From IMG/VR virus record IMGVR_UViG_3300030095_003983, positions 1 to 30,566 of that record: a stretch of 30,566 nt of DNA. One strand, 5' to 3'. A model generated the notes under the pieces. The model searched no databases. It saw only the letters and a list, made by a program, of their open reading frames with translations, and was not told the DNA's origin. Of the stretch, positions 1 to 30,566 are shown one piece after another. Origin of the DNA: a virus (lineage: Duplodnaviria; Caudoviricetes). Made by a program: the position numbers and the translations under genes. How positions within the stretch are numbered: the stretch's first letter is position 1; each line of letters begins with the position of its first letter.

Positions 1-699
1 GTAAAAGAAAAATATGGTGAACAAACACAAAAAGTATCATCAAAACAAGTAAGTGAAGCACTTAAAAGCTACAATAAGTTAGGTGAAACACTATATCAAC
101 AACAATCATTAAAAGAAACTGCAAAGTCTCTATCACAGATAGCAGAAATGGCAGCAACACATACGGTTCAAGAAACTGAAGATTGGTTTGATAAAGTTAC
201 GGTAACTCGTAATATGAAAGAATTAACCAATCACTCAAAATCATTTTCAAAGATTGCTGAAGAAGCATCATCAGTTCAACAAAGATTGGCTGGACTATAT
301 GAAGATATGGGTAGTATCTTAAATCGTTATTATGATATTCCTGAAACACATATTCCAGGACACGACGACGACGATAGAGATATTCGTGATAAAGAAGAAT
401 ATGGTGGAACAATCAAAGAGGGTGATTACGAAGAATTCTTCCAATCAGCAATGAAAAAATTTGGAATCAAATCACCAGACGAATTAGGTTCTGATGAAAA
501 GAAGAAAAAGTTTTTCAACTATGTAGACAAAAACTATAAAGCAAAGGCCGAAGGTAAGATAAAAGAAGGTGGACCAGGAAGTGGTAGACCAACAAAACCA
601 GGTTCAGCTCGTGATATAGATAAAAAAATGATGTCAGCAGCTGATGCAGCAAACGCTAAAATGGATGCAGCAGAAAAAGCAATGAGAAGGAAAAAATAA
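1..699 (+). CDS. hypothetical phage protein, 5'-truncated (putative head/core-associated protein)
   Basis: Frame is open from base 1 (VKEKYGEQTQK...) into the 148..699 ORF, so the true start lies upstream of the window; contains IKE motifs; TAATG overlap with the next gene. Confidence 0.75.
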   Translation, partial: VKEKYGEQTQKVSSKQVSEALKSYNKLGETLYQQQSLKETAKSLSQIAEMAATHTVQETEDWFDKVTVTRNMKELTNHSKSFSKIAEEASSVQQRLAGLYEDMGSILNRYYDIPETHIPGHDDDDRDIRDKEEYGGTIKEGDYEEFFQSAMKKFGIKSPDELGSDEKKKKFFNYVDKNYKAKAEGKIKEGGPGSGRPTKPGSARDIDKKMMSAADAANAKMDAAEKAMRRKK

Positions 700-1025
700 T
701 GAAACTTAAATCACTATTAAAAGAATCAAAAGTATGGGACAGAAAGTTTGGTGAGCCATTACCAACACTTGAAGACACAACAAAAAGATTCAAGATGAAA
801 CAAGAAGACTTAAATGAAAACGATTTAAGTAAAGTATCAAGTATACTTGGTAAATCATCAAATGATGTTAACAAGTTTCTAAAAAAACATAAACTTGACG
901 CAGATGATTTGTTAGATGTTATTGAAGCCGGAGATAGAAGAAGAAGTTCATTAATGATTATCGCAGCTATGAATGGTAGAAGTAAAGCATTAAGACAATT
1001 GGACGACTTATTAGGATTCTTATAA
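699..1025 (+). CDS. hypothetical protein (possible internal head protein)
   Basis: 108-aa ORF coupled by TAATG; N-terminus MKLKSLLKES has an LxE prohead-protease-type site. Confidence 0.7.
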   Translation: MKLKSLLKESKVWDRKFGEPLPTLEDTTKRFKMKQEDLNENDLSKVSSILGKSSNDVNKFLKKHKLDADDLLDVIEAGDRRRSSLMIIAAMNGRSKALRQLDDLLGFL

Positions 1026-1026
1026 A

Positions 1027-1296
1027 ATGAAAAATTTAAAAAAACAATACAAAAGGTATTTTCGTGAAGAAGTAAAACCCGTAAAAGAAGTTTCTTATTC
1101 ATTTAATACAAATGACAAAAGAGACCAGATTTCACCTATGGGATATAACTTGTTAAGAAAAGATGTAATAACATTAAAAGATGCGGTAAAGTATTTAGAA
1201 AGGTCAGTTAAAAAACAACACCAAGCAGATACTCACCACGACTTAATATATTTACTAACAAGAGCACACGAAGCTTACAAAAATTCAAAAAAATAA
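1027..1296 (+). CDS. hypothetical protein
   Basis: 89-aa ORF tightly packed between co-oriented genes. Confidence 0.65.
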   Translation: MKNLKKQYKRYFREEVKPVKEVSYSFNTNDKRDQISPMGYNLLRKDVITLKDAVKYLERSVKKQHQADTHHDLIYLLTRAHEAYKNSKK

Positions 1297-1313
1297 AAGA
1301 AAGAGAGTAAAGG

Positions 1314-1514
1314 TTGTTAAAAGTAGAGATTCGTAAGGGTCAATCAGTAGAAAAAGCACTTAAAATATTTAAACGAAAAGTAAAAGACTCAGGTCTTATG
1401 TTTGAATTAAGAGAACGTTCTTTTTATAAAAAGCCATCGGCATTAAAAAGAGAACAGAAAAACAAAGCTAAACTACGAACCAAATACGAAAAATTAAAAA
1501 ATCAAGAAGATTAA
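1314..1514 (+). CDS. rpsU: phage-encoded 30S ribosomal protein bS21
   Basis: 66-aa basic protein with the bS21 signature EKALKIFKRKV...ELRERSFYKKPS..KR; TTG start; lies just upstream of the scaffold and capsid genes, as in described bS21-encoding phages. Confidence 0.93.
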   Translation: MLKVEIRKGQSVEKALKIFKRKVKDSGLMFELRERSFYKKPSALKREQKNKAKLRTKYEKLKNQED

Positions 1515-1552
1515 ATAAATCACACAAAGTGTGTATATTTTTTCAATTCGTT

Positions 1553-1560
1553 ATATTTAT
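1553..1560 (+). promoter_or_regulatory. putative late promoter core ATATTTAT
   Basis: Same octamer recurs in eight intergenic spacers upstream of structural genes. Confidence 0.6.
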
Positions 1561-1670
1561 ATATACGAAACTAAATACACTATCGTATATTCATACAATC
1601 ATATAGTGTAAATCAATTAAACTATATTATAGTTCTTAATAACTATATTGAATCCAACGGAGAAATAACA

Positions 1671-2909
1671 ATGGATGATTTACTAAAAGACGCTATTGCG
1701 GATGCTAAGGCAGTTAGAGAAACAGCACTTGCAAACGCTAAAATAGCACTTGAGGAAGCATTCACACCACGTTTACAATCTATGTTGTCAAAGAAAATCC
1801 AATCAGAAATGGAAGATTCAGAAGAAACTGAAGACTCAGAAGAAATGAGAGAAGAAGAAGACGCTGAAGAAGAAATGGAAGAGGGTATGCACGACAAGGA
1901 AGAAGGCGAACACGAGGAAGAAATGGACGCAGAGGAAGAAATGGAAGATTCTGAAGAAGGTATGCACGATAAAGAAGAAGGTATGCACGACGCAGAAGAA
2001 GAAATGGACGCTGAAGAAATGAGAGACGCTGAAGAAATGAGAGACGCTGAAGAAGAAGAAATGGACGAATCTGAAGATAAAGAAGAAAATGAAGACGAAA
2101 TGTCTGAAATGGAAGATAAAGAAGAAGATGAGGAAATGGACGAAATGGAAGATAAGGAAGAGGACGAACTTGACCTTGAATCCGTATTAGCAGAACTTGA
2201 AAAAGACCTTGACGACGAGGACCAAATGGACGAGATGGAAGATAAAGATGAAGAAGAAATGGACGAGTCTGAAGATAAAGAAGAAGACGAGAAAATGGAC
2301 GAAAATGATGTATCATCTGATATCGGAAAATCTGACAATAAGGTCAACGCAGCAGCAAATGATTCTTCAAAAGTAGGACAAGGACCAGAATCAGAAGGTT
2401 CAGACAAGAAAGCAGGCTCAGAACTTGGCGACCACGAAATCGTTAAAGAGAATGAAGACGCTGAAGAGAATGACCTTGACTTAGATGAAGTTCTAAGAGC
2501 GCTTACAGAAGAAGACAAAGAAGAAGAAGACGCGGAAGAGAATGAAAAACTCAAATCAGAAATAAAAGAGCATCGTAAAGTAATACACTTTATGAGAAGT
2601 AAATTAAACGAAGTTAATCTTTTGAATGCAAAACTATTGTTTTCTAACAAATTGTTTAGAGCATTTGGATTGAACAACAACCAGAAATTAAAAGTTGTTG
2701 AAACTTTTGACAGAACTAAAAACTTACGTGAAGTTAAATTGGTTTATGCTACATTAGCAGAATCATTTAAGAAACCAGGTAACAGACTTAGTGAATCAGT
2801 TAAAAAAGGTTCAGCATCAAAACCGGTTCGTTCAACCAAACCTAAAGCAGTATTGTCAGAAGGACAAGAGCTAAAAGCAAGATTCAAAAAATTAGCAAAC
2901 ATACTTTAG
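1671..2909 (+). CDS. prohead core/scaffolding protein (T4 gp22-like)
   Basis: Immediately upstream of the capsid gene; N-terminus AIADAKAVRETALANAKIALEEAF, long Glu/Asp-rich repeats, C-terminal NEVNLLNAKLLF; GGAG SD. Confidence 0.8.
   Translation: MDDLLKDAIADAKAVRETALANAKIALEEAFTPRLQSMLSKKIQSEMEDSEETEDSEEMREEEDAEEEMEEGMHDKEEGEHEEEMDAEEEMEDSEEGMHDKEEGMHDAEEEMDAEEMRDAEEMRDAEEEEMDESEDKEENEDEMSEMEDKEEDEEMDEMEDKEEDELDLESVLAELEKDLDDEDQMDEMEDKDEEEMDESEDKEEDEKMDENDVSSDIGKSDNKVNAAANDSSKVGQGPESEGSDKKAGSELGDHEIVKENEDAEENDLDLDEVLRALTEEDKEEEDAEENEKLKSEIKEHRKVIHFMRSKLNEVNLLNAKLLFSNKLFRAFGLNNNQKLKVVETFDRTKNLREVKLVYATLAESFKKPGNRLSESVKKGSASKPVRSTKPKAVLSEGQELKARFKKLANIL
1810..2310 (+). repeat. coding low-complexity acidic repeats (EEMDE, EEGMHD, EEMRDA, EDKEE)
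   Basis: Degenerate tandem repeats such as gaagaaatggacg and gacgctgaagaaatgaga within the scaffold ORF. Confidence 0.85.
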
Positions 2910-2920
2910 GAGACTAAAAA

Positions 2921-4570
2921 ATGAGTAAATTAAATTCAATCGAAAAATTGATGGACGGATATAATCCACAACGTCAATTGCTTGAACAAACTCGTCAGTT
3001 AGTGTCAAAATGGGAACCAACAGGTCTATTAGAAGGTCTTGAAGACGAAACTAAAAGACACGGAATGGCAGTCTTGCTTGAAAACCAAGCAGGTCAGTTA
3101 ATCCAAGAGGCTTCCGTAACAGGTGGTCAAAACGCAGAAGAGTGGAGCGGTGTAGCTTTACCATTAGTTCGTAGAATTTTTGGTGAGTTAGCAGCTCAAG
3201 ACTTTGTGTCAGTTCAACCAATGAACTTACCTTCAGGTCTTATCTTCTACCTTGACTTCAAATACGGAACAGCCCAAACTGGTAACCACGTAGAAAACTC
3301 AGATGTATACGGAAATACATCAGGTTCAAACGTTGACGCATCAGGCGGTCTATATGGAGCAGGAAAATTCGGTTACTCAATCAACGACAAAGAAACAGCT
3401 GAAATTAAAGTTGACACATCAACAGGTGCGACAGCTTTCACAACAGCATCAGTTTCTTTCCAAGATGTTGATTTTGAACCAGACCTATCTTCATCAGTAG
3501 CAACAGGATTTGACGCAGATGATGGTTTAGTAAAAATCACAACTGCAATCGCATCCTACACAAACCCAGACAAAGACGGAGTAAGAGCTTACTCTATCTC
3601 AGGTTCTGGTTTTGATGAGTTCTTTCCAGCTTACACTAAATACGACGCATCAGCAGATACCGTTTCATTTATCGTAAGAAAGAGCTTAGCAGGAGTGCCA
3701 TTGAGTGCTTCAGTTAAATATCACGCACAAGCAGTAACTGACTATTCAAGAACTGACTTCGAGGCAACAGCAGCTAACATTGATGCTAACCCAGAAGCAG
3801 ATATTGATATTCCTGAATTAGATATTGCGTTAAAGAGTATTCCGATAATCGCGAAAACTCGTAAGTTAAAAGCAGTCTGGACTCCAGAACTTGCACAAGA
3901 CTTAAATGCATATCATTCAGTTGACGCAGAAGCAGAATTAACATCACTATTAAGTGAGTATATTTCAATGGAAATTGACTTAGAAATACTTGATATGTTA
4001 TTTGCAAATGCATCAGCTAAATCAGAAAAATGGTCAGCAAAAGTTGGACACGAGTTTGACTCAGCAAGTTCAACATTTGTAGAATCATCAGGTGCTTCAA
4101 ACGCTTACACTAAAGGTGAGTGGTTCCAAACACTTGGTAACAAAATACAAGCAGTATCAAACGCAATTCACCAGAAAACTCTAAGAGGTGGTGCTAACTT
4201 TATGGTGGTTTCACCAGAGACAGCAACTATCATTGAAAGTATTCCTGGATATGCAGCAGATACAGTAGGTGAAGCAACAACTAACCAGTTCGCTATGGGC
4301 GTTCAAAAAGTTGGTGCTTTAAATAACAGATACACCGTGTACAAAAACCCTTATATGTTAGAGAATCAAATCCTTGTAGGATTTAGAGGACAGAACTTCC
4401 TTGAAACAGGAGCGGTTTATGCACCATATGTTCCGTTAATTATGACACCGCTTGTCTACGACCCTAAAAACTTCACTCCAAGAAAAGGTGTGATGACAAG
4501 ATACGCTAAGAAGATGGTTCGTCCAGAATTCTATGGTAAAGTCGTAGTAGCTGATGTAGATAAAGTATAA
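2921..4570 (+). CDS. gp23: major capsid protein (T4 gp23 family)
   Basis: Motifs LPLVRR, VSVQPMNLPSGLIF, AKTRKLKAVWTPELAQDLNAYH, YAPYVPL, TPRKGVMTRY; AGGAG SD. Confidence 0.96.
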   Translation: MSKLNSIEKLMDGYNPQRQLLEQTRQLVSKWEPTGLLEGLEDETKRHGMAVLLENQAGQLIQEASVTGGQNAEEWSGVALPLVRRIFGELAAQDFVSVQPMNLPSGLIFYLDFKYGTAQTGNHVENSDVYGNTSGSNVDASGGLYGAGKFGYSINDKETAEIKVDTSTGATAFTTASVSFQDVDFEPDLSSSVATGFDADDGLVKITTAIASYTNPDKDGVRAYSISGSGFDEFFPAYTKYDASADTVSFIVRKSLAGVPLSASVKYHAQAVTDYSRTDFEATAANIDANPEADIDIPELDIALKSIPIIAKTRKLKAVWTPELAQDLNAYHSVDAEAELTSLLSEYISMEIDLEILDMLFANASAKSEKWSAKVGHEFDSASSTFVESSGASNAYTKGEWFQTLGNKIQAVSNAIHQKTLRGGANFMVVSPETATIIESIPGYAADTVGEATTNQFAMGVQKVGALNNRYTVYKNPYMLENQILVGFRGQNFLETGAVYAPYVPLIMTPLVYDPKNFTPRKGVMTRYAKKMVRPEFYGKVVVADVDKV

Positions 4571-4609
4571 TAATTTTTAATTATTAGAAATTGATAACAG
4601 ATAAGTTAG

Positions 4610-4639
4610 AAAAAGCCCCACTTCGGTGGGGTTTTTTTT
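4610..4639 (+). terminator. rho-independent terminator
   Basis: aaaaa-gccccac-TTCG-gtggggt-ttttttt; C(UUCG)G tetraloop after the capsid gene. Confidence 0.92.
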
Positions 4640-4649
4640 ATTATAATCC

Positions 4650-4657
4650 ATATTTAT
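4650..4657 (+). promoter_or_regulatory. putative late promoter core ATATTTAT
   Basis: Recurring octamer directly after the terminator. Confidence 0.6.
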
Positions 4658-4764
4658 ATACGAGAGATTATTTCCAGCCCAGGCAACGGATGTTGTGGGT
4701 ATTGTAATCTAACAATTAATAGATTTGGGAAGCAGGAAATCCCCAAATTGCATGGAGAAAAAAA

Positions 4765-5391
4765 ATGGCATATTCAAGAGCATCGATTAAAAGTAACTTG
4801 AGAAGAAGTAACGCAAATTATTTTGATAATTTAGCAGACTCTATTCACACTCAGTTAGATGCGAATACATTTGCAGTAGATGCTTCAATGAAGCAACCAG
4901 GAAAACTATTGGTAGATATCGATAACGATACATCAATCTACGAATTAGTAAGTGGACACACTTATTTCTGGGGAACAGCAACTGGTTTACCAGGAGCAAC
5001 TGATAACGCAAATGCAATCACATTTGCATTACCATCACCAACTCAAGCAGGTGAATACATTTGTATTTTACCACAAAATGCAGCAACAATCAATAAACTT
5101 GTAGGATTTACAACCGTTGAAGAATCAACAGACACAATCCAATATCAAGTATATGAACCAACTGCAAACAACACAGCGTTGATTGAGACAGCTACAACAG
5201 TAGCTGGTGTTCACGGTACAGCAAACACTATGGTTAAATTAAACGCTCAACACCTATTAGTAGGTGATGAGATTCATTGTTATTCATTATCATCAACAAA
5301 ATGGTTAATGAGAATAGTAGGAAGAAACAATCTAATCGCAGCAGGTGATATCGCAGTAGACCCAGGTAACGTTGGTGGATACATTGACTAA
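4765..5391 (+). CDS. hypothetical virion protein (possible head decoration protein)
   Basis: 208-aa Thr/Ala/Gly-rich ORF in its own unit (promoter motif, GGAG SD, terminator) between capsid and neck genes. Confidence 0.6.
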   Translation: MAYSRASIKSNLRRSNANYFDNLADSIHTQLDANTFAVDASMKQPGKLLVDIDNDTSIYELVSGHTYFWGTATGLPGATDNANAITFALPSPTQAGEYICILPQNAATINKLVGFTTVEESTDTIQYQVYEPTANNTALIETATTVAGVHGTANTMVKLNAQHLLVGDEIHCYSLSSTKWLMRIVGRNNLIAAGDIAVDPGNVGGYID

Positions 5392-5436
5392 TAACTAATT
5401 AATCAGTCCTGAAACTGATTATAGATAGTTAATATC

Positions 5437-5468
5437 AAAAAGCCCCCTATTTTTATAGGGGGTTTTTT
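5437..5468 (+). terminator. rho-independent terminator
   Basis: aaaaa-gccccctat-tttt-atagggggt-ttttt. Confidence 0.9.
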
Positions 5469-5488
5469 ATACAAAATACAAAAAAGTT

Positions 5489-5496
5489 ATATTTAT
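5489..5496 (+). promoter_or_regulatory. putative late promoter core ATATTTAT
   Basis: Recurring octamer upstream of the neck gene. Confidence 0.6.
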
Positions 5497-5534
5497 TAAT
5501 GTATATACAAATAGACTATTAATAGGAGAATTTA

Positions 5535-6704
5535 ATGGCTCAAGAAGCAATATGGCCAGGTAGTGGCTCTGCAATCCACGAGGATAGTGGTTCCACACCA
5601 TTCGGGTTATACGATACAGACTCAGAGTTTCAAACAGAAGCTCCGCAAGTAGCAAAATGGTGTGCACAAAGACTTGGATATCCAATTATGGATGTTGAAC
5701 TCCAAGACACACAATTTTATGCTTGTTTAGAAGAAAGTGTTTCTGAATATGGTGCGCAGGTAAACCAGTTTAATATTCGTGATAACTTATTTCATTTAAA
5801 AGGACAACCAACAAGTTCAAACTTCACACATAAAAGGGTAAAACCTACTTTAAGTGAAACTATATTTATTTCAGAAGAATACGGACAAGAAGCATTAGTT
5901 GGTGGTTCAGTTGATGTCAAGAGAACAGCAGTTTCAATTAATTCAGGAAGTCAAGTTTATGACTTAAATGCATTAGTTAGTGATGTAAGTGAATCAGGTG
6001 CGTCAATCGAAGTTAAAAAAGTTCATTATGAAGCAAGACCAGCGGTAACTCGTTATTTTGACCCATACGCATCAACAGGATTTGGAACTTACAATATGTT
6101 AGATGGATTTGGTTTCGGTAGTTATTCACCAGCAATTACTTTCGTATTACAACCTATGTATGCGGATTTACTTAGAATACAAGCCATTGAATTTAATGAC
6201 CAGATTAGAAAATCAGCTTATTCTTTTGAAATTAGAAATAATCAGATGAGAATATTTCCAATTCCAACTCAATCGGGTTCGGTTTGGATTGAATATATCA
6301 AAACAGAAGATAGAGATAATCCATTGAGAACACGACATAGCGGTTCAAGTGACGATACAATAGTATCTGATTACTCAAATGTTAATTATGATTTTATGAA
6401 ATACTCAAACATCAATGATGTGGGTAAACAATGGATTAGAAAATACGCATTAGCATTATCAAAAGAGTTATTAGGTATTGTTCGTTCTAAATATGGTAAT
6501 ATTCCTATTCCAAATGCAGAAGTTTCAATGGACGGAGATACATTGAGAGCAGAAGCAACTGCAGAAAAAGAACAATTAATAGAACAATTGAGAGAAAATT
6601 TAGAACAAACCAGTCGTAAGGCACTTATGGAAGCTCAAAAAGACGAAAGTGAATTTGAGCAAGAAACATTGAAAAAAGTCCCTTACCCAATCTATATAGG
6701 ATAA
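5535..6704 (+). CDS. neck protein / head-tail adaptor (T4 gp13-like)
   Basis: RLGYPIMDVEL...Q, WIRKYALALSKELLG..RSKY..IP...VSMDG motifs; synteny. Confidence 0.8.
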   Translation: MAQEAIWPGSGSAIHEDSGSTPFGLYDTDSEFQTEAPQVAKWCAQRLGYPIMDVELQDTQFYACLEESVSEYGAQVNQFNIRDNLFHLKGQPTSSNFTHKRVKPTLSETIFISEEYGQEALVGGSVDVKRTAVSINSGSQVYDLNALVSDVSESGASIEVKKVHYEARPAVTRYFDPYASTGFGTYNMLDGFGFGSYSPAITFVLQPMYADLLRIQAIEFNDQIRKSAYSFEIRNNQMRIFPIPTQSGSVWIEYIKTEDRDNPLRTRHSGSSDDTIVSDYSNVNYDFMKYSNINDVGKQWIRKYALALSKELLGIVRSKYGNIPIPNAEVSMDGDTLRAEATAEKEQLIEQLRENLEQTSRKALMEAQKDESEFEQETLKKVPYPIYIG

Positions 6705-6708
6705 ACAA

Positions 6709-7194
6709 ATGCCACAAAGATTTTATGGAAACAAAGATTTGGCAACCTTTGAAAAGTTCAATAGAGAACTTGTAGGTGAACCAAATATCGACGATTGCGG
6801 AATAATAGACCAGTTCGTTATTCTACATAGAGTTTCAGTATATGATACAGAAACAAATATGTATGGTGAAGCGTCAGAGGGTAAAGTTTACAAACAAGGA
6901 GTAAAATTACCTTGTATAGTAAACGCTGAAGACTTTGATTTTGACTATACAGACTTTGGTGCGGACAACAAACAAAATGTTTCATTTGCATTTCAAAGAG
7001 CATACCTTGTTGAAGTAAATGTAAAACCAGATATTGGTGATATATTTAAATGGAACGAGGGTTATTTTGAAGTTAATTCATATAATGAAAATCAATTAGT
7101 TGGTGGAGACCCAACAAAATCTCATTCAATTGTGGTCCAAGCACATTTAGTAAGAATGCCAACCAATAACTTAGAGGAGTATAGAGGTTCATAA
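6709..7194 (+). CDS. neck/head-completion protein (T4 gp14-like)
   Basis: NMYGEA, FG.D, PDIGDIF motifs; follows the gp13-like gene. Confidence 0.65.
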   Translation: MPQRFYGNKDLATFEKFNRELVGEPNIDDCGIIDQFVILHRVSVYDTETNMYGEASEGKVYKQGVKLPCIVNAEDFDFDYTDFGADNKQNVSFAFQRAYLVEVNVKPDIGDIFKWNEGYFEVNSYNENQLVGGDPTKSHSIVVQAHLVRMPTNNLEEYRGS

Positions 7195-8873
7195 TGGCAA
7201 GAAATAAACCAATACCAAGAAGTCAAAGAAATATTTTTAATCGTGGGACAAAAATTAGCCGTAATTCACCGGGAGCAGCAGATGATGTAAAGAATGTATC
7301 CGTAGGTATTATGGATATGGACTCTGCTATTATGTATTACTTCAATGAAGTGATAAAACCTAATGTAGAGATAAATGATGAAAAAGTAAAGGTTCCTTGT
7401 ATTTACGCATCACCAGAAAGGTGGACTCAAATAACTAAACAAGGATTTCTAAGAGATAAAAAAAGACAAATTATAGTTCCGTTAATAGTTTATAAACGAA
7501 CAGGTATGAGTCGTAACACGGATATGCCAATTGACAAATTGGATTCTAACGAACCAAAATTATTTTACTCTTTTCAAAAGAAATATTCACAACAAAATCG
7601 TTTTGACAAATTTTCAGTATTACAAAATATAGAACCTAATCGTGAGTATTACAATGTAGCGATGCCAGACTATATGAACTTAACATATGAGTTTACTATA
7701 TGGACATCATATATTGAACAAATGAATCGTATCGTAGAAAAAGTTAATTATTCGGACGGAGCATATTGGGGTGAACCAGGTAAAATGAAATTCAGAACTC
7801 AAATTGAAAGTTTTTCAGATGCGAGTCAAGTAGAAGGTGAGAGATTAATAAAAACAACCTTTAGTGTAAATTTATACGGATACATATTACCAGAACGATT
7901 TAATAATGTTTCAACAACACAAAAATTTCTAACACCTAAGAAACTTATTATAAGAGAGGAAACAGATAAAATTTTATCTACGGGGTTACCTACACCTTCA
8001 AGTAAAGGTTCAGGTGCAGAATTTGGAGCAAAGGATATATTTGGTATATCAGTTGGTAATTCATTTATATTAACACAAGGAACAGGTGTAACGATATCAA
8101 ATACAGGTGTTTCATTTGATGGTTCAAGTGCATTAACACAAACAATGTCTATTGGACAAGATGTGGCTACGACTGCAAATGTTCAATTTAACCAAGTAAC
8201 AGCAAGTAATGCTATACAAATAGGTGATTCATCTACATTATATACTTCAACAGGTATAAGTGGTAGTATTGATGTTACGGGTTCGTTTGCAACAACAGGT
8301 GATTTAACCGTTCAAGGTGATACAACAATTACAGGAACATTAACAGCAAATGAATTCCACACAACATTTACTTCCGCATCAATTATACTTGCAAGTGGTT
8401 CTACAAGATTTGGTGATACACTTGATGATACTCACGAATTTACAGGTAGTGTAGATGTAACGGGTTCATTTAGTTTAAATGGATATGAAATAAACGAGAT
8501 ATCAAACGACGTTGCTATGACTGACGGAAGTGCAACATCAGTTCCAACAGAAAATGCAGTTAAAACATATATTACAAACAATGTATCTAATACGGCAACT
8601 TATTTAAGAAAGAATTTTTTCAAATCATCAGCAAGTATAACAAATGCTACAACAGCAAGTTTCACAGCGGTTACGGCATCAGCTCCAGTTGGAATAACAT
8701 CAACAACTGAAAACGACTTTGTATTCTTTATCAATGGACAATATATGGAACACAACGCTTTAGCAATACAACAAAAAGGAAGTTCATTAGAATTACACGT
8801 AGCGACAGGAAGTATTGGATATATTTTAGAAAGTGATGATGAGATTTTAGGTATTGGTAAATTTGATTCATAG
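7194..8873 (+). CDS. tail terminator/sheath stabiliser (gp15-like) fused to a C-terminal fibre-like domain
   Basis: N-terminal VPCIYASPERW...PDYMNLTYEFTIWT..EQMNRIVE; C-terminal ~270 aa paralogous to the next ORF. Confidence 0.65.
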   Translation: MARNKPIPRSQRNIFNRGTKISRNSPGAADDVKNVSVGIMDMDSAIMYYFNEVIKPNVEINDEKVKVPCIYASPERWTQITKQGFLRDKKRQIIVPLIVYKRTGMSRNTDMPIDKLDSNEPKLFYSFQKKYSQQNRFDKFSVLQNIEPNREYYNVAMPDYMNLTYEFTIWTSYIEQMNRIVEKVNYSDGAYWGEPGKMKFRTQIESFSDASQVEGERLIKTTFSVNLYGYILPERFNNVSTTQKFLTPKKLIIREETDKILSTGLPTPSSKGSGAEFGAKDIFGISVGNSFILTQGTGVTISNTGVSFDGSSALTQTMSIGQDVATTANVQFNQVTASNAIQIGDSSTLYTSTGISGSIDVTGSFATTGDLTVQGDTTITGTLTANEFHTTFTSASIILASGSTRFGDTLDDTHEFTGSVDVTGSFSLNGYEINEISNDVAMTDGSATSVPTENAVKTYITNNVSNTATYLRKNFFKSSASITNATTASFTAVTASAPVGITSTTENDFVFFINGQYMEHNALAIQQKGSSLELHVATGSIGYILESDDEILGIGKFDS

Positions 8874-8881
8874 GACCCACA

Positions 8882-9739
8882 ATGGCAGTAGAATTAAAAT
8901 ATAATAATCCACTAACATTAGAAACTGGAACAGGTATAACGGGTAGTATTAATGGAGAGAATTTTACAACTCGTGAAATAGAAGGTCTTATAGATGAAAA
9001 TGTTACTCTTAACATAGGACAAGAAGTAGAGACAACTTCCAATACTACATTTAACGTAGTAACAAGTTCCAATACGATAAATATTGGTAATCTATTTTTA
9101 GGTGATGGATTTATTAGTAGTTCAAATAGTGTAGTGGCACATACAGGTAGTGTTGTTGTTACGGGAAATACGACAGCGACATCAATGACTACAAATGGAC
9201 AATTAAATTATGGTAGTTTTGAAGTAAGTGTTACGGGTTCAACAACTATATTTGATAGTGGTTCAAGTAGATTTGGTGATACATTAGATGATACTCATAA
9301 TTTATCCGGTAGTTCAAACATTACAGGTTCATATGAGTTAAATGGATATACTATAAATGAAATATCAAATGATACTGCATTAGCTGACGGAAGTTCAACT
9401 GCATTAGCAACTGAAAATGCAATTAAACAATACTTTACAGATACAGGTATTGTAGATAAGAACACCTACAATAGAAAGTCATTTGTTCACACAGGAAGTT
9501 TTATAAGTGCCAATACTTCAAGTTTTACAGCAGTAACAGCTTCGGCACCAACAGGATTAAGTGGAACAACAGAAGAAGATTTTATGTTTTTTATTAATGG
9601 AATGTTAATTGAAAACGATGCTTTGACAATAAATCAAAAGACATCAACAAATTTAGAGTTAAGATTAGATACAAGTGGATTAGGATATGAATTAGAATCA
9701 GATGATGAGGTCATTGGGTTCGGTAAGTTTAATTCATAG
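8882..9739 (+). CDS. virion fibre/appendage-like protein, paralog of the C-terminal domain of 7194..8873
   Basis: Shared blocks SGSxRFGDTLDDTH, INEISND, TENAxK, SFTAVTASAP, FFING, GYxLESDDE..G.GKFxS. Confidence 0.65.
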   Translation: MAVELKYNNPLTLETGTGITGSINGENFTTREIEGLIDENVTLNIGQEVETTSNTTFNVVTSSNTINIGNLFLGDGFISSSNSVVAHTGSVVVTGNTTATSMTTNGQLNYGSFEVSVTGSTTIFDSGSSRFGDTLDDTHNLSGSSNITGSYELNGYTINEISNDTALADGSSTALATENAIKQYFTDTGIVDKNTYNRKSFVHTGSFISANTSSFTAVTASAPTGLSGTTEEDFMFFINGMLIENDALTINQKTSTNLELRLDTSGLGYELESDDEVIGFGKFNS

Positions 9740-9755
9740 TAAATTAAGAAATTAG

Positions 9756-9763
9756 ATATTTAT
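9756..9763 (+). promoter_or_regulatory. putative late promoter core ATATTTAT
   Basis: Recurring octamer upstream of the fibre gene. Confidence 0.55.
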
Positions 9764-9788
9764 AAGTAAGGAAAAATAAAAGAGAAAT

Positions 9789-12700
9789 ATGGCCGATTTA
9801 AAATCAAAACAAATTAAATTCCCTTTAACGGGGACGAGTGTAGTATCGAGTTCAGCACAAATAGCTACTGACATTAGTGGCTCTTTTGTTGCTGATAGTG
9901 GTAGTTTCTCAACAAGAATAACAACCGATAGTGGTAGTTTCTCTACAAGAGTTACAACCGCAGAAACCGAACTAACGAATACACTCGTATCAAGTTCAGC
10001 ACAAATATCTACTGACATTAGTGGTTCGTTTGTAGCAGATAGTGGTAGTTTTTCCACAAGAATAACTGCTGATAGTGGTAGTTTTTCTACAAGAGTTACA
10101 ACCGCAGAGTCAGAATTAGGTAATACTTTATTGTCAAGTTCAGCACAAATAGCTACTGACATTAGTGGTTCTTTTGTTGCTGATAGTGGTAGTTTTTCCA
10201 CAAGAATAACCACCGATAGTGGTAGTTTTTCTACAAGAGTAACAACTGCAGAATCTGAGTTAGGAAATACACTATTATCAAGTTCAGCTCAAATATCAAC
10301 GGACATTAGTGGTTCATTTGTAGAACCAAGTGCAAGTTTCTCTACACGAGTTACAACCGCAGAAACAGAATTAGAAAATACACTCGTATCGAGTTCAGCA
10401 CAAATATCTACTGACATAAGTGGTTCATTTGTAGCACCAAGTGCAAGTTTCTCAACGAGAGTTACAACCGCAGAAACAGAATTAGAAAATACTTTAGTAT
10501 CAAGTTCAGCACAATTGTCAATCGATATTAGTGGGTCGTTTGTGGCACCAAGTGCAAGTTTTTCAACAAGAGTAACAACTGCAGAATCAGAATTAGGAAA
10601 TACTTTAGTGTCAAGTTCAGCACAATTATCCACAGACATAAGTGGTTCATTTGTGGCGCCGAGTGGAAGTTTCTCAACAAGAATTACAACTGCAGAATCT
10701 GAATTAGGAAATACCTTATTATCAGGTTCAGCTCAAATAGCTACTGATATTAGTGGTTCTTTATCCACAGCAGCGGTCATAGGATTAGGAGCAGGAATAA
10801 TATCTGGTTCAAGTTCTAATAGTAACTTAACATCAGCTATTGTTATAGAGGGAGCAAGTATTGTATCAGCATCTGCACAATTATCAGATGATATAAGTGG
10901 TTCATTATCCACAGCAGCAGTTTTGGGATTAGGAGCAGGAATCATATCTGGTTCAAGTTCCAATAGTAATTTAACAACAGCAATAGTCGGTGAGGGAGCA
11001 AACATAGTATCAGCTTCCGCAATGGTTGACCACGATTCTACAACAAACTTCGTAGCAAATGAACACATAGACCATAGTTCAGTAAGTGTAACTGCTGGTG
11101 ATGGTATGACCGGTGGTGGAACAATCGCAGCAAATAGAACTTTAAATGTTGTTGGTGGAACAGGTATAACTGCAAACGCAAATGATGTCGCAACGAACGA
11201 CTCAGAAATTGTTCACGATAACTTAAGTGGATTTGTAGCAAATGAACACATTGACCATACAAGTGTAACAATGACAGCTGGGGCAGGTTTAACAGGTGGT
11301 GGAACAATTGCTTCAACAAGAACATTAGCAGTAGGTCAAGGAACAGGTGTTACGGTAAATGCAAATGATGTTGCGATTGGACAAGATGTAGGAACTGACC
11401 AAGATGTAACATTCGCATCCGTGACCGCAACAGGAAATATTGTTGCACAAGGTGATGTTATAGCAGAAAATTATATAGTGAGTTCATCAGTAACCTTTAT
11501 GACTTCATCAATTTTGAGTGGTTCTACAAGATTTGGTGATACACCAGCAGATGATACACATCAATTTACAGGTTCATTATTCGTAACTGGTTCAACATTT
11601 AACATTGACGAAAATGGTGGTGTAAGTTCAAGTGCAAGTGGTTCTTTCTTAAATGTAGATGTTTCAAATAACTTAGGAGTTAGTGGTAAATTTACATTAC
11701 CTAACATTACAGATGTATCAGCGTCTATCGCAAGTGCGGTAGCAGGTGGTGATGATATGGGTAACCATACAGCAACACAAGATTTAGATATGGACGGAAA
11801 TGATATATTTGATATAGGACATATTAGTTCAAGTGGAAACATTAGTGGTAGTGCGGGAGATATATTAGGATTTGCAAGTGCTTCATTCTCAAATGTTGAC
11901 GCTCCACACATCAAAGCAACAAATGTCCACGGAACAATTTTAACAGCAACACAAGCAACGATTGACCACGATTCATTAGCAAACTTCGTAGCAAATGAGC
12001 ATGTTGACCACTCATCAGTATCAGTTACTGCAGGAGACGGACTAACTGGTGGTGGAACAATAGCATCTAACAGAACTATAAATGTAGTGGGTGGAGACGG
12101 AATTACAGCTAACGCAAATGATGTTGCAATTACAGCGGCTCAAACAACAATTGAATCCATATACAAAGAAGACTTAGTAATAGGTGAAGACAACCAAACA
12201 CAGATTGACTTTGAAACAGCTAACGAAATACACTTTGATGTAAATAATTCAGAACTACTTAACCTAACAGGTAATAAAATAAGTGGTTCACAAGCATCAA
12301 CAGGTTCGTTTGGTAGTTTAGTAACGGACGCTAATGTTGGTATCGGTGAGTCAAATCCAAATGTTCCATTGGAAGTTATTGGTAGTGTTAGTTCAAGTGC
12401 AAGTGGTTCTTTCTTAAATGTAAAAGCAAGTAATAATGTAAACGCAACAAATCTATACGGAACAATTTTAACAGCAACACAAGCCACAATAGACCACGAT
12501 AGTTTAGCAAATTTTGTAGCAAATGAACACATAGACCATAGTGGAGTAACAATTACAGCAGGGGACGGATTATCGGGTGGTGGAACAATAGCATCCACAA
12601 GAACTCTTGCGGTGGACGCTACAGTTTTAAGAACAACAGGTGATAGTGTAATATCGAGTTCGGCACAATTATCTGACGACATAAGTGGTTCATTATCCAC

Positions 12701-13670
12701 AGCAGCAGTCGTTGGATTGGGAGCAGGTATAATATCTGGTTCAAGTTCCAATAGTAGTTTAACAACAGCTATTGTTGGAGAGGGAGCAAACATAGTATCG
12801 GCATCCGCAATGGTGGACCACGATTCCGCAACAAATTTTGTAGCAAACGAACACATTAATCACACAAGTGTAACGATTACTGCAGGAGATGGTTTGACTG
12901 GTGGTGGAACAATCGCATCTACAAGAACATTAGCAGTAGGTCAAGGAACAGGTGTTACCGTAAATGCAAATGATATTGCTATTGGACAGGCAGTAGAAAC
13001 AGATTCCAATGTTCAATTTGCAAACATTATAGCAACTGCGACAGCTTCATTAGCTAAAATCTCAGGTTCATTAATAGAATCAGAGGGAGACTTCACACTT
13101 GATTCATCAGGAGATATTATTCTTGACGCAGACGGAACAGACATCATATTAAAAGATGGTGGAACTTCATTTGGTAGTTTCAAAAGAGCATCTTCTGACT
13201 TTATTATTAAAGCAGAAACAGCGGATAAAGATATTCTATTTAAAGGAACTGACGATAGCACAACCATAACTGCACTTACATTAGATATGTCTGAGGGTGG
13301 AAATGCACAATTCTTAGGAAATATATCTGGTTCTCAAATAGAAGCAAGTGGAGATGTAATCGCATTCGGTTCATCAGATAGAAGACTTAAAGACAACATT
13401 ACACCAATCACAGAACCATTATGGAAAGTAAGTCAAATAGGTGGATATGAATTTGATTGGAATGACAAACAAGACGCATATAAAGGACACGACGTTGGTG
13501 TTGTCGCTCAAGAAATACATAAAGTATTACCAGAAGTTGTAGCAGAAAGAAGTAATGGATACTTAGGTGTTAAGTATGAAAAGATAGTTCCATTGTTAAT
13601 TGAATCTATAAAAGAATTAAATAAAAAAATTGAAGATATTGAAAAAAAATGTGATTGTTTGAATAAATAA
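9789..13670 (+). CDS. long tail/neck fibre protein with C-terminal intramolecular chaperone (peptidase S74) domain
   Basis: 1293 aa, Ser/Gly/Thr-rich repeats; C-terminal SDRRLKDNI...GVVAQEI..VLPEVV...V.YEKIVPLLIESIKEL autocleavage chaperone signature. Confidence 0.85.
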   Translation: MADLKSKQIKFPLTGTSVVSSSAQIATDISGSFVADSGSFSTRITTDSGSFSTRVTTAETELTNTLVSSSAQISTDISGSFVADSGSFSTRITADSGSFSTRVTTAESELGNTLLSSSAQIATDISGSFVADSGSFSTRITTDSGSFSTRVTTAESELGNTLLSSSAQISTDISGSFVEPSASFSTRVTTAETELENTLVSSSAQISTDISGSFVAPSASFSTRVTTAETELENTLVSSSAQLSIDISGSFVAPSASFSTRVTTAESELGNTLVSSSAQLSTDISGSFVAPSGSFSTRITTAESELGNTLLSGSAQIATDISGSLSTAAVIGLGAGIISGSSSNSNLTSAIVIEGASIVSASAQLSDDISGSLSTAAVLGLGAGIISGSSSNSNLTTAIVGEGANIVSASAMVDHDSTTNFVANEHIDHSSVSVTAGDGMTGGGTIAANRTLNVVGGTGITANANDVATNDSEIVHDNLSGFVANEHIDHTSVTMTAGAGLTGGGTIASTRTLAVGQGTGVTVNANDVAIGQDVGTDQDVTFASVTATGNIVAQGDVIAENYIVSSSVTFMTSSILSGSTRFGDTPADDTHQFTGSLFVTGSTFNIDENGGVSSSASGSFLNVDVSNNLGVSGKFTLPNITDVSASIASAVAGGDDMGNHTATQDLDMDGNDIFDIGHISSSGNISGSAGDILGFASASFSNVDAPHIKATNVHGTILTATQATIDHDSLANFVANEHVDHSSVSVTAGDGLTGGGTIASNRTINVVGGDGITANANDVAITAAQTTIESIYKEDLVIGEDNQTQIDFETANEIHFDVNNSELLNLTGNKISGSQASTGSFGSLVTDANVGIGESNPNVPLEVIGSVSSSASGSFLNVKASNNVNATNLYGTILTATQATIDHDSLANFVANEHIDHSGVTITAGDGLSGGGTIASTRTLAVDATVLRTTGDSVISSSAQLSDDISGSLSTAAVVGLGAGIISGSSSNSSLTTAIVGEGANIVSASAMVDHDSATNFVANEHINHTSVTITAGDGLTGGGTIASTRTLAVGQGTGVTVNANDIAIGQAVETDSNVQFANIIATATASLAKISGSLIESEGDFTLDSSGDIILDADGTDIILKDGGTSFGSFKRASSDFIIKAETADKDILFKGTDDSTTITALTLDMSEGGNAQFLGNISGSQIEASGDVIAFGSSDRRLKDNITPITEPLWKVSQIGGYEFDWNDKQDAYKGHDVGVVAQEIHKVLPEVVAERSNGYLGVKYEKIVPLLIESIKELNKKIEDIEKKCDCLNK
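9845..10760 (+). repeat. coding tandem repeats (~35-46 aa unit, about 8 copies)
   Basis: SSSAQI[A/S]TDISGSFVA[D/P]S[G/A]SFSTR[V/I]TTAE[T/S]EL.NTL repeated, with synonymous variation at DNA level. Confidence 0.9.
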
Positions 13671-13673
13671 TTG

Positions 13674-13681
13674 ATATTTAT
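13674..13681 (+). promoter_or_regulatory. putative late promoter core ATATTTAT
   Basis: Recurring octamer just after the fibre stop codon. Confidence 0.55.
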
Positions 13682-13704
13682 TAATAGTAAAAACAGGAGT
13701 TATA

Positions 13705-13998
13705 ATGGCAAAAAAATCAGAACAAATTAAATTTACAAAAGAAGAGGTTAGTGCAATTAGAGAAATTCGTAATAATTTCAACAACATTACAACGAATTTT
13801 GGTAATCTTGAAGTTCAAAGAATACAAACTGAACAAAGGTTAGCTGCGATTGAACAACAAAAAGTCATAGCAGAAAACGAATATAATCAAGTAATTCAAC
13901 AAGAAGCAGAACTTCTTAATAATTTAAATGAAAAATATGGTCAAGGTTCATTAGATTTAGAGCAAGGTGTATTTACACCAGCTGAATCAAAAAAATAA
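13705..13998 (+). CDS. small coiled-coil hypothetical protein
   Basis: 97 aa, helical, C-terminal KYGQGSLDLEQGVF; AGGAG SD. Confidence 0.7.
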   Translation: MAKKSEQIKFTKEEVSAIREIRNNFNNITTNFGNLEVQRIQTEQRLAAIEQQKVIAENEYNQVIQQEAELLNNLNEKYGQGSLDLEQGVFTPAESKK

Positions 13999-14011
13999 TG
14001 GTCCAAAACCA

Positions 14012-14039
14012 CATTTTGAACTTTTAAATTGATATTTAT
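14012..14039 (+). promoter_or_regulatory. putative bipartite late promoter CATTTTGA-N12-ATATTTAT
   Basis: Same spacing seen at 25749 and 30316. Confidence 0.55.
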
Positions 14040-14071
14040 ACTTACGATATAACCTAATTAGGAGAAACATA

Positions 14072-16459
14072 ATGGCTGAAAGAATAGTCAGTCCAGGTGT
14101 ATTTACCAGAGAAAAAGATTTATCATTCTTACCAGAAGCTATTGGTGAAATAGGAGCAGCTTTAATCGGACCAACAGAAATGGGTCCAGCATTTGTTCCA
14201 ACAACCATCAGAAACTTCGGTGAGTTTGAAACACTTTTCGGTAAAGAAACCGGAGACTTTTATGTTCCTTTCACTGCGAAGCAATATCTTCGTAATGCAG
14301 GAGCATTAACAATCGTTCGTGTTTTAGGATTGGGTGGATATACAAATGATACCTTCGTGCTTATCGCTAGTGGTTCAACATACGGAGTAAGAGCGTTAGC
14401 TACATTAAAACCTTCAAGAGGTAATATTGACGCTAGCTTTTTCGCTAATGGAGCTGGTAGTGCTTCTATTGATAGTAGTGCTAATTCAGCAAGTGCATTT
14501 ACACTTAAATTAGATACTGGTAATGATGGAACAGCAGAGAGTTTTAATTTATCTTTCGCTACGAGTTCAGCTAATTACATTACAAATGTATTTAGTCAAA
14601 ACCCACAAGATAATAGTAAATCGGTATATGTATATTCAAACTTCCAAAATACACAAAATCAAGTTGCAGGAGATGATGTCATCACATTCGCGAGTGGTGC
14701 AGCTTCAGACACAGTTGAAAACTTTTCATTTGATTACAAAGTAGCATCAACACCAGCAATTCAATCACAATTAGTAAACGGAGCAAGAACAGACTTATTT
14801 AAAGTCAAAACATTATCACACGGAAGTAATATGAACTCTAAATTTAGAGTTGGTATTTCTGATGTTAAGAGAGCAGCAGATGTTGCAGGTAGTGATTATG
14901 GTTCTTTCTCATTACAAGTGATTACAAACAACCCAGGTCAAAATGACGACGGGACAGTTTTAGAGAACTTCTCAAATATAAATTTTGATGAAAATTCTAC
15001 AAACTACTTACCAAGAGTAATTGGTGATAAATTTATCACTATTGACTCAGACGGAAAATTAACAACAAATGGCGATTACCCAAACAACTCTAAATACATT
15101 AGAGTATCAGATATAAGTAATCTACCAAATACTTCAAAAGAATTAGTGCCTATGGGATTTGATGCGTTATCATTACCACACAGAATAACGCTTGGAACAC
15201 CAAGTGGTAGTGCTCACGCAGCAGCATTCCCAACTGCTTCTTTTGTAACAGGACAAACTAACAATCGTGGTTCATTTGACCAAAATGCTTATTACGGACT
15301 TGACTTTGCAAACAAAGATAGTCAAGCATACTTGAAACCACTTCCAACAGGAGTGGGAGCAGGAAGTAATGTAACAATGAGTTTAGAAAATCAATTAGGT
15401 AATGCAGACGCATCAGTATTAGGTGCTACATTTGCAAACGCATCTACATTGATTTCTTTAACTAATTCAGCAATTGGACAAAGAAAATTTGTGGTTCCTT
15501 TCCAGGACGGATTTGATGGTTCAAATCCAGCAACAGATATTAAATCTGGAACAGACATTGTTGGAAACAACACACAAGGATTTGACTTAAGTTCAGCTTC
15601 AGCAACGGGTTCGTTGGCATTTAAAAGAGCTATTAACGCAATCTCAAATCCAGATGAATACGATATTAACTTGTTAGCACTTCCAGGTGTTATTCACTCA
15701 ATTCACTCATCAGTAACAAATCACGCAATTGATAAGATTGAATCAAGAGCAGACGCTTTCTTTATTATGGACGGCTCTCATTATTCAGCTTCTATTCAAA
15801 CTGCGATAAATGATGTTCAAACCTTAGATAGTAATTATGTAGCAACATATTACCCTTGGGTTAAAGTGATTGACGAAGTGAAAAACAAACCTACTTGGGT
15901 TCCACCTTCAGTAGTTCTACCAGGTGTATATGCACAAAATGATAGAATTGGACAAGAGTGGTTCGCACCAGCAGGTTTAAATCGTGGTGGCTTATCAGAA
16001 GTAACAGAAGCTAAAACAAGACTAACCAACTTGGAAAGAGATGATTTATACGAAAATCGTATTAATCCTATCGCAACTTTCCCAGGTCAAGGTGTGGTAG
16101 TGTTTGGACAGAAAACACTTCAAGGTAAACCAAGTGCATTAGACAGAGTTAATGTTAGAAGATTGTTAATTAATTTGAGAAAATTCATAGCAAGTTCTTC
16201 AAGATTCTTAGTGTTTGAACAAAATACAGCAGCTTTAAGAAACAGATTCTTAAATATTGTTAATCCATATATGGAACAAGTTCAAGCAAATGCAGGACTA
16301 TCAGCGTTTAGGATTGTAATGGATGATTCAAACAACACACCAGATGTTGTAGATAGAAACCAATTAGTTGGTCAAATCTTTATCCAACCAACCAGAACAG
16401 CTGAGTTCATTGTCTTAGATTTTGTAGTTCAACCAACAGGCGCAGCCTTTGATGACTAA
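14072..16459 (+). CDS. gp18: contractile tail sheath protein (T4 gp18 family)
   Basis: SPGVFTREKD N-terminus; YYPW, WFAPAGLNRG, INPIATFPGQG, GQKTLQ, DRVNVRRL, FEQN, PTRTAEFI motifs. Confidence 0.96.
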   Translation: MAERIVSPGVFTREKDLSFLPEAIGEIGAALIGPTEMGPAFVPTTIRNFGEFETLFGKETGDFYVPFTAKQYLRNAGALTIVRVLGLGGYTNDTFVLIASGSTYGVRALATLKPSRGNIDASFFANGAGSASIDSSANSASAFTLKLDTGNDGTAESFNLSFATSSANYITNVFSQNPQDNSKSVYVYSNFQNTQNQVAGDDVITFASGAASDTVENFSFDYKVASTPAIQSQLVNGARTDLFKVKTLSHGSNMNSKFRVGISDVKRAADVAGSDYGSFSLQVITNNPGQNDDGTVLENFSNINFDENSTNYLPRVIGDKFITIDSDGKLTTNGDYPNNSKYIRVSDISNLPNTSKELVPMGFDALSLPHRITLGTPSGSAHAAAFPTASFVTGQTNNRGSFDQNAYYGLDFANKDSQAYLKPLPTGVGAGSNVTMSLENQLGNADASVLGATFANASTLISLTNSAIGQRKFVVPFQDGFDGSNPATDIKSGTDIVGNNTQGFDLSSASATGSLAFKRAINAISNPDEYDINLLALPGVIHSIHSSVTNHAIDKIESRADAFFIMDGSHYSASIQTAINDVQTLDSNYVATYYPWVKVIDEVKNKPTWVPPSVVLPGVYAQNDRIGQEWFAPAGLNRGGLSEVTEAKTRLTNLERDDLYENRINPIATFPGQGVVVFGQKTLQGKPSALDRVNVRRLLINLRKFIASSSRFLVFEQNTAALRNRFLNIVNPYMEQVQANAGLSAFRIVMDDSNNTPDVVDRNQLVGQIFIQPTRTAEFIVLDFVVQPTGAAFDD

Positions 16460-16482
16460 ACTATAAGTCAATAAAAGATAAG

Positions 16483-16511
16483 AAAAACCCCCAAGAAATT
16501 GGGGGTTTTTT
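16483..16511. terminator. bidirectional rho-independent terminator
   Basis: aaaaa-cccccaa-gaaa-ttggggg-tttttt between the convergent sheath and 16641 genes. Confidence 0.92.
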
Positions 16512-16534
16512 GTTGTATAATGAGAAAGAAATTC

Positions 16535-16632
16535 TGCAGGTGATTTACACCAAATCACCAAAGGTTGTTTCTAATCTCGTGAAACACTACATAACCCATT
16601 CGGTTCCAAATAAGTAGTCACCGAAAACCCAC
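16535..16632 (-). other. structured non-coding element (hairpins plus possible pseudoknot)
   Basis: Minus strand pairings ttcggt/accgaa, ggtt..gtttc/gaaac.aacc, actac/gtagt cross-pairing, ggtgattt/aaatcacc. Confidence 0.45.
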
Positions 16633-16640
16633 AAATCTAA

Positions 16641-17072
16641 TTACTTAGGATAAATAGCAAATGTATCAGCGTATTCAGCCAATGTATTGTGTTGATTTCT
16701 CACAAAACCATATTGTGGTTTGCTACCACCACGATACCTAATTCTAAAATTACCAGTCATCATCATATTCCTAATCGTAGGATTGAACCTATACATCATA
16801 GGAATACCCTTGTATAAAGCTTGTTCAAAATAAGGAGCTTCATAATCTTCCAACCTAACAGCCGGTTGATTAGTGTTAGCTTCATATAATTCCATAGGAT
16901 TATGAGCATATCTATAATGAGTAATGGTATGAGTTCCATTTTCTACATACTCACCAGCGTCATTATAATATCCATAATGGTTTGGTATTTCTCTCGTTAC
17001 CAAAGTATCTTGGTAATCTCTCATATAAATACCTTCGGTATCAGTCGTTATCGTTTCATTATTTTCAATCAT
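16641..17072 (-). CDS. hypothetical protein (early-type cassette gene)
   Basis: ORF track 16641..17096; start moved to the ATG after the SD-containing AAAGGAAAACGAA-ATG; Tyr-rich. Confidence 0.7.
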   Translation of the reverse strand: MIENNETITTDTEGIYMRDYQDTLVTREIPNHYGYYNDAGEYVENGTHTITHYRYAHNPMELYEANTNQPAVRLEDYEAPYFEQALYKGIPMMYRFNPTIRNMMMTGNFRIRYRGGSKPQYGFVRNQHNTLAEYADTFAIYPK

Positions 17073-17104
17073 TTCGTTTTCCTTTATCATTATCATAACA
17101 CTAT

Positions 17105-17133
17105 AATATACAAATACTATTTGTAAATGTCAA
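17105..17133 (-). promoter_or_regulatory. sigma70-type promoter TTGACA-17-TATATT
   Basis: Perfect -35, 17-nt spacer, upstream A-tract. Confidence 0.8.
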
Positions 17134-17167
17134 GCTTTTTTTTAACTTTTTTTAAAAGTGGGAGATG

Positions 17168-17422
17168 TTAAACATCATCCCAACTTTCAAGTGTAACTTC
17201 TACTTTACCATTTCCTAATTGTTCTATTTCACCCGCATATAATTCGGGAGTATCTTCTATCATTTCGTGAACTTTAGATGTCACTATGGCATCAACTACA
17301 ATATGGTTAATTGCTTCCGTAACTGTAAGTCCATCTTTTACCATATCATTTACTAAGTCTTCTGGATTCATCAGATTAGGTTCTGCTTCCACCACTATTT
17401 TCATTCCACTAACATAACTCAT
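17168..17422 (-). CDS. hypothetical acidic protein (early-type cassette gene)
   Basis: ORF track 17168..17452; start moved to the ATG after AAAGGAAAATGAA-ATG. Confidence 0.7.
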   Translation of the reverse strand: MSYVSGMKIVVEAEPNLMNPEDLVNDMVKDGLTVTEAINHIVVDAIVTSKVHEMIEDTPELYAGEIEQLGNGKVEVTLESWDDV

Positions 17423-17457
17423 TTCATTTTCCTTTATATTGTTATTAATCATACTAT

Positions 17458-17486
17458 AATATATGAATAAAAAATGACAATGTCAA
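17458..17486 (-). promoter_or_regulatory. sigma70-type promoter TTGACA-17-TATATT
   Basis: Perfect -35 and 17-nt spacer; near copy of the other three sigma70 promoters. Confidence 0.8.
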
Positions 17487-17551
17487 GTAAAAACTTCTAA
17501 AAAACTTCTAAAACTATATCATATTTACCATACACTTTTTTTGGTTTTGTT

Positions 17552-17559
17552 ATATTTAT
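17552..17559 (+). promoter_or_regulatory. putative late promoter core ATATTTAT
   Basis: Recurring octamer upstream of the tube gene, which needs its own promoter after the inverted insert. Confidence 0.65.
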
Positions 17560-17587
17560 TACTGAGTTAAATTATAGGAGAAATAAA

Positions 17588-18073
17588 GTGGCATTTTTAG
17601 ACCCAAACGAAATATTTTTTACACCATTTGAACCTAAGATGAAAAATAGGTTTATTATGGAAATAGACGGAATTCCAGCATACCTTATCAAAACAATGGC
17701 AAGACCACAAGTAACATTTGAATCAGTTACTCTTGACCATATCAACACAAAAAGATATGTAAAAGGAAAAGCAACTTGGTCAACATTAGAAATTACTCTA
17801 TATGACCCAATCGTTCCATCAGGAGCACAAGCAGTCAATGAGTGGGTAAGACTTCATCACGAAGCAGCAACCGGTGTAGACGGATACGCATCTGAATACA
17901 AGAAAGATATTACTTTCAATGTATTGAGTCCTAATGGTGAAAGAGTAGAACAATGGGTTCTAAAAGGTGCATTTATTACAACAGCAAATTGGAACGGATT
18001 AGATTACGCTTCCAATGAAGTAGTCGATATCAACTTATCAATGCAATACGACTACGCAATATTAGAGTTTTAG
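17588..18073 (+). CDS. gp19: tail tube protein (T4 gp19 family)
   Basis: FEPKMKNRF, RYVKGK..W..LEITLYDP, EQWVLKGAF, LDY, YDYA motifs; GTG start with AGGAG SD. Confidence 0.9.
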   Translation: MAFLDPNEIFFTPFEPKMKNRFIMEIDGIPAYLIKTMARPQVTFESVTLDHINTKRYVKGKATWSTLEITLYDPIVPSGAQAVNEWVRLHHEAATGVDGYASEYKKDITFNVLSPNGERVEQWVLKGAFITTANWNGLDYASNEVVDINLSMQYDYAILEF

Positions 18074-18083
18074 GAGAAAAATT

Positions 18084-18299
18084 ATGTGGGCAATATTTAA
18101 AGACAATAATGAATATAACGAGAAATCAATAATTGGTTTCGGTGCATTCACAGTAATGGTTTTATTTGCATTTGCAGATGTTGTTACTGGACTTATGGGT
18201 AAAGATTTAGTTATCAATGATGTAGTATACAATTCATTCTTATTCACTACATTAGGTAGTTTCGGTATCGCAGGTGCAGAAAAAGTTTTAAAAAAATAA
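18084..18299 (+). CDS. small two-TM membrane protein (holin-like)
   Basis: Two hydrophobic segments (IIGFGAFTVMVLFAFA; FLFTTLGSFGIAGA), basic C-terminus; AGGAG SD. Confidence 0.6.
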   Translation: MWAIFKDNNEYNEKSIIGFGAFTVMVLFAFADVVTGLMGKDLVINDVVYNSFLFTTLGSFGIAGAEKVLKK

Positions 18300-18331
18300 G
18301 TTATTAATCTTAATTAATCAAGGAGTAAAAA

Positions 18332-19102
18332 ATGGCTGAAAGTCAGTATGGTTTTCCTACTGAAGTTCTATCTTTACCATCAAACGGATTAATATATCCG
18401 GAAGATAGTCCTTTGCGTAGTGGAACAATAGATGTCAAATATATGACAGCAAAAGAGGAAGATATCTTAACTTCCACAAATCTAATAGAACAAGGAGTTG
18501 TAATTACGAGATTATTAGAAAGTGTAATTGCTAATTCAAAAGTTAAATTAGATGATATGTTAATCGGTGATAAAAACGCAATAATGGTTGGGACAAGAAT
18601 ATTAGGATATGGTGCAAACTATGAAATATCATTAGTTGACCCAGACACAAATGAAAGAGTAGAACACACCGTAGATTTATCTAAACTAAATAATAAAAAA
18701 ATAGATGAAAAACTATTTGAGAATGGAAACAACTTTGAATTTGAATTACCAAATTCAAAAAGAATTGTTGGTTTCAAATTACTAACTCACGGAGATGAAA
18801 GTGAAATAGAAAATACTCTTAAAGAGTTTGAAAAGGTTGAGAAACTTACAGGAGTATCTTATTCATTAACCACGAGATTAAAGCATCAAATCGTATCTAT
18901 TGATGGTAATACGGACCAAAAAGAAATTGACAAATTTGTCGATAATGAATTCTTAGCACTTGATACAAGAGCGTATAGAAAACACTTAGATGAAATCACA
19001 CCAGACATTGAGTTGAAGTTTGACTACACGAGTCAAACAGGGAATCTACACAGATTAGATGTCCCACTCGGGATTGACTTTTTTTGGCCAGCCGCCGAGT
19101 AA
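18332..19102 (+). CDS. tail/baseplate assembly chaperone (T4 gp26-like)
   Basis: LPSNG..Y, MTAKEEDIL, GDKNAIM..RILGYG, C-terminal DFFWP; between tube and tape measure. Confidence 0.8.
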   Translation: MAESQYGFPTEVLSLPSNGLIYPEDSPLRSGTIDVKYMTAKEEDILTSTNLIEQGVVITRLLESVIANSKVKLDDMLIGDKNAIMVGTRILGYGANYEISLVDPDTNERVEHTVDLSKLNNKKIDEKLFENGNNFEFELPNSKRIVGFKLLTHGDESEIENTLKEFEKVEKLTGVSYSLTTRLKHQIVSIDGNTDQKEIDKFVDNEFLALDTRAYRKHLDEITPDIELKFDYTSQTGNLHRLDVPLGIDFFWPAAE

Positions 19103-19310
19103 CAGGGCGGCCATTCACGAAGAACTCTTTAACATTGCCTATTATGGTAATGGATTCAACCACAATGAACTCTACAATATGCCAGTTCCTTTAAGACGAT
19201 TCTATGCGGAAAAACTCATAGCGGCGAAAGAAAAAGAAGCTGAACAAATCAAAAGCGCAAGTGAAAAGAATGATTCACAAATTCCAAGACCCACATTCCA
19301 AAAATCTTAA
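19080..19310 (+). CDS. overlapping chaperone extension (gp51/GT-like), probably reached by frameshift
   Basis: +1 frame ORF (FFGQPPSNRAAIHEELF...YNMPVPLRRFY) overlapping at GAC TTT TTT TGG; the ATG at 19059 lacks an SD. Confidence 0.65.
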   Translation, partial: FFGQPPSNRAAIHEELFNIAYYGNGFNHNELYNMPVPLRRFYAEKLIAAKEKEAEQIKSASEKNDSQIPRPTFQKS

Positions 19311-19316
19311 AACTTG

Positions 19317-19324
19317 ATATTTAT
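19317..19324 (+). promoter_or_regulatory. putative late promoter core ATATTTAT
   Basis: Recurring octamer in a 29-nt spacer. Confidence 0.55.
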
Positions 19325-19339
19325 TAGTAGGAAAAAACT

Positions 19340-19582
19340 ATGAATAGAAAATACATTAAAGAAAACAAAAAGTTAGTAAAAGAGTTTATAGGAACTTTAG
19401 TAAAAGCTATACTCAGTAAACAAGCTGATTCTATCGTAAAGAAGATTGCTAATGACCCAGCAACAAAGGGTGATGTAAAGCAAATTAGAAAACTTACAAA
19501 AGATATAGAAAATAAGCTTGACAAAATGCAAAAGACTAATCCAGATTTTGCTAAAAAATTCAGACAGAAATACGGTTATTAA
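19340..19582 (+). CDS. hypothetical basic protein
   Basis: 80-aa Lys-rich ORF with AGGA SD. Confidence 0.65.
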   Translation: MNRKYIKENKKLVKEFIGTLVKAILSKQADSIVKKIANDPATKGDVKQIRKLTKDIENKLDKMQKTNPDFAKKFRQKYGY

Positions 19583-19605
19583 AGTAAACACCTTACAGGA
19601 ATAAA

Positions 19606-21144
19606 ATGGCATCAACACAAGTTAAAGAACAGCAGTTCCTTAATGATTTAAGAAAAGAGGAAAAAGACCTTTTAGGTCAGTCACACGACCTAAGTCAACA
19701 AATGCTCAAAACATCTTTTGAGATAAACAAGCTGCACAAAGATGATGAAGAACTTCAAAGAAGAATCACACAATCCACAGGTGAAGAACGAGAATTTTAT
19801 GTTAAGAAAAGAAAAGAAGTTCTTGCTACTATTGATGCGAAAAGAGTAGAACAAGACCAATCTCGTGATATGGTGGAACTCGTTGAAATGGAATATAAAA
19901 AACGAGTATTATTAAACAAAGTATTAGCTAAAAATGGTGAACAGGTCCAAGGTTTTCTCGATAAGACAAAAAATATCGGTGATAGTATTGAGGGAGCGTT
20001 TAAGAAAATTCCATTTTTTGGTGACTTTCTTATTGATAAAATAGGAATAAAAGATTTTGGAGACCAACTACAAGGAACTATGTTAAAAGGTCTTCAACGA
20101 GGACTTGCACAAGGACAAGGTTTTACCGGTAGTATGAAAAGAGGTTTGAAAGGAGTATCTTTTCAACTAAAAGCAGTTGGGAGGGCACTAACAACAGCTC
20201 TTGGTCCAGTCGGAATGATTATAGCAGGATTTACTGCTCTATTTATGATTGTTAGAAATGTAAGAAGTATGCAAAGAAAATTTGCAGGTGAAGTTGGAAT
20301 TTCAAGAGACCAAGTCGGACTACTTGCAGTAAAGACCAAAGCGGTAGAGGCAGGATTTAATGCTATTGGACTTGACGGAAGTAAAATAAAAGATACTTTA
20401 AAAGAAATCGGTAGTGAATTTGGTTCATTGGAAAATATGACCGTAGCAAATGCAGCTAACATTGAAAAATTTGCACAAAACGCAGGTGTGTCCAGTAGTA
20501 ATGTTGTTAAACTGAATAAAGTATTTATGGATTTAGAGGGTTTGTCATTTGACGCAGCAACCAACATCTCTAAATCAGCAACTGAGTTAGCAAAAGCAGC
20601 CGGAGTATCAACTGCGAAAGTAATCGGTGATATGTCAAGTGCAGCATCACAATTTGCAAAGTTTTCAACTACGGGTGCAGAAGGTATGGCAAAAGCAGCC
20701 GTTGAGGCAGCAAAAGTTGGAGCAAGTTTATCCGGTATATTAGATTCGGTAGATAATTTAATAAGTTTTGAAGATAGTATTACAAAACAATTTGAAGCAC
20801 AAGTCTTAACTGGTAGACAAATCAATACTGAAAAAGCAAGACAATTAGCACTTGACGGGGATATTGCAGGACTAACATCAGAAATACAATCTATTGTTGG
20901 TGGTGTAGGAGATATACAAAGTCTAAATGTTATACAAAGAAAATCAGTAGCAGACGCAATCGGTATATCGGTTGGTGATTTATTAAAGATTTCTCGTGGA
21001 GAACAAGTAGCACAACAAGAAACCGTGCAAGATAAACTTACCACAACAAACAAATTATTAGCGGCACAAGACGGAGATAGAAAAGCTATCTTAGAAGCTA
21101 CTCTTGATAATAAGAATATAAATATGAACGAAAGTGTAATTTAA
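19606..21144 (+). CDS. tape measure protein
   Basis: Helical Ala/Gly-rich protein with a hydrophobic segment; FEDSITKQFEAQVLTGRQINTEKARQLAL motif; position after tube and chaperone. Confidence 0.75.
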   Translation: MASTQVKEQQFLNDLRKEEKDLLGQSHDLSQQMLKTSFEINKLHKDDEELQRRITQSTGEEREFYVKKRKEVLATIDAKRVEQDQSRDMVELVEMEYKKRVLLNKVLAKNGEQVQGFLDKTKNIGDSIEGAFKKIPFFGDFLIDKIGIKDFGDQLQGTMLKGLQRGLAQGQGFTGSMKRGLKGVSFQLKAVGRALTTALGPVGMIIAGFTALFMIVRNVRSMQRKFAGEVGISRDQVGLLAVKTKAVEAGFNAIGLDGSKIKDTLKEIGSEFGSLENMTVANAANIEKFAQNAGVSSSNVVKLNKVFMDLEGLSFDAATNISKSATELAKAAGVSTAKVIGDMSSAASQFAKFSTTGAEGMAKAAVEAAKVGASLSGILDSVDNLISFEDSITKQFEAQVLTGRQINTEKARQLALDGDIAGLTSEIQSIVGGVGDIQSLNVIQRKSVADAIGISVGDLLKISRGEQVAQQETVQDKLTTTNKLLAAQDGDRKAILEATLDNKNINMNESVI

Positions 21145-22346
21145 TGATAGAAATTAATCCAAGAAAATTAGTTCGTAATGTAAGTAAAAACGGAGAATTT
21201 ATATTTCGTGGTGGATTAGCACTACAAGCAGAACTTGGTGCTCAAAACGTTAGACAATTCGGTAGATTTTTAACAACACCACGAGGAGCAAGATTTATAG
21301 CACAACAAGCATTACTACAATCTCAAAATCCCGATAGACGAAAAAATATTATTACGAAAATAGGTGATGATGAAGTCAGAACACAAACAACTGACCAAAA
21401 TTCAAGACTATATAATCCAGGAGCACCAATATTAGCAAAAGCTTTATCACAAGAGTTCACATCTCAGAAACCAAAACGACATATTGATTTAAGTAGGTTT
21501 GGGGACCCAGTAGAAAGTAGAACAGAAAATGCAGTTAGATTTTTTGATAAAGATACAGGTATAGGTGGTTCATTACAAGTTCGTTATGGTGGAGAACGAA
21601 ATGAATTGAGAAGCTTTCCAGATAGAATCAATGATTTCGGTCAAGCAGAAACAAAAGATTTTATAAAATTCAGAATTAGAGATGCGGTAAACGGAAGATA
21701 CATTATCTTTCCTGCACTATTGTCAGGAGCGATATCAGATAATTCATCACAAGCACCAGGTGAAATACAATACATAGGTAGACCAGATAAAATATATGTT
21801 TATGGAGGTTATTCAAGAACAATAAGTTTTTCAGTAAACATTGTAGCACTTGACGAAACAGATATACCAATTATATGGCAAAAGGTAAATGCAGCTAAAG
21901 GATTAGTATTACCACAATACAGAGAGTTTTTTGCTAAAACGGAAAAAGGTGTAACTGATAGAACAAGACCAGTAGCACCATTGTGTAATTTAACATTAGG
22001 TGATTTATTCAATGACGCTCCAGGATTCTTTACTTCGGTTAATATGTCGATACCAGAAAGTGCAACTTGGGAATTATCAGACGGACAACAAGTTCCACAT
22101 ATTTGTTCATTGGCATTTGAATTTACATACCTTGGTAAAGAAAATCCTACAATGACTTCAAATCACTTTGATGAGATATCTAAAAAATTCCCAATATTAA
22201 ATGACCCGAAGGTTTCAAAGGATAATCAGAAAAAGGAATCAGAACAACAAGCAGAACAAAAGTCAAAACGACAACAAAGACAAGAAAGAAGACAAGCCAG
22301 AAGACAGCGTAGACAAGAGAGAAGAGCTGCAAGGAGAGCGCAATGA
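21144..22346 (+). CDS. baseplate/tail tube initiator-like protein with Arg-rich C-terminal tail
   Basis: DFIKFRI...ISDN...YIGRPDKIYVYGGYSRTISFS...LTLGD...PGF tube-fold-like motifs; synteny. Confidence 0.6.
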   Translation: MIEINPRKLVRNVSKNGEFIFRGGLALQAELGAQNVRQFGRFLTTPRGARFIAQQALLQSQNPDRRKNIITKIGDDEVRTQTTDQNSRLYNPGAPILAKALSQEFTSQKPKRHIDLSRFGDPVESRTENAVRFFDKDTGIGGSLQVRYGGERNELRSFPDRINDFGQAETKDFIKFRIRDAVNGRYIIFPALLSGAISDNSSQAPGEIQYIGRPDKIYVYGGYSRTISFSVNIVALDETDIPIIWQKVNAAKGLVLPQYREFFAKTEKGVTDRTRPVAPLCNLTLGDLFNDAPGFFTSVNMSIPESATWELSDGQQVPHICSLAFEFTYLGKENPTMTSNHFDEISKKFPILNDPKVSKDNQKKESEQQAEQKSKRQQRQERRQARRQRRQERRAARRAQ

Positions 22347-22633
22347 GATACAATAAATCAAGATTATTCAAAGGTGATAATGGAAAACAATATTTAAATC
22401 GTATTGAGTATCCCGTAATTCCTATTCGTGATTCAGATATTTTTATTCGTGGTATTTTCGGTCAAACCTTTATGAACTTAGCAAATCAATATTATGGTGA
22501 CAAAGACTTATGGTGGATAATAGCTAGAGCAAACAATCAAGCAGAATCAATCTATATGATTCCAGGTAAAGAATATCGTATTCCACAAGATACTGGATTA
22601 ATATTTCAAGAATTTAATGAACTGAACTCATAA
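22343..22633 (+). CDS. LysM-like baseplate wedge protein (gp53/tail X-like)
   Basis: LANQYYGDKDLWWIIARAN...G..YRIP signature. Confidence 0.75.
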   Translation: MRYNKSRLFKGDNGKQYLNRIEYPVIPIRDSDIFIRGIFGQTFMNLANQYYGDKDLWWIIARANNQAESIYMIPGKEYRIPQDTGLIFQEFNELNS

Positions 22634-25600
22634 TGTTTGATAGAACTCAGATAGACCCAAGAGTCCAAAAACAATTGTTTAGGAAAATAGATTCAATCAA
22701 CAGGCGTGAACTTGGTGGTGATGATTCACCATTTTTTGTTGGAAACGCATTAGATGTTTCAACCAAAAACCCTGCGTCAGAACATTTATTTAGAAGTTGT
22801 TTTGCAAAAGTAAGTGTCGCAGTTCCTAATATGGAAACTGATGAGAGTGGAAAATCTACATTAGTTCACCAACCAATCAGTTTATCAAGTTATATGAATG
22901 GTCAAGAAGATGATGAAATACTCGGAACAAAAGACAACGCAAAAAACACACCATTAACATTTTCTCAAGGAGTTAATGAAAACGAAAAAAATAGATTTCG
23001 TGGACACTCCGGTATAACAAAAATATCAGTAGCTCAACAAAAATACTACACATACAAATATACTATTGATTGGACTTGTCCAGACCCAATTTATTTTGAG
23101 AAAGTGTTTGAACCAAACTTTTTAAGACTGGGTTCTTATATGGCAATTGAATTTGGTTGGGGAATAGAAGATAGTGAAATCAAAGATGTAGAACCACTAA
23201 CAATAGAAGAGATGATAAGATTTTTAACACCCAATGAAGAACAACCAGAAAAGGGTGGTGGTCAAGCATTATATGAAAGAAATTTAAAAACAGCTGGTAA
23301 TTATTTTTGTGGTGTTGGTACGGTAATGAAATTTGATTGGAAAATTGGTAGTGATGGAACTTATTCAGGAAACATTGAAGTTATTACACCAGGTATATCA
23401 GCTTTAACTGAAACCACACAAACAACTTCAAACTCAAGTGATTCCATACCAGAAATTAAATTAAAAAATAGTATTGTATTAAAAAGACTTTCAGAAAAAA
23501 TATTAAAAAATGAATCTAAATATGATGTAACAGAAGAAGACCGAGAAAATCTTCGTAGAGCACAACGAGATTCTGGTGAAATAGCAGAACAACTTAAAGT
23601 TAATTCCGCTACATTTAATGTTTGTATGAGAAATTTAGACAAAGTAGCAGATTACTTTTTAGATGATAAGGAAGATGATAGAACTATTACTAAATTTGGA
23701 TATTCTGATTATAGTGATGTTTTTATAAGAGACTCAAATCAAATTGGATTCGGTAAGGAAGTTATGGGACAAGTTGACTATAAATATCAAGATAGACTTT
23801 TAAGGTTAAAAGCTAAAGAAACGGGTGGTGTTAAAGTTAAAGACTCAATGAAAAAAAGATATTTCGCATCGTGGGGTTGGTTTGAAGACAATATATTGAA
23901 TAACTTTTTTGAATTAAAATCCGGTGATATGTTATTACAAACTTTTAGAAGTTCACAAATACAACCTTTCCGAAAAACAAACGCTGGTCAAACACAACTT
24001 AACAGATGTGTTTCAGGTCCACATTTATATTCATTAGGATTAGACTACACTATATTACCTAATCAACATCACCCATTATTAAAAGATGGATTTTCAAAAT
24101 TCAACCCCGACGAGAAAAAACTCATTCCAGATTATTATCCAAGGGAACAACGATACAACTTGGACAGAATCAGATTAGTTTATGAAGTTATAGACAAACA
24201 TTTTCCAGAGTTTTTTGCTGGTTATGATGACGATAGAGTTATCACAAGACCAACAAACCTTGTAGAAAAAAATCCAAAAAGAGAAATATTGCACAAAGGA
24301 GAATATGGTCACATAAGAAATATGGTATTTCCATTAGAAATGTTTCAAAAACATTTTCAAAACACACCATCAACTCGTCAAGGAATTAGAAACTTTTGGG
24401 CAGACGTAAATAATCAATATGGAGGTTATTGGGGATTTCAAATAGGAGCAAGTAATTTAAATCCTAATGTTGTTGGTGTATTTGACTCATATTACTCACC
24501 TAAAAATTTATCATCACAATCAAAGTTATCGTCAGTAGATGATGAAGACGGAATGTTTACATTTTCAATTTATTCAAAAGATTCAATCGTGAAGTCATTT
24601 GATGTAAATTTAAAGTTATCAGCTGAAGCTGCAACCATAGCTCGCTCTGGACATTTTACAAGACCACAATCTGGAACCACTAAAGTAGATGGAAAAAAAG
24701 AATTAGGTATTGAAGCTTGGAATATTTTAAATCGTGATATAGATGAGGAAGAAGTTCAAAATTTAGAAGAATTAAAAGAATTTAGAAAACTTTATAAAAA
24801 ATCACTAAAGAGTATATCATTCAAAGGGGATGACTTACAAACAAATTTTCTTGAAAAAATTAAAAACCTAACCGAAGATGATAAAAAGATTTTTGAAACA
24901 TTAGAAAATAGTAGAACAAAATTTATTCAAGGTGTTGGTGCTTATGATGATAGAGGTAACTTTTCAAGTTACTTTAAATCAATAATGTTACATTTGATTA
25001 ACTTCTCAGATATGAAAGGTAGTGGTTCCAATATTGAACTATCACAACCACAATTACCAATTGAAGTTAGTTTAACATTGGACGGAATCGGTGGACTAAG
25101 TGTTGGTAATTTATTTAAAGTAGATTACTTACCAAAAGTTTATAGAGAGTTTTGTTATTTTATGATAACTAAAGTAGAACATAATGTTGGAACATCAGGT
25201 TGGGAAACAAGTCTTTCAGGTAGAATGATAGCAGACTTACCAACATACTGGCAAAAAAGTGGTAGAAAATTAAATTCAGGATTAGAAAGTTATGAAGATT
25301 TATTTAGACTGACCAATGTTCCTATTGATGCATTTGGACAAGAACAAGAGGTTGGTCAAGCTGAATCAAGTCAATACAACATATATAAAAATACAAAAGA
25401 AAATATTACAACATTTTATAATAAGAGTAAATTACTTCAGAACGGAAATTCTGGTGAGTATGATTCTCAATCAGCTGGTTTAGCAAATAGATTTATAACA
25501 TTTGAAAATGCATACCTTAAACTAAAAGACACTCTTACAGTATTGAACAAAACTAATGATATACAAACAATTGATGCTGATTACATTGAACGAAGAGATG

Positions 25601-25737
25601 AAGTTGAAAATATATTAAGTCAACAGAAAATACCATATACTTTAAAAACACCATTAGACGCTATTCGTACTAAAGAAGCAGATAAAGAAGCAGGGAAAGA
25701 ACTTTTAGAAAAAAGAGGTGGAGCTTTTGGTTATTAG
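22633..25737 (+). CDS. large baseplate hub-like protein
   Basis: 1034 aa; IEFGW, LTLDGIGGL..GNLFKVDYLP..Y....FMITKVEH.V...GWET motifs typical of hub proteins; synteny. Confidence 0.55.
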   Translation: MFDRTQIDPRVQKQLFRKIDSINRRELGGDDSPFFVGNALDVSTKNPASEHLFRSCFAKVSVAVPNMETDESGKSTLVHQPISLSSYMNGQEDDEILGTKDNAKNTPLTFSQGVNENEKNRFRGHSGITKISVAQQKYYTYKYTIDWTCPDPIYFEKVFEPNFLRLGSYMAIEFGWGIEDSEIKDVEPLTIEEMIRFLTPNEEQPEKGGGQALYERNLKTAGNYFCGVGTVMKFDWKIGSDGTYSGNIEVITPGISALTETTQTTSNSSDSIPEIKLKNSIVLKRLSEKILKNESKYDVTEEDRENLRRAQRDSGEIAEQLKVNSATFNVCMRNLDKVADYFLDDKEDDRTITKFGYSDYSDVFIRDSNQIGFGKEVMGQVDYKYQDRLLRLKAKETGGVKVKDSMKKRYFASWGWFEDNILNNFFELKSGDMLLQTFRSSQIQPFRKTNAGQTQLNRCVSGPHLYSLGLDYTILPNQHHPLLKDGFSKFNPDEKKLIPDYYPREQRYNLDRIRLVYEVIDKHFPEFFAGYDDDRVITRPTNLVEKNPKREILHKGEYGHIRNMVFPLEMFQKHFQNTPSTRQGIRNFWADVNNQYGGYWGFQIGASNLNPNVVGVFDSYYSPKNLSSQSKLSSVDDEDGMFTFSIYSKDSIVKSFDVNLKLSAEAATIARSGHFTRPQSGTTKVDGKKELGIEAWNILNRDIDEEEVQNLEELKEFRKLYKKSLKSISFKGDDLQTNFLEKIKNLTEDDKKIFETLENSRTKFIQGVGAYDDRGNFSSYFKSIMLHLINFSDMKGSGSNIELSQPQLPIEVSLTLDGIGGLSVGNLFKVDYLPKVYREFCYFMITKVEHNVGTSGWETSLSGRMIADLPTYWQKSGRKLNSGLESYEDLFRLTNVPIDAFGQEQEVGQAESSQYNIYKNTKENITTFYNKSKLLQNGNSGEYDSQSAGLANRFITFENAYLKLKDTLTVLNKTNDIQTIDADYIERRDEVENILSQQKIPYTLKTPLDAIRTKEADKEAGKELLEKRGGAFGY

Positions 25738-25748
25738 TAAAAAAATTA

Positions 25749-25776
25749 CATTTTGATTATATAAATCAATACTTAT
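25749..25776 (+). promoter_or_regulatory. putative bipartite late promoter CATTTTGA-N12-ATACTTAT
   Basis: Variant of the 14012 element; core ends 5 nt before the polymerase ATG. Confidence 0.5.
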
Positions 25777-25781
25777 AATAA

Positions 25782-27035
25782 ATGGTTATAGTAAATACAG
25801 ATATTCTATTCAACCAACTCAAACAACAAATACAATCAAAACCATTTGTATTAATGCAAATGTATTCAGATGTTCAAAAGCATCCACAAGAAAATCGTAT
25901 AAGTTGTATATGGGTTGATTTTCAAGACGAACAATATATTGTTCCGATTCACCATACTGAAAAGTTTCGTGATATCAATAACTTAATCACAACCAAACAA
26001 ACCATTTATGTAGATGACTTAAAACAATACCGACATAATGCATTAGTAATATCAGATGATATTCGTGATATGAATTGGTCTTGGTATCAACAAACAAATC
26101 AACCATATGATATGGAACAACACTTAACTAATGCACATCATCACTACAATAGATTACATTACGATAAAGAAAACATTAATGATTTGATTCCATTGGTCAA
26201 ACATGCGGAATACTTTGGACCAATATCCAAAGAATTATATAAGTCATACGAACAACACGACCAAACCATATTGGAAAATTTATACCAAATAGAACGCAAT
26301 GGACTAAAGACTTATGAAAAAATCATTTATTCAGAATACAATCCATACACATCAACAGGTCGTCCAAGTAATCGTTTCGGTGGATTAAACTTCGCAGCAC
26401 TAAACAAATCAGACGGAAGTAGAAAACAATTCATCAGTAGGTTTAGCAACGGAGTATTAGTGGAAATGGACTTTGATGCGTATCACTTACGACTAATCGG
26501 TGAGATAGTTGACTATAAGTTTCCAAAAGGTTCAGTCCACGAACATATGGCAGAACTATATGGATTACCTTATGATGAAGCAAAAGCTCTATCATTTAAA
26601 TATTTATACGGGGGTATATCAGATGAGGTGTCGGACAACCCATTTTTCTCAAAAGTAAATGATTATATTAAATTACTTTGGCAAGACTATAAAACTAACA
26701 ATTTTGTTCAGTCTTATATTTATAATAGAAGAATACATAGGAAAAATCTACAAGATATGAATCCTAATAAATTGTTTAATTATATGATACAACTTATGGA
26801 AACGGAAAACAATATCAAGATTTTAAGTAAATTGCAACCTAAATTACAACAATACGAAAGTAAGTTGGTATTGTATAATTATGATTCATTTTTATTTGAC
26901 TTTAATACCAAAGACGGATTAGAGTTTTTAGATATGGTAAAGGAAACAATTGAAAGTGGTGGGAAATATCCGGTTAAAATCAGTAGAGGAGTTAACTATC
27001 ACGAAATGGACGACATAACGGAGAAATTTAAATGA
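25782..27035 (+). CDS. polA: compact family A DNA polymerase
   Basis: TSTGRPSN, motif A EMDFDAYHLRL, motif B AKALSFKYLYG, NYMIQ, motif C YNYDSFLFD. Confidence 0.85.
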   Translation: MVIVNTDILFNQLKQQIQSKPFVLMQMYSDVQKHPQENRISCIWVDFQDEQYIVPIHHTEKFRDINNLITTKQTIYVDDLKQYRHNALVISDDIRDMNWSWYQQTNQPYDMEQHLTNAHHHYNRLHYDKENINDLIPLVKHAEYFGPISKELYKSYEQHDQTILENLYQIERNGLKTYEKIIYSEYNPYTSTGRPSNRFGGLNFAALNKSDGSRKQFISRFSNGVLVEMDFDAYHLRLIGEIVDYKFPKGSVHEHMAELYGLPYDEAKALSFKYLYGGISDEVSDNPFFSKVNDYIKLLWQDYKTNNFVQSYIYNRRIHRKNLQDMNPNKLFNYMIQLMETENNIKILSKLQPKLQQYESKLVLYNYDSFLFDFNTKDGLEFLDMVKETIESGGKYPVKISRGVNYHEMDDITEKFK

Positions 27036-27223
27036 AAGATTTAAAAAAATTATCAAAAATCACTACTCGTTATACCAATAAAGAAGGTATAGCACACCCG
27101 ACAAATCAAAAGCATGATTTTTCAAAACCTACATTAGTTAATTTATCTAAGAAAGAATTAGAGATACTTTATACATCAGGTAGAATTGAAGCTGACGGAA
27201 TAACAATCACATATGAAGACTAA
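27032..27223 (+). CDS. hypothetical protein
   Basis: 63-aa ORF overlapping both neighbours; GGAG upstream. Confidence 0.55.
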   Translation: MKDLKKLSKITTRYTNKEGIAHPTNQKHDFSKPTLVNLSKKELEILYTSGRIEADGITITYED

Positions 27224-29273
27224 TTTCAAAAAAATACTCAACGAGTTAAGTTATAGAGTTTCAACAGGGATTCCAGACCTAACTAACGAACAACACTTAA
27301 TAAAATTGTGGGACATTTTAAAAGAACACAATTGGAATATTGATGCTCGTGTAGAATTATTAAAGAATTTAGATGAAATGTCTATCGTTAAGAATAAAAA
27401 AAGTGGTAATGTTTATCCAGTAAAAAAATTCAAACCACAAACTCAAACCATTGTTAAAAAGAATGCAACCAAAGATGATATTGAAAAAGCAAAACAAGGT
27501 GCAGGTGAAGATGAGTTTGATACATCTGATACACCACAAGAAGAACCAAAAGAATCAGAAAAAAATAAAGACTTGAAAACAGACATTAAGTTTGATGAAG
27601 AAAATGCACCAGAGTCAGTTAAAGAAGACAATGACCCAACAGATGAGGAGTTCGCTAAAGATAAAGATATCAAGCCACAAGAATTTGACCCAAATGAAAT
27701 AGAAGTTGGTGGAAAAAAAGTTAAATTACCAGTAACCGAAGAATCTTTGAATGGTATTTTTGGACAACCACCTTATAAATTTCCTAAGAAATATATGAAC
27801 ACATTAACGAGAATATTAAATACTCAAAAAACAGGTGAATACGACCCTAACATTAAAAAATTTACTTCAAAAGCTGGTGGTGGACAAGTTTCAGCCCAAG
27901 CTTCTGAACTACTAACTATGATGAGTTCAACCTTATCAGATAAAGAGTCAGGTGAATTATTTGAATTATTAGGAAAAACATCTGAAGCTGCAGGTGGGAG
28001 ACAAATTTTAGATAAGAGTTGGATAGAAGCGTCAAAAGCTATGAGAGATTCTACTTTAGCAAATGTAAAAGAAATACACGGAGATGATGCGGTAGTTGAA
28101 TTTGGTGGTTGGGATATTAAAGAGGATGTTGAAGACGGAATAGGTATGTCTGATTACGCTAATGACAAAGGGTTTTCCACCGATACATACTTTAGAGTCA
28201 AAAAGTCTGATGGTAGTGTTGCTATTTCTGAAATGTCTAATAAAAAAGATTTAGATGTAAACTTAGGACAACCAAGTGCTGCAGATACAGAGGACAGAAT
28301 GCTTGAAGCAGGTAGAGAAGTTAAAGAAAGTAGACGAGTAAAGAATTTTACTAAGAACGCGGAAAAACGTTCAAGAGATAGATTAAAATCAGTAGATGAA
28401 AGTGATATAGAAGTTCTTGATAAAATGGATAAAATGAACGATAAACAACTTGTAAAACATTTGTCTAAATTACCATCATCAATCAGAAGATTATTACTAC
28501 AAGGTTCACCACCAGACTATGATTTAAAAAAATCCGGTGGAAAGCAACTTGCAAGACAATTCTTACAAATGAGAAACATACCTTTACCTTGGGATACATC
28601 TAATAAAGAATTTACAAAAAAAGCAAAAGAATTAGGATTCCCATTAGGAACTCAAAAGGGTGCTAATAAGTCTGCAATATTTATGAGTTATTTACAATAC
28701 GCAGACGAACTGAACAATGGAGTTGAAAACGGAAAAGGTTTTGAATTTATACATAATCAAGTAGGTGTCATAGGTAAAGAACCATTTCCAGAGGGTTCTC
28801 AAAGAGATGTTCAGAATAACTTCGTTGACAATATGGGTGAAGAAGAGTCGAGACCAATTGTGTTAGACACCATTAAAGAAAAACTACCTTTGAAATCATT
28901 AATGGAAGGTGAAGAATCTATGGCATTAGGTAGTAATAGACTATCACCAGATGTATGTCAAGAGTTATTTGGAACAACAGACTATAATAAGGTAACACAA
29001 AATCTAAAAGTTAAAACTGATAAAGATGGAAATCGTTTCTTAACATATAGTGTTGAAATAGATGGTGAGAAAAAAGAAGTGGATATAGCACAATTAAAAG
29101 CTCGTGGAAAAGGAAATGGATATACATCTATATCATTAGAAATGTCAATGGCAGAGGACTTTAAACATAAAGTTCATTGTGCAAATAAAAAATCTAAAAA
29201 TCCACCAAAAAATTATACAGGTGATGAAATAAAAACAATCAAAAGACTTGAAAACAAATTTGGGAAGTGTTGA
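27213..29273 (+). CDS. large hypothetical protein
   Basis: 686-aa ORF; N-terminal ILNELSYRV..GIPDL segment, acidic linker, possible D..ExSxK motif. Confidence 0.75.
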   Translation: MKTNFKKILNELSYRVSTGIPDLTNEQHLIKLWDILKEHNWNIDARVELLKNLDEMSIVKNKKSGNVYPVKKFKPQTQTIVKKNATKDDIEKAKQGAGEDEFDTSDTPQEEPKESEKNKDLKTDIKFDEENAPESVKEDNDPTDEEFAKDKDIKPQEFDPNEIEVGGKKVKLPVTEESLNGIFGQPPYKFPKKYMNTLTRILNTQKTGEYDPNIKKFTSKAGGGQVSAQASELLTMMSSTLSDKESGELFELLGKTSEAAGGRQILDKSWIEASKAMRDSTLANVKEIHGDDAVVEFGGWDIKEDVEDGIGMSDYANDKGFSTDTYFRVKKSDGSVAISEMSNKKDLDVNLGQPSAADTEDRMLEAGREVKESRRVKNFTKNAEKRSRDRLKSVDESDIEVLDKMDKMNDKQLVKHLSKLPSSIRRLLLQGSPPDYDLKKSGGKQLARQFLQMRNIPLPWDTSNKEFTKKAKELGFPLGTQKGANKSAIFMSYLQYADELNNGVENGKGFEFIHNQVGVIGKEPFPEGSQRDVQNNFVDNMGEEESRPIVLDTIKEKLPLKSLMEGEESMALGSNRLSPDVCQELFGTTDYNKVTQNLKVKTDKDGNRFLTYSVEIDGEKKEVDIAQLKARGKGNGYTSISLEMSMAEDFKHKVHCANKKSKNPPKNYTGDEIKTIKRLENKFGKC

Positions 29274-29680
29274 TGAAAACTCAATTACTATGCACCTTTA
29301 CTTCTAAACCAAGATTAAACGATACCTTGGATATCATCATCACTTGTAATGATGTATTGTATGAAAAAGTATATGTGTTTCAAAACGAAAACGACTTAGG
29401 ACAATTAATCTGCACATACAACATAGAATACAAATACGATTACGAAGAAAGCATTATCGATACTATATCTTTACATAGAAAGAAACAAAGTAATACATTG
29501 TATACAATCAACGCATTAAACGAAGTCATCAGAGAAAAAAATGGTGGTGTGTTGGATAAATCATATATGGTGGATTGGAATGAGTTTTCCAACACACTAC
29601 TACTCACAAACGAAATGGGATTACAAAAAATCCCTACCAAAATCTATCAAATCATAGATACAACTTCTTGGAAAAAATAA
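29273..29680 (+). CDS. hypothetical phage protein
   Basis: TGATG coupling gives the start MKTQLLCTF; contains HRKKQSNTLYTINALNE. Confidence 0.75.
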   Translation: MKTQLLCTFTSKPRLNDTLDIIITCNDVLYEKVYVFQNENDLGQLICTYNIEYKYDYEESIIDTISLHRKKQSNTLYTINALNEVIREKNGGVLDKSYMVDWNEFSNTLLLTNEMGLQKIPTKIYQIIDTTSWKK

Positions 29681-29689
29681 AAAAAACAC

Positions 29690-29718
29690 TTGACATTGTC
29701 ATATTTTTTTTGTATCTT
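29690..29718 (+). promoter_or_regulatory. sigma70-type promoter TTGACA-17-TATCTT
   Basis: Perfect -35, 17-nt spacer, upstream A-tract. Confidence 0.75.
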
Positions 29719-29726
29719 AGTGTATA

Positions 29727-29939
29727 ATGATAGATAAAATAGAACAATTAATAAATACATTAGAACAAGAGATTAATGACGGATATAATACCTTACCAGA
29801 TTATCAAGCAAATAATGAAGGTAAGACTTATGTCAATGGTGCTCAAGCTACATTGTATGAATTACAAAAACAAGTAATAGAATTAAAACAAGGATTGAGA
29901 TTAGGTAAAAACTTTTCACTTCTTGGAAAAAATAATTAA
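29727..29939 (+). CDS. small hypothetical protein, probably leaderless
   Basis: 70-aa ORF; ATG 8 nt after the -10 box, no SD. Confidence 0.65.
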   Translation: MIDKIEQLINTLEQEINDGYNTLPDYQANNEGKTYVNGAQATLYELQKQVIELKQGLRLGKNFSLLGKNN

Positions 29940-29947
29940 AAAAAAGC

Positions 29948-29976
29948 TTGACATTTACATTTTTTATTAGTATATT
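29948..29976 (+). promoter_or_regulatory. sigma70-type promoter TTGACA-17-TATATT
   Basis: Near copy of the 17105-17133 promoter; followed by non-coding structured sequence. Confidence 0.8.
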
Positions 29977-29984
29977 ATAGTGTA

Positions 29985-30280
29985 AGTTATTTGACAATTA
30001 GGTAGTAAATTCATCACGGAAATCTTATCGTGTCCAACGGGGCGATGTTAACGGCGGTAAGACAGGTGGTTAGGTAAACAAACAAACAGAATCACTTTGG
30101 AAACATTGTGTGGTTTGTTCAGATATGCCGGGAGCACAAACATCAGATTAGATACTGGTCTTGGAAACTTGACTTGGAGTCTGGTGGCGAAAAACAATAG
30201 TCTGGGTATCAAGGGGTGATGAGAGAACGCGAAGATTCGATTTAGATGAAAAGGTTCGTATTTACTACCTTTGTTAAACT
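29985..30280 (+). ncRNA. putative large structured non-coding RNA of unknown family
   Basis: Own promoter; no ORF in the track; perfect 11-bp closing stem 30000-30010/30260-30270; nested stems with G-U pairs and GAAA loops; GC content above background. Confidence 0.65.
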
Positions 30281-30305
30281 TCTCAGAAAAAATTAAAAAA
30301 AAATA

Positions 30306-30330
30306 AAAAAAATCTCATTTTGAGGTTTTT
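30306..30330 (+). terminator. weak terminator-like hairpin
   Basis: aaaaatctca-ttt-tgaggttttt; overlaps a possible late promoter upstream element. Confidence 0.35.
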
Positions 30331-30369
30331 GTTTAATATATATAAATATACTAAGTAGTTTTAGTATTA

Positions 30370-30566
30370 GTTTTTTGACAATTTGGAATTGGAAAGTAGA
30401 CACACCGACGGGTGTTTCTATGGGATTGGCTGAAAAATGGGTAAGCATTAGAAGCCCATAAAGCAATCTATGACAAAGTTGTGGTGACTTGATAATTGGA
30501 AAATATTTTAATTATCTATATCGACAGATATTGTCTAATGTATTTCCGTAAAACAGACAAGATGAT
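30370..30566 (+). ncRNA. second putative structured RNA or leader (runs off the window)
   Basis: Consecutive stems tagacacacc/ggtgtttcta, gattg.gct/agcaatc enclosing atgggt/gcccat, gataatt/aattatc, ttgtct/agacaa; no ORF. Confidence 0.5.

Follow-up and report, generated by a model that had tools for sequence, protein, structure and literature searches.

OLE, ROOL, GOLLD and ARRPOF are stand-alone structured RNAs, and ROOL and GOLLD occur in phages (PMC12286853 and PMC12990946, accessible portions). In the solved RNA cages, each chain makes five or more contacts, and a kissing contact between copies of OLE is backed by a palindrome-to-palindrome switch (Kretsch et al., PMC12286853, same portion). 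HYER dimers are driven by palindromic pairing (PMC12990946, same portion). The manA RNA (RF01745) is about 200-300 nt long, occurs in marine T4-like phages, and has a multi-helix junction, GNRA loops, and variable peripheral helices (PMC2864571, accessible portion). According to the available part of a preprint, it forms cages of 8 to 60 copies through loop kisses and GNRA contacts (bioRxiv 10.64898/2026.07.01.735769). The accessible portions of PMC2864571 and PMC9964418 present manA as a candidate cis-regulator without mention of a neighbour like the RNA described here.

We analyzed a 30,566-nucleotide stretch of phage DNA (hereafter, the window), which is a 30.6-kb linear virus record with a completeness of ~15%. 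The window carries structural genes for a Gp23 capsid protein, sheath, tail tube, and baseplate. The nearest matches of the capsid protein, at 52-56% identity, come from Microcystis phage Mel-JY01, Flavobacterium immuto phages, and an uncultured phage of 484 kb. A 1293-aa protein encoded at 9789-13670 ends in a Peptidase_S74 intramolecular chaperone domain and is likely a tail fibre. Near the downstream end of the window lies a stand-alone, ~270-nt, multi-domain structured non-coding RNA on the + strand. Its carriers form one narrow, uncultured clade of T4-like marine phages, and all 18 runs listed as holding or possibly holding the RNA are marine.

The RNA resembles manA in size, phage setting, multi-helix junction, GNRA loops, and variable peripheral helices. 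In addition, the two are direct neighbours and share the same leader, and a manA loop is complementary to the junction strand J3/4 of the RNA. However, the manA model has no match over 29985-30280 at E up to 10, nor in diverged copies. The RNA also lacks the 5'-3' pseudoknot of manA and has another junction, and its candidate contact is a symmetric palindrome, whereas manA uses a two-loop kiss. As for the loops that pair in manA, GUGGUG and ACCA, GUGGU is found only in a junction strand of the RNA, and no loop contains ACCA. Like the OLE, ROOL, GOLLD, and ARRPOF kind, the RNA is stand-alone and has multiple helices supported by covariation, and its size is similar to that of ARRPOF (255 nt in the accessible portion of its report). 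Unlike OLE, ROOL, and GOLLD, it is shorter, has no supported pseudoknot, and is not beside tRNAs in the window, and its oligomers are predicted only. No sequence or Rfam model match to OLE, ROOL, GOLLD, or ARRPOF was found. The features of the locus, all on the + strand, are as follows.

29948..29976, +: sigma-70-type promoter TTGACA-17-TATATT, with hexamers TTGACA at 29948-53 and TATATT at 29971-76, identified by sequence check and in homologs
29985..29998, +: boxA-like leader AGTTATTTGACAAT
30000..30010, +: 5' strand of P1, pairing with 30260-30270
30011..30017, +: 5' strand of P2, which closes the four-way junction by pairing with 30216-30222
30023..30062, +: arm 1, with P3a (30023-31/30054-62), P3b (30032-35/30040-43), and a variable loop; two-sided changes
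30044..30053, +: 10-nt bulge of arm 1 containing the palindrome GUUAAC (30047-30052); candidate kissing site, from the palindrome switch
30063..30080, +: junction strand J3/4, conserved, single-stranded, 18 nt
30081..30119, +: arm 2, a long hairpin with a conserved tandem U-U next to the GAAA loop at 30100-30103
30122..30210, +: arm 3, with stems 30122-31/30202-10, 30134-35/30187-88, 30141-49/30178-86, and 30158-63/30168-73; 10 of the 12 pairs with two-sided changes
30164-67, +: GAAA loop of arm 3, capping stem 30158-63/30168-73
30223..30259, +: optional 3' module that can be swapped; relatives lack it or have unrelated hairpins in its place
30260..30270, +: 3' strand of P1, pairing with 30000-30010
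30369..30566, +: neighbouring element, not part of the RNA; a boxA-like leader followed by the first manA copy of a tandem pair, identified with the manA model and cut by the contig end

The helices and promoter hexamers that an earlier note had read from this DNA are all located where it placed them. Its further observations on the region also hold: no ORF of at least 60 aa overlaps the RNA, and the GC content is 0.385-0.425 over 30000-30299, compared with 0.24-0.31 in 200-base intervals starting at 29000-29900. The promoter matches its consensus with a score of 11/12, and transcription would start near 29982-29984. A scan of the window gives nine such sites, against a mean of 8.2 in shuffles; the count equals the shuffle mean, and therefore the scan alone is no evidence. 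The promoter and the 14-nt leader are retained in 47/47 homologs with enough upstream DNA. The same type of promoter (29690-29718) precedes an ORF of 70 aa that lies immediately before the RNA. Promoters of the form TTGACA-17-TATATT/TATCTT at 17098-17141 and 17453-17487 (minus strand) drive small ORFs at 17133(-) and 17486(-), which are inserted counter to the direction of the structural operon.

The leader presumably resembles the rRNA boxA. It matches the window twice, before this RNA and before manA, compared with a chance expectation of 0.09. On the + strand of relatives, it heads only RNAs or empty cassettes. Among 64 promoter-plus-leader matches in viral contigs, 31 precede this RNA, 12 a small sister RNA, and 18 an empty cassette, and three are unrelated. 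The 3' part of the leader can lengthen the terminal helix by pairing with 30271-30278.

Two other kinds of cassette carry this leader. In the empty ones (L004:1189-1270, L006:4415-4496, and others), promoter and leader run directly into an A-run and the next promoter; these are likely scars of lost RNA genes. The sister RNA is a separate, leader-headed RNA of ~70-120 nt with its own promoter (L016:2129-2262, L010:4452-4545, L012, L015, and L020). It sits upstream of the main RNA in some relatives and has a variable central hairpin with 10 distinct forms. A possible H-type pseudoknot in it is formed by GUUCGU/ACGAAC crossing AAUGAGA/UCUCAUU. Rfam gives no match over it in L520 and L503.

The earlier note had pointed to metatranscriptomes for a discrete transcript. 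Contigs from 4/4 RNA runs, from four studies, cover the RNA. These contigs are assembled and were picked for containing the RNA stretch, with no DNA run as a control; they thus indicate presence in RNA libraries only, not strand, ends, or level. In run X2, the depth is 79-255 across 30002-30232 and at most 2 in 26 bins upstream, and two contigs terminate, at 30013 and 30228, in a sequence that we take to be adapter. Runs X9 and X11 (2/4) cover upstream genes too. Runs X2 and X3 do not cover 30233-30280, the region of the variable 3' module, and are therefore uninformative there.

The RNA is an optional cassette. We used the neighbouring 134-aa protein as an anchor and examined 80 loci. The RNA is present in 20/80, all within the 27 closest loci (76-99% protein identity), and in 0/53 of the others. 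In L013, L024, and L025, the anchor gene runs straight into manA with no RNA between them, indicating that the cassette is optional. A pattern search identified 32 viral contigs with the RNA, and additional patterns a further three. Of 119 metagenome pattern loci, 47 are true copies, overlapping with the viral set. In total, 47 distinct cores were collected and 46 aligned, with pairwise identities of about 79-99.5% in a 42-row set; L026 (9-nt internal duplication) and L322 (contains N) were left out of alignment A4.

Distant relatives were sought in records that are mostly fragments and with patterns that require exact motifs. Among viral contigs, pattern scans led only to this narrow clade and to chance matches. 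A covariance model (R1) gave a best E of 0.94 across 60 protein-anchored loci without a BLAST hit; on 49 whole records, all fragments, it had no match in 42, and the seven matches are known carriers. None of three INPHARED relatives matches in a search that had no positive control, and blastn against INPHARED found none. The 15 pattern hits in GTDB genomes match the pattern itself only, with no true copy among them. A 41-nt look-alike of arm 3 in L549 and L586 lies within a long ORF and was rejected as chance. In L038, L041, and L069, which are more distant relatives, the slot after the anchor gene contains pilin-like (type IV) genes, judged by eye from an N-terminal methylation-type motif; they may hint at the host or at superinfection exclusion.

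The fold predicted from the alignment, a closing stem and a four-way junction with three arms, two of them GAAA-capped, and a swappable 3' hairpin, holds across the homologs. In the nested model of 46 cores, 94.8% of cells pair, and 12/56 pairs have two-sided changes, bearing out the covariation that the earlier note had looked to homologs for. Neither figure is reached by any of 500 shuffles (0/500), a comparison inflated by the relatedness of the copies, and the model was derived from the same sequences. Controls with slid partners give 34-50% pairing and at most three two-sided pairs. RNAalifold on 21 sequences independently yields a near-identical nested structure. Structural support rests on the homologs because one copy folds barely better than its shuffles: the window copy has a folding z of -1.59 (11/200 shuffles equally good), and the mean z over 12 of 46 cores is about -1.0.

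The alignment also contains 311 G-U but only 2 A-C cells, which agrees with the strand that the earlier note had assigned from G-U pairs, and copy lengths fall into all three classes modulo 3 (22, 15, and 10 copies), together indicating a non-coding RNA of the + strand. The marginal folding of single sequences and stop-free stretches of up to 90 codons in some copies would suit an element of the DNA itself, a decayed remnant, or a small protein-coding gene. The G-U excess, the 12 two-sided pairs, and the spread of lengths speak against all three, and this explanation is scarcely credible.

The terminal pairing that the earlier note had seen is an 11-bp helix, P1, Watson-Crick throughout. Its one change on both sides is in L399, from AAAU/AUUU to AGAU/GUCU, and copies that lack the 3' hairpin have a shorter form of 6-8 bp. 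The inner helices at 30011-17/30216-22 and 30023-30/30055-62 and the hairpin at 30081-30119 are likewise confirmed in sequence. P2 is 100% paired in the 46 cores, and its sole change is one-sided (U-A/U-G). Arm 1 has two-sided changes from U-A to C-G in three cores and from C-G to U-A in one. Three copies (L028:2880-3119, L340, and L438) have a 13-nt duplication-like insertion in its loop, with a repeat of GGGCGAU, and a further small hairpin may result. In arm 2, the tandem U-U is retained while the flanking A-U pair shifts, and the support for the outer stem is a paired insertion, not substitutions. Reading CAUUG/CUUAG in this arm as a quasi-palindrome was rejected, as L488 shows an intramolecular shift of pairing register. 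The internal loop AGAUACU of arm 3 (30150-56) is near-invariant, with AGAUAC in 46/47 cores. K-turn, loop-E, and 11-nt GAAA-receptor motifs are absent, as judged by eye against the consensus for each.

The 3' segment has 24 distinct forms of 10-84 nt. Since not every copy has the 3' hairpin, the length of the RNA varies between 213 and 307 nt. The module of the window folds weakly by itself (z +0.92), and its form is also found inside the separate small sister RNA, as L016 and a joint in run X9 show.

The earlier note had proposed that two crossing stems, 30141-49/30178-86 and 30151-56/30205-10, form a pseudoknot or switch. Both pairing strings are present, but the pseudoknot or switch is not supported. 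The stem 30151-56/30205-10 has 0/6 two-sided pairs and loses two pairs in L493, the most diverged core. A rival nested stem, 30122-26/30206-10, pairs in 100% of cores and has a two-sided U-G to A-U change in L493. The crossing stem is compatible with 45/46 cores because its 5' strand nearly repeats 30122-26. The repeat of AGTCTGG that had been noted is real (30178 and 30199), but the doubling depends on an 11-nt insertion near 30191-30201 that marks the subtype of the window and is present in only 10/46 cores.

The same strand bears on whether the RNA, as a cis-acting leader or conformational switch, controls manA or the gene that follows. In 45/46 cores, AGAUACU could pair with the strand used by the outer stem of arm 3, yet this alternative has no pair with a two-sided change and is broken in L493. 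No intrinsic terminator was found on the + strand, and a ribosome-binding site and ATG, opening a small ORF, follow the RNA directly in 19/42 informative copies. That fraction is too small for a dedicated mRNA leader. The downstream element varies among copies, and in the window it is the leader that belongs to manA. A role in cis is highly improbable.

The earlier note had concluded that the RNA is a novel phage ncRNA or a ribozyme. The first part stands, with no Rfam match, a covarying fold, and a promoter in front; the second is unsupported, as no known catalytic RNA model matches. Rfam has no match at gathering score in the window, and no family matches over 29985-30280 or in diverged copies. 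The sole credible Rfam match in the last 967 bases, at E up to 10, is manA (E 0.00086 at 30398-30566). ARAGORN finds 0 tRNA or tmRNA genes in the window, and Rfam none. RNase P type A and B models have no match at E up to 10; single-family searches also gave none but are weak, as the first look with the same tool missed manA too. The same limit applies to the group I intron models, for which there is no match and the RNA is intergenic with its own promoter, and to the large SRP RNA model (RF01854, with the helix-8 motif), which has no match either. A P7-like look-alike of group I introns (30143-50/30198-205) was rejected, as it needs the insertion present in 10/46 cores.

Bacterial RNase P RNA (RF00010, RF00011) has paired ends, a stem followed by a hairpin, and an optional hairpin before the 3' end, and the RNA shares this layout. 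Its order of P1, P2, hairpin, junction strand, two arms, P2', optional hairpin, and P1' is thus loosely RNase P-like, and its junction strands are strongly conserved, as might be expected of a new ribozyme or RNase P-like processing RNA. However, it has no conserved P4 pseudoknot and no recognisable conserved-region motifs. A P4-like pairing of J3/4 with ACUACC at the 3' end would compete with P1, is mismatched in 5/47 cores, and lacks its 3' strand in L367, L488, and L493. No ribozyme model in Rfam matches the window copy at E up to 10 or diverged copies at E up to 5. Instead of lying within a gene, the RNA stands alone; it has no supported pseudoknot, and the window contains no tRNA. A catalytic role is therefore very unlikely.

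No description of the RNA was found in the literature; the accessible portion of PMC10085705 concerns other motifs. Strings of its sequence were found neither in papers nor in the readable supplements of PMC10690425 and PMC10085705, a scope that leaves the alignment archives of PMC10690425 as a place for an unnamed entry. The RNA is real and has a new fold without a family in Rfam 15, and it belongs with the stand-alone structured phage RNAs of unknown role.

The bulge of arm 1 suggests what such a role might build on. Its palindrome is GUUAAC in 35/47 cores and GAUAUC in 12/47; positions 30048 and 30051 change jointly, with no single mutant, and the bulge, which was chosen post hoc after viewing the data, is otherwise invariant except for two single-base deletions. 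The two positions are three bases apart, and an intramolecular pair between them would need a 2-nt loop. Computed self-duplexes have energies of -6.4 and -7.2 kcal/mol for the two palindromes, and the single-change forms have none. The switch is followed by no further column, either elsewhere in the RNA or in the manA tandem of 22 loci, and no covarying partner of the bulge was found in manA. The symmetric kiss of OLE has the same palindrome-to-palindrome covariation (PMC12286853, accessible portion).

This switch without another tracking column, the OLE signature, the HYER dimers, and the manA cages together favour self-assembly. We put the probability at roughly 45% that the RNA is a subunit of an RNA-only assembly in which copies would pair with each other through the palindromic bulge. 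Early firing of the promoter would depend on a host-type polymerase, and Nus factors would be drawn to the boxA-like leader, as they are to other stable RNAs that are not translated; what boxA does is described in the accessible portion of PMC4807359. The 5' and 3' ends would pair and shield the transcript. The bulge (UGUUAACG or UGAUAUCG) would then make a symmetric duplex of 6-8 bp with a second molecule, and the two GAAA loops would provide A-minor contacts. A less likely further step would be a kiss between the unpaired GGUUA strand and the UAACC loop of the manA next to it. By analogy, the assembly might serve to sequester or shield cargo or host factors.

Several observations temper the reading of the switch. 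Recombination is heavy, with 1060/1485 site pairs failing the four-gamete test, and the six switch changes on the tree are therefore not independent origins; the switch may have arisen just once, in an ancestor. Few crossovers would be expected anyway between positions so close together. An alternative partner for the bulge in the window copy is the variable P3b loop. The RNA has a single self-complementary site, against the five or more contacts that each chain makes in the solved cages.

Some of the same conserved elements would also suit a monomer that serves as a decoy or scaffold for a host or phage protein, such as a nuclease of a defence system or a regulator that binds RNA, with its arm tips and invariant loops as the contacts. 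Both arms keep the tandem U-U within two pairs of the GAAA loop despite a register shift, and the AGAUAC loop and J3/4 are near-invariant with no covarying partner. The RNA is also an optional cassette with an early-type promoter, in a slot that accepts small ORFs as well; an optional cassette behind an early promoter is typical of host-takeover cargo. However, no protein gene travels with the RNA: the next ORF is missing in 23/42 copies, and in L031 it occurs where the RNA is absent. Many copies have lost the GGA loop motifs (CsrA/RsmA type), and we rejected a CsrA sponge, as GGA is not conserved. A monomeric decoy, which also leaves the palindrome switch unexplained, is doubtful but is the main rival to self-assembly.

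The remaining conserved site, J3/4, is considered together with manA. Where there is enough flanking sequence, manA is downstream of the RNA in 32/32 copies (including L027 and L160), and the second manA copy in relatives passes the Rfam gathering score. The tandem is seen in L029:4849-5231 and in the window (30369-30566), and a terminator-like hairpin and a new promoter precede the ssDNA-binding gene; manA thus looks stand-alone rather than part of a 5' UTR. The first copy has a GUGGUG loop and no ACCA loop, and the second has an invariant UAACCA loop in another helix. This split of the loops suggests that the two manA copies kiss each other.

Within J3/4, GGUUA is retained in 46/47 cores, even when displaced by three bases. 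The segment AGGUGGUUA (30064-72) is an exact 9-nt complement to the loop region of the second manA of relatives, a match reached by 1.65% of shuffles for the J3/4 strand but by 35% for the whole RNA. However, J3/4 and the manA loop do not covary: where J3/4 varies, the loop stays the same, and in several of the variants the duplex with manA is weakened from -13.7 to between -10 and -5.7 kcal/mol. Docking on manA is therefore a lead only, and a weaker add-on to self-assembly.

If J3/4 paired with another RNA and the molecules did not pair with each other, the RNA would be an accessory or antagonist of manA, or a decoy for ribosomes. The exact complement, the constant position of manA downstream, and the conserved GGUUA are in line with the former. 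AGG-N-GGU in J3/4, which no start codon follows, resembles a Shine-Dalgarno sequence, and AGGAGGU occurs in two cores. The absence of compensatory change and the frequency of the match in whole-RNA shuffles argue against pairing with manA, and AGGNGGU is swapped for AGGUUAGUGA in 7/47 cores. A partner for J3/4 in the absence of self-pairing is unlikely. A G-quadruplex in J3/4 was rejected, as a G pair is missing from 7/47 cores. It is likewise distinctly unlikely that the RNA is an accessory subunit of a protein-free particle of several RNA species, in which it would dimerize through the bulge and dock through GGUUA on the UAACC loop of manA.

The boxA-like leader provides a practical tag for locating other RNA genes in these phages. 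Within the clade, the RNA is naturally present or absent, its palindrome comes in two interchangeable forms, and its hairpins can be swapped, all beside manA. These variants bear on the role of the self-assembling phage RNAs manA, ROOL, and GOLLD. Co-assembly with manA, if true, would be a natural particle of more than one RNA species, a kind that is not listed in the accessible portions of the structure papers. Such a multi-species particle would represent a modular RNA-only phage assembly, in which the swappable hairpins would be exchangeable cargo or surface domains.
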